From positions 2,656,001 to 2,720,000 of the forward strand of contig OZ244905.1 of assembly GCA_965221695.1 (NCBI GenBank): a DNA stretch of 64,000 nt. The letters are read 5' to 3'. The notes beneath the pieces were generated by a model. That model was given only the letters and a program-made list of their open reading frames with translations, ran no database searches and was not told the DNA's origin. Positions 1 to 64,000 of this stretch are shown in pieces. Position 1 is the first letter of the stretch. The number at the start of each line of letters is the position of its first letter. Source of the stretch: Gammaproteobacteria bacterium (GTDB lineage: Bacteria > Pseudomonadota > Gammaproteobacteria > Eutrophobiales > Eutrophobiaceae). Both the position numbers and the translations under genes were made by a program.

Positions 1-25
1 GATGGCGGCGGTAGTCCTTGACGCG

Positions 26-571
26 TTACCCCTCCAACTGTTGTTTCAACTCACCCACCGGTTTGATCCAGTCTTCGTCCATACTGACCCGGGTCTTGCC
101 CCAGCCTTCCTTGTAGCTGCACAGGATTTCCTGGGTCAGGGCGGTGTGGGTCAGCTTCCATTCACCGCCGATCCGGATCATTTTGTCATCGTAGTAACCG
201 GCCACCCACACCGGGTCATACTCCCCGGTTCTGGAATTATGCACCGTGGCGGCCTCGAACAGATACCAGCGCGCTGTGGCTGACTGGCAATCATCGGCCA
301 CTTCAATTCTGACCGGCAACAGGCAGTGGAACATCCAGGTGAACGGGTTGACTTCCAGAAACGCGCGAATCTCTGCGTGACCCTGCAGCGTCGTATCCCA
401 GTTGGTGAACTCCATCACTCCATCTTCCGTATACAGGTTGACGAACATGTCAATATCCATGTTCGGGTCGGCAGCCAGGGCAGAGCGCTGTTTAAGATGC
501 CGGATCTCTTCCATTGCTTCCAGTCTTTCCAGGCGTTTTAACAGTTCTTCGGTTTTATTTGAATCGTTCAT
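26..571 (-). CDS. SnoaL-like/NTF2-fold protein (SnoaL_4, BaiE/LinA-like)
   Basis: 181 aa ORF; 'LERLEAMEEIRHLK..A.D....F.NLYTEDG', 'GHAEI', 'GYYDD...GEWKL' are typical of SnoaL_4; overlaps the stop of the upstream LLM gene by 4 nt. Confidence 0.75.
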   Translation of the reverse strand: MNDSNKTEELLKRLERLEAMEEIRHLKQRSALAADPNMDIDMFVNLYTEDGVMEFTNWDTTLQGHAEIRAFLEVNPFTWMFHCLLPVRIEVADDCQSATARWYLFEAATVHNSRTGEYDPVWVAGYYDDKMIRIGGEWKLTHTALTQEILCSYKEGWGKTRVSMDEDWIKPVGELKQQLEG

Positions 572-1656
572 GTGGTCACCTTTTTTTGTAACTCGGGCAT
601 CAAATGATCGGCAAAGAGCTGTTGCGTACGCATGGCTTGTTCTCGCGTCAGACCGCCATAATGGCTGATGATGATCAGCTCATCAAACAGGAAATCCTGG
701 TACAACTCCTCCAGTTTTAATCCCACAGAATCCGGAGTCCCAACGTACAATATGTCATTTTCGATCAATTCATCGTATTCCATTCTGCCGATGTTCGGCA
801 TGAAGTCCATGGTATAGAACTGATATCCGGCGGCTACCAGGCGTTCCCGTTCTGTATCGTTGGATGGGAAGATGGTCATTTGCGGAGCGACGTTATAACG
901 GACAAAGTCAACGGCAGCCTGCCTGACTTCAGCATGGGCTGCTGCTTCGTCTTCGTGCAGGTATATCGCCTTGATAAAGCCGACACTGGGTCGGGTAGAA
1001 GCGTCAGCGCAGGCCTCCCGGTAAACGTCAACCGCTTTCTTGAAAGCCACATTAGGCGCCGGCCCGCCGACCACTACACCCCATTCCTTTTGCGCGGCCA
1101 TGGTAAACCACTTGGCACTGGTGCCCACCTGATAGATTTTCGGGTGGGGCTTCTGTACAGGCTTGGGGACGACGCTGACGTCATTGACATTGAAATACTT
1201 GCCACTATAGGAAAAGCGCTCCTCGGTCCAGGCCTTTTGCAGTATTGCCAGGCTTTCCACGTAGCGCCCCATACTTTCCTCCATGGGCAGGTCAGCCGGC
1301 CCGCATAACCATGGGTGTCCGCGTCCCACGCCGCATTCGATGCGCCCTTTCGTCAGTATATCCACCATCGCAATCTCACCTGCCAGCACCATGGGATTGT
1401 GTAAGGGCAAAGTGTGGCATAAGGCGCGAAAACGCAGGTTTTCGGTACGCTCGGCCAGATGAGTGAATACGGCCAGTGGGTTGGGATTGATCGCAAACTG
1501 CTCATAAAACGGGTGTTCCAATGTAGTGAATACATCGAAACCGACCTGGTCGGAATGTACGGCAAGAGCGAGCACGTCTTCTATCAGACCGGCATGGTCG
1601 CGCCCGGGAGGGCACTGAAATTCGACGTAGGTGCCAAAACGTAACGATTCAGTCAT
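568..1656 (-). CDS. Luciferase-like (LLM class) flavin-dependent monooxygenase
   Basis: 'GFD.F..LEH', 'LPLHNPMVLAGEIAMVDILTKGRIECGVGRG', 'PKPVQKPHP'. Confidence 0.9.
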   Translation of the reverse strand: MTESLRFGTYVEFQCPPGRDHAGLIEDVLALAVHSDQVGFDVFTTLEHPFYEQFAINPNPLAVFTHLAERTENLRFRALCHTLPLHNPMVLAGEIAMVDILTKGRIECGVGRGHPWLCGPADLPMEESMGRYVESLAILQKAWTEERFSYSGKYFNVNDVSVVPKPVQKPHPKIYQVGTSAKWFTMAAQKEWGVVVGGPAPNVAFKKAVDVYREACADASTRPSVGFIKAIYLHEDEAAAHAEVRQAAVDFVRYNVAPQMTIFPSNDTERERLVAAGYQFYTMDFMPNIGRMEYDELIENDILYVGTPDSVGLKLEELYQDFLFDELIIISHYGGLTREQAMRTQQLFADHLMPELQKKVTT

Positions 1657-1726
1657 TGGATATGGTCCGTGTTTTTATCCCGGCTGGTCCGACCCCGCAG
1701 CTCGGAATTTGTATTATACTATAATA

Positions 1727-1753
1727 GGAATCTCTAATTAAGTCAGAGCTTCC
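1727..1753. repeat. Minimal palindromic copy of the IS5-like MITE family (fused terminal repeats)
   Basis: GGAATCTCTAATTAAGTCAGAGCTTCC, nearly identical to 8184-8212 and 48310-48337. Confidence 0.7.
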
Positions 1754-1784
1754 CATAATAAATCAAAAGTGGGAGGAGGTTACC

Positions 1785-2990
1785 ATGTGCGCTGCCGTTG
1801 CTGAAGAAAGACGCTGGGCAAAAACTTATCCCTGGCTGGGGGAAGATCCGGTACCGACCGAACCTTGTATTTCGGAGGACATTTATCACAGGGAGGTGGA
1901 GAAAGTATTCAAAAAAGTCTGGCTGCATGTGGGCCGGGACAATGAATTACCCGAACCGGGCTGCTACAAACTCAAGCGGTTGGAGTTTGCCAGTACCACG
2001 GTGTTATTGATCCGGGGCAAGGACGGCGCGATTCGGGCATTCCATAATACCTGCTCCCATCGAGGAAACACAGTCGTCGTGCCGGAAGGCGAATGGGACA
2101 ACTTTGGGCAGAAAGCGGCCTTCACCTGCCGTTTTCATGCCTGGACCTATAACGACAAGGGCGAGTTAATCGGCGCTCAGGACGAAACCGGTATGCCGCC
2201 GTGTTTCAAAAAGTCAGAAAATGGACTGACTCCCATCCACTGCGATACCTGGGAAGGGTTTATATTTATCAACCTGGATGATAATCCAGCGCAAGGGTTA
2301 CAAGAGTATCTGGGCGCAATGGGCAATCATTTCTCGGGGTTTCCTTACAGCGAAATAGCGCATAATTTTACCTATTACACCTATCTGAACTGCAATTGGA
2401 AGGTGGGGCTGGATGCGTTTGCCGAGGCTTACCATGTGAACACCATCCATGCCGGTTCATTCCCCGGCACGTTTTCGACTGGGTTGCAGATGATTAAACT
2501 ATTGGGCGACCACCGCACCACCGCCGTTTGTTTCAACCCACCCAAGGATGCGCCGCCGGTGGCTGCATTGGCTCAGACCAAGGCGCGCGGATCTTTGGTG
2601 AACAACGTCAGGGAGACGATCCTGCCGCCCAGCTTGAATGACGAAAAACGCGACGATTATGCGTTCGAACTCAGTGTGTTTTTTCCCAACTGGTTGTTGC
2701 ACGTCTCGGAAGGTATCTGGTTCACTCACCAGTTCTGGCCTATCAGTTATGAACGGTGTCTGTGGGAAGGAAAGTATTATGTGATGGAGCCTACCACCAA
2801 CAGTGAAAAATGGGCGCTGGAGCACGCGATGGTATTGCAACGTAATGCCTGGTTGGAAGACACCGCCACAATGGAAGGCACGTTCTATGCGCTCAATTCC
2901 GGCAGCAAAAAATACATGAACCTGCATGATGAAGAAATCCTCGTCAGACATGGTTATCATGTGCTGGAAAAATATCTGAACAACCGCTGA
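1785..2990 (+). CDS. Rieske non-heme iron ring-hydroxylating oxygenase, large subunit
   Basis: Rieske motif CSHRG...CRFHAW; mononuclear Fe motif NWK..LDAFAEAYHVNTIH; C-terminal ED; RBS GGAGG. Confidence 0.93.
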   Translation: MCAAVAEERRWAKTYPWLGEDPVPTEPCISEDIYHREVEKVFKKVWLHVGRDNELPEPGCYKLKRLEFASTTVLLIRGKDGAIRAFHNTCSHRGNTVVVPEGEWDNFGQKAAFTCRFHAWTYNDKGELIGAQDETGMPPCFKKSENGLTPIHCDTWEGFIFINLDDNPAQGLQEYLGAMGNHFSGFPYSEIAHNFTYYTYLNCNWKVGLDAFAEAYHVNTIHAGSFPGTFSTGLQMIKLLGDHRTTAVCFNPPKDAPPVAALAQTKARGSLVNNVRETILPPSLNDEKRDDYAFELSVFFPNWLLHVSEGIWFTHQFWPISYERCLWEGKYYVMEPTTNSEKWALEHAMVLQRNAWLEDTATMEGTFYALNSGSKKYMNLHDEEILVRHGYHVLEKYLNNR

Positions 2991-3000
2991 GGGGGCGGTA

Positions 3001-3342
3001 ATGGCGCAACTGTTACCCGACGGTTTTGCAGAACTGGAAACCTGGGCCAGCGAGTGGGCGAAACCAACACAGAATACCCGCTGGGATAAGCGACTTGCAT
3101 CAACCCGGGGCGATTTAATCGCCTTCTATGAAGCTGTGCTGCCTTATCTGGAGCGCATTCTGCAACATGTCGATGAGTATCCCCTGGGAGAGCTACCGGA
3201 AGCCTCCGCAAGACTGTTTGACCTGGCCTTGATGCATGCGGAAATTGCGCCCAATGTAGAACTGTATGACGGCGACCCGAACGTGCCCCACAGTTTTGAA
3301 GAAAAACGCTTTATTGCGGTGCATGGGGATGACGAACATTAG
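3001..3342 (+). CDS. Conserved small protein following a Rieske oxygenase (paralog of 5791-6141)
   Basis: 113 aa ORF 10 nt after the Rieske gene; aligns by eye over its full length with 5791-6141. Confidence 0.8.
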   Translation: MAQLLPDGFAELETWASEWAKPTQNTRWDKRLASTRGDLIAFYEAVLPYLERILQHVDEYPLGELPEASARLFDLALMHAEIAPNVELYDGDPNVPHSFEEKRFIAVHGDDEH

Positions 3343-3416
3343 AAGGTGAATGACTTGCCTGATTTTGACCGATAATATCAGCAATGCCTTGACTGGCCTG
3401 GAAAGGAGGTTCTGTT

Positions 3417-4544
3417 ATGACCATTAAAGCGGATACATACATCCGAATTGATCGAACGCTGCAACTTGGCGATGAGCCGGAGACGGGGCACAACCGTTGG
3501 CACCCGGATATCCAACCGGCTGCAGAAGTTGATCCGGGGCAGATCATCGGCATGGAAACGCGAGATGCTTTTGACGGACAGTTGAAACCGGAAACCACGG
3601 CGAAAGAGGTTGCCGCCACCAATCTGAACCTGGTGCATCCGTTGACCGGCCCGGTTTATATAAACGGCGCGGAGCCTGGCGATATCCTGGAAATCAACAT
3701 TATGGAAGTGGCGCCGGAGCCGTTTGGTTTCACCGTACAGGTTCCAGGGTTTGGTTTCCTGCGCGATCTGTTTACTGAACCTTATATCGTACATTGGGAT
3801 ATCGCCGACGGCTTTGCCATGTCCGCGGACCTGCCGGGCGTAAAGATACCGGGCGCGCCTTTCATGGGCGTGATGGGTAACGCGCCGTCCCATGAGCTAT
3901 TGGAAGAGACCAACCGGCGGGAAGCAGATTTGCAGGCTCGCGGCGGCATGGTATTGCTGCCGGATACCGCCGATGCCGTGCCCAGAGAGTCGGGTATTGC
4001 CGCCAAGGCTATGCGCACCGTTGCTCCCCATGAAACCGGCGGCAACGTGGATATCAAACAGTTGACTGCCGGCACCACGGTGCGTCTGCCTGTATATACG
4101 CCAGGCGCGCTGTTCTCGGTGGGCGATTCCCACTTCGCTCAGGGAGACAATGAAAGCTGTGGCACCGCAGTCGAGATGAGCGCAACGTTTTACGGTTCGT
4201 TCAAGCTGTTGAAAGGAGAAGCGGCCAGACGCAACATCAAGGATATGCAGTTCTACCGGGATGACTACTTTACTGCGCCGGAAATGGCCGTTCCACAACG
4301 GTTCTTTGCCACGACCGGCCAATCCTGCCGCAAAGATGGCGTGGCGGAAGCAGAGGACGCCACCCTTGCGGCGCGTAACGCCTTGCTGAACATGATTGAA
4401 TATCTGGTGAGCGAGCGGGGTTACAGCGAACAACAGGCTTATGCGATATGCAGTGTCGCAGTAGACCTGAGGATATCGGAAATGGTGGATGTGCCCAATT
4501 TCGTGGTGTCCGCGTTCCTGCCTCTGGATATCTTTACAGAGTAA
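3417..4544 (+). CDS. Acetamidase/formamidase family protein
   Basis: 'GHNRWHPDI', 'HPLTGPVYINGAEPGD', 'ETGGNVDIK', 'GDSHFAQGDNESCGTAVE'. Confidence 0.92.
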   Translation: MTIKADTYIRIDRTLQLGDEPETGHNRWHPDIQPAAEVDPGQIIGMETRDAFDGQLKPETTAKEVAATNLNLVHPLTGPVYINGAEPGDILEINIMEVAPEPFGFTVQVPGFGFLRDLFTEPYIVHWDIADGFAMSADLPGVKIPGAPFMGVMGNAPSHELLEETNRREADLQARGGMVLLPDTADAVPRESGIAAKAMRTVAPHETGGNVDIKQLTAGTTVRLPVYTPGALFSVGDSHFAQGDNESCGTAVEMSATFYGSFKLLKGEAARRNIKDMQFYRDDYFTAPEMAVPQRFFATTGQSCRKDGVAEAEDATLAARNALLNMIEYLVSERGYSEQQAYAICSVAVDLRISEMVDVPNFVVSAFLPLDIFTE

Positions 4545-4549
4545 ACGAC

Positions 4550-5785
4550 ATGACAATTGTTGCCGATGAATTAGAACAAGCAATGCCGTTCACCACCCGC
4601 TATCCCGAGTTGGGTACGGGTCCTGTGGATGTCAAGCCGCTGATCGACCCGGAATTGTTTGAACTGGAACGGGAACGTATCTTCAAGCAGGCTTGGTTAT
4701 ATGTTGCGCGGGCCGAGGAGCTGGCAGAACCCGGCGACTACAAACTGCGCCGCCTGGATGTGGCCGATACGTCTGTGATTATCGTTCGTGGGAAAGACGG
4801 GCAGGCGCGGGCTTTCCATAACATCTGCACCCATCGCGGCAACAAGCTCATCCCGGAAGCCGGCGCCCAATCTCTGGGCCATACGGCCACGCATACCTTA
4901 ACTTGCCGATTCCATGCCTGGACGTTCAATACCGATGGCGCCTTGCGCGGGGTCGCCCGTCAGGAGAATTTTGCCGGCCTGGATAAATCCTGCCTGGGCC
5001 TGAAACAGATACACTGCGAAGAATGGGAAGGCTTCATCTTCATTAATCTTGCCGAACAACCGCGGCAAACCCTGATCGATTACCTGGACGGCATGGCGCG
5101 CCACTTTGCCGGGTATCCGTACCATGAAGCGACTGTGCGATTGCGCTATTCGACCGTGCTGAACTGTAACTGGAAAGTCGCCCTGTATGCGTTCTCCGAA
5201 GGCTATCATGTTCCGACCATTCATAAGGGCACATTTCCCAGCCTGGCGACGCTGGAACATACCGAGTTCCGGTGCTTTGGTCCTCACAGCAGCTCAGGTC
5301 TGTACGTCCCCCCTGTGCCCGGACTGGAACCGACGCCCGTGACGGCAAACCTGGGTGGCAGGTTGATAATGTCGGCGCGGCATCGGCCTCATCTAGAAGA
5401 ACTGCCGGATAATATCAACCCGGAGAAGCGACAGGATCTCCAGTTTGAATTTTCCGTATTCTTTCCGAATACTGTATTGCACCTGGGCGCCGGTAACGGT
5501 TATCCGGGCATGGCCTATTTTCATCACCAATTCTGGCCCATTGCGGTGGATAAAACCCTTTGGGAAGGCACAAACTATTTCAGAAAGCCGGAAACCGTCA
5601 GCGAACGTGTGGCGATTGCCCATACCAACGCGCTGCACCGCAATGCCTGGTTGGAAGACACTTCGACCATGGAAGACACCTACCAGGCCCTGCGCTCCGG
5701 CGTCCTGGAAGAAATGGTCTTGATGGATGAAGAACTGATGATCAGGAATACCCACAAACACTGGCACGAGTATATGGGGCGCTGA
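4550..5785 (+). CDS. Rieske ring-hydroxylating oxygenase, large subunit (paralog of 1785-2990)
   Basis: CTHRG...CRFHAW; NWK...AFSEGYHVPTIH; RNAWLEDT shared with the first copy; start moved to ATG 4550, after the upstream stop. Confidence 0.92.
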   Translation: MTIVADELEQAMPFTTRYPELGTGPVDVKPLIDPELFELERERIFKQAWLYVARAEELAEPGDYKLRRLDVADTSVIIVRGKDGQARAFHNICTHRGNKLIPEAGAQSLGHTATHTLTCRFHAWTFNTDGALRGVARQENFAGLDKSCLGLKQIHCEEWEGFIFINLAEQPRQTLIDYLDGMARHFAGYPYHEATVRLRYSTVLNCNWKVALYAFSEGYHVPTIHKGTFPSLATLEHTEFRCFGPHSSSGLYVPPVPGLEPTPVTANLGGRLIMSARHRPHLEELPDNINPEKRQDLQFEFSVFFPNTVLHLGAGNGYPGMAYFHHQFWPIAVDKTLWEGTNYFRKPETVSERVAIAHTNALHRNAWLEDTSTMEDTYQALRSGVLEEMVLMDEELMIRNTHKHWHEYMGR

Positions 5786-5790
5786 TTGTA

Positions 5791-6141
5791 ATGAGGCCGA
5801 CGACCCTGCTGCCTGAACAATTCTCTGATTTGGAACCTTTTGTCGGAATCTGGGCCTTTCCCACCGAGTTGCAGCGCTCCCAACAACGCTGGGCCGCAAC
5901 CCCGGATGATTACCGGCAGTTCTATGAAGCTATGCTGCCAATGCTGGACGAGATACTGACATACCTCGACCAATTCAAACCGGGTGAAATCCCGTCCTCG
6001 GCCTTGCCTCTATACCACCTGACCCTGGCTTTTGCCGAAACGGCGCCTCACAACGAACTGTATGACTGCAGCAATACAGTCCCAAACAGTTTTGCCGCCC
6101 ACCGGTTCGTGGCCGGACACGGGGAAATCCCGGACCGATAA
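5791..6141 (+). CDS. Conserved small protein following a Rieske oxygenase (paralog of 3001-3342)
   Basis: 116 aa; shared motifs LLP..F..LE, WA.PT, FYEA.LP, AE.AP..ELYD, VP.SF...RF.A.HG. Confidence 0.8.
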   Translation: MRPTTLLPEQFSDLEPFVGIWAFPTELQRSQQRWAATPDDYRQFYEAMLPMLDEILTYLDQFKPGEIPSSALPLYHLTLAFAETAPHNELYDCSNTVPNSFAAHRFVAGHGEIPDR

Positions 6142-6279
6142 CTCCCTTTTGCGCATACGAGCGTCTCGCCCGAATGCTGACACAGACCTTGTTCCGGCGC
6201 CATGTCTGGAACAAGCTATAGTTTCCCCGTTTGCGCAGTCAATGATGCGCAAACGGGTTCTGGGTTGCTGCGATATGGG

Positions 6280-6756
6280 TTAAAAATTATCGCTGATGGT
6301 TGCAAGACCGCCGTCGTAGATACCGGTAATGACTCCCACGGCTTCCTCATCTGTAACGCCTTCCGCCATGAATGTTGATGACCAGTTGATGGTGGTAGTC
6401 ATCGCATCACCTTCAGCCTCGAATGTCGAACTGTAATCCTTGACCGGCAAGGGTCCTTCAATGATTGTATACGAGTACCCGGTAGCCGTTTCACCATCGT
6501 GCCGTTCCTTGAGCTGGGCGCCGTCTCCAAGGGTCAGCATGCGGTAGGTTGTCCCATCCTCTTCCATGATTTCACAGCCCACAACCGCGGGATGCCAGAC
6601 ACTGATGGCGCAGAAATCGCCGGCGTAGTCCCAGACCGCATCAATACTTGCATCGATCTGTATGGACTTGTTGACCTCAAGAGAAGTTGGCGCTTCGGTA
6701 CCGCAACCCGATAAAATAAATGCTATCGGCGCTAAAATAATTGCGATTTTTTTCAT
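6280..6756 (-). CDS. SRPBCC/MxaD-like lipoprotein
   Basis: Start MKKIAIILAPIAFILSGC (lipobox LSGC); 'VW....DF..I..WHP', 'YSYTIIEGPLPVKDY' are SRPBCC motifs. Confidence 0.8.
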   Translation of the reverse strand: MKKIAIILAPIAFILSGCGTEAPTSLEVNKSIQIDASIDAVWDYAGDFCAISVWHPAVVGCEIMEEDGTTYRMLTLGDGAQLKERHDGETATGYSYTIIEGPLPVKDYSSTFEAEGDAMTTTINWSSTFMAEGVTDEEAVGVITGIYDGGLATISDNF

Positions 6757-6861
6757 AGCAAGCTCCTTTAATGTTATGTTTAAGATAAATGTCCAAGCAG
6801 TCATTATAAATCTGTAGAATGAAAAATCATACAGGAATTTTTCACAAATTCAGGAGGAATT

Positions 6862-8154
6862 ATGACAACAGAGTTACATCGCCTCAGCGCTGTTGAAGCA
6901 GCCAAAGGCATTGCCTCACGCGCATTTACCACGGTGGAGCTGGTGACGGCCTGTCTTGAGCGTATCCATGCAAGAGAAGAACAAGTGGGGGCCTGGGCCT
7001 GGTTGGATCCGGATCAAGCGCTGGCGCAAGCCAGGGCTTGTGATGAACGGCCGCGGAAAACGCCATTGCATGGCGTGCCAATCGCAATTAAAGACATCAT
7101 GAATACGGCCGACATGCCTACTTGTTATGGTTCGGATGTGTATGCCGGGCATTATCCGGATGAGGATGCGACATGTGTCCGCCTGCTGCGAGAGTCCGGC
7201 GCAGTGCTCATGGGAAAAACGGTCACCACCGAATATGCTTATTATGCGCCCGGCAAAACCGCCAATCCCCATGCCTTGGGACATACACCGGGCGGATCCT
7301 CCAGTGGCTCAGCGGCCGCGGTGGCCGATTTTCATGTGCCGTTGGCCCTCGGAACGCAAACCTCGGGGTCGATTATCCGCCCGGCAAGTTATACTGGCAT
7401 TCTCGGCTACAAACCGACTTACGACAGTTATTCTCTAGCCGGTGTCCATCCCCTGGCGCCGGCGCTGGACACGCTGGGATCGTTCAGCCGCTCAGTCGCG
7501 GACTTTGCCCTGTTGCATCAGGCGCTAGCGGATAAGGAAATGGCGCTTCCGGTAGCGCGGCGACCCGCTGCCGTTGCCTTTGTGCGCACGCCGGCCTGGG
7601 CTGCGGCCACGGCGCAAACACAGCTTGCAATAAACAATTTTGTCAGCCAACTAAAGTCCGGCGGCATCAATATTATTGAGCCGGATGAGGACCTGTTGCA
7701 GGGCATCATGGAGGTTCAACAGGATTGCCTCGCCCATGGCGCCAGCCAGTCGCTGGGTCCTATCACGGACAGCCACCCGGATAAAACCAGGCCGCAAACC
7801 CGCGCCCTGGTCGCTGAAGGCCGCCGGGTGGATGAGTCTTTCAGCGACCGGATGGCAGCCGCTATGGTCGCAGGCGAACGCTTTCTCAGCGAGGTCTTTG
7901 CCCGCGCAGAACTGATTATTACGCCCAGCGCGGCGGATGAGGCGCCACCGGGTCTGGACAATACCGGCGACCCGATGTTCAACAGGATCTGGACTTTTTT
8001 GAAGACACCATGCATGAATTTGCCGTTGACAAAAGGCGCGCGCGGTTTGCCCGTTGGCGTACAACTGGTTTGCGCCAAGCGTCAGGACGCGCGTTTGCTG
8101 GCTTTTTCCGCATACTTGCAATCCCTGACAGGGTACACTATCGATCAACCATAG
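6862..8154 (+). CDS. Amidase signature family enzyme
   Basis: 'GVPIAIKD', 'TPGGSSSGSAAAVA', 'GTQTSGSIIRPAS' (Ser-cisSer-Lys triad). Confidence 0.95.
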   Translation: MTTELHRLSAVEAAKGIASRAFTTVELVTACLERIHAREEQVGAWAWLDPDQALAQARACDERPRKTPLHGVPIAIKDIMNTADMPTCYGSDVYAGHYPDEDATCVRLLRESGAVLMGKTVTTEYAYYAPGKTANPHALGHTPGGSSSGSAAAVADFHVPLALGTQTSGSIIRPASYTGILGYKPTYDSYSLAGVHPLAPALDTLGSFSRSVADFALLHQALADKEMALPVARRPAAVAFVRTPAWAAATAQTQLAINNFVSQLKSGGINIIEPDEDLLQGIMEVQQDCLAHGASQSLGPITDSHPDKTRPQTRALVAEGRRVDESFSDRMAAAMVAGERFLSEVFARAELIITPSAADEAPPGLDNTGDPMFNRIWTFLKTPCMNLPLTKGARGLPVGVQLVCAKRQDARLLAFSAYLQSLTGYTIDQP

Positions 8155-8183
8155 CATCCGGATGTCTAATTCCAACATACTAA

Positions 8184-8212
8184 GGAACCTCTGAGATTAA
8201 GTCAGAGCTTCC
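8184..8212. repeat. Minimal palindromic copy of the IS5-like MITE family
   Basis: ctaa-GGAACCTCTGAGATTAAGTCAGAGCTTCC-ataa. Confidence 0.75.
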
Positions 8213-8227
8213 ATAATTTTACGGAGA

Positions 8228-9577
8228 GTGGATATGACCACAATGGCGACGAAAGAAGTTCCGTTAAGTCCCGTACAAAAACAGTGGTATGAAACAGCTT
8301 GCAGCAAAATTGACCTGGAGCGGCTGAAGCAGTTGATCTTTGACCTGACTGCAAAACACAGTCCCACCGGCGCCGAACGGGAAGCTTGTGAATTCATGAC
8401 TGACTACCTGAACAGCGTCGGGATCAAGGCCTGTTACCAGCCCATCACGGAGATTTCCGGCAACTGCTACGGTCGGGTAAAAGGATCGGGAGACGGCCCC
8501 ACGCTAATGTTGTATGCGCCTATTGACACCTTGCTGGAAGGCGACCCGGATAAAGACATCCCCCATGCCGGGCCCGAACACCGGGCAGATATGCGCCCGG
8601 AACCCTATATTGACGGCGACCTGGTAATCGGCTTGGGCGCTTCCAACCCGAAATCCATGGTTGCCTTGCTGACCGAAGCCCTGACCTGTGTGGTGGAGGC
8701 TGAGGTTGACCTCAAGGGCGATGTGATCATTGCCACGGCTGGCGGCGGCATGCCCTGGATCGCGCCGGAGCGTAACCATGCCGGCATCAGTAACGGCGTT
8801 AACCACCTGCTGTCCCATGGCGTGACCGCGGATTTCGGCGTGATCTGCAAACCCTGGGATGATATTTACTATGAGCACCCAGGCATGGTGTGGTTCAAGG
8901 TAACCGTATGGGGCACCATGGGTTATGCCGGCATTCCCCGCGGTGTGCCGGGCTTTCGCAGCTCGATCGTCCCCGCGGCAAAGGTGATCCTGGACTTGGA
9001 GGAATGGTTGATTGAATACCCGGACAAACACACCAGCGACCAGGTCAAGCCCCAGGGTTGGATCGCCGCTTTGCGTTGCGGCTGGCCGGACAAACCGGCC
9101 TTCCCCGGCGCGGCAACCGAGATCTGGCTGGATGTGCGCACCAGTCCGCTGCAGAAGGCCGCGGAGGTGGAGCGGGAATTTGACCAGGTAATGAAAGACA
9201 TTGCAGCCAGGCACACTGACGTGGACGCGCAATGGGAAACCATCGTCACCTGCGACGCGTCAGCAACCGACCCGGAGCACTGGGTGGTGCAGTCGGCGCT
9301 GCGCGCCTGGAGTGAAGTGCATGGCGAACCCTATCCCGGCGCCCCGCACATGGCGGGACAGACCGACGCCGCCACCATCAACCGGACTGGTTTCCCACTG
9401 GTGCGTATCGGTTATACCTGGCTGGGCGAAAAAGACATGCCGGCGGAATTCACTGAAGGTCTTGGCGGGATGGGCGTTGCCTGCATCCCCGATTTGGAGA
9501 ATACCATCAAAGAAGCGATCTATACTGTCATCGATTCCTGCACCCGCACTCGTGAAGAAGTCGGGTTGGCGGATTAA
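8228..9577 (+). CDS. M20 (ArgE/DapE-like) fold protein with degenerate metal ligands
   Basis: M20 layout (HSPTGAE, N..GRVKGSG.GPTLML, dimerisation domain, DVR, GQTDA), but canonical metal ligands are replaced. Confidence 0.75.
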   Translation: MDMTTMATKEVPLSPVQKQWYETACSKIDLERLKQLIFDLTAKHSPTGAEREACEFMTDYLNSVGIKACYQPITEISGNCYGRVKGSGDGPTLMLYAPIDTLLEGDPDKDIPHAGPEHRADMRPEPYIDGDLVIGLGASNPKSMVALLTEALTCVVEAEVDLKGDVIIATAGGGMPWIAPERNHAGISNGVNHLLSHGVTADFGVICKPWDDIYYEHPGMVWFKVTVWGTMGYAGIPRGVPGFRSSIVPAAKVILDLEEWLIEYPDKHTSDQVKPQGWIAALRCGWPDKPAFPGAATEIWLDVRTSPLQKAAEVEREFDQVMKDIAARHTDVDAQWETIVTCDASATDPEHWVVQSALRAWSEVHGEPYPGAPHMAGQTDAATINRTGFPLVRIGYTWLGEKDMPAEFTEGLGGMGVACIPDLENTIKEAIYTVIDSCTRTREEVGLAD

Positions 9578-9609
9578 CCCAGGTTGGAAATTATACGGGG
9601 GAGACGCTT

Positions 9610-10047
9610 ATGCCGTTAACTGACCTGCACCATGTCGCATTGAGAACAAGAGACCTTGCAGCCAGCGAACAGTTTTACATGGAGGCGCTAGGCATGAAAA
9701 AAGTGAAGCGACCGGATTTTGATTTTCCTGGAGCCTGGTTACAGATGGGGGAGACCATGTTTCATCTCATGGCCGGGTATGCCGCATTAGGTCCGGATGG
9801 CGAGATATCCCGCGGCAGCGGCGCCGTTGATCACCTGGCAATCCAGGCGCGGGGTTTTGATGAAATGCGCGCCCACTTTGAGAGCCTGGGATTAGAACAC
9901 AAGGAAAACGACATACAGGATTTTGGTATCTGGCAACTGTTCGTCAATGACCCGGATGGCGTCATCATTGAATTGAACTTTGCGCGGGCAGATGAGCCGG
10001 CGGGATCTCAGGGGCCGGGACGAGCGACATTGAGCAAGACGACCTGA
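9610..10047 (+). CDS. VOC/glyoxalase family protein
   Basis: 'LHHVALRTRDL..S..FY..LG', 'RPDFDFPGAWL', 'DHLA', 'QLFVNDPDGVIIELN'. Confidence 0.88.
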   Translation: MPLTDLHHVALRTRDLAASEQFYMEALGMKKVKRPDFDFPGAWLQMGETMFHLMAGYAALGPDGEISRGSGAVDHLAIQARGFDEMRAHFESLGLEHKENDIQDFGIWQLFVNDPDGVIIELNFARADEPAGSQGPGRATLSKTT

Positions 10048-10368
10048 TCATGCAGGTTTCAGGGTGACGTAGATATACCCGTCGTCGCCCAATCGGGTTT
10101 CATATTTGTCAAGAGGGATAACACAGGGAGGGTCGACCGGGTCTCCAGTCCGGATGTCGAATGATCCTTCGTGAAAAGGGCAGATTATTTCGTCTCCCCT
10201 GATGTCGCCGTCGGACAGGTACGCCTGGCCGTGGGTACAGATGTCGCTGGTGGCAAAATATTCCCCTTCCAGGTTGTAGATGGCCACCGCTGTGTCATCT
10301 TCCAGGTAGAACTGCTTGACAGAGTTGGTCTCGAACTCGGTATGCTTTATGGTTTTTTCTTCCGCCAT
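10048..10368 (-). CDS. Rieske-type [2Fe-2S] ferredoxin (oxygenase electron carrier)
   Basis: 'D.CTHG...LSDG....I.CPFH.GSFDIRTG'; start at MAEEK. Confidence 0.92.
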   Translation of the reverse strand: MAEEKTIKHTEFETNSVKQFYLEDDTAVAIYNLEGEYFATSDICTHGQAYLSDGDIRGDEIICPFHEGSFDIRTGDPVDPPCVIPLDKYETRLGDDGYIYVTLKPA

Positions 10369-10369
10369 A

Positions 10370-10984
10370 TTAATTCGACGGGTCATAGGTTTCAAAGCGC
10401 AGAGGCGTGGGCCGTTCGCCGTTCACCACTTCCGGCCAGGCGCAGACTGATACCATCCAGGTAAGGTCCATTTCCGCCCGCAGTTCAATATAGTCTCCTG
10501 CCCTGGTAACGGGTTGGTCGATGAGCCACTCTCCCTCGGGTGTATAGTTGACTGTCATGAAGATATTGAAGCAGGAAACGGATTGCAGGTAGTTCGGGTC
10601 GAACCCGAGCTTGCGGTATTCTTCTTGAATGGTGTCCCGGCAACCGTTGCCACCGGTATTGAGGTACAACCGGCGCGCGGCATTGGAACAAAAACCGCCG
10701 CCGGTATAGTGGTTGGCGGTCTTGTCGCTGGTTATTGTCCACATATCATTCATCAGGTTGCTGCGAATAGTGTCGCCTTCCCGCCAATGATAACGGCCAT
10801 GATGCCAGCTCGTGTATACACAATCCTGGAACTCTGCGGGGTCGCCGTATTTGACTGCGACGAAGTCCGCAACCTGTTGTCCCTCAATATCGATAATTCT
10901 CAGTGATTGTCCTTTCCTGATATGTCCGTGGCTGCCCGTGTGCGGCGGAATCGTTGCTGTTTCGATCAGTTTGGCTTTACTCAT
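10370..10984 (-). CDS. DUF1989 (urea carboxylase-associated, CgdA/B-like) protein
   Basis: 'GQ.LRIIDIEGQQVADF', 'C....', 'FNIFM.V', 'GDYIELRAEMDL...VSVC'. Confidence 0.82.
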   Translation of the reverse strand: MSKAKLIETATIPPHTGSHGHIRKGQSLRIIDIEGQQVADFVAVKYGDPAEFQDCVYTSWHHGRYHWREGDTIRSNLMNDMWTITSDKTANHYTGGGFCSNAARRLYLNTGGNGCRDTIQEEYRKLGFDPNYLQSVSCFNIFMTVNYTPEGEWLIDQPVTRAGDYIELRAEMDLTWMVSVCAWPEVVNGERPTPLRFETYDPSN

Positions 10985-11808
10985 TGCTCCTCCAGGTGAA
11001 ATTCCACCACCGCGCCGCCGCTGCCGTAAAGAGGGCCGTAAGCGTGCACTGTGGCGTTACTGAAGCGGCCGCCCATGGCGCCCAGGATAAAGGCGAAGTG
11101 TTTGAATCCCATGTCCACCCGCGCCGCGCCGGCGTAATCGGGACAGGCCTTTGCCAGCGCTTCCGTATCGCCCTGTTCCATCATGGATAGTATCTTCTTG
11201 TTCCATTCATCTTCTGCGGCATCGGCGATTTTGTCTTCGCTGATATCGATGATATGGCGATAGATGGAGCCTGACAGGCCGCCGACGCCGATGACAGCCA
11301 GTTTTCGGCCCAGTTCCGCGGCAGTTTCGGCCGCGACCCGCCCAAGGGATTCGGTCATCTGCCAGTCGTGGTAGACGTTATTGGAAGTGATAGCCAGAGG
11401 TATGACTCCGCCCGGGTTCATGAAATTCGAGGCAACGATGGAGCCGGTGTCCACGGGGAAGTGATCATAGTCAACGCCCTTGGCCTTGATCCCGGCCGCT
11501 GCTGTCTTCTTCAGCGCCAGCTCGGCAAATTCGATATCGATCTTCATGTCGAATGGCAGGTCGCCGTATTCATGCCAGTTCTCGTCTACATGCAGGCCGC
11601 GCAGGACAGGCCGGGTTTGCCATAGCTGGTCGAGCACCGCGATCCACTGGGTGGAATAGATGGCGATCAGGTCCGGCGACGAGGCTACAAGGGCCTTGCC
11701 GGCGGTTTCCATGGCCGTGGCGATATCGCCCCAGGGCGGATTGTCCCGTTGCATGTGAGGAAGCGGGGAACCAGGCACGAGAAATGCGGAGACGACGCTC
11801 ATTGGCAT
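10981..11808 (-). CDS. amnA: 2-aminophenol 1,6-dioxygenase alpha subunit (LigB family)
   Basis: 'VVSAFLVPGSPLP', 'YSTQWIAVLDQLWQTRP', 'HVDENWHEYG', 'VDMGFKH'; adjacent to amnB. Confidence 0.88.
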   Translation of the reverse strand: MPMSVVSAFLVPGSPLPHMQRDNPPWGDIATAMETAGKALVASSPDLIAIYSTQWIAVLDQLWQTRPVLRGLHVDENWHEYGDLPFDMKIDIEFAELALKKTAAAGIKAKGVDYDHFPVDTGSIVASNFMNPGGVIPLAITSNNVYHDWQMTESLGRVAAETAAELGRKLAVIGVGGLSGSIYRHIIDISEDKIADAAEDEWNKKILSMMEQGDTEALAKACPDYAGAARVDMGFKHFAFILGAMGGRFSNATVHAYGPLYGSGGAVVEFHLEEQ

Positions 11809-11809
11809 C

Positions 11810-12736
<927 letters not shown>

Positions 12737-12739
12737 TCA

Positions 12740-13162
12740 TTATTCAGGTTTATAGGCAATGGCCTTTATTTCTATCAATAACTGCGGGTGTGGCAACTGA
12801 TGCACGGCGACCGTGGTACGGGCCGGGCCGTGATAGTCGAACACCTCTGCATAGACTTCATTATAGCCCGCAAAATCATTCATGTTGACAAGAAAAGCCG
12901 TAATTTCAGTGAGGTCTGCCAGTGTTGCGTCAAAGCTGGCCAGGATATCGGCGATGTTATCCAATACCGCCCGGGTTTGCGCCCGGATGTCCAGGTCGTA
13001 TGTGCCCATGTCATCCACAACCCGCGCGCCGATGACGGTGTTGTCGGCCTGTCTTGCGCTGGCGCCGGAGATGAAGATGTAATCTCCGGCGCGCCGGGCA
13101 TGGGGATACTTGCCGCGAGGAGTGGCTTTGCTCTCCAATACTTTTGCTTTGCAGCCGGTCAT
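12740..13162 (-). CDS. amnD: 2-aminomuconate deaminase (RidA family)
   Basis: 'PH.RRAGD.IF.SG', 'LVNMNDF..YN.VYAE', '[21 protein letters not shown]'; adjacent to amnBA. Confidence 0.88.
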
Positions 13163-13208
13163 AGTCCGTCTCTGAGTCAAATGGTTGTCAATTCACGCAC
13201 CGGGCGCG

Positions 13209-14474
13209 TCAGTCTCGTCTGAAGTAGCCGCGGGTATGGTCTTTGGTCTGAATGCCGCGCGCATGTTTGCTGGCAAACCGGCGCCACATGGTCAGTTCGA
13301 CATCCGGTTGGAACAGTCGTTCCCGCTGCCAGCCGTCTTCCTCGGCGTAGTACTTATGTAACTGCTCCCTGGCAAAGGCGTCATCCACGGTAAAGCCTTC
13401 CACTGCCGGCACCTCCCACATGATTCTGCCATCCTCACCCAACCAGCGTTCCGCTTCCTCTTCATCGTCGGTATGGATTACGCCGAACTGAAAATAGGTG
13501 TGTGCGTCCTTGTTTTTTGGCGTGTAGAACTCGTAGTGAGTGCACTGGGGCGCGGGGAACGTGGTGACCTTAAGCGAACAAGGCATCCAGAGTCCGACGG
13601 TGCCGAGGCGAATGATATCGGTTAATTGCGCCAGCTCCTCCGGTGACTTGCCTCTTGCGAGAGGCAAAACCAGGTCCTTGCGCCCGCCGTCCCGCAGCGG
13701 TATGGATGCTTCGTGCTTGAATTCCGTTTTCTCCACCTTGCGGGTGAAGCCTTTCGGGCCGTCTTCCCGCTCAACGTAGCGGGTTGTGTCCAGCACCGCT
13801 TCCTTAGTGGAAGTATAACCGTAGGAGGTGTGCATGCCGGCATTGATGCACATCTCGGACCAGTTGTGAATGAACTGGTGGCCGGGGTCGTAACCATTCT
13901 CACAACCCAGCCGCCAGTTGGCATTGATGTCGTAGGGTTCGCCGCAATAGACTACGGCATTATCATCCAGCAGTCCGGGGGCAACATCATAATGCAAGGG
14001 TGGCGGCTCAATATCGCCCACGAAGACGAACACGATGCCTTTGCGTTCCTCAACCGGATACACCTTGGCGCGGCATTTGCCGATCATCTTCGAGTCGGGT
14101 GAACTGAGTATGGTGCGCAGGCTGCCGTCCTCCAGGTCAAAGGTCCAGGTATGATACCAGCAGGTCAATGTCTCCTTCGTATAAAACAGAGGGCGCGCCG
14201 AGAAGCGGATGCCGCGATGAGGGCATCGGTCTTCCAGGGCATAGAGCTTTCCATTCTGGCGAGTGAGCAGGATTTCTTCTCCCAGCAATTCAATCCCTTT
14301 TGCATCGCCCTCACCTAAGTGGCGCGACAACGCCGCCGGATACCAGTAATTGCGAAATCCCCACTCCGCGTCAAGCCATACCTGCCAGGGCTTGCGCGCC
14401 CGCGCCGCTTTCGTCCGGGCTTGTTCCACCTGGTCCTGGGTCTCTTCCAGCAGGGTGCGGGTTATCTCGCTCAT
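13209..14474 (-). CDS. Homotrimeric Rieske oxygenase, CarAa/OxoO (carbazole 1,9a-dioxygenase / 2-oxoquinoline 8-monooxygenase) family
   Basis: 'A.WGFRNYWYP', CPHRG...TLTCWYH, 'NWRL..ENG.DPGH..IH', 'F..DD..ARE', 'ERLF.PD'. Confidence 0.88.
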   Translation of the reverse strand: MSEITRTLLEETQDQVEQARTKAARARKPWQVWLDAEWGFRNYWYPAALSRHLGEGDAKGIELLGEEILLTRQNGKLYALEDRCPHRGIRFSARPLFYTKETLTCWYHTWTFDLEDGSLRTILSSPDSKMIGKCRAKVYPVEERKGIVFVFVGDIEPPPLHYDVAPGLLDDNAVVYCGEPYDINANWRLGCENGYDPGHQFIHNWSEMCINAGMHTSYGYTSTKEAVLDTTRYVEREDGPKGFTRKVEKTEFKHEASIPLRDGGRKDLVLPLARGKSPEELAQLTDIIRLGTVGLWMPCSLKVTTFPAPQCTHYEFYTPKNKDAHTYFQFGVIHTDDEEEAERWLGEDGRIMWEVPAVEGFTVDDAFAREQLHKYYAEEDGWQRERLFQPDVELTMWRRFASKHARGIQTKDHTRGYFRRD

Positions 14475-14528
14475 GTCAGTTTTACAATGATCAGGAATAT
14501 CTCTGATGTAATCCGCGCCGCCAAAAGA

Positions 14529-15395
14529 TCACTTCAGCAGGTACTCGATATGCGCCTTGTTGAACGCTTCCGGTTCTTCCCATTGTGGCCAATGGGCGGA
14601 GTTTTCCAGCACCACCAGTTCACTGTCGGGAATCAGCGCGGCGCCCTGTTCCGCCAGTGGCACAAGCTGTCCCGGGTTGTAACGAGTCCATAATACCAGA
14701 GTGGGGCAGGTCAACTGTTGCAGCAACGCCGGGCTGTACCATTTTTCCTGCTCGACCGGGTCCAGCAACGCGCCGATACTTTGTTCCGCTATCTTTCTTA
14801 TCACCGCGGCGCGGCCTGGTTGCCGGTAGATCCGGTAGCGAACTTCGACGATCTCATCGGTCACGTCCTCGTCGCGGCGCATCAACCAGCGCATGCGCTG
14901 GCGCACTGCTTCCCGGTCCGGCGTGCCGGTGGCTTTGCGGCTGCGCTCCAGCAGATCTCTTAATTCTTCGGCGCCTGCCTCGTCCGGCGGCAGCATCATA
15001 CCGGTATTCATGACGATCTTGTTCACTCGATCCGGATGTTGCAGGGCAAACCAGGAAGCGACCGTTGCGCCCAGCGATTCACCGGATATATGCGCCTTGT
15101 CTGCGCCGATGGCATCAAGGAAATCTTTCATGAAATCCACGTAGCATTGCATATCATAGCTGAGCGCCGGGGCGTCGGTGTAACCGTGACCCACCATGTC
15201 GATGGCATAGACATGAAAGTGTTTTGCATGCGCCTCGATGTTCTTCAGATAGGCCTCCGCGTGGCCGCCGGTGCCGTGCAGCAGTGCCAGGACCGGACCC
15301 TCGCCGGCTTCAATAACGCGTGTCCTGACGTTGCCGGCATTATAATAGCTTTGCTTGAATGCTACTCCCTGCAAGTGATTCCAGATACTTGTCAT
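14529..15395 (-). CDS. Alpha/beta hydrolase, meta-cleavage product hydrolase-like (MhpC/BphD/CarC-like)
   Basis: 'LLHGTGGHAE', nucleophile motif GESLG, 'AHWPQWEEPE.FN'. Confidence 0.85.
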   Translation of the reverse strand: MTSIWNHLQGVAFKQSYYNAGNVRTRVIEAGEGPVLALLHGTGGHAEAYLKNIEAHAKHFHVYAIDMVGHGYTDAPALSYDMQCYVDFMKDFLDAIGADKAHISGESLGATVASWFALQHPDRVNKIVMNTGMMLPPDEAGAEELRDLLERSRKATGTPDREAVRQRMRWLMRRDEDVTDEIVEVRYRIYRQPGRAAVIRKIAEQSIGALLDPVEQEKWYSPALLQQLTCPTLVLWTRYNPGQLVPLAEQGAALIPDSELVVLENSAHWPQWEEPEAFNKAHIEYLLK

Positions 15396-15414
15396 AGTTT
15401 TCTCCTGTGTTGGA

Positions 15415-15440
15415 GGAACTTCTGTCTGACCAGAGCTTCC
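15415..15440. repeat. Degenerate minimal copy of the IS5-like MITE family
   Basis: GGAACTTCTGTCTGACCAGAGCTTCC palindrome. Confidence 0.55.
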
Positions 15441-15473
15441 TCTATCAGTCTGAAACGCAACACGCGTAGCCTG

Positions 15474-16466
<993 letters not shown>

Positions 16467-16540
16467 TCAGCGGATTCCCGTAATTGCGGGAGTGGCATGA
16501 TTTGATCAGCGTTAATCTGCATCATCTGCGGATGATTCTG

Positions 16541-17452
16541 TTACCGTTTATGCAGTTCACCGCCAGACGTCAGTTCAGGGGGCGGCACATGTTCATGGCC
16601 CCAGATCTTCGGGGAGTTGTAAAATTTCGGTTCCCAGTCGGCATCATCGATCAGGCGCGCGCCGTGGCCGTACTCGATCCACCAGCCGGAAGGAGAATAA
16701 ATATAAAACGACATCATATGGTCATTGCTATGCCTGCCCAGGGTCAAGGCCAGCGGCACATTGTGTTCGTGCACGATGTCATAGGCGCGCCCGACGTCAT
16801 TCAAGGACAGGCTCTCGAACATGAAATGGCCCAACTCGCCGGGTTTCATGCCGCCAACCGGGTTCATGAAAGCCAGGCTGTGGTGGCGGGGATTGCAATG
16901 CAGGAAGGTTGCCTGAATATCATCCCAGAAGATATGGTCGCTCAGTCGGAAACCCAGGTGGTCTTCGTACCACTTTACCGAGGCCATGCGGTCGGCCGTC
17001 GCCAGCACCAGGTGCCCCATGCCCAGGTCGCCGGTATTGTAGCCCTCCATGCCGCGCTTGGGCGCAAACGGTTTGAAGTCCTGAACCGGCCCGAAAAAGA
17101 TCTCCAGGGGAATCCCATCAGGGCCTTCCACCACGAACAAGTCCATCACCGCGCGCCGCTCGCGCAACTCGGGGCTACCCGGTTCCACCGCAATGCCTTT
17201 GTCGTCCAATTCGCCAGCCAGCCGGTCCAAGTCACCCTGGAACTCCACCTCCCAGCCGATGTATTTCAATTTGTTGTGGTTCGATTTATGCAAAGCCAGC
17301 CTGTGGTGATTATCATCCATGCGGTATTGCCGGGTTGTTTGCCCGCTGTCAGCGCGCCGTTCCAGTCCGTAAACGGTATCCAACAGCTTGTCCCAGGCGT
17401 TAAAGTCCGTCACCTCACAACCGATATAACCAAGACCCTTGATTTTTGACAT
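16541..17452 (-). CDS. Type I (VOC) extradiol dioxygenase, BphC/2,3-dihydroxybiphenyl 1,2-dioxygenase-like
   Basis: 'LGMGHLVL', 'FLHCNPRHHSLA', 'HFMFE', 'LGRHSNDHMMSFY.YSPSGW.IEYG'. Confidence 0.93.
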   Translation of the reverse strand: MSKIKGLGYIGCEVTDFNAWDKLLDTVYGLERRADSGQTTRQYRMDDNHHRLALHKSNHNKLKYIGWEVEFQGDLDRLAGELDDKGIAVEPGSPELRERRAVMDLFVVEGPDGIPLEIFFGPVQDFKPFAPKRGMEGYNTGDLGMGHLVLATADRMASVKWYEDHLGFRLSDHIFWDDIQATFLHCNPRHHSLAFMNPVGGMKPGELGHFMFESLSLNDVGRAYDIVHEHNVPLALTLGRHSNDHMMSFYIYSPSGWWIEYGHGARLIDDADWEPKFYNSPKIWGHEHVPPPELTSGGELHKR

Positions 17453-17489
17453 GCCGCATCTCCTCCTTTCAGTCAATTCTTGTGGTTAA

Positions 17490-17571
17490 GGAACCCCATA
17501 ATCAGAAGCTCCCACGTTACAGGGATGCGCGCTCTCTGACAAGTCCGGAATGAACTTGTTCAGCGCCTTCC
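17490..17571 (-). mobile_element. Internally deleted IS5-like MITE copy (reverse orientation)
   Basis: taa-GGAACCCC...ACAGGGATG...CTCTGACAAGTCC.GAATGAACTTGTTCAG..CTTCC resembles the reverse complement of 48342-48492. Confidence 0.6.
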
Positions 17572-17578
17572 CAATGTA

Positions 17579-18190
17579 TCAACTATCGGAAAAATGCCGG
17601 TGGATACTCTCAACGGCCGCATTGATGGATCGAGCCCGTTCCTGTTCTCCCCAGGCAAGACCTTCCGCATCGAAATAAACAACATCGCTGATACCGATAA
17701 AAGCAAAAATCACGTTCAGGTAAGGGCGTAGATGATCCATGTCTGTGTCCTTGGACTTGCCGCTGCTTGCCGTGCATATATATACTTTCTTGCCTCCGCA
17801 CAGACCTTCCAGGTTGCCGTTCGCAACCCGGCGAAAGGTCTTGCCTGGCCTGACCACGAAATCTATCCAGGCTTTCAGGCTGGCCGGCACATTGAAATTG
17901 TACATGGGGGCGCCCAACACCAAGGTATCTGCTGACAATAACTCTTCCGTCAGCGTATCCGAAGCAGCCAGCGCAGTGATTTGCGCCGCCGTCCGCTCCG
18001 GCGGCGGCGTAAAAAACGCTTCTGCCTCCGTGTTGTTTACCGGCAGCGGGGCGCTGGCGCCCAAATCGCGGCGAATCAGCCGCAGCGACGGTTCAGCTCT
18101 GATGAGTTGGTCAACCACACCCTGCGACAGCTTGCGGCTGATCGAATCGCCGGCGCGAGCGCTGCAATCGATATGCAATACCGTGCTCAT
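17579..18190 (-). CDS. azoR: FMN-dependent NADH-azoreductase / quinone reductase
   Basis: 'VLHID.S.R..DSISRKLS', 'RRDL', 'APMYNFNVPASLKAWID...RPGKTF'. Confidence 0.9.
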   Translation of the reverse strand: MSTVLHIDCSARAGDSISRKLSQGVVDQLIRAEPSLRLIRRDLGASAPLPVNNTEAEAFFTPPPERTAAQITALAASDTLTEELLSADTLVLGAPMYNFNVPASLKAWIDFVVRPGKTFRRVANGNLEGLCGGKKVYICTASSGKSKDTDMDHLRPYLNVIFAFIGISDVVYFDAEGLAWGEQERARSINAAVESIHRHFSDS

Positions 18191-18211
18191 GGCCTGCAAG
18201 CTATCCTGCTG

Positions 18212-19501
18212 TTATCTCCGGAAATGTCCCCTGGTATGTTTTTCCTCCTGGATGCCGCGGCAATGCTCGCCGGCAAATACCCGCCACATCAGCAGTTCAA
18301 TGTCAAAGCGCGCGGTTTGTTCCTGGTTCCAGCCGTCTTCACTGGCGTAGAACTCATGGATATATTCCCGGGCCTCCGCATCCTGCACGGTAAAGTCATC
18401 GACCACGGGAACTTTCCAGCGCACCTGCCCCAGGTCGCCTTCGGCCCATTCGCTTGCCTGTTCCTGATTTTCCACCCGTCTCCAGCCGCATTGGAAATAG
18501 TAGTGGGAATTGGCATCGCGAGGAACGTAATATTCGTTGTGTACCACACCCGGGAACGGCCACGGATTCACCTTCAGCCCGCAGGGCAGCCATTCGCCGA
18601 CTTCAGTGGTGAACGCGTGCTGGCCCAGGAGCTCTATTTCTTTGGGTGATTGACCTTTGGCGATGGGCAGGATGACATCCGTATCACCAGCGCCGTTGCG
18701 CCCGGGAATTTTTGCGGTCATGGACATATTGGTTTCTGCCGCTAACCGGGTAAATCCCTTGGGCCCGCTCTCCATCAACTCATAAATACTGGTCTCCAGC
18801 ACAGCTTCCTTTTTCGAGACCCAGCCGAAGGTCATGGGTATGCGTGAATTAATGGAAAATTTCGACCAGTTATGAATGTAATGATGGCCCGGGTCATAGC
18901 CGCCTTCGGAACCCAAGCGCCAGTTCGCGTTCACCAAGTAGGGGTCAGCCACGCATATCGCCACATCTTCATCAAAAAAACCGGGGGGCACGTCATGCTC
19001 CAAGGGTGGCGGCGGATTCATATCGCCGACGAAGGTAAAGATCACACCTTTTTCCTCCCGCACCGGGTAACTCTTAATTCCCTTGCGCCCTGCCAGAGAA
19101 GAGTCCGGGTCATTCAACAGGCAGCGGATACGGCCGTCGTCAAGGTTGAAGGTAAAAGCATGATGCCAGCAGGTAATGGTATCGTCCGTGTAACAGACAG
19201 GGCGTTTGGAGAAACGCGTGCCGCGGTGGCTGCAGCGATCCTCTATCGCATACAGACGCCCACCACGGCGCAGGTACAGAATATCCTCTCCCAACAGCTT
19301 GATGGCCTTGTGTTCACCGTTCCTGATATTGCGACTGGCTTCCGTCGGATACCAGTGATTGCGAAAACCCAGTTCCGCCTTGAGCCAATTCTTCCAGGGT
19401 TTTTCTGCTGTGGCAGGGTCGGCCCCCTCAAAATCAAAATCCGGAACATACGCCGCAGTGCGCTTCATCAGGTCCAGCGCGATCTCGTTGAACTTGCTCA
19501 T
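18212..19501 (-). CDS. Homotrimeric Rieske oxygenase, CarAa/OxoO family (paralog of 13209-14474)
   Basis: 'AELGFRNHWYP', CSHRG...TITCWHH, 'NWRL..EGGYDPGHHYIH', 'FTVQDAEARE'. Confidence 0.88.
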   Translation of the reverse strand: MSKFNEIALDLMKRTAAYVPDFDFEGADPATAEKPWKNWLKAELGFRNHWYPTEASRNIRNGEHKAIKLLGEDILYLRRGGRLYAIEDRCSHRGTRFSKRPVCYTDDTITCWHHAFTFNLDDGRIRCLLNDPDSSLAGRKGIKSYPVREEKGVIFTFVGDMNPPPPLEHDVPPGFFDEDVAICVADPYLVNANWRLGSEGGYDPGHHYIHNWSKFSINSRIPMTFGWVSKKEAVLETSIYELMESGPKGFTRLAAETNMSMTAKIPGRNGAGDTDVILPIAKGQSPKEIELLGQHAFTTEVGEWLPCGLKVNPWPFPGVVHNEYYVPRDANSHYYFQCGWRRVENQEQASEWAEGDLGQVRWKVPVVDDFTVQDAEAREYIHEFYASEDGWNQEQTARFDIELLMWRVFAGEHCRGIQEEKHTRGHFRR

Positions 19502-19571
19502 GCCTTAACCCCATCATTTTGTATGAAAGCGAAGTATAACACCTGTGGATAATGAAAGAACCTGACATAAC

Positions 19572-19645
19572 GGGCCGTCTTTCAGGCGACATAGTATTCG
19601 ACTGGACTCCCACTTCCGTGGGAGTAGTGCGGAGGCGGTGTTCAA
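19572..19645. repeat. Partial REP/REPIN-like element
   Basis: GGCGAC..ACTGGACTCCCACTTCCGTGGGAGT matches the 45756-45850 family. Confidence 0.65.
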
Positions 19646-19681
19646 GCAAGCGCTGTCAGGCAATTTTAGATTGAATAACTA

Positions 19682-20122
19682 CTATTTTCCGGCAAGCTCC
19701 GCGGTGAGCCGGGTGAAGAAATCGTTGGCCAGCTTCCTGGTGGTGGAAGCCACCAGTCTGGAGCCTACCTGGGCCAGTTTGCCACCCACGGAAAATTCCG
19801 CCTGGTAGCGAAGCCTGGTGAATTCGACTTCCTGGCTCAACTGAACTTCCGCCCTGCCTTTGCCGAAACCGGCGCCGCTTTTTCCTTCCCCACTCAGTGT
19901 ATAGGAATAGGGCGCATTGATACCGGTTACTGTCAACACGGTTCTGAAACGGGTTTTCACCGGGCCGTACTGTGCGACGATCAGGCATTCAAAGCTGTTT
20001 TCTCCGGTCTCTTCGATACTCTCACAGCCGGCGATACAGAGCTTCAGCATAGCCGGATCATTCAGAGCTTGCCAGGCTTTGTCAATGGCACAGGGCAGCA
20101 GGTGTTCGCCTTCTATAATCAT
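19682..20122 (-). CDS. CoxG-like SRPBCC protein
   Basis: 'W.ALNDP..L..CI.GCE', 'GFGKG.A.V.L', 'VGGKLAQVGSRL'. Confidence 0.88.
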   Translation of the reverse strand: MIIEGEHLLPCAIDKAWQALNDPAMLKLCIAGCESIEETGENSFECLIVAQYGPVKTRFRTVLTVTGINAPYSYTLSGEGKSGAGFGKGRAEVQLSQEVEFTRLRYQAEFSVGGKLAQVGSRLVASTTRKLANDFFTRLTAELAGK

Positions 20123-20241
20123 GTGTCTATCATCATCTGGCGTTTAAACGGCGCCGTAACCAGGTGAAAAATATGTCATTGCCTTGGACTGATCAAATAT
20201 ATTCTGCTTGCTTTTTTTTTTATTATCACTATATTTCGCGT

Positions 20242-20325
20242 ATGGATCTGAATAATTCCCTCTATTCTGCTTCGGCCAGCTTGCTGGCAGTTGCCTCCCT
20301 GCGCCTGCTCCTCCTGCCCTGCTAA
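20242..20325 (+). promoter_or_regulatory. leuA leader peptide (MDLNNSLYSASASLLAVASLRLLLLPC)
   Basis: 27-codon ORF with 9 Leu, including LLLL, 77 nt upstream of leuA; Leu codons 20304-20312 are complementary to the leuA SD region 20391-20399. Confidence 0.8.
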
Positions 20326-20402
20326 GGGCAGATACTCACGACATTCAAGAACTTTTTTCTCATTTTTACAGGCAAAATGTATCCTGATTCAGGAGCAGGA
20401 CT

Positions 20403-21935
20403 ATGACAGACAAATTGATTATCTTCGATACTACATTGCGGGACGGCGAGCAAAGTCCCGGCGCGTCTATGACCCGTGGCGAGAAGATGCGCATCGCCAA
20501 GGCGTTGGAGAAACTGCGGGTGGACGTGATTGAGGCAGGCTTTCCGATTGCCAGCGGCGGAGATTTCGAGGCCGTCAGATCGGTGGCGGAAATCATCAAA
20601 GACAGCGCGGTCTGCGCCCTGGCCCGCACCGGTTACCAGGACATCGACGCGGCAGCCGAGGCGCTGAAACCGGCGCGTGCGGGACGTATCCACACGTTTA
20701 TCGCGACTTCGCCCATCCACATGGAACAGAAGCTCAGGATGGAACCGAAAGAGGTGATTGATGCCGCGGTCAAGGCCGTGAAAAGGGCAAAAAAATATAC
20801 CGATGACATCGAATTTTCTCCGGAAGACGCGGGCCGATCGGAACTGGATTTTTTGTGCCGGATCATCGAAGCGGTCATCGCCGCGGGCGCCACCACCGTC
20901 AACATCCCCGACACGGTGGGTTACAGCATCCCCACGCAGTTCGGGGAGACCATCGGTAATCTTATCGAACGGGTGCCCAACTCCGACAAGGCGGTCTTTT
21001 CGGTGCATTGCCACAACGACCTGGGGCTGGCCGTGGCCAATTCCCTGGCTGCGGTCATGCGCGGCGCCCGGCAGGTGGAATGCACCATCAATGGGCTTGG
21101 CGAGCGCGCCGGCAATGCCTCGTTGGAAGAAATTGTCATGGCTGTGAAGACGCGCGCCGATTACTTCCCTTGCGCTACCGGGCTGGATACGACCGAGATC
21201 GTGAACTGCTCGAAACTTGTGTCGAACGTGACGGGTTTTCCGGTGCAGCCAAACAAGGCTGTGGTGGGCGCCAACGCTTTTGCCCACGAAGCCGGTATCC
21301 ACCAGGACGGGGTGCTCAAGAGTCGCGAAACCTACGAGATTATGCGCGCCCAGGATGTTGGCTGGACAGCAAACCGACTGGTGCTGGGCAAGCATTCCGG
21401 TCGCAATGCCTTTCGCACCAGATTGAGAGATCTGGGGTTTGAATTTTCCAGTGAGAAAGAGTTGAATAGCGCTTTTGTCAAGTTTAAAGAGTTAGCGGAC
21501 AAAAAACATGAGATCTACGACGAAGATCTGCAGGCTCTTGTCACGGACAATATGCAAAACGGAGAGGAAGTAATCAAACTGGTTTCGCTGAAAGTGGTAA
21601 CGGAAACCGGCGAAACGCCTCGGGCTGAGCTGACGCTCTCCATAGACGGAAAGGAAACGCCAGGCAGTTCCGAGGGAGACGGTCCCGTAGACGCGGTGTT
21701 CAAGGCCATTGAAACCCTCGTTACCAGCGGTTGTGAATTACAGTTGTTCTCTGTCAACAATATTACCGGCGGGACGGATTCGCAGGGGGAAGTGACGGTG
21801 CGGGTGAACAAGGACGGGCATGTGATAAACGGTAGGGGTTCGGATACCGATATAGTAGCGGCGTCGGCAAAAGCCTATATCAATGCGATAAACCGCGCTT
21901 GTTCGATAAGCAGTAAGATACATCCACAAGTATGA
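20403..21935 (+). CDS. leuA: 2-isopropylmalate synthase
   Basis: '[14 protein letters not shown]', 'HCHNDLG', 'GERAGNA', regulatory C-terminal domain. Confidence 0.98.
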
Positions 21936-22687
21936 GGCTTGCGCCCCGGCAATATCGATACCTGCGCGCCCTTGGCATAGAGGTCTACAAGATTCGCAAT
22001 ATGGAGGGCGGTAGACAGGAGTCCGATAACGGGCAAGCGGACGCGGCAGGCCAGGATACGGATGTCACTGAGTTAAGCAGCCAGATTGAGCCTGGCGGGC
22101 CCGCTGGCGTCGCCTCGGGTAATGTTATCCAGGATTGGGAAGCTCTGCAGCGCGAGGTGGCCGGATGCCGTTTGTGCCCTTTGCATGAGAACAGAACACA
22201 GACGGTATTCGGCGTGGGCGATGTGAATGCGGATTGGATGCTGATCGGCGAGGCGCCTGGAGCCGAGGAAGACCGGCGCGGCGAACCATTTGTCGGCCGG
22301 GCCGGAAAACTGCTGGACGCTATGCTGAACGCGTTGGGAATGTCCCGGCAGCAGGTCTTTATCGCCAATATCCTGAAGTGCCGCCCGCCAAATAATCGTG
22401 ACCCCAGGCCTGAAGAAGTCCTGGCTTGCGAACAGTATCTGGCGCGGCAGATTAGCGCGGTTAAACCCAAACTTATCCTGGCGCTGGGCCGGGTTGCAGC
22501 CCAGAATCTGCTGAAGACGGAAACACCCATCGGAAAAATGCGCGGCCAACGTTTCCAGTACGGTGACCCCCCCATTCCGGTCGTGGTAACATATCATCCT
22601 GCCTACCTGTTGCGTTCGCCGCGGGAGAAAAGAAAGTCCTGGCAGGATTTGCAGTTGGCAATGACCGTCTATAAAGAACAGATATGA
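21932..22687 (+). CDS. Family 4 uracil-DNA glycosylase
   Basis: CxxC, 'GEAPG.EED..GEPFVG.AG', 'N.LKCRPP.NR', 'TYHPAYLLR'. Confidence 0.93.
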
Positions 22688-23151
22688 ATGCCGTCCTGAA
22701 ACTTGACGAGTTAACCCTGCGCCCCATGGCGGAGACGGATATCGGCGATGTGTTGCAGATTGAATGTGCGGCGTATGCGTTTCCCTGGAGCCGGAACATA
22801 TTCAAGGGCTGCTTGCGGGACAACTATTGTTGCCGGGTAGTGGAGCTGGATGGACAAATCGCCGGTTATGCAATCCTCTCCATGGGGGCCGATGAGGCGC
22901 ACCTGCTGAATCTGTGCGTGGACACCGGATATCACAGGATGGGACTGGGCGATGTTTTGCTGAAAAACCTGCTGGACTACGCCCGGACACAGGGAGCAGT
23001 CACCACGTTTCTGGAAGTGCGGCCTTCCAATACGGCCGCGCGCAGGTTTTATCAAAGCCGGGGCTTCGTGGAAGTCGGTTCTCGCCCCAATTATTATCCT
23101 TCCAGGTTCGGGAGAGAAGACGCTATCATAATGGCCCGGGAGATGGTGTAA
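22684..23151 (+). CDS. rimI: Ribosomal protein S18 alanine acetyltransferase
   Basis: 'IE...Y.FPWS', 'EAHLLN', 'FLEVRPSN..A..FY...GF', 'YYP....REDA'. Confidence 0.93.
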   Translation: MNAVLKLDELTLRPMAETDIGDVLQIECAAYAFPWSRNIFKGCLRDNYCCRVVELDGQIAGYAILSMGADEAHLLNLCVDTGYHRMGLGDVLLKNLLDYARTQGAVTTFLEVRPSNTAARRFYQSRGFVEVGSRPNYYPSRFGREDAIIMAREMV

Positions 23152-23155
23152 GACA

Positions 23156-24064
23156 ATGTCTGAGATAACGCCGCTCGATTATCCCACCATTGACTCCAGC
23201 GTTGGCAACACCCCACTGGTGCGGCTGCAACGCCTGACCGGCGACAGTTCCAATACCATTCTGGCAAAACTGGAAGGCAATAATCCAGCGGGCTCGGTCA
23301 AGGACCGGCCTGCGCTGAGCATGATCCGGCAGGCTGAACAGCGTGGAGAGATCAAGCCCGGCGATGCGCTGATTGAAGCCACCAGCGGCAACACGGGCAT
23401 CGCCTTGGCGATGGTGGCTGCCATTCGTGGTTACCGGATGCTTCTGATCATGCCGGACAACCTCAGCGTTGAGCGGCGCAGCGCGATGCGCGCCTTCGGC
23501 GCAGAGCTGATACTGGTTACAAAAGAGGAAGGCATGGAAGGCGCCCGCGACCTGGCTCAGGAAATGGAAAAACAAGGCAAGGGAAAGATATTGGACCAGT
23601 TCGCCAACCCGGATAATCCCTTGGCGCACTATGAGGGCACAGGCCCGGAAATCTGGCGGGACACGAATGGCAGCGTGACGCATTTTGTCAGCGCGATGGG
23701 GACAACCGGAACTATTATGGGCGTTTCTAAATATCTGAAGGAAAAAAATCGGCAGGTTCAGATCATCGGGGTACAACCGGCGGGCGATGAAAACATTCCC
23801 GGTATCAGACGCTGGCCCAAGGCCTATCTGCCCAGGATCTTCCAGCGTGAGCGGGTGGACCGGATCATTGATGTGACTCCGGCAGAAGCGGAAGAAATGA
23901 CCCGGCGGCTGGCGGATGATGAAGGAATCTTTGCCGGCATTTCCTCCGGCGGCGCAGTCTCAGCCGCGTTGCGCTTGTCTGAGGAATTGGAACACGCGCT
24001 AATCGTGGTGATCATCTGCGACCGCGGCGACCGTTACCTCTCCTCAAGTGTCTTCCCGGATTGA
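23156..24064 (+). CDS. cysM: Cysteine synthase B
   Basis: 'GNTPLVRL', 'KLEGNNPAGSVKDRPA', 'IPGIRRWP..YLP.IF', 'CDRGDRYLS'. Confidence 0.95.
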   Translation: MSEITPLDYPTIDSSVGNTPLVRLQRLTGDSSNTILAKLEGNNPAGSVKDRPALSMIRQAEQRGEIKPGDALIEATSGNTGIALAMVAAIRGYRMLLIMPDNLSVERRSAMRAFGAELILVTKEEGMEGARDLAQEMEKQGKGKILDQFANPDNPLAHYEGTGPEIWRDTNGSVTHFVSAMGTTGTIMGVSKYLKEKNRQVQIIGVQPAGDENIPGIRRWPKAYLPRIFQRERVDRIIDVTPAEAEEMTRRLADDEGIFAGISSGGAVSAALRLSEELEHALIVVIICDRGDRYLSSSVFPD

Positions 24065-24846
24065 ATATTCTCGTCTTTGACATCGAAACCATCCCGGACA
24101 TCGATAGCGGGCGGCGTCTGTACGGGTTGGAAGGCCTGTCGGATAAGGACACCGCCGAGGCGATGTTCAAAATCCGTCGCCAGGAGACGGACAATACTTC
24201 CGACTTTCTGCGCTTGCACCTGCACCGGGTGGTGGCGATTTCGGTCGTGCTCGCGACTCGCGATAACGTCAGTGTCTGGTCACTGGGCACACCGGAATCA
24301 TCTGAGGAGGAACTGGTGCAGCGCTTCTTTGACGGTATCGAAAAATACACGCCGACACTGGTTTCCTGGAACGGCCGCGGCTTTGACCTGCCGGTGCTGC
24401 ATTATCGCTCGCTGCTGCATGGTATCTCAGCTCCCGGCTACTGGGAGACGGGTGACGAGAACCAGAGTTTCCGCTGGAACAATTACCTCAACCGCTTCCA
24501 TCAACGCCATACGGACCTGATGGATGTGCTGGCCGGCTACGAACTGCGCGCCGCCGCGCCCCTGGACGATATTTCCGCGATGCTGGGTTTCCCCGGCAAG
24601 ATGGGCATGTCAGGAGGCAAGGTATGGGAGAGTTACCTGGCCGGCGCGATCGAAACGATCCGCAATTATTGTGAAACGGATGTGCTCAACACCTACCTGG
24701 TCTACCTGCGCTTTCTGCTGATCAGTGGGCGCTATTCAGAGCAGGGCCATCAGCAGGCGTGCGACCGGTTGAAACAGGTCCTGGCGGCCGAGGACAAGCC
24801 GCACCTGGCGGCGTTTCTTGAAGCCTGGGAGGGCGCTGAGCAGTAA
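24061..24846 (+). CDS. PolB-like 3'-5' exonuclease
   Basis: 'VFDIETIPD', 'SWNG.GFDLPVL', 'YCETDVLNT' (DEDDy); TTG start overlapping the cysM stop. Confidence 0.88.
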   Translation: MNILVFDIETIPDIDSGRRLYGLEGLSDKDTAEAMFKIRRQETDNTSDFLRLHLHRVVAISVVLATRDNVSVWSLGTPESSEEELVQRFFDGIEKYTPTLVSWNGRGFDLPVLHYRSLLHGISAPGYWETGDENQSFRWNNYLNRFHQRHTDLMDVLAGYELRAAAPLDDISAMLGFPGKMGMSGGKVWESYLAGAIETIRNYCETDVLNTYLVYLRFLLISGRYSEQGHQQACDRLKQVLAAEDKPHLAAFLEAWEGAEQ

Positions 24847-24880
24847 CCCAGGCACAGGATAAGCCTGTCCCATTCACGTA

Positions 24881-25864
24881 TCAGTAACGCGGGTTCTTTT
24901 CCCAGTCGTAACTGGTACGGACAATAAACTCCAGGTCGTCATAGCGAGGCTGCCAGTCCAACGCTTTCTTCGCTGAACTGCCGTCCGCGATCAACTGTGG
25001 CGGGTCGCCGGGTCGGCGGCCGGTCTCGACAACGGGTATGGGACTGCCGTGGACCTGTTCCAATGCCCGCAGCGCTTCACGCACGCTGTAACCATGTCCG
25101 TAGCCGCAATTTACGGTAATGGAATCACCTCCGTTTTCCAGGCTGCGCAGGGCTTGAACATGGGCGTCGGCCAGGTCGCTCACGTGGATGTAGTCCCTGA
25201 TGCCAGTGCCGTCCGGGGTCGGATAGTCCGTGCCGTAAATATATAGCTCCCCGCGCTTCCCCAGCGCCGTTTCACAGGCAACCTTGATCAGCAGGGTGCA
25301 ATCGGGGGTCGACTGCCCGATGCGGCCCTTCGGGTCGGCGCCGGCCACGTTAAAATAGCGCAGGATCGCATGCTTCAGGGAGCCCGCCCCGGAGACATCC
25401 CGGAGCATCACCTCGGTCATGAGTTTGGACCTTCCGTAGGGATTCACGGGTTCGGTGGGGGTTTGTAGGGTGGCTGTTCCGGATTCGGGAATGCCATATA
25501 CCGCGGCCGTGGAGGAAAATACAAAATACCTGACGCCGGCTTGCACGCAGGCCTCCAGCAGGTTGCGGGATTTTGCGGTATTGTTCTCGTAATACCAAAG
25601 GGGTTTCAGAACGGACTCCGGGACGATCGTGGAGCCGGCGAAATGCATGACCGCAGCTACCTGCCGCTTTTGTAACAGCAGCGCCAGCAGTTCCTTGTTA
25701 CCGGTATCCCCTTGAACCAGTTCACAGTCCATGACCGCCTCTGCAAACCCTTTGGACAGGTCATCGAGGATGATGACCTCGTAACCCTCCTGCAACAGAT
25801 CTAACGCGACATGGCTGCCGATATAACCGGCGCCGCCGGTCAGCAGGATCGTCTTGTCACCCAT
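24881..25864 (-). CDS. galE: UDP-glucose 4-epimerase
   Basis: 'TGGAGYIGSH', 'FSSTAAVYG', 'PYGRSK', 'LRYFNVAGA', 'TPDGTGIRDYIHV'. Confidence 0.95.
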   Translation of the reverse strand: MGDKTILLTGGAGYIGSHVALDLLQEGYEVIILDDLSKGFAEAVMDCELVQGDTGNKELLALLLQKRQVAAVMHFAGSTIVPESVLKPLWYYENNTAKSRNLLEACVQAGVRYFVFSSTAAVYGIPESGTATLQTPTEPVNPYGRSKLMTEVMLRDVSGAGSLKHAILRYFNVAGADPKGRIGQSTPDCTLLIKVACETALGKRGELYIYGTDYPTPDGTGIRDYIHVSDLADAHVQALRSLENGGDSITVNCGYGHGYSVREALRALEQVHGSPIPVVETGRRPGDPPQLIADGSSAKKALDWQPRYDDLEFIVRTSYDWEKNPRY

Positions 25865-25873
25865 GGACCACTC

Positions 25874-26365
25874 TCATACGAACAGGTTTACCTCGCACCC
25901 TTCTTCAACCAAGTCGAACAGCTCAGTCACGTCACTGTTGCGCATGCGTATGCATCCCGCTGAACCCGGAACGCCCATCTGCATATCATCGGGTGCGCCA
26001 TGAATATAGATGTAACGGTTATAGGTATCCACCGTACCACCCTGGTTGAACCCCGGTTCTTCTCCCTGCAGCCAGATAATGCGGGTAAGTATCCAGTCGC
26101 GCCCCGGATGCTGCCGGCGCAATGCCGGGTGGTATATCTCTCCGGTGGGTACTCTGCCGGCAAACACCGTGCCGGATGGTTGCCCGGCGCCGATCTTCTC
26201 TGCAATACTGTGCCTGCCGCGCGGAGTGCAACCGCTGTCGAGTTGTTCACCGATGCCGTTTTTTCCGGTTGATACGGAATATTCACGGACGACGCCGGCA
26301 GGCCCAAGCAGTTGCAACACCTGCCGGGTCAAATCGATACTGATCCTGTGGGTAACGGACTGCAT
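25874..26365 (-). CDS. L,D-transpeptidase (YkuD) family protein
   Basis: 'VSTG.NG', 'TPRG', 'IYIHG......GVPGS.GCIRM'. Confidence 0.88.
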   Translation of the reverse strand: MQSVTHRISIDLTRQVLQLLGPAGVVREYSVSTGKNGIGEQLDSGCTPRGRHSIAEKIGAGQPSGTVFAGRVPTGEIYHPALRRQHPGRDWILTRIIWLQGEEPGFNQGGTVDTYNRYIYIHGAPDDMQMGVPGSAGCIRMRNSDVTELFDLVEEGCEVNLFV

Positions 26366-26380
26366 TGCTTTTGTGCCTGA

Positions 26381-26411
26381 AGAACCTTAGAGATAAAGTC
26401 CAGAGCTTACC
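26381..26411. repeat. Degenerate minimal copy of the IS5-like MITE family
   Basis: AGAACCTTAGAGATAAAGTCCAGAGCTTACC resembles 8184-8212. Confidence 0.5.
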
Positions 26412-27734
26412 TTATTCAAACAACGCGATGGATTCAACATGGGAAGTGTGTGGAAACATATCCATCACGCCGGCCGCGGACAGCCCCAGCCCGCCCTGGT
26501 TCACCAGTATACCGGCATCTCGGGCAAGGGTGGCGGGGTTGCAGGAAACGTACACCAGTTTTTCCACCTGTTCCAGGTCCAGTTGTTCGATGATCTCCCG
26601 GGCGCCGCTGCGCGGCGGGTCAAGCAGGACTTTATTGTACACGTGTTCGGATACAAGAGAACCGGCATCCGGTTTCGACAGGTCACAGGCGCTGAAGTTA
26701 GCGTTGCTGAGGCCGTTCTTGCGCGCATTGTCTTGCGCGCGCAGCACCAGGTCTTCTGAGCCTTCCAACCCGGTTGCCTGTTGCGCGTATTTTGCTAGCG
26801 GAAGCGTAAAGTTGCCCAGCCCGCAGAACAGGTCAAGGACCGAGTCATCGGCGCCGGGGTCCAGCAGTTCGATTACCCGGTCGACCAGCATCGCGTTGAG
26901 ATCGAAATTCACCTGGGTAAAATCGAGAGGCGAGAATTCTATGCTGATGCCGTGCTTGTCCAGCCGATAGCGCAACTCCGACTCAGTCTGGTCGGACAGG
27001 CTGTGTACACTATCCAGTCCCGCAGGTTGCAGGTAAAACCTGATCGCGCTTGTTGTTTCGTAGTCGGCCAGGATGGTTTTGTCCGTGTCAGTCAGCGGCG
27101 CCAGGTGCCGGATCACCACGGCGGCCACCGCATCGCTGACAGCCACTTCCAACTGGGGTATTTGCCGGTAGACAGACAGCTTGTGCATCAATTCCTTGAG
27201 CTGCCCGATTTCTTCTCCGAGCATCGGGTGCAGGACTGCGCAGGAATCCATGTCGGCAATGTAACTGCTGTGTTTTTCCCTGAAGCCCACCAGTACCTTT
27301 TTCTTACCGGCGACGTATTTGACGCCCAGCCTGGCCTTACGCCGGTAGCCCCAGTCGGACGCAGCCAGCGGCGGTAGGACTTGTTCAGGCTTGATCCCGG
27401 CTATGTGCCGCAACTGTTCAAGCAGCGCCGATTGCTTGTGCCGAACCTGCTCCCCGGGGTCAAGATGCATCAGGCTGCAACCGCCGCATACACTATAATG
27501 CGGACAGCGGGGTTCGACCCGTAAACCTGATGGTTCATCGACCTCCACCACTCTTCCTTCATCGAATTGCCCGCGCTTACGGGTGTAGCGAAACCGGACG
27601 CGCTCACCCGGCAGGGCGCCGTCAATAAAAACGGTTTTACCGCCGATTCGGGCGATACCTCTGCCTTCATGGGAAAGGGATGTTATCGATGCCGAAGTGG
27701 GTTCGGCAGGTTGTTTATGGCGCGGGCGTGACAT
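26412..27734 (-). CDS. rlmD: 23S rRNA m5U1939 methyltransferase
   Basis: TRAM domain, 'CPH...CGGC', 'F.QVN', 'LDLFCGLGNF', 'LDPPRSG', 'YVSCNPATLARD', 'DMFPHT.HVE'. Confidence 0.95.
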   Translation of the reverse strand: MSRPRHKQPAEPTSASITSLSHEGRGIARIGGKTVFIDGALPGERVRFRYTRKRGQFDEGRVVEVDEPSGLRVEPRCPHYSVCGGCSLMHLDPGEQVRHKQSALLEQLRHIAGIKPEQVLPPLAASDWGYRRKARLGVKYVAGKKKVLVGFREKHSSYIADMDSCAVLHPMLGEEIGQLKELMHKLSVYRQIPQLEVAVSDAVAAVVIRHLAPLTDTDKTILADYETTSAIRFYLQPAGLDSVHSLSDQTESELRYRLDKHGISIEFSPLDFTQVNFDLNAMLVDRVIELLDPGADDSVLDLFCGLGNFTLPLAKYAQQATGLEGSEDLVLRAQDNARKNGLSNANFSACDLSKPDAGSLVSEHVYNKVLLDPPRSGAREIIEQLDLEQVEKLVYVSCNPATLARDAGILVNQGGLGLSAAGVMDMFPHTSHVESIALFE

Positions 27735-27850
27735 TGACTGATTATATCAGCGCAGCGCTGTTTATACTCCTTGTCCAGAGTAAGAAATCCGGCCATGAAA
27801 GGATTATAATCCGCAGTTTGTATTGATAATCCGAAAAATCATGAATCAGG

Positions 27851-29416
27851 ATGAGTAACAACGGCGAACGTGGGGCGAGCTTGCGCGCGCGCACGCTACG
27901 CGGGATGGGATGGTCTTCTGCCGCTGTCGTTATCAAGGCGTTACTTTCGCTACTGGTATTGGCGCTACTCGCGCGGCTGCTGACGCCGGTCGATTTCGGT
28001 CTGATCGGCATTGCCTGGATTTTCATTATGCTCGGCGCCAGGTTTGGCCTGGCGCTGGTCGGGCCGGCAATTGTGCAACGGGCTGAGTTGACCGATGGCC
28101 ATATTCAGGTGGGCGTCGCGCTGTCGATGATCATCGCCATCACAATGACAGCGCTGGCCTGGTTGCTGGCGCCATCGATCGGCGCATTCTTCAGCGAACC
28201 GACGGCGGCGCGCGTCCTGCAGGTATTATCCGTCATATTCATTATCGAAGGCATTGGGAGTGTTCCTGTCCATCTTCTGCGACGCGACCTGCGTTTCAGG
28301 GAATTGAATACCGCCGATTTGCTCGCGTATGCTATCGGCTATGGCGTTACCGCAGTGACGCTGGCTCTCCAGGGATTTGGCGTCTGGTCCCTGGTTTGGG
28401 GCGAGATCATGCATAAGGCAGTTCATACCATCGTAGCGTTACGCTATACGCACAGGCTTCTTTATCCCCGCTGGGCGACGCGCGAGGCAACGGAACTACT
28501 GACGATGGGGGCGGGCTTTTCGCTGGCCCATTCGTTTGAGTTCATCGCCCGGCAGGGCGGCTATTTTGTCGTCGGACGCTGGCTGGGGGCAACGTCGCTG
28601 GGCTACTATACGCGCGCCGACAAACTGGTTGTGGCGCCAAGAAACTATTTCAATCACGCTTTATTTCAAGTTCTGTTTCCCGCGATGTCGCAGCGGCAGC
28701 AGGGAACAGCCCGTCTGGCAACCATCTACCTGCATGGTATTGAGATCCTGGCCCTGCTGGCCCTGCTGATCGGTGTGATGCTGTTTTTATGCGCTCCCGA
28801 AATCGTTTCAGTCATACTGGGAGGACAGTGGGAGCCGGTTGTCATGCTTCTGCAGATTCTTGCTTTTGCCGTTTTATTCCAGATGTGCGATGTATTGAAC
28901 CTTGCAACCATCGGCGCTCTGGGCGCGGTATATCGCCAGGCCTGGCGTCAGGGGATTCATGCTTTTTTAGTCGTAGGCGGCGCTTGGTTTGCGAGCCGGT
29001 GGGGCCTGGAAAGCGTGGTTGTTGCGATTGTCGGCGCCCAGATTATCGCTTCCCTGTTGTTGGCGCAGTTAACGCTATCGTTGCTGGACATAAGTTGGCG
29101 CCGATTTCTGCGCCGTCTGGCGCCGGCATTGTGGGTTGGCGTCTGGGTTGTACTGCTACTCTGGCTGGTCACGCAGCAGGCCAGGACTATGTCCTTGGCG
29201 GTCGGCGTATTGTTGTCCATTGAGGTTGTTGTCTGGATTGCGACAGCGATTGCCGCAGTGTATTGCGCGCCGGCTGTTGCGCGTCCTGAATCCATCCGCT
29301 GGATTGTTGCAAATATGCCGTTTGAGGTTTTCGGCGCGCCGGGAGATTACCTGAGAAACGGACTGAAATGGTTGATGCGTGATACCCGTGATCCTAAGAG
29401 GGCAGGTGTTGGTTGA
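27851..29416 (+). CDS. Polysaccharide flippase (WzxC-like)
   Basis: Multi-TM; 'LARLLTP.DFG', 'G...AIVQR', 'LLRRDLRF', 'GYYTRA'. Confidence 0.85.
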   Translation: MSNNGERGASLRARTLRGMGWSSAAVVIKALLSLLVLALLARLLTPVDFGLIGIAWIFIMLGARFGLALVGPAIVQRAELTDGHIQVGVALSMIIAITMTALAWLLAPSIGAFFSEPTAARVLQVLSVIFIIEGIGSVPVHLLRRDLRFRELNTADLLAYAIGYGVTAVTLALQGFGVWSLVWGEIMHKAVHTIVALRYTHRLLYPRWATREATELLTMGAGFSLAHSFEFIARQGGYFVVGRWLGATSLGYYTRADKLVVAPRNYFNHALFQVLFPAMSQRQQGTARLATIYLHGIEILALLALLIGVMLFLCAPEIVSVILGGQWEPVVMLLQILAFAVLFQMCDVLNLATIGALGAVYRQAWRQGIHAFLVVGGAWFASRWGLESVVVAIVGAQIIASLLLAQLTLSLLDISWRRFLRRLAPALWVGVWVVLLLWLVTQQARTMSLAVGVLLSIEVVVWIATAIAAVYCAPAVARPESIRWIVANMPFEVFGAPGDYLRNGLKWLMRDTRDPKRAGVG

Positions 29417-29464
29417 CGCGGGCGAGACACCCGCGCTCCCAGGGGGTTGCCCTGGGGCGTGTTA

Positions 29465-29536
29465 CTCCGGGACAGGACTTGTCATAATATGGCACATCCC
29501 TGTATCGTAGGAACCTATGAATTTCACAGACCTCCC
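29465..29536 (+). mobile_element. Deleted IS5-like MITE copy
   Basis: GGACTTGTCA..ACATCCCTGTATCGTAGGAACCT matches internal and 3' parts of 48342-48492. Confidence 0.6.
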
Positions 29537-29545
29537 AGTTAACCC

Positions 29546-30193
29546 GTGAATGAAAAAATTGGCGTGCGTGACGGGTATAAACGCGTCTTTGACCTGACTG
29601 TTATCACGATCACTTATATTCTGTTTTTTCCCCTGTGGCTGATCGTTTGGATCTTGGTCCCGCTCGCGATCTGGCTGGAGGATCGTGGCCCGGTGTTCTA
29701 TGCGCAGGAACGGGTAGGATGGGGAGGCAAGCATTTCAAGGTCATCAAGTTCCGCACTATGATCCAGGATGCAGAGAACAAGACCGGTCAGGTCTGGGCC
29801 GCGGAAGATGATCCCCGTCTCACCCGCGTCGGAAAAATGCTGCGCAGGTTGCATCTTGACGAGATCCCGCAGGTTATCAATATTGTCAGGGGTGAGATGA
29901 GCCTGGTGGGTCCGCGGCCCGAACGCCCGGCGTTAACTGAACAGTTCAACCGTGAGGCGCCGGGATTCTCGGATCGTCTCAGGGTCAGGCCGGGTATTGC
30001 CGGACTCGCCCAGGTGCGTGGCAGCTACTGGACCGACCCGATTTACAAACTGAAGTACGACAACCTGTACATCGAAACGATGAGTCCCTGGTTGGACCTC
30101 AAATTGCTGTTTCTTGCCGTCTGGGTCGCGATCAAACGTATGTTTTACGGCGCGGACGCGTCTGTTGCCGACAACAGCTCGGACCGGGATTAA
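29546..30193 (+). CDS. Monotopic phosphoglycosyl transferase (bacterial sugar transferase)
   Basis: 'KRVFD', 'GPVFY.QERVG', 'KFRTM', 'DPR.TRVG', 'LDE.PQ..N...GEMSLVGPRPE'. Confidence 0.93.
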   Translation: MNEKIGVRDGYKRVFDLTVITITYILFFPLWLIVWILVPLAIWLEDRGPVFYAQERVGWGGKHFKVIKFRTMIQDAENKTGQVWAAEDDPRLTRVGKMLRRLHLDEIPQVINIVRGEMSLVGPRPERPALTEQFNREAPGFSDRLRVRPGIAGLAQVRGSYWTDPIYKLKYDNLYIETMSPWLDLKLLFLAVWVAIKRMFYGADASVADNSSDRD

Positions 30194-30199
30194 GCGCAA

Positions 30200-31057
30200 A
30201 TGCAATCGGTAACAGAGGACAAGTCTGCGCGCCGGGTTACTGTTTCAATCATTATCCTGACCTGGAACTCCGAGCGGCAGATCGGCTCCTGCCTGGCCTC
30301 ACTCAGCCGGGGGCTGGCCGAGTTTCCCTACGAAGTGATTGTGGTCGACAATGGTTCTCAGGATCAAACACGCGCCATCATCAAGGATGTCCGACCCGAC
30401 GCGCAGTTGCTGTGTTATCCCGAAAACCATGGCGTTACCCTGACCCGCAACCATGGTATTCGTGTGGCAGGGGGAGATTACATCATTATTCTTGATGATG
30501 ACACGGTCGTGCAGCCTGGCGCGCTGGATTGCCTCATCCGTTATCTGGAGGACCATCCCGGAGCGGGACTGTGTGGACCTAAACTGATAGGCGTTGATGG
30601 GGAACTGCAGTTATCGTGCCGCTACTTTCCAACGTTGCTCGACAAGCTTGCCCGACGGCTGCCTTCGCCTCTGGCTCAATATGTTAACCGCAAGATAGAG
30701 ATGGCAGACTGGGACCACCGCACGACCCGGCGGGTCGATTATGTCATCGGCGCCTGCCAGGCTATCCGCCGGCGCGCGTTAGAGGATGCCGGCTTGTTTG
30801 ACGAACGAATCTTTTATGCTCCGGAGGATGTTGATATCTGCTTGCGCCTGCAACTGGCCGGTTGGTCGGTGGTGTATAATCCCGAAGCCGTCGTTATGCA
30901 TGAGGAACGCAGGATTACACGGTCCATGAGCTCCCCCCTTTTCTGGAAACATGTCCAGGGACTTTGTTATTTTTTTTGGAAACACGGGTATTTGTTTTCC
31001 CGCCGGGGTTTGTACAACAGGATCCCGGATTCCGCCAGGAGCACGCTACATAAATAA
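30200..31057 (+). CDS. GT2 glycosyltransferase (WbbL/rhamnosyltransferase-like)
   Basis: 'SIIILTWN', 'VVDNGSQD', 'LDDD', 'GAC', 'EDVD.C.R'. Confidence 0.88.
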   Translation: MQSVTEDKSARRVTVSIIILTWNSERQIGSCLASLSRGLAEFPYEVIVVDNGSQDQTRAIIKDVRPDAQLLCYPENHGVTLTRNHGIRVAGGDYIIILDDDTVVQPGALDCLIRYLEDHPGAGLCGPKLIGVDGELQLSCRYFPTLLDKLARRLPSPLAQYVNRKIEMADWDHRTTRRVDYVIGACQAIRRRALEDAGLFDERIFYAPEDVDICLRLQLAGWSVVYNPEAVVMHEERRITRSMSSPLFWKHVQGLCYFFWKHGYLFSRRGLYNRIPDSARSTLHK

Positions 31058-31070
31058 TGGACAATTGCCG

Positions 31071-31997
31071 ATGTCGATAACGAATTTGGAACAAGATAAT
31101 CCAGTTGATTTTCTCGTAGTCGGCGCCGCGCAGGCCGGCACTACGACTCTGTTCGAGACCTTGAAAAAACACCCTGGAATATTCATTCCCCAGCGCAAAG
31201 AATGCCAATACTTTTCCTGTACGCATCGTGAATTCGCAGGGCCTCCGCCTCAATATGCGAATACCGTAACCCGCTCTCTGGATGAGTATCGAGAGCTTTT
31301 CAAGAAGGCTGAACCAGACCAACTATGTGGAGATATTTCGCCTGATTATCTCTACTATTTCCAAAGCGCCGTCAGCAAAATTCTCAACGAAAAAGATGCG
31401 CGAATTCCGATTATTATCGTTTTGCGCAATCCCATAGACCGCGCCTATTCGAATTATTTGCACCATGTGCGGGATGGCCGGGAGAAGTTGAGTTTTGAAG
31501 ACGCGCTGAATGCGGAGCAAGAACGCATTAAAGAAAACTGGGCCTGGGGGTGGTTCTACGTGAGGTGTGGATTATACGCGCAACAGGTAAAAGCATATAC
31601 CGAAAAATTTGAGCGGGTTTTAGCGCTGTTGTTTGAGGAGGATATCGTAACCGGTCAGGCAACGGGTAAAGTATTAGAGTTTCTGAATCTCCCCCGCTTG
31701 CGCGCAGACCAGGAGAACGCGCATGCAAACATCTCGGGATATCCTCAAAACCGGGTGTTGCACCGGCTGATGACAGACGAACGGGTTGTCAGAAAAATCA
31801 AGAACATGGTCAAAGCCACGCCGTTGTATGCCCACTCAAAGAAGATCTATAGTAAAGTGATGCAAGTGAACCTGAGAAAAGAGGCAATGCTTCCGGACAC
31901 AAGGAGGATGCTCCAAGAGAGGTTCCAGGACGATGTCGCCCTGCTGGCGGAGCAGACCGGACTCCCCGTGTACCAGTTCTGGAAGGATTTTCGGTAA
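31071..31997 (+). CDS. PAPS-dependent sulfotransferase
   Basis: 5'-PSB-like 'DFLVVGAAQAGTTTL...L..HP.I..P..KE', 3'-PB 'LRNPIDRAYS.Y'; start moved to ATG 31071. Confidence 0.85.
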   Translation: MSITNLEQDNPVDFLVVGAAQAGTTTLFETLKKHPGIFIPQRKECQYFSCTHREFAGPPPQYANTVTRSLDEYRELFKKAEPDQLCGDISPDYLYYFQSAVSKILNEKDARIPIIIVLRNPIDRAYSNYLHHVRDGREKLSFEDALNAEQERIKENWAWGWFYVRCGLYAQQVKAYTEKFERVLALLFEEDIVTGQATGKVLEFLNLPRLRADQENAHANISGYPQNRVLHRLMTDERVVRKIKNMVKATPLYAHSKKIYSKVMQVNLRKEAMLPDTRRMLQERFQDDVALLAEQTGLPVYQFWKDFR

Positions 31998-32004
31998 GTC
32001 GGAT

Positions 32005-33069
32005 ATGTCCTTGGGACCGATCATGCTGGACCTGCGCGGCGTCGAGTTGCAGGCGGACGAGCGGGATATGCTGCTGCATCCGCTGGTGGGTGGGGTTATC
32101 CTGTTTGCGCGCAACTACCGTGACCCGGAAACATTAATCGCTCTCACCACCCATATCCACGAAGTGCGCAATCCTCCGCTGCTGATCGCTGTGGATCACG
32201 AGGGAGGTCGGGTGCAACGTTTTCGCGAAGGATTCACCCGACTGCCTCCCAGCCGCTGTTTCGGCGATCTCTACGGACTGGATGCGACAAGAGCTTTGTC
32301 ATTGGTGGAAGACGCCGGCTGGCTGCTGGCCAGCGAACTGCTTGCCGCTGGTGTCGATATCAGTTTTACCCCAGTGCTTGATCTGGATTCCGGAATCAGC
32401 TCCTTCCTTGGCGATCGCGCCTACCATCGCTCCCCGGACGTGGTGGCGCGCCTGGGACAATTCCTGGTGAAAGGCATGCGCAGCGCCGGCATGATGGCAG
32501 TGGGCAAACACTTCCCTGGTCACGGTCATGTGAAAGGCGATTCCCATCATGAGATACCGGTAGACGAGCGAGATTACGGCGCTATTTTAATGACGGACAT
32601 GGCGCCGTTCGAGAGCCTTGTCAACGCAGGCCTGGCGGCCATCATGCCAGCCCATGTCGTTTATTCTCGGGTGGATGATAAGCCTGCCGGCTTCTCCAGC
32701 ATCTGGCTAAGACAGATTTTGCGGGGGAGATTGAATTTCCAGGGCGCTATCTTCAGCGACGATATCAGCATGGCCGGCGCGGAGTTCGCCGGAAGTTATC
32801 CGGAACGCGCGTCCCGCGCAATGGAGGCCGGTTGTGACATGGTTCTGGTATGTAATAACCAGGCGGCTGTTCTGGAACTGCTGGATGAGTTACAGGTCAG
32901 CCCTGACCCGGCCTCCCAACTCAGGCTGATGCGCATGCGCGGCGCCGATCCTGGATTGTCTTTTAATGAATTTTGCACAAGCGAAAGACGGCTGCGGATC
33001 GGCGCGGAAATTTCCGGGTTGGACAAGACGCCGGAATTGGAGTTGGATGATGACAACCTTATGTCGTAA
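32005..33069 (+). CDS. nagZ: Beta-N-acetylhexosaminidase (GH3)
   Basis: 'GGVILF.RN', 'VD.EGGRVQRFR', 'KHFPGHG...DSH', 'FSDD.SM.GA'. Confidence 0.95.
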   Translation: MSLGPIMLDLRGVELQADERDMLLHPLVGGVILFARNYRDPETLIALTTHIHEVRNPPLLIAVDHEGGRVQRFREGFTRLPPSRCFGDLYGLDATRALSLVEDAGWLLASELLAAGVDISFTPVLDLDSGISSFLGDRAYHRSPDVVARLGQFLVKGMRSAGMMAVGKHFPGHGHVKGDSHHEIPVDERDYGAILMTDMAPFESLVNAGLAAIMPAHVVYSRVDDKPAGFSSIWLRQILRGRLNFQGAIFSDDISMAGAEFAGSYPERASRAMEAGCDMVLVCNNQAAVLELLDELQVSPDPASQLRLMRMRGADPGLSFNEFCTSERRLRIGAEISGLDKTPELELDDDNLMS

Positions 33070-33970
33070 TTTTTTTCTGGCCTTACTGTTACTATTCTGG
33101 TCTGTCACAGTCCCGGCAGACAGCATTGAATGCCGCCCGTTGCAGATCAATGAAATTCCCTATTCCGGCCCGGATGAGTACGGGCATGGTCTGTTATGGC
33201 GGGTAACTCATCAAGCTGGTCCACCGAGCTACCTGTTTGGTTCCATCCATGTTGCAGAGCGTCATGTCAGCGCGCAACTGGAGAAGGTCAGGGACATTCT
33301 GGCCGGCAGCAGGATTTTTATCATGGAAGCGATATTTGACCCGGACGGGATTGAAGCATTGCGCAATATGATGTTCTTCACAGATGGAACGCGACTTCGG
33401 GATATCATTTCATCCGACCTGTATGCCGAGACGCTTGCGATATTGAGCGCGTATCACCTGACAGAGACCGACCTTACTGCAATGAAGCCCTGGGCTGCGT
33501 ATCTGACGATGAGTTATCCTGCCGATCTGGGCGTGATACTGGACCAGCGTTTGCTGCAGTTGGCCCGGGAGGCGGGGATAGGCATCATGGGACTTGAATC
33601 TCTGGTAGAACAAGGTGGTCTGTTCAATAGTTTTTCACTTGACGATCAGGTACGATTATTGACGGACGCCGTGTGCCACCGCGAGATACTGGAGGGCGAT
33701 TTTGCGAAAATGATCTCGCTGTACGCAGACGGGGACCTTGCGGGCCTGTCTTCCTACGGGCAGCGGTATTCATTCGGTGATAATACATTGTACGAGACCT
33801 TGACGGAAAAGCTGCTTAACAGGAGAAACCGCCTGATGGTGGAAAGAATGCAGACGGCGCTGGAAGCGGGCAGCGCGTTTATTGCCGTAGGCGCGTTACA
33901 TCTGCCGGGCAAAGATGGCATCCTGGCATTGCTGGAACGGCGCGGTTTCGGCATAACCCGGGTTTTCTGA
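33047..33970 (+). CDS. TraB/GumN family protein
   Basis: Signal peptide; 'SYLFGSIH', 'GLE...EQ', 'RN..M', 'AVGALHLPG..G.L.LL'. Confidence 0.88.
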   Translation: MMTTLCRNFFLALLLLFWSVTVPADSIECRPLQINEIPYSGPDEYGHGLLWRVTHQAGPPSYLFGSIHVAERHVSAQLEKVRDILAGSRIFIMEAIFDPDGIEALRNMMFFTDGTRLRDIISSDLYAETLAILSAYHLTETDLTAMKPWAAYLTMSYPADLGVILDQRLLQLAREAGIGIMGLESLVEQGGLFNSFSLDDQVRLLTDAVCHREILEGDFAKMISLYADGDLAGLSSYGQRYSFGDNTLYETLTEKLLNRRNRLMVERMQTALEAGSAFIAVGALHLPGKDGILALLERRGFGITRVF

Positions 33971-33981
33971 TTGGAGCGCAA

Positions 33982-35082
33982 GTGGAAATAGAACATTATT
34001 TGAACAATGTCTGGAACCACCTCATACATGAAGCGTGGATAGCGCAGATCTTGGTCATTCTCCTTGTGGTCTTGTCTTTGGACTGGCTACAGAAGCGAGT
34101 GATAGCAAAGTTGCTGACCCAGGTTCGCAAGACAAGGATTCCCTGGGATACCGCCTTGTTCGAAGCTGTCGGCAAGCCGTTGGCTGTTTTGATCTGGTTG
34201 TTGGGCATCACATTCGCCGCCGATATTGTCAGCAAGGAACACGACGCGGCCATTTTTGAGGTTATTGATCCGCTGCGCTATATGGGAGTAATAGTTGTCT
34301 TCTCCTGGTTTCTGGTCAGGTTTATTAATCGGGGTGAAATGTATTATCTCCAGTCACGATCAGAGGCCGGCGCGCCGCTTGACCGCACCACTGCCGATGC
34401 GATTGCCAAGTTATTGCGCATTTCGGTTTTCGTTATTGCATTTCTGATCCTGTTGCAGACCCTGGGTTTCAGTGTGGCCGGGGTACTGGCCTTCGGCGGT
34501 GTGGGAGGCATTGTGGTCGGATTTGCGGCTAAAGATTTACTGGCCAATTTTTTTGGCGGACTGATGATCTACCTGGACCGGCCATTCGAGGTCGGCGACT
34601 GGATCCGTTCGCCGGATAAAGAGATAGAGGGAACGGTAGAGAATATCGGTTGGAGGCTGACCCGGATCCGCACTTTCGACAAAAGACCGCTTTATGTTCC
34701 CAATTCCGTGTTTGCCAATATTGCCGTGGAGAACCCGCAGCGGATGACCAACCGGCGCATCTATGAAACCATTGGCATACGCTATGAGGATGCGGGCAAG
34801 ATGGCCGCAATTACCCGTGACGTGAAGCAGATGCTAACAGACCATCCCGAGATTGACACGAACCTGACCATGATAGTCAATTTTGTCAAGTTCGCGCCTT
34901 CATCGCTGGACTTTTTTATCTATACGTTTACCAAAACCACGAACTGGGTCAGATTCCACGAAATCAAGGAGGATGTCATGCTGAAGATCATTGAAATAAT
35001 TGAGCGGCACGGCGCGCAGAGCGCGTTCCCCACTTCGACAATACACTTGATGCGTGAGCAGGCCGGCGCGACGGAAAGCTAA
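33982..35082 (+). CDS. MscS family mechanosensitive channel
   Basis: 'GG.GGI.VGFAAKDLLANFFGG', 'RPF.VGDWI', 'GTVE.IGWR.T.IRTFD'. Confidence 0.92.
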   Translation: MEIEHYLNNVWNHLIHEAWIAQILVILLVVLSLDWLQKRVIAKLLTQVRKTRIPWDTALFEAVGKPLAVLIWLLGITFAADIVSKEHDAAIFEVIDPLRYMGVIVVFSWFLVRFINRGEMYYLQSRSEAGAPLDRTTADAIAKLLRISVFVIAFLILLQTLGFSVAGVLAFGGVGGIVVGFAAKDLLANFFGGLMIYLDRPFEVGDWIRSPDKEIEGTVENIGWRLTRIRTFDKRPLYVPNSVFANIAVENPQRMTNRRIYETIGIRYEDAGKMAAITRDVKQMLTDHPEIDTNLTMIVNFVKFAPSSLDFFIYTFTKTTNWVRFHEIKEDVMLKIIEIIERHGAQSAFPTSTIHLMREQAGATES

Positions 35083-35086
35083 GCCT

Positions 35087-35911
35087 TTGTTGAAGTTCAC
35101 CAAAATGCACGGTCTGGGTAATGACTTCGTGGTCATCAATGCCTTGGAACAAGCCGTTGAATTGAACCCTGAACAGGCGCGCAGAATTGCTCACCGCCGT
35201 TTGGGCATTGGATGCGACCAGATCCTGGTGATTCGCCCGAGTCGTAACGATGAAGCGGATTTTCTTTACGGCATTTATAATTCCGATGGCAGTGAGGCCG
35301 AACATTGCGGCAATGGCATACGTTGTGTAGCCAGCTATCTGCGAGAGAACAACATCATTTGCAAGGACGAACTGGTGGCCGATTCCGGCGCCGGATTGAT
35401 TAAACTCTATTTTGAGGACGGTTTGGTCAGAGTAAATATGGGGCGCCCCGATTTCATGCCTGAGCGCATACCGCTTGCCGTAACCGGGCAAAGACAGTTA
35501 TACAAGGTCCAAGTGAATGGGGCGGACATTGAGTTTGCAGCCCTGTCCTTGGGCAACCCCCATGCGGTTATATTGGTCGAAGACCTTGACAGCGCTCCGG
35601 TAAGCGTCATCGGTCCGCAGCTTCAAGGCAATGCCTTGTTTCCCAACAGCGTCAATGTTGGATTCATGCAGATCCTGGACAGTTCGCATATCGGTCTGCG
35701 GGTCTACGAACGCGGCGCAGGTGAAACCCTCGCCTGCGGCACCGGGGCCTGCGCTGCCGTGGTCGCGGGAATTAATGTGTATAATCTTGAGAGCAAAGTC
35801 GAGGTGTCACTGCCAGGTGGCAGCTTGACGGTATCATGGCATGGTGATAATGAACCGATTTGGATGACAGGACCAAGCGCAACCGTATACGAGGGAAGCA
35901 TCAACCTATGA
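35087..35911 (+). CDS. dapF: Diaminopimelate epimerase
   Basis: 'FTKMHGLGNDF', 'CGNG.RC', 'GNPHAV', 'ERGAGETLACGTGAC'; TTG start inferred. Confidence 0.95.
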   Translation: MLKFTKMHGLGNDFVVINALEQAVELNPEQARRIAHRRLGIGCDQILVIRPSRNDEADFLYGIYNSDGSEAEHCGNGIRCVASYLRENNIICKDELVADSGAGLIKLYFEDGLVRVNMGRPDFMPERIPLAVTGQRQLYKVQVNGADIEFAALSLGNPHAVILVEDLDSAPVSVIGPQLQGNALFPNSVNVGFMQILDSSHIGLRVYERGAGETLACGTGACAAVVAGINVYNLESKVEVSLPGGSLTVSWHGDNEPIWMTGPSATVYEGSINL

Positions 35912-36609
35912 AAACAAAACAAAATAAATCGGAAAACTCCTCAATCAGCGCGGTAGAGGTTGAGACTTATATGAGAAACAACCCGGATTTTTTTCTCACC
36001 CGCCCTGATCTTCTGGCCGATATGGCCGTGCCTCATGTTACCGGCGCCGCAGTTTCCCTGGTAGAAAAGCAGGTCAAGGCGTTGCGTGAACAGAATGAAC
36101 AGGCCCGCAAACGTTTGCATGAATTGATTGAAATCGCCAAGTTCAATGAAGATCTGGCGCACCGGATGCACCACCTTGTGCTGACCCTGATAGATGCGGG
36201 CGACCCGCAGGAGATATTTAAAACACTCTATGAAAATCTGAAACGCAATTTCAGGGCGGAGCAGGTGGTCGTAAGACTGTTTGCTGAACCATCGGGGAGC
36301 ACAGGTACAGCGCTGGCTGAGTTTGTCGGAAAAGAGTTAAGAGAAGCAGGCTTATTCGAATCATTAATAGAGAAGCGGTTGCCGGTCGTAGGCGCGCCGA
36401 CCATGGAACAACAAGCTTTTTTATTCGGTCCGGACGGCGTAGATATCAAATCCGTTGTGTTGGCGCCGCTGCGCGGGAACGATTGGGGTGGCGTACTGGC
36501 CATAGGTAGCCGCGACCCGGAACGATTCCAGCAAGGTATGGGCGTTGAGTTACTGGCAAACCTGGGCGAAGCGCTGAGCTTTATCTTGAAACCCTGGATA
36601 GTGACATAA
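35908..36609 (+). CDS. DUF484 (YigA) family protein
   Basis: 'V..Y...NPDFF', 'PH..G.AVSLVE.Q...LR'; lies between dapF and xerC. Confidence 0.88.
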   Translation: MKTKQNKSENSSISAVEVETYMRNNPDFFLTRPDLLADMAVPHVTGAAVSLVEKQVKALREQNEQARKRLHELIEIAKFNEDLAHRMHHLVLTLIDAGDPQEIFKTLYENLKRNFRAEQVVVRLFAEPSGSTGTALAEFVGKELREAGLFESLIEKRLPVVGAPTMEQQAFLFGPDGVDIKSVVLAPLRGNDWGGVLAIGSRDPERFQQGMGVELLANLGEALSFILKPWIVT

Positions 36610-36618
36610 CATACTATC

Positions 36619-37509
36619 GTGAGAGATTCTGAAATAGCCAGGATAGATGCGTTTCTGGGAACCCTGCAACATCTCTCAGTCCATACGCGCAAGGCCTATG
36701 CCGGCGATCTGGCGTTTTTTCTGGATTTCTGCAAACAGCTTGATATAGAGGAATGGCAGGAGCTGGACGGCCGCCAGATACGTGGGTATGTCACACAAAG
36801 ACACCGGCAGGGAACCAGCGGCAGGAGTCTGCGGCGCCACCTGTCCTCCATCAGGGCATTCTACAAATATCTTTTAGCCAGGGGAGAGGTAACAAAGAAC
36901 CCGGCGGAAGGGATTACGACGCCGAAGACTGAAAAACGATTGCCAAAAACGTTGGATGTAGACCAGACGGCCCGGCTGGTCGAGCTAAAGGGCAATGAGG
37001 CGCTTACGCTGCGCGACCGGGCCATCATGGAACTGATGTATTCTTCCGGACTGCGGCTTGCGGAATGCGTTAGCCTGGATCTTTACAGTGTAGACATCCG
37101 CGACGGGCTGGTAACGGTAACCGGAAAGGGCAACAAAACACGTAAGGCGCCGGTGGGCAATTATGCCCTGAATGCAGTCAGCTCATGGTTGAAGGTCAGG
37201 CCGAAAATAGCGGCATTGGATGAGACCGCGTTGTTTGTCAGCGCCCGCGGCACGCGCATAAGCGCCCGCTCAGTGCAGCAGCGTTTGCGCCACTGGGGAT
37301 TGAAACAGGGCTTGGATACCAATGTGCACCCGCACATGCTGCGCCACTCATTTGCCACCCACCTATTGGAATCCAGTGGCGATCTCAGAGCAGTTCAGGA
37401 GTTGCTGGGACATGCGGACATCAGTACCACACAAATTTATACCAGCCTGGATTTCCAGCATCTGGCGAGCGTGTACGACCAGACCCATCCGAGAGCCAGG
37501 AAGAACTAG
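36619..37509 (+). CDS. xerC: Tyrosine recombinase XerC
   Basis: '[10 protein letters not shown]', 'GKG.K.R', '[35 protein letters not shown]'; dapF-yigA-xerC synteny. Confidence 0.95.
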
Positions 37510-37979
37510 CCGGACTTCAGCAGCCGCTGCTTTTGCAACTGCCAGTCACGGTCGCGTTCAGCCTGACGTTTGTCATGGGTTTTCTTTCCTTTGGCAACGC
37601 CGATAGACAGTTTGGCGCGGCTGTTTTTCCAGTACATCGTCAGCGGAATCACCGTATACCCTTGCCGCTCCACTGCGCTTGCCATACGGTTTATCTCGGC
37701 CCGGTTCAACAGTAGTTTACGAGTCCTTTGCGGGTCAGGCTTGATATGTGTGGAAGCCGTCGGAAGTGGTGTAATCAAGGCGCCGAACAGGAAAGCTTCT
37801 CGATCTTTCAGCAGGATATAACTGTCGTTGATCTGTATTTTTCCGGCGCGCAGGCTTTTTACTTCCCACCCTTCCAAGGCCAAGCCGGCCTCGAACCGGT
37901 CTTCTATGTGATATTCAAACCGCGCCTTTTTATTGAGGGTGATCGTATTGTCAGGGATTTTGGCTTTCTTCTTCGTCAC
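37506..37979 (-). CDS. smpB: SsrA-binding protein
   Basis: 'NKKARFEY.I...[15 protein letters not shown]', 'RTRKLLL', 'KGKK.HDKR'. Confidence 0.96.
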
Positions 37980-38181
37980 TGGTCATACTGCGGGAAGCAT
38001 TCATCTGAAGTATATCATTCGATTCAAATACCGTGTCGCCAGTCCGTTGAAACCGGCATGATCACGCATCTGAGACGCCAAAGTTCCCAGGAACTTGCAG
38101 ATGATAGCCGGAGTGGGCATCGTTGGCTTGTATAAAAGAACGAATTACCGCAGAATCGAAAAAAAACAATAGAGAGAAGAA

Positions 38182-39549
38182 ATGGCTTCCAATCGCACAT
38201 CCGTTCATGGTCAATGGTCATCAAGGTGGATATTCATCCTGGCGGCTACCGGCTCGGCCGTAGGGCTGGGCAATATCTGGCGATTTCCCTATATCACCGC
38301 AGAAAACGGCGGCGGCGCGTTTGTGCTTATGTACCTGGTATGTATCGTCCTGGTTGGGCTGCCGATCATGATGTCCGAAATCATGCTGGGGCGGCGTGGC
38401 CGCCGCAGCCCCATCCATACCATGGAAGACCTGGCCGTGGAAGAAGGACGCAACAGGCATTGGCGACTGGTAGGCGTTATGGGAGTATTGGCCGGTTTCT
38501 TAATTCTGACTTTCTACAGCATTGTGGCCGGTTGGACCCTGGCTTATATCATGCGCGCCGTATCGGGCATGTTTCAGGGCGCGAGCGCAGAGGAGACCCA
38601 GGTTATTTTCAACGCGCTGGTGTCCGACCCGGAGCGCTTGCTGGCCTGGCATACCTTGTTCATGATAATGACTGTATTTGTAGTTGCGAGGGGTATCGAA
38701 CATGGGTTGGAGCGCGCAGTGCGTTACCTGATGCCGGCCCTGTTCCTGATGTTGCTGTTTCTGGTGGGTTATTCGTTCACCACCCCCGGTTTTACCGAAG
38801 CCCTGTCATACCTGTTCAAACCTGATTTCAGCCAGGTTGGACCATCCACGATACTGGTTGCCCTGGGACAGGCATTTTTCAGTTTGAGCCTGGGCATGGG
38901 CGCCATCATGGCCTATGGCTCATATCTTTCCGATAAAGCCTCCATCCCCGGCACGACCGTGTCGATTGGCATCATGGACACCGGCGTCGCGCTGTTGGCG
39001 GGCCTGGCCATCTTTCCCATTATGTTCAGCTTCGGACTGCAGCCGGAAGAAGGCGGACCGGGCCTGATCTTCAAGATATTGCCCATCGCCTTCGGCCAGA
39101 TGGCCTATGGCAGCGCCCTGGCCGTGGTGTTCTTTACCCTGCTGATGTTTGCCGCCTGGACATCGGCCTTGTCCATTCTTGAACCCGTTACCGCATGGAT
39201 GGTTGAAAAAACGGGCCATAGCAGGGTGCGCGCGGCAGTTACCACCGGCTTGGTTGCGTGGGCGCTGGGGCTTGGTTCACTGCTGTCCCTGAATCTCTGG
39301 TCTGAGGTCAAACTGTTCGGAATGACGTTCTTCGGTTTGATGGAATACCTGTCCGTCAATATCATGTTGCCGGTTGGAGGGTTGTTGATAGCCGTTTTTG
39401 CGGGCTGGTTCATGTCCGAATCCTCCTCTTTAGCCGAACTGAAGCTGGGCAAATATACGTACCTGGCCTGGAAAGTAGCAGCGAGATTCATTGCGCCTGC
39501 CGGGGTGATTTTAATACTTTTGCAGGAAGTATTCGGCTTTCTGGGCTGA
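38182..39549 (+). CDS. Sodium-dependent transporter (NSS/SNF family)
   Basis: 'WSSR..FILAA.GSAVGLGNIWRFPY...NGGGAF', 'GQAFFSLSLG.G'. Confidence 0.93.
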   Translation: MASNRTSVHGQWSSRWIFILAATGSAVGLGNIWRFPYITAENGGGAFVLMYLVCIVLVGLPIMMSEIMLGRRGRRSPIHTMEDLAVEEGRNRHWRLVGVMGVLAGFLILTFYSIVAGWTLAYIMRAVSGMFQGASAEETQVIFNALVSDPERLLAWHTLFMIMTVFVVARGIEHGLERAVRYLMPALFLMLLFLVGYSFTTPGFTEALSYLFKPDFSQVGPSTILVALGQAFFSLSLGMGAIMAYGSYLSDKASIPGTTVSIGIMDTGVALLAGLAIFPIMFSFGLQPEEGGPGLIFKILPIAFGQMAYGSALAVVFFTLLMFAAWTSALSILEPVTAWMVEKTGHSRVRAAVTTGLVAWALGLGSLLSLNLWSEVKLFGMTFFGLMEYLSVNIMLPVGGLLIAVFAGWFMSESSSLAELKLGKYTYLAWKVAARFIAPAGVILILLQEVFGFLG

Positions 39550-39550
39550 C

Positions 39551-39874
39551 GTGGGACAACAGGCCGCAGCGCCGCGGGTAGAGGTTGAGATTGTCTATGG
39601 CGTGACCGGCGCGCAAGTAATCAGACAGGAAGTTCCGGTCAACGCGACATTAAGAGAAGCTATTAAGCAATCGGGGATACTGGAAATGTATCCGGAAATC
39701 GACCTGGACAAGAATAAGGTGGGGGTATTTAGCAGGAAAAAGGAATTGCATACCCCGGTCCATGCCGGCGACCGCATTGAGATTTATCAAACGTTGAAAG
39801 TGGACCCCAAAGAGGCGCGCCGCCGCCGCGCAACAAAAAATCCTCAGCGATCATCGCATCAATTGATGAGATAG
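39551..39874 (+). CDS. rnfH: RnfH/RatB ubiquitin-like protein
   Basis: 'AI..SGIL...PEIDL...KVGVF', 'GDR.EIY..L..DPKE.RRRRA'. Confidence 0.88.
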   Translation: MGQQAAAPRVEVEIVYGVTGAQVIRQEVPVNATLREAIKQSGILEMYPEIDLDKNKVGVFSRKKELHTPVHAGDRIEIYQTLKVDPKEARRRRATKNPQRSSHQLMR

Positions 39875-39894
39875 TCGGGCTAGAAAAGTCATCC

Positions 39895-40914
39895 ATGGCT
39901 TTGCTGAATGTCAACCTGCATTCCACGCCTCGTTACAAGATAGCGCTGCTTTTTTGCGCATTGATTGTCATCGCGCTCAGCGTCGGGCTGGTTTCACTAG
40001 CAAGCGGTTCAGCTCCGCTGCCGTTGCCGGAAATCATCAGTATCCTGCTCGAACAAACCCCGGGGCTCAATTCACAGATCGTATTTGAATTACGCCTGCC
40101 CAGGGTTATTTCCGGTTTTATTGTGGGCGGGATGCTGGCGCTGGCCGGCGCGCTGATGCAGATACTGCTCCGCAATCCGTTGGCGGAACCTTATATCCTG
40201 GGTGTGTCAGGTGGCGCTTCGGTGTTCGCGCTACTTGCCATCAGCATGGGTCTGGCCGGCGCCTGGCTTACATTAGGCGCCTGTTTCGGCGCGTTGCTGA
40301 CTATGTTCATGGTATTCATATTTTCAGGCTCGCGCGCCGGCTGGAACCCGCTGAAAACGCTTCTGACGGGAGTGGTTATCGCTGCCGGTTGGGGCGCAGT
40401 GATCAGTTTTCTTCTGGCCCTCAGTCCAGCCGCCAAGTTGCATAACATGTTGTTCTGGTTGATGGGCGACCTCAGCTTCAGCCAGCCCGGCGGACATTAT
40501 TTTCTGGTATTGGTCCTGGCATTAGCCTTGGCGATGTATTACGCGCGAGCCTTGAACCTGTTAGCGGTTGGCGACCTGCAAGCTGCCGCGTTAGGCGTGT
40601 CCGTGAATCGCCTGCGCACTATCATTTACTTTCTGGCATCGATACTGACGGCAACAGCAGTGGTGCAGGCCGGGAGCATCGGTTTTATCGGGCTGATTAT
40701 CCCCCACGCAGTCAGGTTGTTGATTGGTAACGACAACCGGTTGCTGCTACCAGCTTCCGTGCTGGCGGGCGGCATACTGCTGGTGTTTGCCGATATGCTG
40801 GCGCGCACCTTGCTGGCGCCCAGGCAACTGCCCGTTGGAGTTCTGACCGCGTTCATCGGTGTGCCTGTCTTTCTGTTGCTGTTGCAATCCAGCCTGGCGA
40901 GACAGAGGCCATGA
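39895..40914 (+). CDS. FecCD/BtuC-type ABC permease (probably cobalamin)
   Basis: 'LRLPR', 'Q.LLRNPLAEPYILG.S.GA', 'FWLMGDLS', 'G.IGF.GL..PH', 'LPVG..TA..G.P'. Confidence 0.88.
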   Translation: MALLNVNLHSTPRYKIALLFCALIVIALSVGLVSLASGSAPLPLPEIISILLEQTPGLNSQIVFELRLPRVISGFIVGGMLALAGALMQILLRNPLAEPYILGVSGGASVFALLAISMGLAGAWLTLGACFGALLTMFMVFIFSGSRAGWNPLKTLLTGVVIAAGWGAVISFLLALSPAAKLHNMLFWLMGDLSFSQPGGHYFLVLVLALALAMYYARALNLLAVGDLQAAALGVSVNRLRTIIYFLASILTATAVVQAGSIGFIGLIIPHAVRLLIGNDNRLLLPASVLAGGILLVFADMLARTLLAPRQLPVGVLTAFIGVPVFLLLLQSSLARQRP

Positions 40915-41711
40915 TGCAGGTTAACAACAGACCGGACCGGAATATATTGACGGTAAATACCGAAGCATTGACCGTAAACATCGGGCAGACACTTATATGC
41001 CGGGATTTTGACCTGGAAATCAGGGTTGGGGAGCGCTGGGGCATGCTGGGCGGCAACGGGGTCGGAAAAACCACCTTGCTGCATACGCTCGCCGGGTTGA
41101 GAGAGCCGGCCGGTGGGAAGGTCATGTTGGATAATGTCGACCTGCGTGATTACCGGCGTCTGAGCCTGGCCCGGAAGGTGGGTGTCCTGTTTCAGGACAG
41201 TCAGGACACTTTTCCGGCCACGGTAAAGGAAACCGTTTTGACCGGACGGTTTCCTTACCAGTCTTTCTGGCCGGGGGGAGAGCGTGAGGATGCTATCCTG
41301 GCGGACGCCGCGCTGGCGCAACTGAACCTGAAGTCGATGCAGGACCGGCAAGTCGACACCTTGTCCGGTGGGGAACGGCGCCGCCTGGCAATCGCCACCT
41401 TGTTGTTGCAGGACCCGGGGCTGTGGCTGCTGGATGAACCGACCAACCACCTGGATTTTCACCACCAGATACAGGTTCTCGATCTGATCCGTCAGCGGGT
41501 CAGAGACAGGAACGGAGCCTTATTGATGGTGTTGCACGATGTCAACCTGATCACCAGGTATTGCACTCACGTCATCCTGATGCCGGGCGGAGCACAACTA
41601 CTATGTGGCGAGGTGGCGGAGGTGGTTAACAAGTCCAGCCTGGAGAACCTCTATCAGCGCCCCATCCACGAAATTACAAGCGCAGACAGAAACTATTACT
41701 TCCCCGCCTGA
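40911..41711 (+). CDS. ABC ATP-binding protein (BtuD/FecE-like)
   Basis: Walker A GGNGVGKTT, LSGGE, LLDEPTNHLD, LHD. Confidence 0.9.
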   Translation: MMQVNNRPDRNILTVNTEALTVNIGQTLICRDFDLEIRVGERWGMLGGNGVGKTTLLHTLAGLREPAGGKVMLDNVDLRDYRRLSLARKVGVLFQDSQDTFPATVKETVLTGRFPYQSFWPGGEREDAILADAALAQLNLKSMQDRQVDTLSGGERRRLAIATLLLQDPGLWLLDEPTNHLDFHHQIQVLDLIRQRVRDRNGALLMVLHDVNLITRYCTHVILMPGGAQLLCGEVAEVVNKSSLENLYQRPIHEITSADRNYYFPA

Positions 41712-41741
41712 ATTACCATCATCCCCACTGCAATATACGGG

Positions 41742-42269
41742 TTATGGGCTTTGGTCAACCTGGGCGTCGGGTTCGGCAGTATCCTGCTTTTGTTCCTGCT
41801 CCGGTGGCTCCTCCCCGACGCCGTCACCGGGAAGCGGCAGTTTGCCGATCAGTTTGCTAAAAAAGCCGCGTTGTTTGTGCTCTCTTAGTGGAACATCGAC
41901 GATCCGGGTGGGTTTGTTTGCCAAATCCTCCGGCCTTTCCGGCCCCCGCGCCACGTCGCCGTCTATATAGGCAAGTTTATCGTCCTCGAAGTGCAGCGTG
42001 ACATGGCGCTGTTTGCGCTTGCGGCCGCCTTTTGAAAACGTGTAGATATATTCCCAGCGATTGGTGTGAAAAGGGTCGACCAGAGTAGGCGTTCCCATAA
42101 TGAATTGCACCTGGTTCTTATCCATGCCAGGCTTCAACCGGGATAACATTTTGCTGTCGATGATACTTCCTTGCTGGATATCTATCCGATACACCCCGGG
42201 CAGTTTGAAAGTTCCCTCGTGGGCGCAGGCGACGAGTAAAAAAACCGATAACAGCAATATATATCTCAT
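41742..42269 (-). CDS. bamE: Outer membrane protein assembly lipoprotein
   Basis: Lipobox LVAC; 'YRIDIQQG', 'GM.K.QV.F..GTP...DPF...RW.Y'; divergent from fur. Confidence 0.93.
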   Translation of the reverse strand: MRYILLLSVFLLVACAHEGTFKLPGVYRIDIQQGSIIDSKMLSRLKPGMDKNQVQFIMGTPTLVDPFHTNRWEYIYTFSKGGRKRKQRHVTLHFEDDKLAYIDGDVARGPERPEDLANKPTRIVDVPLREHKQRGFFSKLIGKLPLPGDGVGEEPPEQEQKQDTAEPDAQVDQSP

Positions 42270-42497
42270 AAGACAGCAACTCCGGGCCTAAAACTACAAT
42301 TTTTTTCTCCATATGCAGTATACTTGACTTTAATCCGCATTTCTCACCAGATGATGAGTTCAACGTATCAAGCGCAGCGTGTTATATCGAAAAGTGTGAG
42401 AATGACCATAACTTGTAGATAGTAAAAACTTAGTGGTAGCAATAGGCGGCCTGGCGAGCGATCCGGGCTATTATTTATTCAAGTCAGGAAACATCTT

Positions 42498-42908
42498 ATG
42501 GACAGCAAGTCTCTGAAAGAGGCAGGTTTAAAAGCAACACTGCCGCGCATCCGGATACTGGAGATCCTGGAGGCGTCGGCGCAAAAACATCTGAGCGCGG
42601 AAGACGTGTATAAAGCCCTGCTCGATGCTGGCGAAGATGTGGGCCTGGCGACGGTGTACCGGGTGCTTACGCAATTTGAAGGCGCCGGACTGGTCATTCG
42701 CCACCATTTCGACGCCGGTCATTCCGTATTCGAACTGGACCGCGGTAATCACCATGACCACATGGTCTGCATCAAGACCGGTAAGGTGATCGAATTCGAA
42801 AATGACAAAATCGAAATGCTGCAACGGGAGATTGCAGAAGAACATGGTTACGAGCTGCACGACCACAGCCTCGTGCTCTATGTAAAACCGAAACAGCATG
42901 AAGCTTGA
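42498..42908 (+). CDS. fur: Ferric uptake regulator
   Basis: 'AGLK.TLPR..IL', 'H.SAEDVY', 'GLATVYRVL.QF', 'HHDH'. Confidence 0.97.
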   Translation: MDSKSLKEAGLKATLPRIRILEILEASAQKHLSAEDVYKALLDAGEDVGLATVYRVLTQFEGAGLVIRHHFDAGHSVFELDRGNHHDHMVCIKTGKVIEFENDKIEMLQREIAEEHGYELHDHSLVLYVKPKQHEA

Positions 42909-43037
42909 AGTTCTGACCCCGAGATCATAGTTGACCCCATAGTTGGCCCCGGAGTTGATAGGTCTCCGACCACTGCGCCGTCGAACAGCGTGCCGGCGGC
43001 TACCCGTCACGATCCGGCCGGTCATCACATCCTGTTG

Positions 43038-43306
43038 CTAGTACTCTTTCAACTTAATTTTGACATATTCAGCGGGTCGGGAAGCGGTTGAGCGCAAGGC
43101 GCGGCGCGCAGGGAATGGCGCGCCCTTCGCAAGCGGCGTAACGCAGCGGGCGACCGCTTCCCGGCCCGCCCGCAGGGAGCCCCACAGCGACGCCAATACG
43201 GCGTTGCAGCCCTTGGCAAGGACTCGCCATTCCCGGCGGGCTGCGCCTTGTCTTGTCGTCGCTGTGTGGCTCTGAACATGTCAAAATTAAGTTGAAAGAG
43301 TACTAG
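43038..43306. mobile_element. MITE (non-autonomous) with 35-bp terminal inverted repeats including CTAG ends
   Basis: CTAGTACTCTTTCAACTTAATTTTGACATATTCAG (43038-43072) and its inverted copy (43272-43306) differ at 1 position; GC-rich interior, no transposase. Confidence 0.88.
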
Positions 43307-43331
43307 ACTGTCTGACAGATACTGAAATCTG

Positions 43332-44282
43332 TCACCTCCCGGCCTGACTGATATTCTGTCTTGCCTGTTCCAGTATTTCACAGAGTTGCCGCGTTCCCTG
43401 CAGAATCCGGGGAGTATGGCGCTGGATAATGTCAGGGTCTATGAAAAACAGGTTGCCGTACCTTACAGCGTTGACGAAAGACCATTGCTTCCAGTCATCC
43501 AGCCAGTCCGGTCTCGCTTCGTTCATCCCGCTGACGATGATGGTGTCGGGATTTTCCGCCAACACAGCCTCCTTGCCCACCGCCGGCGTAGGGCTGCCCA
43601 GGCCGGCAAATATATTGGAACCGCCGCATAACCGGATCACATTACCGATGATCTGCCTGTCCGTAACGGTGATCAGCGGACTGGGCCAGACCTGGTAGAA
43701 AACGGTAACTTTCTCCAGTCCCGAGTACCTGTTGCGCAACCCCGAGAGCCTGTCAATATAAGCCTGGGCAACGGCCCGGGCTCCGGCTTCCCGCCCTCCG
43801 AGGATTCCGAACCGGATGATATCCGCGGCAACATCTTCAAGCTCGCTAGGCTCATTCACATAGACGGTCAGACCCAGTTTCATTAGTCTCTCAACCTGTT
43901 GGTATTGATTCCCCTCTTTCCAGGCAACCACCAGGTCGGGTTGCAGGGCCAGTATCGTTTCTATATCGATATTGTTATACCCGCCCACCGTCGGAATCCT
44001 GCGCGCCGCCGCCGGGTAGTCACTGTAAGCGACTGCCCCAATGACCCTGTCACCGATGCCCGCGGCAAACAGGTTCTCAGTGATGTGCGGCGCCAGGCTG
44101 ACGATGCGCGTGGCCGGTTGTTCCAACGTTACCGTCCGCCCGATATCGTCGACCGCGGTGATCACTCGGGCGCCGTATGCGCTATCAGGGGTCAGCGTAA
44201 CCATACCCAGCAACAGCGCTGCGCAAGTTACCAGCGACCGGTTTTTTTCTTTGGCCCGGGATATCTGCTCTATACTGTCCAT
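43332..44282 (-). CDS. btuF: Cobalamin-binding periplasmic protein
   Basis: '[16 protein letters not shown]', 'YSDYP.AA..IP.VG.Y', 'I.LCGG.NIF', 'R.TPR'; start moved to ATG 44282. Confidence 0.88.
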
Positions 44283-44304
44283 CTCAAATTTATCTCCGAT
44301 AGCA

Positions 44305-45786
44305 ATGCCTGCTGAAACCATAATGATACAAGGCACGACCTCCGATGCCGGCAAAAGCATACTGGTCACAGGGCTATGCCGGGTCCTGGCTCGTGCGGGA
44401 TTATCCGTCACGCCATTCAAACCACAGAATATGGCATTGAATTCCGCTGTTACCGTGGATGGCGGAGAAATCGGCCGCGCCCAGGCTCTGCAGGCCCGGG
44501 CCTGCGGCCTGGAACCCATGATCGATATGAATCCGGTGCTGCTGAAACCCAATACCGATATCGGCGCACAGGTAATCGTACACGGCAGGGTCGACTCAAC
44601 CCTGGATGCACAAGCATACCATGAAAGAAAACCTGCTTTGCTGCACGCCGTGATGGAATCCTATCGGCGTTTGCAGGACAGTTATCAGTATATCGTGGTA
44701 GAAGGCGCCGGCAGCCCGGCGGAGATTAACCTGCGGGATCGGGATATTGCCAACATGGGTTTCGCCGAAGTGGCCGATTGCCCGGTTGTCCTGATCGCTG
44801 ATATCGACAAGGGCGGCGTGTTCGCGCACCTGGTCGGGACGCTAGCCCTGCTCAGCGACAGCGAACGGCAACGGGTGAGCGGATTTGTGATCAACAAGTT
44901 CCGCGGTGATATTGAATTGTTACGCCCGGGGTTGTCTTGGCTGGAACAGAACACGGACAAGAAGGTATTGGGGGTGTTGCCTTACTTGCACGGGTTACAC
45001 CTGGACGCGGAAGACGCGATCTCGCCGAATGCGGATGTTCTGCCGCAACAACACGCGCTCAAAGTCATCGCCCCGGTATTTCCCCGCATCAGCAACCATA
45101 CCGATTTCGACCCATTACGCTTGCACCCACAGGTGGATTTCAGGTTTATCGGTCCCGGGCAGGCAATCCCACCCGCTGACTTGATCATATTACCGGGCAC
45201 CAAGAACGTGCGCAATGACCTGCAATGGATGCAAGACAACCACTGGTTCCCGGCCATCTATCGGCACCTGCGTTATGGAGGAAAACTCATCGGTATCTGC
45301 GGTGGCTACCAGATGCTGGGATCGGTTATCGCCGACCCTTTGGGCATAGAAGGCAAACCTGGCAGCAGCGAGGGCCTTGGCTTGCTGCAGATGGAAACGG
45401 AGTTGCGCCCGCAAAAACAGTTGAAACGGCTACGCGCTCGCCTGGCGTTCGATGATACCCCGGTCGAGGGTTACGAGATACATGCCGGGATCACGCGAGG
45501 TAAAGCTCTGCAAAGGCCGGCAGTGCTGTTACCGGACAGGCAGGATGGCGCGATCTCCGAAGACAACAGCATCCTGGGGTGTTACCTGCATGGCCTGTTC
45601 GATGACGACGCGGCTTGTTCAGCTTTACTGCAATGGGCGGGCCTGGAACGGCCACAGGCAACGGATTACCGCGCCATCAGAGAGCAGCAGATCGACCGCC
45701 TGGCCGATGTGATAGAAGAAGAGATCGATTTAACAAGATTATTCCCGCTGCCCCATACCATTCCCGCGAAAGCGGGAATCTACTGA
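44305..45786 (+). CDS. cobQ: Cobyric acid synthase
   Basis: '[11 protein letters not shown]', '[11 protein letters not shown]', '[11 protein letters not shown]', '[10 protein letters not shown]', '[10 protein letters not shown]', 'YLHGLF'; start moved to ATG 44305. Confidence 0.96.
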
Positions 45787-45975
45787 GACAAGGGGTCGCC
45801 CTGCGGGCGACACTGAATTTGACTGGACTCCCGCTTTCGCGGGAGTGGTATGGTGGCGGTGTTCACGGACATGCCCCCTATCCCATTCCCGTGAAAACGG
45901 GAATCCAGTGAGACAAAGAGTCGCCTTTCGGGCGACACTGTATTGACTGGACTCCTGCTCTTGGGGGAGTGATAC
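45753..45975. repeat. Two tandem REPIN-like units (inverted REP pair around a GTCGCC-N-GGCGAC hairpin)
   Basis: ATTCCCGCGAAAGCGGGAATC...GTCGCCCTGCGGGCGAC...GACTCCCGCTTTCGCGGGAGT, repeated twice. Confidence 0.85.
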
Positions 45976-46061
45976 GAGGGAATGCCTTGGCCTTAGGCAA
46001 CAGTTACGTGCAATCGGGGCGTTCGGATCACTGAAAAATGGTTTATAATCGCCGCTGTATG

Positions 46062-46251
46062 CAGGTTTCCACCGGGCAGGTCTGCCGGGTGGATTAACGG
46101 GAAGCCTGGTGAGCTTTCACAAGTGATTCCAGCACTGCCCCCGCAACGGTGATCAGCCTTGGTCCCGGACGTTACCACTGTGCATCGCATGGGAAGGTGT
46201 TCGGGACGTTGACTGGCGACAGTCAGCGCTGTCAGTCCGGAGACCGACCTG
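46062..46251 (+). ncRNA. Cobalamin (AdoCbl) riboswitch
   Basis: TTAACGGGAA.C.GGTG, ACTGCCCCCGCAACGGTGA, CCACTG...GGGAAGG, B12-box-like AGTCCGGAGACCGACCTG; TATAAT at 46044-46049; upstream of btuB. Confidence 0.93.
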
Positions 46252-46416
46252 GATATGCCGGACCGGGACCAGCCCGCGTGACTCACCATCTGGTGTGAAA
46301 CACGTCTGAAGCCCGGCGCCGTTAATGACATGTTGCGGAGGGCGGCATAGGGCATTCACCTGCTCATTGTTCCCTCTTTGCTGCTGTCTGAGTTCGAATT
46401 CTACGGGAGTGAAGAT

Positions 46417-48237
46417 GTGAACAAAGCAGTTATCCGGGCGCTGCTGGTTTGCGCCGTTCTCTACGGGCCGGTGATCCAGGCAGCCCAGCAGGAAGAAATT
46501 ATCGTAACCGGGACGCGCGCGCCCATTGAAGCAAACAGGTTGCCGGCTGCTGTTACCGTGATTGATCGGGCGGAGATCGAGAAGCGGCAAGTACAGTCCC
46601 TGCCTGATCTGTTGCGCGGCATCGCCGGGATAGACGTGGCGGTCAGCGGCGGCTACGGCAAAGCGGCGGCGGTCCGCCTGCGCGGCACCGAGAACCATCA
46701 CGCGCTGGTCGTTGTTGATGGCGTCAGGGTTGGCTCGGCAACCCTTGGCTATGCACCCCTTCACCATACCCCCCTGGCGCATGTGGACCGTATCGAAATC
46801 CTGCGCGGTCCCCGTTCCAGTCTCTGGGGGTCTGAGGCGTTGGGCGGCGTGATTCTGATATCCACCCGCAGGGGTTCAGGAGAAAAGCCCCGTTACAGCC
46901 TGGATGCGGGTGGCGGGTCTTACGGCGCCTTCGAAGTTACCGGCGGCGTCAGCGGCGCATACCGGGATTTTGACTACAGCGCTGCCGTTTCTCGATTTGA
47001 TACCCGCGGTATCGATGCGAGACAACCTATCAGCGGCCTGTTTGGTGTCGACCAGCCGGATAAAGACGGTTATGACAATCTTTCCATGCAGTTGCGCGCG
47101 GGCTATGAATTCAGCGCTGACGGCAGGATCGAGGCCTTCCTCCTGAGGACGGAAGGTACTACAGAATACGACGGTAACTTCCAGGATGAGACCGACTACC
47201 TGCAACAGGTCGCAGGTGGTTCGCTTTCAATCAGCCCGCTCGAGCGCTGGAACATGTCTTTGCAGTTGTCTGAGTCCCGGGATGAAGCAGATAATTTCTC
47301 CCCGTCGGGTGGGCGCTCTTCACGCTTCGACAGCCGGCTCCGGCAGTTGTCATGGCAAAACCATATCGCGTTGTTGAATGATAATTCATTGACATTCGGT
47401 GTGGATTACCGGGAAGACAAGGTCAGCAGTTCCAGCGGCTACGACCGCACCCGTCGAAACAACACTGGCCTGTTCGGACAGTACGGCGTGGATTTTCACG
47501 GCCACCAGTTACTGGCATCGGTTCGCTGGGACGATGATGGGGTATTTGGCGACAAGACGACAGGGGGAGTGGGTTGGAATTACGCCTGGGGTGACGCGCT
47601 GCGTGTGTATGCCGCATACGGTACCGCTTACCGGACGCCCACTTTTAATGAGCTGTTTTTTCCTTTTTTCGGTAATCCGGACCTGCGGCCGGAGACCGCC
47701 GATTCCTGGGAAGCGGGACTGGAGGGCCGGCATGCGCGTTTCCGCTGGCATTTGCGGGCGTATCACATGCAGGCGGAGGACCTCATCGTTACCGTCTGTG
47801 ACCAGTTTTTCAACTGTGCCCCGGAAAACGCCAACGAGGCTGAAATAACCGGTGTGGAGGGCGAGCTTTACGCGCAATGGAATAATTGGGATGCCGTGCT
47901 GGCTGTGGAATATCTCGATCCCGAGGATAAAAACACGGGGAACAGGCTGGCACGCCGGGTGAAGCAGCGGTTATCGATTGACCTCAGACGGGATTTGGGC
48001 AGATTCAGCTTCGGCACACGACTGCTTGCCGAAGGGAATCGGTTCGATAATGCCGCCAACACGATCAGGGTCGGCGGGTTCGTGACGCTGGATTTATCGG
48101 CAGAGTACCGTCTAAATGAGCGCCTGACATTACGCGCAAAGGCGGCAAACCTGCTGGACAAGTCGTACCAGACTGTCAATACCTACAACTCCTTCGATCG
48201 GAACTTCTTCTTGTCGTTCCATTATCGAAGCCGATGA
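46417..48237 (+). CDS. btuB: TonB-dependent cobalamin receptor
   Basis: Signal peptide, TonB box EEIIVTGTR, plug 'LVVVDG', 'RIEILRGPRSSL.GS.A.GGVI', 'P.FN.L..P..GNPDL.PE'; riboswitch upstream; GTG start with GGGAG RBS. Confidence 0.9.
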   Translation: MNKAVIRALLVCAVLYGPVIQAAQQEEIIVTGTRAPIEANRLPAAVTVIDRAEIEKRQVQSLPDLLRGIAGIDVAVSGGYGKAAAVRLRGTENHHALVVVDGVRVGSATLGYAPLHHTPLAHVDRIEILRGPRSSLWGSEALGGVILISTRRGSGEKPRYSLDAGGGSYGAFEVTGGVSGAYRDFDYSAAVSRFDTRGIDARQPISGLFGVDQPDKDGYDNLSMQLRAGYEFSADGRIEAFLLRTEGTTEYDGNFQDETDYLQQVAGGSLSISPLERWNMSLQLSESRDEADNFSPSGGRSSRFDSRLRQLSWQNHIALLNDNSLTFGVDYREDKVSSSSGYDRTRRNNTGLFGQYGVDFHGHQLLASVRWDDDGVFGDKTTGGVGWNYAWGDALRVYAAYGTAYRTPTFNELFFPFFGNPDLRPETADSWEAGLEGRHARFRWHLRAYHMQAEDLIVTVCDQFFNCAPENANEAEITGVEGELYAQWNNWDAVLAVEYLDPEDKNTGNRLARRVKQRLSIDLRRDLGRFSFGTRLLAEGNRFDNAANTIRVGGFVTLDLSAEYRLNERLTLRAKAANLLDKSYQTVNTYNSFDRNFFLSFHYRSR

Positions 48238-48309
48238 ACTGACAAGGGCGCCGGGCGCGCTGGCGCTCTTTCAACCTGGGATTGCCGCATGAATACTTGG
48301 GCAAGCTAA

Positions 48310-48337
48310 GGAACCTCTGGATTAAGTCAGAGTTTCC
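48310..48337. repeat. Minimal IS5-like MITE (fused terminal repeats) flanked by CTAA
   Basis: ctaa-GGAACCTCTGGATTAAGTCAGAGTTTCC-ctaa. Confidence 0.75.
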
Positions 48338-48341
48338 CTAA

Positions 48342-48492
48342 GGAAACTCTGAACAAGTCCATCCTGGACTTGTCAGAGTACGGAAAGCAAAAATGCGATT
48401 TTTGTTTTCCTCACAAAATCAATGTCTTACAGTCATTGATATTGACGATACATCCTTGTATCGTAGGAACCTCTGACTTAATCAGAGGTTCC
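48342..48492 (+). mobile_element. Full-length IS5-like MITE (about 150 bp, five hairpins), CTAA target duplication
   Basis: ctaa-GGAAACTCTGAACAAGTC...GACTTAATCAGAGGTTCC-ctaa; the end resembles IS5 GGAAGGTGCGAACAAGTC. Confidence 0.8.
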
Positions 48493-48594
48493 CTAATATT
48501 ACAAAGAGTTTTGTTGTCCACTGGATTCCTGCTGTTGCGGTAATGGTATAGATTGGCGGACAATATCAGGTTGAATAACCCATGAGATTGAAAG

Positions 48595-49200
48595 ATGACC
48601 GACAAGACAATCAGCGCTGACGAGCACAAGCAGAAGATGCAGGAGCAGCAACGCCAGGTGCGCGCCAAGATCGCGGCGGCGAAAACAAGGCGCGGGATCA
48701 TCCTCTACCTGTACGGCAACGGCAAGGGAAAAAGCAGTTCGGCATTCGGCACCCTGGCCAGAAGCATTGGTCACGGTAAAAAAGGCGCGGTGGTGCAATT
48801 CATCAAGGGTAAATGGAAGACCGGGGAGCAAGCGATTTTCAAACAACTGGGCGTGAAACACCTGGTTATGGCAACTGGGTTTACCTGGGACACCCAGGAC
48901 CGGGAGAAGGACATCGCCGCCGCGGCAGCGGTCTGGAACGACGCGCTCCCGTTGTTCCGGGACCCTGCTTACGATATTGTGGTCCTCGATGAAATAACCT
49001 ACATGTTCAAGTATGGCTACCTGCCGGCAGACGCCGTCTGCGAAGTCCTGCTGGCCCGGCCGGAGAAACAGAACGTGATTATCACCGGCAGGGACCCGAT
49101 CCCGGAATTGCTGGAGATTGCCGATACCATCAGCGAGGTCAAGGAAATCCGCCATGCCTTCCACCAGGGCATCAAGGCACAGAAAGGCATAGAGTATTAA
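48595..49200 (+). CDS. cobO: Cob(I)yrinic acid a,c-diamide / corrinoid adenosyltransferase
   Basis: 'GNGKGKSS.AFG...R..GHG', 'VQFIKG.W.TGE', 'GFTW.TQ', 'VLDE', 'TGR', 'HAF..G.KAQ.GI'. Confidence 0.95.
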   Translation: MTDKTISADEHKQKMQEQQRQVRAKIAAAKTRRGIILYLYGNGKGKSSSAFGTLARSIGHGKKGAVVQFIKGKWKTGEQAIFKQLGVKHLVMATGFTWDTQDREKDIAAAAAVWNDALPLFRDPAYDIVVLDEITYMFKYGYLPADAVCEVLLARPEKQNVIITGRDPIPELLEIADTISEVKEIRHAFHQGIKAQKGIEY

Positions 49201-49360
49201 AGAAGCTCTGAACAAGTCCATCCTGGACTTGCCAGAGCACGCACAACAAAAATGCGATTTTGTTGTGCTCACATATTCAATAACTTGCAGTCATTGAATA
49301 TGGCGATACATCCTTGAATCGCAAGAAGCTCTGAACAAGTCCATCCTGGACTTGACAGAG
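49201..49360 (+). mobile_element. IS5-like MITE copy with duplicated left-end hairpin
   Basis: AGAAGCTCTGAACAAGTCCATCCTGGACTTG occurs twice; interior similar to 48342-48492. Confidence 0.78.
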
Positions 49361-49365
49361 ATTAC

Positions 49366-51036
49366 TTAACCGGAACCTGCGAGCATTTCCCGCGCATGAT
49401 CACGGGACTGTTGCGATATCCTGATGCCGCCCAGCATGCGGGCGATTTCTTCCACCCGTTGTTCATCCGTCAGCACATCGACCCGGGTTTCAGTGGTTAT
49501 ACTGTCGGAGGTTTTCGTTACCCTGAAGTGGTTATCGCCCTGCGAGGCTACCTGCGGCAAATGGGTAACGCACAGTACCTGCCGGCGTTCCGCTAAGCTG
49601 TGTAACCGGTTGCCGACGATTTCCGCGATCCCGCCGGCAATTCCCGCGTCCACTTCGTCGAAAATCAACGTCGACGCGCCGCTGTCCCGGTTTGCGCTGA
49701 CCTGCAGCGCAAGGCCGATGCGCGACAGTTCACCGCCGGAGGCGACTTTTCTCAGCGGTAACAACGCTTGCCCGGGATTGGTGGAAACGAGGAATTCCAC
49801 CTGGTTGTTCCCGTTTCTGTGGGGTTTCAGGTCCGCACCCGGGGTGACATTGATTTGAAATCTCCCTTCAGGCATACCCAGGGTACGTATTCTGTCGCTG
49901 ATGTCCGTAGCCATGTCTGCCGCGCACCGGCGCCGGCATTCACCCAGTTCATCTGCGGCCGATCGGTATTCCTCCAGCGCCCGTTGTTGTTCCTGTTCGA
50001 GTTCCGCCTGGCGCGTGCGATTGTGCTCCAGCGTACCCAGTTGCTGCGTTATCAATTGCTGGTGCGCGTAAAGCTGTTGCGGCTGTACCCGGTGTTTGCG
50101 GGCCAAATCGTGCAACTTCCCCATGCGTTGTTCCACCTCACCCAGGCGCGCAGGGTCCTGGTCCAGCTTGCCCAGGTAAGAGCGCAGTTCGTCGCTGGCC
50201 TCGGCAATGTGCAGAGACGCATTCTCCAGCAGTCCGGTTATGGTTGCCAGGGTTGAATCGAAGCGTTCCAGGTCAGCGAGATCCTTTTTGATGTGGTTGA
50301 TCCTGTCGTTTGCCGACTTTTCGCCGGTATATAATCCGTCCAGGGCCTGTTGTGCCGTTTCCAGCAAGCTGTGCATGTTGACCAGACGCTTGTAATCATG
50401 TTCCAGCCGTTCCACTTCGTTCTCTTCCACTTCAAGCGCCTGCAGTTCCTCCACCTGGTACCTGAGCAGGGATAATCGTTCACCTGCATCTCCGTCAGGT
50501 TCGGTGAGTGCACGCAAGGCCCTGTCTATTTCGTCCCAGTGTTCGTATGCCCGACTGACCCGCGCCAGGACCTCGTCATAGTCCCCGAAGCCGTCCAGCA
50601 ATTCCCTTTGCGCATCTCTTTTCAACAACTTCTGGTGTTCGTGTTGCCCATGGATATCTATCAGCAGCGCGCCGATGTCGCGCAGTAACTGCAAGGGGAC
50701 GGGAGTGGTATCGATATAAGCGCGCGAAGGGCCTTCCCTGTTAACCGCCCGGCGCAACAGCAATTCGTTTTCTGCGCAGGTGATGGACTGTTCGTCCAGT
50801 AATTGCATCAGCGACTCATTTCCACCCACATCGAACAGCGCGCTGATCTCGGCGCGTGCGCACCCGGTTCGTATCACTGTGGTATCCGCCCGGTCGCCCA
50901 GCACCAGCCCCAGGGCATCGATCAAAATGGATTTGCCGGCGCCGGTCTCGCCGGTAAGCACCGTCAGGCCCTCACAGAACGACAGCTCGAGATTTTCAAT
51001 TACCGCCAGATTGTTAATACAAAGATGTTTCAGCAT
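49366..51036 (-). CDS. recN: DNA repair protein RecN
   Basis: 'TGETGAGKS', 'IHGQH', 'KVASGGELSR', 'FDEVDAG', 'VTHLPQVA', 'E.ARMLGG'. Confidence 0.97.
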   Translation of the reverse strand: MLKHLCINNLAVIENLELSFCEGLTVLTGETGAGKSILIDALGLVLGDRADTTVIRTGCARAEISALFDVGGNESLMQLLDEQSITCAENELLLRRAVNREGPSRAYIDTTPVPLQLLRDIGALLIDIHGQHEHQKLLKRDAQRELLDGFGDYDEVLARVSRAYEHWDEIDRALRALTEPDGDAGERLSLLRYQVEELQALEVEENEVERLEHDYKRLVNMHSLLETAQQALDGLYTGEKSANDRINHIKKDLADLERFDSTLATITGLLENASLHIAEASDELRSYLGKLDQDPARLGEVEQRMGKLHDLARKHRVQPQQLYAHQQLITQQLGTLEHNRTRQAELEQEQQRALEEYRSAADELGECRRRCAADMATDISDRIRTLGMPEGRFQINVTPGADLKPHRNGNNQVEFLVSTNPGQALLPLRKVASGGELSRIGLALQVSANRDSGASTLIFDEVDAGIAGGIAEIVGNRLHSLAERRQVLCVTHLPQVASQGDNHFRVTKTSDSITTETRVDVLTDEQRVEEIARMLGGIRISQQSRDHAREMLAGSG

Positions 51037-51048
51037 CGGGTAACCGGC

Positions 51049-51915
51049 TCAACCCCAATTCAGTTTATCCCTGAGGATCTTGAAGTGATCATGGTCCGCA
51101 GGATGGATCAGCCGTATTTTCTTGTCCTTCTTCTGTATGTTCACCTTGTCGCCGGTAACCAGTTCACAGACGATTTCTCCGTCGCAGGTCAGGTAAGCGC
51201 GATCAATTTGCGGCGTACCGATGATGACTTCCACTACGTTGTTGCCGTCAATGACCACCGGGCGGTTACTCAGGGTATGCGGGCAGATGGGGACCAGCAC
51301 CAGCGCGTTCAGCGCGGGATGCAATATCGGGCCTCCACCTGCCAGCGCGTAAGCGGTTGACCCGGTGGGAGAGGAGATGATCATGCCGTCGGAACGTTGC
51401 CGGTGAAGAAAATTACCGTCAACAAAGGTCTCGAGTTCTATCAGCTTGGCGATATTGCCTTTTTGTATGATGACATCGTTGAAAGCGTGGCTTTCCATCA
51501 GGGTCTTGCTCTGGCTTTCGATTTCGCAGTGTAATTGAAAGCGTTCATCCTCGATGAAGTTACCGCGCAGGATTTCGTCCAGCCGGCGGACCACCGCATT
51601 CGCGGGAATATCTGCCAGGAATCCCAGGCGTCCGCGGTTGATGCCCAGTAACGGCACGTTGTAATCGGCCAACAGGTGAGCGGCCCGCAACATGGTGCCA
51701 TCGCCACCTATGGCTATCGCGAGATCGCAGTTCATGCCGAAATATTCCGCATTTCCCTGCGGCAGATTCAGGTTGGGCACCAGCGTGGTGGAGAACTCAT
51801 CTAAGATAACTTCCTTTTTATGTTCCTGGAGGTAGTCTATAACTGTCTGTAAAGTATAAATTATTTCAGAAGTGCTATTATTTGTAATGATAGCTATGGT
51901 GTTGAACATGGTCAT
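51049..51915 (-). CDS. nadK: NAD+ kinase
   Basis: 'GGDGT.L', 'GIN.GRLGFL', 'ND', 'DG.I.S.PTGSTAYAL..GGP'. Confidence 0.95.
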   Translation of the reverse strand: MTMFNTIAIITNNSTSEIIYTLQTVIDYLQEHKKEVILDEFSTTLVPNLNLPQGNAEYFGMNCDLAIAIGGDGTMLRAAHLLADYNVPLLGINRGRLGFLADIPANAVVRRLDEILRGNFIEDERFQLHCEIESQSKTLMESHAFNDVIIQKGNIAKLIELETFVDGNFLHRQRSDGMIISSPTGSTAYALAGGGPILHPALNALVLVPICPHTLSNRPVVIDGNNVVEVIIGTPQIDRAYLTCDGEIVCELVTGDKVNIQKKDKKIRLIHPADHDHFKILRDKLNWG

Positions 51916-51996
51916 GGTTTATATTGGCCGGTGTCTTGACTCATCATGACTTAGCCGGTGATTTACCCGGTAATTTACCCAGTAACCGGGCAGGAT

Positions 51997-52023
51997 TTTG
52001 CACTGCCATGAATAGAGTGTTAA
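51997..52023. promoter_or_regulatory. CIRCE-like HrcA operator
   Basis: TTTGCACTG-N9-GAGTGTTAA versus consensus TTAGCACTC-N9-GAGTGCTAA, just upstream of hrcA. Confidence 0.75.
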
Positions 52024-52061
52024 ATTTTCCATTGAGAAACTTTGCCACATTACACTGAACA

Positions 52062-53120
52062 ATGCCAAAAAATCGTCTGGAATCCGTACAGGATTTGAAT
52101 GAACGCAGTCTGCTTTTGTTCAAATCACTGGTGGAGCATTTCATCCACGATGGTCATCCGGTCGGTTCGCGTACCCTGTCCAGGGACTCGAACCTGGATC
52201 TGAGCCCGGCTACCATCCGCAATGTGATGGCCGACCTGGAGGACATGGGGCTATTGCGTTCTCCCCATACTTCGGCCGGACGCGTCCCCACGGCGCGCGG
52301 CTTCCGCCTGTTCGTTGACAGTCTGCTCAGCGTTGAACAACTGGAAGAACGAACGGTGGAGCGTATGGCGCGGGAGATGGAAGCGGAAGCCGATCTGCAG
52401 CACCTGGTTGTGCGCACGTCAAGCCTGCTGTCCGATATTACCAAGCTGGCCGCTGTGGTCATGCTGCCGCGCGTCAGGCGGAATTCGCTCGAACATATCG
52501 AATTCATCCCCCTGTCTGAGAATCGAATCCTGGTCATACTGGTGTTGAGTAACAAGGAGATCCAGAACCGGATCATACATACAGCAAAATCCTACCCGCA
52601 ATCTGAGTTGCAAAGAACCGCAAACTATCTCAACTCCACCTTTCGCGGCAAGGATCTGGAGACGATTCGCAGCGAGATGCTCACCGAGCTGAGAAGGCTT
52701 AAGAAAGACGTTAACGATCTGATGCAGACCGCCATCGAAATGGCACAAAAAGCGTTTGTGTCGCCAACCGCGGAGGATGACGTGGTGATTTCAGGGCATA
52801 CCAACCTGATGGGAGTGGCGGAACTGGGCGACCTGGAAAAATTGAAACGATTGTTCGAGAGCTTCAACCAGAAACGCGACATTCTTCACCTGCTGGAGAA
52901 CGCAATCAGCGCCAAGGGCGTGCAGATATTCATTGGCGAAGAATCCGGCTACGAGGTGCTGGATGATTGCAGTATTGTTACCTCTCCGTACCAGCGCGAA
53001 GGCCAGGTCCTCGGTGTGCTGGGTGTCATCGGGCCCACCCGTATGGATTACGAAAGAGTCATCCCGGTCGTGGATGTGACCGCAAGAATTCTGGGCTCGG
53101 TCTTGAATTCTACGAATTAG
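52062..53120 (+). CDS. hrcA: Heat-inducible transcription repressor
   Basis: 'G.PVGSRTL', 'SPATIRNVMADLE..G....PHTSAGRVPT', 'GVIGPTRMDY'. Confidence 0.97.
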   Translation: MPKNRLESVQDLNERSLLLFKSLVEHFIHDGHPVGSRTLSRDSNLDLSPATIRNVMADLEDMGLLRSPHTSAGRVPTARGFRLFVDSLLSVEQLEERTVERMAREMEAEADLQHLVVRTSSLLSDITKLAAVVMLPRVRRNSLEHIEFIPLSENRILVILVLSNKEIQNRIIHTAKSYPQSELQRTANYLNSTFRGKDLETIRSEMLTELRRLKKDVNDLMQTAIEMAQKAFVSPTAEDDVVISGHTNLMGVAELGDLEKLKRLFESFNQKRDILHLLENAISAKGVQIFIGEESGYEVLDDCSIVTSPYQREGQVLGVLGVIGPTRMDYERVIPVVDVTARILGSVLNSTN

Positions 53121-53127
53121 TCCATAT
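53102..53127 (+). promoter_or_regulatory. Putative sigma-32 promoter for grpE
   Basis: CTTGAA-N13-TCCATAT overlapping the hrcA stop. Confidence 0.6.
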
Positions 53128-53205
53128 CTTCTTCTACGGGTAACAGGGCGCCGGTTGCGCGCGCCCGGAATTCATTATTATCGATCAGGACATAATGGTC
53201 TAATC

Positions 53206-53826
53206 ATGATGGTTGAAGAAAAACAAAATGCCGGCAACGGGGCAGAGCCTGTAACAAACGGGGGATCTTCCCCGGCTGAAGCACGGTCAGAAGAGGAGAT
53301 AACCGGAGCGGTACCCCTGGGTCAGGAGGAGGCCGGTGACGACCCGGACAAGATTTCTGAAGAGATTGCCGAACTCCAGCAGGAAAACGAACGGCTGAAC
53401 CTGGAAGTCCGGGAACATGCCGACAACGCGTTGCGCGCCTCGGCGGAACTGGAGAATATCCGTAAACGCACTGCGCGCGATGTTGAGAATGCCCATAAGT
53501 ACGCGCTGGAGCGCTTCCTTAATGAATTACTGCCGGTTATCGACAGTATGGAATTGGGCATGAACGCATCGCAGTCGGCGGAAGACATCGAGAGTTTGCG
53601 CGAAGGGATGGACCTTACCCTGAAGATGCTGCTCGACTGCCTGGAGAAGTTCGGGGTTAAAGCCATTGATCCGGCCGGTGATAAATTCGACCCCGAGTGG
53701 CATGAGGCCGTCTCCATGCAGGAACTGGAGGGCGCTGATTCAGGCAAGGTCATCAGCGTAATGCAAAAAGGCTATGAACTGAACGGGCGACTGGTCAGAC
53801 CGGCGATGGTAGTGGTTGCGAAATAG
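53206..53826 (+). CDS. grpE: Nucleotide exchange factor GrpE
   Basis: 'LR..AE.EN.RKR', 'LLPVIDS.E', 'FDP..HEA', 'QKGY.LN.RL.RPAMVVV'. Confidence 0.96.
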   Translation: MMVEEKQNAGNGAEPVTNGGSSPAEARSEEEITGAVPLGQEEAGDDPDKISEEIAELQQENERLNLEVREHADNALRASAELENIRKRTARDVENAHKYALERFLNELLPVIDSMELGMNASQSAEDIESLREGMDLTLKMLLDCLEKFGVKAIDPAGDKFDPEWHEAVSMQELEGADSGKVISVMQKGYELNGRLVRPAMVVVAK

Positions 53827-53916
53827 TGGGGTCAGATTATGGGGCCTGGGCAATATCAGTTTGGTATTTCTGGCGATTTCAGCGTTTCACCGAACCTTGC
53901 TGTGTCCCGCGTAATC

Positions 53917-53944
53917 CTTGAATTTCGGGGTGATAACCCACACT
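53917..53944 (+). promoter_or_regulatory. Putative sigma-32 promoter for dnaK
   Basis: CTTGAA-N14-CCCACACT upstream of dnaK. Confidence 0.55.
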
Positions 53945-53996
53945 TATATCTCTGGTAAGACAATAAAATTCTGAGCAATATACAAGAGGCTTGAAC

Positions 53997-55925
53997 ATGA
54001 GCAAAATTATCGGCATAGACCTGGGCACGACCAATTCCTGCGTTGCCGTTCTGGAAGGCGGCCAGGCCAGGGTTATTGAGAACAGCGAAGGCGGCAGAAC
54101 CACGCCGTCCATCGTCGCATTTTCCGACGACGATGAAGTTCTGGTAGGGCAGTCGGCCAAGCGCCAGGCGGTCACCAACCCCAACAACACCTTGTTTGCG
54201 GTCAAACGTTTGATCGGCCGGCGCTATGATGACAATGTTGTGCAGAAGGATATCAACATGGTTCCGTATAAAATCGTCAAGGCTGACAACGGCGATGCCT
54301 GGGTTGATGTAAAAGGTAAGAAGATGGCCCCCCCGGAGGTCTCGGCGCGCGTGCTGATGAAAATGAAGCAGACGGCTGAGGATTACCTGGGTGAAAAAGT
54401 GACCGAGGCGGTGATTACCGTTCCGGCCTATTTCAATGATTCGCAACGCCAGGCGACCAAGGATGCAGGCAAGATCGCGGGGCTGGAAGTTCGGCGCATC
54501 ATCAATGAGCCTACGGCCGCGGCGCTGGCCTATGGCATGGACAAGAAACAGGGCGACTCCAGGATTGCCGTCTATGACCTGGGCGGCGGCACGTTCGATG
54601 TATCCATCATTGAAATTGCCGAAGTGGACGGTGAGCACCAGTTCGAAGTACTCTCCACCAACGGCGATACGTTCCTGGGCGGCGAGGATTTTGACCTGCG
54701 TATCATCGATTTTCTGTGCGACGAATTCAAGAAGGACCAGGGTATCGACCTGCACAATGACCCGCTGGCCTTGCAGCGTTTGAAAGAGGCTGCGGAAAAG
54801 GCCAAGATCGAACTGTCATCCAGCCAGCAGACCGATATCAACCTGCCGTATATCACCGCGGATGCCGGCGGTCCGAAGCATCTCAACATAAAGATGAGCC
54901 GTTCCAAACTTGAATCACTGGTGGAAGACCTCGTTGATCGTACCATAGAGCCTTGCCGCGTAGCCCTGGAGGATGCCGGCTATGCTGCAGCGGATATCAC
55001 TGACGTCATCCTGGTAGGCGGACAGACCCGCATGCCCAAGGTACAGGAGAAGGTCAAGCAGTTTTTCAATAAAGAACCGCGCAAGGATGTCAACCCGGAT
55101 GAAGCTGTTGCGGTGGGCGCGGCCATCCAGGCCGGTGTACTCGGCGGTGACGTGAAGGATGTGTTGCTGCTCGATGTCACGCCTCTCTCGCTGGGCATTG
55201 AAACTCTGGGCGGCGTGATGACCCGTCTCATCGAGAAGAATACGACGATCCCGACCAAGGCACAGCAAGTGTTCTCCACCGCGGATGATAACCAGACAGC
55301 GGTGACCGTGCACGTGTTGCAGGGCGAGCGCGAGATGGTCGCGGGCAACAAGTCCCTGGGCCGCTTCGACTTGTCGGACATACCGCCTGCGCCCCGCGGC
55401 ATACCCCAGATCGAGGTAACTTTTGATATCGACGCCAACGGCATCATGAATGTTTCGGCCAAGGACAAGGCCACCGGCAAGGAACAATCCATCGTTATCA
55501 AGGCTTCCAGCGGGTTGTCGGATGAGGAAATCGAGAACATGGTCAAAGACGCGGAAGCCCATGCCGAGGAAGACCGGCAGGCAAAGGAATTGGTCGAGGC
55601 CCGCAACCTGGCGGAGAACCTGGTGCATTCAACGAAAAAATCCATGGAGGAACTGGGCGACAAGGTTGAAGAACAGGAGAAAAAAGACATCGAATCTGCA
55701 ATAGCCGAGGTAGAGGAAACCGTTAAAGGGAATGACAAGGAGGCCATAGAGGAGAAAACCCGGAAACTGACCGAGATCGCGGGCAAACTTGCGGAGCGTG
55801 CATACCAGCAGGCCGCAGCGGCGGGCGCCAACGGTGAGGGCAAGCCCGCGGGCACGGATAACGGACCCGGCGATGAAAATGTCGTCGATGCAGAATTCGA
55901 GGAAGTGGATGACAACAAGAAGTAA
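53997..55925 (+). CDS. dnaK: Chaperone DnaK
   Basis: '[11 protein letters not shown]', '[13 protein letters not shown]', 'DLGGGTFD', 'VNPDEAVA', C-terminal DAEFEEV. Confidence 0.99.
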
Positions 55926-55945
55926 ATCGGCGAGAAATGCAGGTT

Positions 55946-57076
55946 ATGGCCGCAAAACGAGATTACTATGACGTTCTTGGCGTATCAAAAAATGCGTCTG
56001 ACGCCGATATAAAAAAAGCCTTCCGCCGCCTGGCGATGAAGTACCATCCGGATCGCAATCCGGATGACCAGGAAGCGGAGGAAAAATTCAAGGAGGCCAA
56101 GGAGGCAAATGACATCCTCAGCGACCAGCAGAAACGGGCGGCTTACGACCAGTTTGGCCATGCCGGGGTCAGCACTTCGGCCGGTGGCGCGGACGGCCAG
56201 GGTTTCAGCGGCTTCGGCGATATATTCGACAGTGTGTTCGGAGACATATTCGGCGCGCAAGGACGCGGCGGCCAACGCACCCAGTCCGGCGCTAACCTCC
56301 GTTACGACCTGGAATTGAACCTGGAGGAAGCCATTGCCGGCTCCACCATCAAGATACGGGTACCCAGGCTGATAAGCTGTAATGACTGTTCAGGCAGCGG
56401 CGCCAAACGGGGATCGAGTCCGTCCCAGTGCCCTACCTGCAACGGCGCCGGACAGATCCGTATGCAACAGGGATTTTTCTCGGTGCAGCAGACCTGTCCC
56501 AAATGCCGCGGCAAAGGAAGCATCATCAATGATCCATGCCGCACGTGCAATGGGCAGGGCAGGGTCCGCGACAGCAAGACTATTTCCGTAAAAGTCCCGC
56601 CCGGTGTCAATACCGGCGACCGGATACGCCTCACCGGCGAGGGTGAAGCCGGCGAGTACGGCGCCCCACCCGGCGATCTTTACGTACATGTCATCGTCAA
56701 GGATCACGAGATATTTACCCGCGACGGTTCGGACCTGTACTGTGAAGTGCCAATCAGTTTTGCCGCCGCCGCCCTGGGCCGGGATATAGAAATACCCACG
56801 CTGGACGGCAAAATCAAACTGCGCATCCCGCCGGAAACCCAGAGCGGCAGGTTGTTCCGCCTGCGCGGCAAGGGCGTGCGCTCGGTGCGTTCGGCTGCAA
56901 GAGGCGACCTGTTATGCCGCGTCGCGGTTGAGACTCCGGTAAACCTGAGCAAACAACAGAAAGACATCCTGGAATCCCTTGAGGATTCCATGGAGAACGA
57001 TGAATCACGCTTCCGCCCTAAGGCCAGCAAGTGGTTCGACAGCGTGAAGAAATTTTTCGAAAACGCCAACCGCTGA
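55946..57076 (+). CDS. dnaJ: Chaperone DnaJ
   Basis: J-domain HPD, G/F region, four CxxCxGxG repeats. Confidence 0.98.
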
Positions 57077-57094
57077 CCCGCATGCTCAAAGCAC

Positions 57095-57333
57095 TGCATG
57101 CCCGGGCAACAGCAGGAGTCCAGTCATATTACAGTGTAGTCCGGAGAGCTTACCCATATAGAACGTGGGGCAATCCTTTGTTTCACCGGTTGAAATAGTT
57201 GCCACAGACCAGGGCATTCTCCCGTACCACTCCCGCGAAAGCGGGAGTCCAGTAAAATACTATGTCGCCTGAAAGGCGACCCTTTGTTCCACCGGCCGGA
57301 AAAGCTGTATTCCCACCCAAGCGGGAATCCAGT
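57095..57333. repeat. REPIN-like repeat cluster (reverse orientation)
   Basis: TACCACTCCCGCGAAAGCGGGAGTCCAGT...GTCGCCTGAAAGGCGAC, plus degenerate copies. Confidence 0.78.
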
Positions 57334-57368
57334 AAAATAACCGTCTCAAAGAGACACCTTATTCACCC

Positions 57369-58172
57369 ATGATCAAAACAGCAATATGCGGCGCCGCGGG
57401 CAGGATGGGAAAAACCATCCTGGAAGTTGTCAGCGAGAGCGAAGGGATCACGGCGGGCGCGGCCATTGAACAACGCGGCTCACCGGCGCTAGGCCGGGAC
57501 GCGGGCGAACAGGCCGGCATCGGCAATCTCGGAGTCAGCGTGACCGATGATATCGAAACCGTCCTGGATGACTTCGATGTGCTGATAGACTTCACCCGGG
57601 CCGATGCGGTGCTCAAAAACCTGGAAGTTTGCCGTGCAGGCAATAAAAAAGTGGTGATCGGTACCACCGGCCTGACCGGTGAGCAACAACAGACACTGCA
57701 CAGGGCCAGCGAAGATATCGCGATCGTATTTGCCCCCAACATGAGCGTCGGTGTTAACCTGTGTTTCAAACTGACGGAACTGGCCGCAAGCATAGTCGGT
57801 GACAGCACGGATATCGAGATTATAGAAGCTCACCATAACCGCAAAATCGATGCGCCGTCAGGCACTGCGGTGCGCCTGGGAGAAATCATCGCGGCGCAAT
57901 TGGGGCGCGACCTGGCAGAATGCGCGGTTTACGGGCGAGAGGGTATTACCGGCCCGCGCGATCGCAAGACCATCGGCTTTGAGACCATACGCGCCGGTGA
58001 TATTGTGGGTGAGCACACCGTTATGTTCGCCGGCGAGGGCGAACGGGTGGAGATCAAGCATGTCGCCGGCAACCGCAAGACATTTGCCGGCGGTGCAGTG
58101 CGCGCCGCGCAATGGGTCATGAGCAAGAAAACCGGCCTGTACAGTATGCAGGACGTGCTGGGGTTGCATTGA
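57369..58172 (+). CDS. dapB: 4-hydroxy-tetrahydrodipicolinate reductase
   Basis: 'GAAGRMG', 'IDFT', 'GTTG', 'APNMS.GVN', 'E.HH..K.DAPSGTA'. Confidence 0.97.
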   Translation: MIKTAICGAAGRMGKTILEVVSESEGITAGAAIEQRGSPALGRDAGEQAGIGNLGVSVTDDIETVLDDFDVLIDFTRADAVLKNLEVCRAGNKKVVIGTTGLTGEQQQTLHRASEDIAIVFAPNMSVGVNLCFKLTELAASIVGDSTDIEIIEAHHNRKIDAPSGTAVRLGEIIAAQLGRDLAECAVYGREGITGPRDRKTIGFETIRAGDIVGEHTVMFAGEGERVEIKHVAGNRKTFAGGAVRAAQWVMSKKTGLYSMQDVLGLH

Positions 58173-58174
58173 TT

Positions 58175-58684
58175 ATGCCGATAGAAGCGCCATTCCGGGC
58201 AAACAGGCAACTGATCGTCCCCGAATGGATCGACTACAACGGCCACATGAACGTGACCTACTATGTCCTCGTGTTTGACCGCGCCACCGACGATTTTTTC
58301 GACTTCATGGGGTTGACCGCCGAATACAGGGCCGCCAGCAATCTCTCGGCCTTCACGGCGGAAATGCATGTGAATTATCTCCGTGAGGTGAAGGAAGGTG
58401 ACGAAGTATCCGTAACCACCCAATTGCTGGGTTACGATGCCAAACGCTTCCATTATTTTCACCACATGTACCACGCCGAACAAGGCTACCTGGCCGCCAC
58501 CAGTGAACTGCTGTGCCTGTTCATGGACATGAACCAGCGACGGGTAACGCAAATTCCACCCCCGATCCAGGACAGACTGGCCGAAATCAAGCAAAGCCAC
58601 GCCGCTTTGCCGTTGCCCGAACAGGTCGGCAGCGTGATGCGAGTGAAACCTGCCGCACCAGCCGATAACGCAGATAATCGATAA
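58175..58684 (+). CDS. Hot-dog fold acyl-CoA thioesterase family protein
   Basis: 'PEWIDYNGHMN..YY...FD.ATD', 'E.H.NYLRE', 'D.KR.H'. Confidence 0.88.
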   Translation: MPIEAPFRANRQLIVPEWIDYNGHMNVTYYVLVFDRATDDFFDFMGLTAEYRAASNLSAFTAEMHVNYLREVKEGDEVSVTTQLLGYDAKRFHYFHHMYHAEQGYLAATSELLCLFMDMNQRRVTQIPPPIQDRLAEIKQSHAALPLPEQVGSVMRVKPAAPADNADNR

Positions 58685-58695
58685 GAAACCTGTGA
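58607..58695 (+). repeat. Direct repeat A (3' end of the thioesterase gene), copy 1
   Basis: 89 bp with 4 mismatches to 60943-61031. Confidence 0.92.
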
Positions 58696-58696
58696 G

Positions 58697-58789
58697 CTAC
58701 CTTCAACAGAGGGTATGCACAAGGAATGCGCCATCAACTGTGAGCATATCCAGACGGTTTCCAAAGGTGGATTAAGCGGATGGTGAATT
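58697..58789 (+). repeat. Direct repeat B, copy 1
   Basis: About 93 bp, highly similar to 60716-60808. Confidence 0.9.
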
Positions 58790-58840
58790 CTGCATATATA
58801 CTGGATTTTTGCGACCTAAGCGCTTAGACTATGATTATAC

Positions 58841-58896
58841 CCCCTGCGGCTTCGACCGCAGGCCGCGGGGCCTCTACGGAGGCCCCTGCTTTTTTT
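58841..58896 (+). ncRNA. Putative short structured RNA/leader with intrinsic terminator upstream of the NYN nuclease
   Basis: Hairpin CCTGCGG-CTTCGA-CCGCAGG, then GGGGCCTC-TACG-GAGGCCCC plus T7, ending 8 nt before the ATG. Confidence 0.6.
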
Positions 58897-58904
58897 GGTG
58901 AGAA

Positions 58905-59528
58905 ATGCGCACATACATCTATGTCGATGGTTTTAACCTCTACTATGGCGCGCTGAAAGACACGGCCTGGAAGTGGCTGGATCTGACCGCTCTATTCGAG
59001 AAAGTCCTCCAACCCAAACACGACATCCTGGCCATAAAGTACTTCACGGCTCACGTTTCAAGCACGCCTGCGGACCCGTTGAAACCACAACGGCAAGAGG
59101 CCTATCTGCGCGCACTTCGGCATTTCCGACCTGAAGTCGACGTGTATTTCGGGCATTTTCTGAGTCATAAAGTCAGGGCGCCGCTTGCACATCCTGTGGG
59201 AAAACAGCGTTCTGCCAAAGTAATCCGAACCGAGGAGAAAGGTTCGGATGTTAACCTTGCCGTACACTTGCTAAATGATAGCTGGTTGAATGTCTATGAT
59301 TGTGCAGTTGTCGTTAGCAATGATAGCGATATCGCCGAGGCAATGCGCCTTGTGAGGGAGCATCAAGGCAAGAGGATTGGATTGGTGACACCGGGAACTG
59401 GCCGCCCGTCCAGCCAACTCATGTTACACGCGGATTTTGCGAGACACATCCGACCGAATGCTTTGAGACAATCACAACTTCCGGACCAAATTCCCAACAC
59501 CAACATCAGAAAGCCAGCGCGCTGGTAG
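58905..59528 (+). CDS. NYN (LabA/DUF88, PIN-like) nuclease
   Basis: 'YVDGFNLYY', 'YFTA', 'EEKGSDVNLA', 'VVSNDSD'; acidic catalytic residues intact. Confidence 0.9.
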   Translation: MRTYIYVDGFNLYYGALKDTAWKWLDLTALFEKVLQPKHDILAIKYFTAHVSSTPADPLKPQRQEAYLRALRHFRPEVDVYFGHFLSHKVRAPLAHPVGKQRSAKVIRTEEKGSDVNLAVHLLNDSWLNVYDCAVVVSNDSDIAEAMRLVREHQGKRIGLVTPGTGRPSSQLMLHADFARHIRPNALRQSQLPDQIPNTNIRKPARW

Positions 59529-59898
59529 GACTATGACATAAGATTCGAGGAACAACCGTTTCAATCAAGAAAATGTCCTCTAAAGGCCAGATTGTCATCC
59601 CTGAGCAAATACGCACGCAAATAGACCTAGAAGCGGGTTTCCAGTTACAGTACGTAGCCTCACCAATGCGCGTTTGCGGGAGATTCTATTACAATCACAG
59701 TATCAAAGGTTAAATCCTTAAAGCGGGATTCGCTTACGCCTCCAGATTCTAAGGTTTCCCAAAATTAAGGCTGGATATGGGTGCCCCAGGACGCTCGTGC
59801 TCAGGATACCATGTCATTGAGAAGCACATAACGCTGCAGGGATCGCGTCGAATGTGTATTCCCAAGGGTATTCGAAGGTGTGTCCTCTGATCACGGCA

Positions 59899-60354
59899 TC
59901 AGGTCAATTCTGCGTGGATACTACGCGCGTCCAGAAGTGGCATATCCAACACAGTTTGAACAAAGCCCGGGCCTTTCTCGTGCTGTTTAAGGTATCGGCG
60001 CAAAATGCCAAAGAATGGCGTCTCAAAGGTTTTCTCGACCGTAGTGATATACTCCCGCGCGTCAGGCTTTGCGCGGCTATCGCCCCTGAAGTTGCCAAAC
60101 AGCGCTGCGCTGAGGTTGGGATATGCTTTATTGAAATTTGTCACGGCGCCGGGAAATCCCCTGCCAAGGGAGAGTTTTGGTTTGTTTATCTGCGCCGCAT
60201 AGTTGTTGACTTGCTTTTCAACTGTATAGGGCGAAATCTTAACTTCGTCTGCCAGAGTGAGAATACGCTCAATTCTCGCTGCGTTGGTTGATTGCCGGTT
60301 GAGAATGGCATAAGCCCGTTTTGCCAATTCATGCGGATACAACAGGTTCGTCAA
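59899..60354 (-). pseudogene. Probable C-terminal fragment of a larger protein (possibly a regulator)
   Basis: 151-codon frame with a weak TTG start and protein-like composition; family uncertain. Confidence 0.4.
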
Positions 60355-60456
60355 GTTACCAGTTTACTTGCACCTGACACCAATGCGTATAAATTTGACC
60401 TAAACTGAATATACTCTTACAGTCTGACCAGACAGATCAGAATTGGGTAGACCGCA

Positions 60457-60762
60457 TTGATAAGAGAAACAAAATGGCAATTACAGGAAGCCAAGGCGGA
60501 CCTGAGTGAGCTGGTAAAGTCCGCTCAGAATAACGGACCGCAACAAATCACTGTACACGGCAAGCCTGCCGCTGTTGTCCTTTCCTGTTACGACTATACC
60601 CGGCTTGCCAGGAGTAAGCCGTCATTCGTCGGTCTGATGCGGCAATCTCCGCTCATAGGCGTAGACCTGCAACTTGAGCGGGACCAATCGCTGGCACGCG
60701 AACAAACCCTGTGTACTATCTTCAACAGAGGGTATGCCGAAGGAATGCGCCATCAACTCTGA
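60457..60762 (+). CDS. Phd/YefM antitoxin (orphan; 3' end reads into repeat B')
   Basis: 'WQLQEAKA.LSELV..A...GPQ.IT.HGKPAAVVLS'; no toxin gene downstream. Confidence 0.82.
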   Translation: MIRETKWQLQEAKADLSELVKSAQNNGPQQITVHGKPAAVVLSCYDYTRLARSKPSFVGLMRQSPLIGVDLQLERDQSLAREQTLCTIFNRGYAEGMRHQL

Positions 60763-60808
60763 TCACATCCAGACGGTTTCCAAAGGTAGATTAATCGGAT
60801 GGTAAATT
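60716..60808 (+). repeat. Direct repeat B, copy 2
   Basis: Matches 58697-58789. Confidence 0.9.
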
Positions 60809-60819
60809 ATTATCACGCT

Positions 60820-60920
60820 ATACACCTGGAAGAAAAACACCGCAAAGGTTACGAATTACAGCCTGTGGGTAATAACGAGTTCGCTATGTGGGAAGCAGAA
60901 CAGGATTGGGGAGACAGTTT
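60820..60920 (+). pseudogene. C-terminal remnant of an RHH/CopG-type antitoxin
   Basis: 'LEEKHRKGYELQPV..NEF..WEAEQDWGD' resembles C-termini of MazF-associated RHH antitoxins; N-terminus missing. Confidence 0.5.
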
Positions 60921-60942
60921 AACAAGGGAAAGCCAAGCAGAG

Positions 60943-61031
60943 TTGCCGTTGCCCAAACAAGTCGGCAGCGTGATGCAAGTTAAACCTGCCGCACCAGCCG
61001 ATAACGCAGATAATCGATAAGAAACCTGTGA
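60943..61031 (+). repeat. Direct repeat A, copy 2
   Basis: Matches 58607-58695. Confidence 0.92.
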
Positions 61032-61106
61032 TGATTAAGTATTTCTGAGATTCCAACTGTCACTTTTCACTTGTTCGGAATATCCGGAGATTGCTATACT
61101 TTCTAC

Positions 61107-61346
61107 ATGTCTTATCATGAACGAATTACGGTGGAACCAGGCAAACGGGGAGGCAAACCCTGTATTCGAAGGTTGCGAATTACTGTCAATGACGTACTGG
61201 AATATCTTGCTTCCGGAATGACAGAGCAAGAAATCCTAGCTGATTTTCCTGATTTAGAACCAGAAGATATCAAAGCATGTTTGGCATTTGCTGCCGAGCG
61301 AAAACGGAAATTCGTATTGGCGCAAAAAAGTGAAACTGCTTGTTGA
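61107..61346 (+). CDS. DUF433 antitoxin (VapB45-like)
   Basis: 'RIT..PG..GGKPCIR..RITV.DVL..LASG....EIL.DFP.LE.EDI.ACL.FAA'. Confidence 0.92.
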   Translation: MSYHERITVEPGKRGGKPCIRRLRITVNDVLEYLASGMTEQEILADFPDLEPEDIKACLAFAAERKRKFVLAQKSETAC

Positions 61347-61662
61347 CGAAAACCTGTCACCCCGTCTAACTGGCTTTCTTTCGACCAACTTTCCCGGTTC
61401 CGCACATGTGCGCGATGTTGGACTGGCCAGAGCCGATGATGAAACTATCTGGGCCTATGCGAAAAACCATGGATTTGTAATTGTTTCCAAGGGTTCGGAT
61501 TTTTTCCTCAAAGCAGTCAAGTCAATGCCTCATCCCAAACTGATTTGGATTCAACGTGGTAACTGTAGTACGAGGGAAGTAAGGACTCTGTTTGAAGATT
61601 ACCTGCCTGTTCTTCAAAGCTTTGAAAAAAGTACGGATGTATCCTTTCTTAAAATGGTATGA
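61330..61662 (+). CDS. DUF5615 PIN-like toxin (VapC45-like), possibly inactivated
   Basis: 'LLVDENLSP', 'HV.D.GL..A.D..IW.YA', 'SKGSDF' (usually T/SKDxDF), 'P..IW...GN.ST'; overlaps DUF433. Confidence 0.85.
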   Translation: MKLLVDENLSPRLTGFLSTNFPGSAHVRDVGLARADDETIWAYAKNHGFVIVSKGSDFFLKAVKSMPHPKLIWIQRGNCSTREVRTLFEDYLPVLQSFEKSTDVSFLKMV

Positions 61663-61664
61663 CT

Positions 61665-61961
61665 TCAACGGTTGATATCATGCCTGGCTTCAAACTCAGC
61701 TGTGAACTCATCAAGTGGCCGGCCTTGTTCAGACAGGGCATGTCTGATAATCCGCACGCTCTCGGCATAGTTTGCCAATACCGCTATTTTTTCGTAGGTT
61801 TCAGAATCCTGGACTACCACAGCAGCGTTGCCATTGACCGTTAGAAGCTCTGGACGTTTGCTTTTGTTCGGTCGTGTAATATGCGTCGCCGGTTTCCGGC
61901 TGAAGTCAGTGACCGATTGTTGTTCAAACGTGAGCGGAGATTTCGTGTAGGCTTCTGCCAC
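61665..61961 (-). pseudogene. Chimeric ORF: about 15 N-terminal codons of AbiD/AbiF (Abi_2) fused to a Phd-like antitoxin
   Basis: GTG start after GAGG; 'YTKSPLTFEQQ' is an Abi_2-type N-terminus, followed by 'SVTDFSRK...RPELLTVNG.A.VVVQD' (Phd-like). Confidence 0.6.
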
Positions 61962-61983
61962 TGGAGATCCTCGGTACGCAGGC

Positions 61984-62034
61984 AAAAAAAAGCCGCCAAG
62001 GTTGCGCATTGTTAAGAGGCGTGACGGCTATGTT
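61984..62034 (-). ncRNA. abiF-type RNA motif with terminator
   Basis: Minus strand: AGCCGTCA-CGCCTCTTAACAATGCGCAACCT-TGGCGGCT followed by a U tract, directly upstream of an Abi_2-like start. Confidence 0.65.
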
Positions 62035-62040
62035 ACTCAT

Positions 62041-62069
62041 ATTATAGTTCCTGCTGGAAACAGATTCAA
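62041..62069 (-). promoter_or_regulatory. Sigma-70 promoter for the abiF-type RNA
   Basis: Minus strand: TTGAAT-N17-TATAAT. Confidence 0.75.
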
Positions 62070-62525
62070 GAGAGAGATAGTGTTTTCCATATTAGCGGGA
62101 GATTCTGTTAGCAACAAATTGATTTGTCCGCTTTTGTAACAAATCAATTCCTCTTTTATCTTTACACTGACACCGTCAAGATGTTAGCGGGAGCTTCTTG
62201 TAAATCCCTGATATGGTTGTTAAAGTATTTTGCATGGAAAAATTGATCGAAAGAATAAAACTAGGTCTTGAGAAAGGGCATTATTCACGCGAAGAACAAG
62301 TATGGGGTAGTGGCGCCGAAGTGGAATTTGAAATACCTACACGCACTTAGAGTTCAACAGCCAGTTGACACAGTCGGCTAACCTGACAAAAAAGCAAACC
62401 AACCGTTATCGGTTGAAAAACTAATCTCTGGTTTAGACAGTTGTGAAACCACAATGGAGGGATCGTTGTCCGAGACCGAATGAATCATAACGTGGAATAC
62501 AAGCCGTTTGACAGCGCGTAAAGAA

Positions 62526-63164
62526 ATGACTCCCGGACAACAATTTGTCGAAGCATTGAGCGAACTCGATTTTGAGAATACGTTTAACCCTTATTCGGAT
62601 CAATGTTTTGTTCACGACCTGGATGGTGCGCCAGTCTTTCGGTCACACGCATTGCAGGCTATGCTGGATGCGGCAACTGAGCAGGAAATTGATTCCCTCT
62701 GGATTGGGAGAGACCTTGGCTATCGTGGAGGCAGGCGGACTGGATTGGCCCTGACAGATGACGCCCATATTCAGGCCCATGCCAAACGCTGGAAGCTGTC
62801 GATTCAACGGCCAACAAAAGGCGCTCCGGTTACTGAACAAACAGCAGCGGTAACCTGGCGCGTGCTTGCGCAAATTGAATTATCCGTTTTCCTGTGGAAT
62901 GTCTTCCCACTGCATCCTCATGAACCCGATAATCCTTTCAGTAATCGCTCGCATAACGCGCGCGAACGCAGGGCCGGGGAAGAATTTCTCTCTGAGCTTA
63001 TCCTGCTTCTGAAGCCTCGTCGGCTTGTTGCAATCGGCAATGACGCGGCGCAGACGGTAAACCGTCTGAGACATGGGCATGAAGCCATCAAAATACGGCA
63101 TCCTGGCCATGGTGGACAAACCCGGTTCCTTGACCAAGTCAGCGCGCTGTACAACCTGCACTGA
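62526..63164 (+). CDS. Uracil-DNA glycosylase superfamily protein (atypical)
   Basis: 'FNPY', 'GRDLGYRGGRRTGLALTD', 'WNVFPLHPH', 'NR.H...E', 'RHP.HGG'. Confidence 0.78.
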   Translation: MTPGQQFVEALSELDFENTFNPYSDQCFVHDLDGAPVFRSHALQAMLDAATEQEIDSLWIGRDLGYRGGRRTGLALTDDAHIQAHAKRWKLSIQRPTKGAPVTEQTAAVTWRVLAQIELSVFLWNVFPLHPHEPDNPFSNRSHNARERRAGEEFLSELILLLKPRRLVAIGNDAAQTVNRLRHGHEAIKIRHPGHGGQTRFLDQVSALYNLH

Positions 63165-63206
63165 GATTTTGCTGATATATGCTGTGTAAATTTTACTAAC
63201 TGTCCT

Positions 63207-63358
63207 GCACCCCGAACATTCCGGTACGTACAGGAATTCAGTGAAACAAAGGGTCGCCCTCCGGGCGACACAGAATTTGACTGGACTCCCGCTTTCGCGG
63301 GAGTGGTACGGGGGAATACCTTGTTCTGTGCCAACAGTTACATGTAATCGGGGTGTGC
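63207..63358. repeat. REPIN-like element
   Basis: GTCGCCCTCCGGGCGAC...ACTGGACTCCCGCTTTCGCGGGAGTGGTA, with a tail similar to 45975-46025. Confidence 0.8.
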
Positions 63359-63507
63359 AGAGAGCTGATCATAAGGGTTTAGAGTTTGCAAACAACGTCT
63401 CGGATGAGATGACGTAATCAGGTCATGCCTGCTGGCGGTTTCTCCACATAACCGGCAGGGTTGCGACGGCGGGCCAGTAGTTTGTCAATTTCCCAGCGGG
63501 CGGCTGG

Positions 63508-63999
63508 TTAGACATCGGTGAGGCAGGTAGTCACTCCATTCAATTGTTTTGCGACCGGCAAGCCGTTTTTGAACAATATCCTGTTGGTATGCAAGGCCGG
63601 GATGCGGTCGCCGGGCAATATCACGCCTACCAGGTTCAGCGGATCGGTGGCGGAGATGACGACTGGAGGCAGCTCCTGCGTGGCGTTTTTCTGTTTCCTC
63701 AACAAGGCAATCGCCTCCGGTCGGGCAAATTGTTCGCCGGAGCAGCCTTCGACAAAATAACCGCCACGGATCTCGCCTCGCGCCTCCATGCGCCGGCACA
63801 TATACAGCAGCTCTCTCCACGGCGGTAAGTCGGGTTCGCGTTCCAGTACCTTGCGGAACAGCACACCATAACGCTTCAGCAGGGTATCGACAACCGCGCT
63901 CAGCGTGTTTTCGTCCGTGCCCGGCCAGGCGCGCTGTTCCGGGGTTTCGGGGTCTTCCGTTGAACTGACAATGGCCGACCAGCGCCCTGCGGCATCGAC
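63508..63999 (-). CDS. lhr: Lhr-family helicase, C-terminal part (runs off the window)
   Basis: 'LL.RYGV.FR..L.RE..LPPWR.LL...RR.EARGEIRGG.FV.G..GEQFA', 'A.DPLNL.G'. Confidence 0.85.
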   Translation of the reverse strand, partial: VDAAGRWSAIVSSTEDPETPEQRAWPGTDENTLSAVVDTLLKRYGVLFRKVLEREPDLPPWRELLYMCRRMEARGEIRGGYFVEGCSGEQFARPEAIALLRKQKNATQELPPVVISATDPLNLVGVILPGDRIPALHTNRILFKNGLPVAKQLNGVTTCLTDV

Positions 64000-64000
64000 G

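Follow-up and report, generated by a model that had tools for sequence, protein, structure and literature searches.

A compact unit consisting of a promoter, a predicted RNA of ~60 nt, and, 8 nt further on, the gene for a 207-aa NYN nuclease was delimited at positions 58802–59528 of the window, a stretch of 64,000 nucleotides of a Gammaproteobacteria bacterium (GenBank assembly GCA_965221695.1, contig OZ244905.1, positions 2,656,001 to 2,720,000). Based on comparison with homologous loci, this module is, on balance, probably a new NYN-based, type III-like toxin–antitoxin or abortive-infection family. The first-pass annotation of this DNA had marked the same span, which turned out to be exactly the extent conserved among homologs, and its coordinates for the palindrome, promoter boxes, hairpins, T run, ATG, and open-reading frame were all exact when the sequence was read again. 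The module contains the following features.

58802–58807, plus strand: −35-like hexamer TGGATT, aligning with a nearly invariant cTTGAy block in 74 homolog leaders
58816–58827, no strand assigned: perfect 12-bp palindrome CTAAGCGCTTAG in the promoter spacer
58825–58830, plus strand: −10 hexamer TAGACT; in the homolog alignment (A1), A34 is invariant and T33 is present in at least 90%
58837–58896, plus strand: predicted ~60-nt RNA, from its fold (z = −3.53), its score with covariance model R1 (78.1 bits), and covariation
From 58837, plus strand: 5′ tail of the RNA ending in CCCC (ACCCC), ahead of hairpin 1
58843–58849 and 58856–58862, plus strand: hairpin 1, CCTGCGG paired with CCGCAGG
58867–58874 and 58879–58886, plus strand: hairpin 2, GGGGCCTC paired with GAGGCCCC, loop UACG; the whole hairpin spans 58865–58889
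58890–58896, plus strand: U-run of seven T; the ATG follows 8 nt later, at 58905
58897–58904, plus strand: 8-nt linker with the Shine-Dalgarno-like GGTGAG, read from the sequence
58905–59528, plus strand: NYN nuclease gene, 207 aa (Pfam PF01936; PADLOC HEC-09, PDLC04163)

The promoter was located by homology. In the homolog leaders, the −35 and −10 blocks are conserved at a fixed distance from the RNA, and the family consensus drawn from 74 of them reads cTTGAy, 17 nt, TAgatT, ending ~7 nt before the RNA; in the window, TGGATT and the −10 hexamer are also separated by 17 nt. A consensus promoter scan did not list this promoter because the window −35 matches the sigma-70 consensus at only three of six positions. 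The earlier proposal of TAGACT and TATGAT (58830–58835) as promoter boxes is supported in that homology predicts a promoter here, formed by TGGATT and TAGACT, but the two proposed hexamers abut and therefore cannot be a −35/−10 pair. The palindrome that had been pointed out is indeed perfect over 12 bp, but neither it nor the TATGAT box is conserved in homologs. Mean pairwise identity in the promoter spacer is 41% among homologs and, since the spacer columns are unconserved, the palindrome is probably not a conserved operator. The RNA start at 58837 was placed from the position of the −10 hexamer. The 8-nt linker, which is too short to hold a separate promoter ahead of NYN, varies among homologs (44% identity) with a GG-rich stretch usually present.

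Folding of positions 58836–58910 produced both hairpins at −36.3 kcal/mol (z = −3.53), an energy equalled by none of 200 shuffled sequences, and the terminator scan ranked hairpin 2, with eight pairs of which seven are G–C, first among all candidates between 57000 and 64000. The structure of two hairpins and a terminator described in the first-pass annotation was confirmed by these two results. No competing antiterminator structure was present in the minimum-energy or centroid fold of the leader. The window RNA is a single unit, as no tandem repeat was found in 58400–59700, and a scan of the 3.54-Mb genome with R1 returned the window copy as the sole strong match, indicating that the element is not a dispersed repeat. 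A search of Rfam 15 at permissive thresholds gave no match at the window leader or in seven homolog loci, and no tRNA- or tmRNA-like gene was found at the RNA; this RNA family is missing from Rfam 15. Several other ideas about the RNA were tried and set aside. The loop of hairpin 1 bears only a loose resemblance to a T-loop, mimicry of a host RNA was dropped as the 3.54-Mb genome holds no second similar sequence, and a 41-aa open-reading frame at 58831–58956, considered as a leader peptide, has no conserved start in homologs. Antisense pairing between the RNA and the start of NYN was also rejected, with matches of only 4–5 nt found by eye and these not conserved in the E. coli version.

The protein encoded downstream is a member of NYN (PF01936) and HEC-09, matching the Pfam NYN profile at 38 bits against a gathering cut-off of 24.2 and the PADLOC HEC-09 profile (PDLC04163) at E 1.8e-44, with residues 2–207 aligned to profile positions 3–202 of 203. 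PHROG 7929, a family of function unknown, also matched, and NCBIfam gave no match to the protein. Residues D8, E111, D115, D140, and D142 do not vary across the 31 homologs compared, the active site is intact, and the earlier description of an intact NYN nuclease is well founded given the Pfam score above cut-off and these invariant acidic active-site residues. The AlphaFold model of the protein (pLDDT 93.5) found its best PDB folds in 2qip (LabA-like; E 1e-7) and the NYN domain of MARF1, a likeness also seen in sequence-level matches. HEC-09 has been described as an Hma-embedded candidate defence gene, a single gene with three conserved aspartates and a MARF1-like NYN fold (Payne et al., bioRxiv 10.1101/2024.01.29.577857). 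In the accessible portion of that preprint, HEC-09 protected E. coli against none of the phages tested, no toxicity is reported, and the words “non-coding” and “ncRNA” are absent; the negative phage screen is an observation that speaks against an antitoxin reading of the module. The bacterial LabA-like NYN group COG1432 is listed as “function unknown” in the accessible text of a review of the PIN superfamily (PMC5499597), from which “type III” is absent. In a literature search with subscription journals and supplements outside its scope, no work was found that joins NYN, LabA, or HEC-09 with type III systems, an RNA antitoxin, or an RNA motif.

The module is situated downstream of a conserved dapB–thioesterase pair, at the point where similarity among 23/23 genomes of the genus ends. 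Its surroundings contain Phd/YefM and DUF433/DUF5615 genes, a MazE fragment, and duplicated toxin remnants, and the Pfam scan of these neighbours upheld the view that the region is a toxin–antitoxin hotspot. The two closest remnants are listed here.

58686–58789, plus strand: remnant of a toxin C-terminus, which we take to be MazF-like from its C-terminal family motif; direct repeat D2, 88% identical, with the second copy at 60705–60808
59573–59713, plus strand: fragment of a MazE/AbrB-type antitoxin (Pfam MazE_antitoxin, E 0.0029, below cut-off)

The MazF-like remnant is outside the conserved module, and the MazE-like fragment is not conserved after NYN elsewhere, indicating that it belongs to another, decayed module. 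An abiF RNA (Rfam RF03085) on the minus strand at 61991–62028, 3 kb away, is part of a separate decayed module. The presence and distance of this RNA had been noted before and were recovered with Rfam, but the accompanying statement that the abiF module has the same layout is unsupported because no Abi_2 gene follows the abiF RNA. Among the ten neighbouring open-reading frames scanned in the window, there was no helicase or methylase.

To place the module among its relatives, one genome per species was scanned and the best 80 of 91 protein relatives, with 48–100% identity, were used as anchors. These 80 loci come from MAGs labelled Gamma- and Alphaproteobacteria, Longimicrobiales, Binatia, Entotheonella, Acidobacteriota, Thermodesulfobacteriota, Dehalococcoidia, Spirochaetia, Rhodothermales, and others, and the RNA element is visible in the 120 nt upstream of NYN in nearly all of them. 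The covariance model R1, built from the 74 distinct leaders of alignment A1, matched 80/80 of the NYN-anchored loci (the best 80 of the 91 relatives) across many phyla. The match is directly before the start codon in 78 of the 80, is clipped by the end of the contig in one, and lies 2.3 kb upstream of an interrupted NYN gene in the remaining one. In A1, 96.5% of cells in the 74 sequences are paired and none of 500 shuffles reached the covariation score. Five of the eight pairs of helix 1 show compensatory double changes, and one pair of helix 2 is found as G–C (34), G–U (27), and A–U (10). A further alignment, A4, made up of 34 distinct prophage, plasmid, and distant-genome matches, has double changes in 14 of 18 pairs and a covariation score of 0.671 versus at most 0.151 with partners slid, a comparison that leans towards the structure because A4 was fitted to the model. 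G–U pairs are tolerated on one strand only, that of the RNA itself, indicating that the element acts as RNA. A search for a conserved structured element upstream of homologs, suggested in the first-pass annotation, was therefore positive, with 80/80 close loci carrying it and covariation present.

The RNA is also more conserved than the gene. In 38 loci, mean pairwise identity is 0.896 for the RNA versus 0.713 for the coding sequence, within which codon positions 1 and 2 reach 0.828 and position 3 reaches 0.485; in the same loci, the promoter spacer is at 0.41 and the linker at 0.44. An RNA more constrained than the protein is not explained by a mere terminator, and the RNA sequence is under purifying selection. 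As kin loci are not independent, counts such as these overstate the number of events. The conserved stretch runs from the −35 to the NYN stop codon. Flanking repeats and integration signatures were considered and discarded, as conservation is limited to this span, and no integrase or transposase is conserved near the homolog loci. No neighbouring open-reading frame is conserved either, the largest non-NYN cluster being present in only 9 of 79 loci. The absence of an adjacent protein antitoxin gene, remarked on earlier, extends to the homologs, where none is conserved and conservation stops at the stop codon. Variant forms of the RNA persist down to ~30% protein identity and, as far as these comparisons reach, the association of RNA and NYN is obligate and ancient.

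The family is large and patchily distributed. At least about 7900 protein relatives were present among the matches listed, 458 plasmid records carry the NYN family, and it is also found in prophages. It occurs in 24/401 sampled genomes of the phylum and, patchily, in 11/22 genomes of the genus at any level. Homologs with 30–55% identity, from genus relatives, plasmids, and prophages, have the C-run, the first hairpin, and the terminator hairpin before the start, and the terminators of these distant leaders end in UGCUUU-like tails just ahead of the start. A terminator-like hairpin was present within 100 nt upstream in 26/39 diverse homolog loci and in 42/60 distinct upstream regions from viral contigs (74 of 80 loci examined, the other six having their match too near the contig end; kin not independent). 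The corresponding value for long open-reading frames of this genome was 38/1500, a rough control that used crude ORF starts. A set of homologs termed class B (L142–L147, L013, L019), which are the best-scoring members with the HEC-09 HMM, has a different two-hairpin upstream element without a terminator. Class B leaders, degenerate U-runs, and the small number of independent lineages with arrays or uncoupled RNAs, described below, speak against an antitoxin reading, as does the single RNA unit found in the window and in most homologs.

Relatives in which the RNA is multiplied, moved, or left behind are the most informative with respect to its role. ColE1-type plasmids of 4.6 kb from E. coli, Salmonella, and Klebsiella have NYN 9 nt behind a terminator, which is itself preceded by four or five tandem hairpin-1 units with a period of 29–33 nt. 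The stem of the plasmid unit is almost that of the window and is preceded by the same C-run. These array plasmids account for 17 PLSDB records and were found in 10 of 5426 complete E. coli genomes, always plasmid-borne. In its sequence, the plasmid array follows the plan of a classical type III locus, with copy number varying as well. Two full units stand in tandem in one viral contig (L184), where the U-run is missing from the first. Arrays were present in 3/44 diverse loci, all of one plasmid lineage, and additionally in this one viral contig. Four mycobacterial prophage loci, which belong to one lineage, lack the RNA upstream of NYN; the RNA (48.8 bits, all pairs standard) is instead on the opposite strand, ending at the NYN stop codon and having its own promoter, TTGACA-18-TAGCCT. 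Another viral contig (L207) carries the RNA in divergent orientation to NYN, at a modest score of 24.9 bits. These uncoupled arrangements represent two lineages only, and an RNA outside the NYN transcript cannot attenuate NYN.

A further asymmetry was seen in the way the two parts decay. No NYN without the RNA was found among the 80 close protein-anchored loci (best 80 of 91). A search anchored on the RNA in 61 relatives gave eight strong matches, of which four were beside a full NYN gene and one was at a contig end, while in the other three NYN was deleted or truncated (G003, the second copy in G008, and G019). In 150 other genomes of the phylum, there were three strong RNA matches (G132, G136, G164), all without an intact NYN, and a profile search of these genomes found no NYN or a weak partial match only. 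One locus (L099) has an extra, first RNA copy beside 27 codons of NYN, and in 3/62 loci the RNA was kept beside an NYN gene with an early stop. A toxin that never occurs without the RNA and an RNA that often occurs without the toxin are what a toxin–antidote pair predicts. Orphan RNAs of this kind could also be neutral remnants still in use as terminators, a point to be held against the antitoxin reading.

Together, the plasmid arrays, the tandem units of L184, the uncoupled RNAs, and the asymmetry in decay argue, at the level of comparative sequence evidence, for an RNA antitoxin acting in trans rather than for a plain attenuator. The analogy with type III systems drawn in the first-pass annotation gains support from the plasmid arrays, the RNAs uncoupled from NYN, and the orphan RNAs that remain after NYN deletion. 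The main alternative is a purely cis-acting leader without a trans antitoxin, in which the hairpins and terminator throttle NYN as a constitutive attenuator or form an operator that NYN binds or cuts in negative feedback. Many ribonucleases autoregulate through their own leaders, and the arrangement in most loci suits this explanation, with the RNA on the same strand and directly upstream in 78 of the 80 close loci and a terminator immediately ahead of the start codon in the majority of diverse homologs. The U-run is degenerate in about 10 of the 74 leaders, which means that not every locus would make more RNA than mRNA, and degenerate leaders often have a GTG start (6/6 in the L069 group), as if total expression were selected. 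However, the convergent RNA of the mycobacterial prophages and the divergent RNA of L207 cannot attenuate NYN, tandem arrays of variable copy number are unnecessary for attenuation, and promoter-bearing copies of the RNA outlast NYN deletion. The hairpin sequence is moreover conserved beyond what termination needs and, although a terminator is present, no competing antiterminator fold was seen. A leader acting only in cis is thus an unlikely explanation of the module.

The second alternative, an NYN ribonucleoprotein that needs the RNA as cofactor or scaffold, for activation or substrate selection and not for inhibition, would account for the obligate association and the strong conservation of the RNA sequence, and sequence data alone cannot separate an activator from an inhibitor. 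An antidote is the better fit, however, to a design in which RNA exceeds protein, to the tandem arrays, and to RNAs that often outlive NYN, and the RNA has no variable segment usable as a guide, making a cofactor role improbable. Finally, although hairpin 2 with its U-run is a textbook intrinsic terminator and orphan copies of the RNA sit after unrelated genes, a reading in which the element stands before NYN by chance, whether as the upstream gene's ordinary terminator, as a dispersed repeat, or as a DNA-level site for recombination or a transposon end, is strongly disfavoured and very improbable, since the upstream genes vary between loci while promoter, RNA, and NYN travel together, G–U pairs occur on one strand only, and no conserved integrase or transposase is nearby.

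Under the preferred reading, an RNA antitoxin acting on NYN, the nearest comparison is with the type III systems ToxIN, CptIN, and TenpIN, the details of ToxIN being general background. The module is predicted to share with them the order of promoter, non-coding RNA, Rho-independent terminator, and an endoribonuclease gene expressed by read-through, and it shares the lack of a protein antitoxin and the occurrence on plasmids, in prophages, and in defence contexts. The terminator characteristic of type III loci is present in the window (8-bp stem with seven G–C pairs, and T7 ending 8 nt before the ATG) and is kept in most homologs. The repeat array of type III antitoxins, as outlined in published abstracts, has its counterpart in the 29–33-nt array of the E. 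coli plasmid relatives and not in the window. The window itself differs in having no tandem direct-repeat array, such arrays being confined to relatives (four or five units on the plasmids, two in L184), and its RNA forms a simple stem-loop behind a conserved 5′ C-run. The NYN protein is also not ToxN, CptN, or TenpN, as Pfam finds only NYN, PADLOC finds only HEC-09, and the fold is that of LabA/MARF1; a toxin fold unlike those of the three known families is a further observation that weighs against the antitoxin reading. VapC and the LabA/MARF1 NYN proteins share a PIN-like, metal-dependent nuclease fold with an acidic active site, but VapC is neutralised by a protein antitoxin, unlike what is proposed for the NYN module.

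A structured hairpin RNA in place of a repeat array, located upstream of a toxic RNA-targeting protein, is found in AbiF. [quoted passage not shown] By analogy, and to the extent that this source describes it, AbiF is the nearest design precedent for an RNA antitoxin of one or two hairpins. The two differ in that RF03085, whose only match is the one at 61991–62028, has none at 58802–58904, and in the toxin, which is Abi_2/HEPN-like there and NYN here. The HEC-09 gene of the preprint, as described in its accessible portion, belongs to the same protein family, with a full-length HMM match and a MARF1-like NYN fold, but it is presented there as a single gene, whereas the window copy is found among toxin–antitoxin remnants, with no helicase or methylase among the ten neighbouring open-reading frames scanned.

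In the mechanism that we propose, one promoter would yield much RNA and, through terminator read-through, little NYN mRNA; the location of the terminator between the RNA and the ATG means that RNA output is expected to exceed that of NYN mRNA. The abundant RNA would bind the scarce NYN protein and keep it inactive. The recognised unit would be the ACCCC tail together with hairpin 1, and hairpin 2 would act as the terminator and probably also form part of the mature RNA. When the supply of RNA fails, as might follow loss of the element, a shut-off of transcription, or phage infection, NYN would be freed and could then cut cellular or phage RNA, with toxicity as the presumed outcome.

A broader claim, which we put forward more tentatively than that for the module itself, is that the ACCCC-hairpin RNA and NYN may form a large, ancient, and so far unrecognised type III-like family built on a PIN-like fold, with thousands of members that have spread horizontally through more than ten phyla and are found on enterobacterial plasmids and in mycobacterial prophages, and in which free-standing RNAs may be anti-addiction or immunity elements against incoming NYN modules. 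To our knowledge, very few toxin folds are represented among RNA-antitoxin systems. If the antitoxin reading is correct, the NYN/PIN-like fold would widen this class and bring to it a very large membership, and the RNA would define a family missing from Rfam 15. The “single-gene” candidate HEC-09 would become a two-component system, providing a testable reason for its negative phage screen, and the natural E. coli version on 4.6-kb plasmids would be a tractable model. The pattern of a toxin never alone and an RNA often alone would also be a clean comparative signature that could find other RNA-antitoxin systems.

The whole 6-kb stretch that carries the RNA-NYN module (promoter, predicted ~60-nt two-hairpin RNA, terminator and NYN nuclease gene), from dapB to the UDG-like gene, is flanked by the arms of a 102-nt inverted repeat, each arm containing a terminator-like hairpin, and a weak, sub-threshold match to the Rfam family FtrB was found at 63229-63329. 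The repeats and the RNA motif of this stretch are as follows:

57191-57292 and 63241-63342, 102-nt inverted repeat, arms 85% complementary
58593-58695, 3′ end of the thioesterase gene, duplicated at 60929-61031 (92% match)
58686-58789, C-terminal remnant of a putative toxin, duplicated at 60705-60808 (88% match)
61991-62028, minus strand, abiF RNA motif (Rfam RF03085), score 40.2 bits, cut-off 37

The thioesterase 3′ end and the toxin remnant (58593-58789) recur at 60705-61031 in swapped order, suggesting that this hotspot has undergone repeated insertion and rearrangement. The abiF RNA motif, which normally lies upstream of an Abi_2 gene, is genuine and is followed by no such gene; it overlaps the 5′ end of an ORF of 114 aa (61665-62009, minus strand), whose match to Phd/YefM is weak (E 5.4e-5, below the cut-off). 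A 151-aa ORF (59899-60354, minus strand) gave no match in Pfam, PADLOC, or NCBIfam.

Among relatives of the NYN protein, the plasmid homologs H5 and H25 are annotated as 6-hydroxy-3-succinoylpyridine hydroxylase (HspA), probably a propagated misannotation, since a PIN review notes that a different domain of the Pseudomonas protein may be responsible for that activity (PMC5499597). The upstream element also varies. In the best scorers against the HMM of HEC-09, the PADLOC candidate defence family of the window's protein, another conserved two-hairpin element, starting GAGACGCCCC and without a U-run, was present ~70-110 nt upstream of NYN (loci L142-L147, L013, and L019), and in L142 it is immediately preceded by a 17-nt repeat in 3.2 copies. 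Plasmid homologs from Klebsiella, Salmonella, E. coli, and Thiothrix (L133, L135, L136, L138, L158, and L159) share a longer first hairpin with the conserved loop motif GCGAUUAAGUU. This hairpin occurs in two copies on L135 and L136, both 5-kb plasmids, and may represent a second RNA class.

Orphan copies of the RNA were found at two loci:

L266, 1142-1562, minus strand, orphan RNA copy with a small ORF
L265, 1152-1560, minus strand, orphan RNA copy with a small ORF

These ORFs are unrelated and start 2-13 nt after the RNA; of their products, one is an HTH protein of the XRE type (HTH_3, E 3.3e-12), and no Pfam family matched the second.

In loci L029-L108 (the best 80 of 91 relatives, with one genome scanned per species), the RNA-NYN module was found at 58-84% protein identity in MAGs labelled as at least 10 phyla. 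Across these MAGs the RNA is ~90% identical, suggesting that the module has recently been transferred horizontally and widely within one kind of community.
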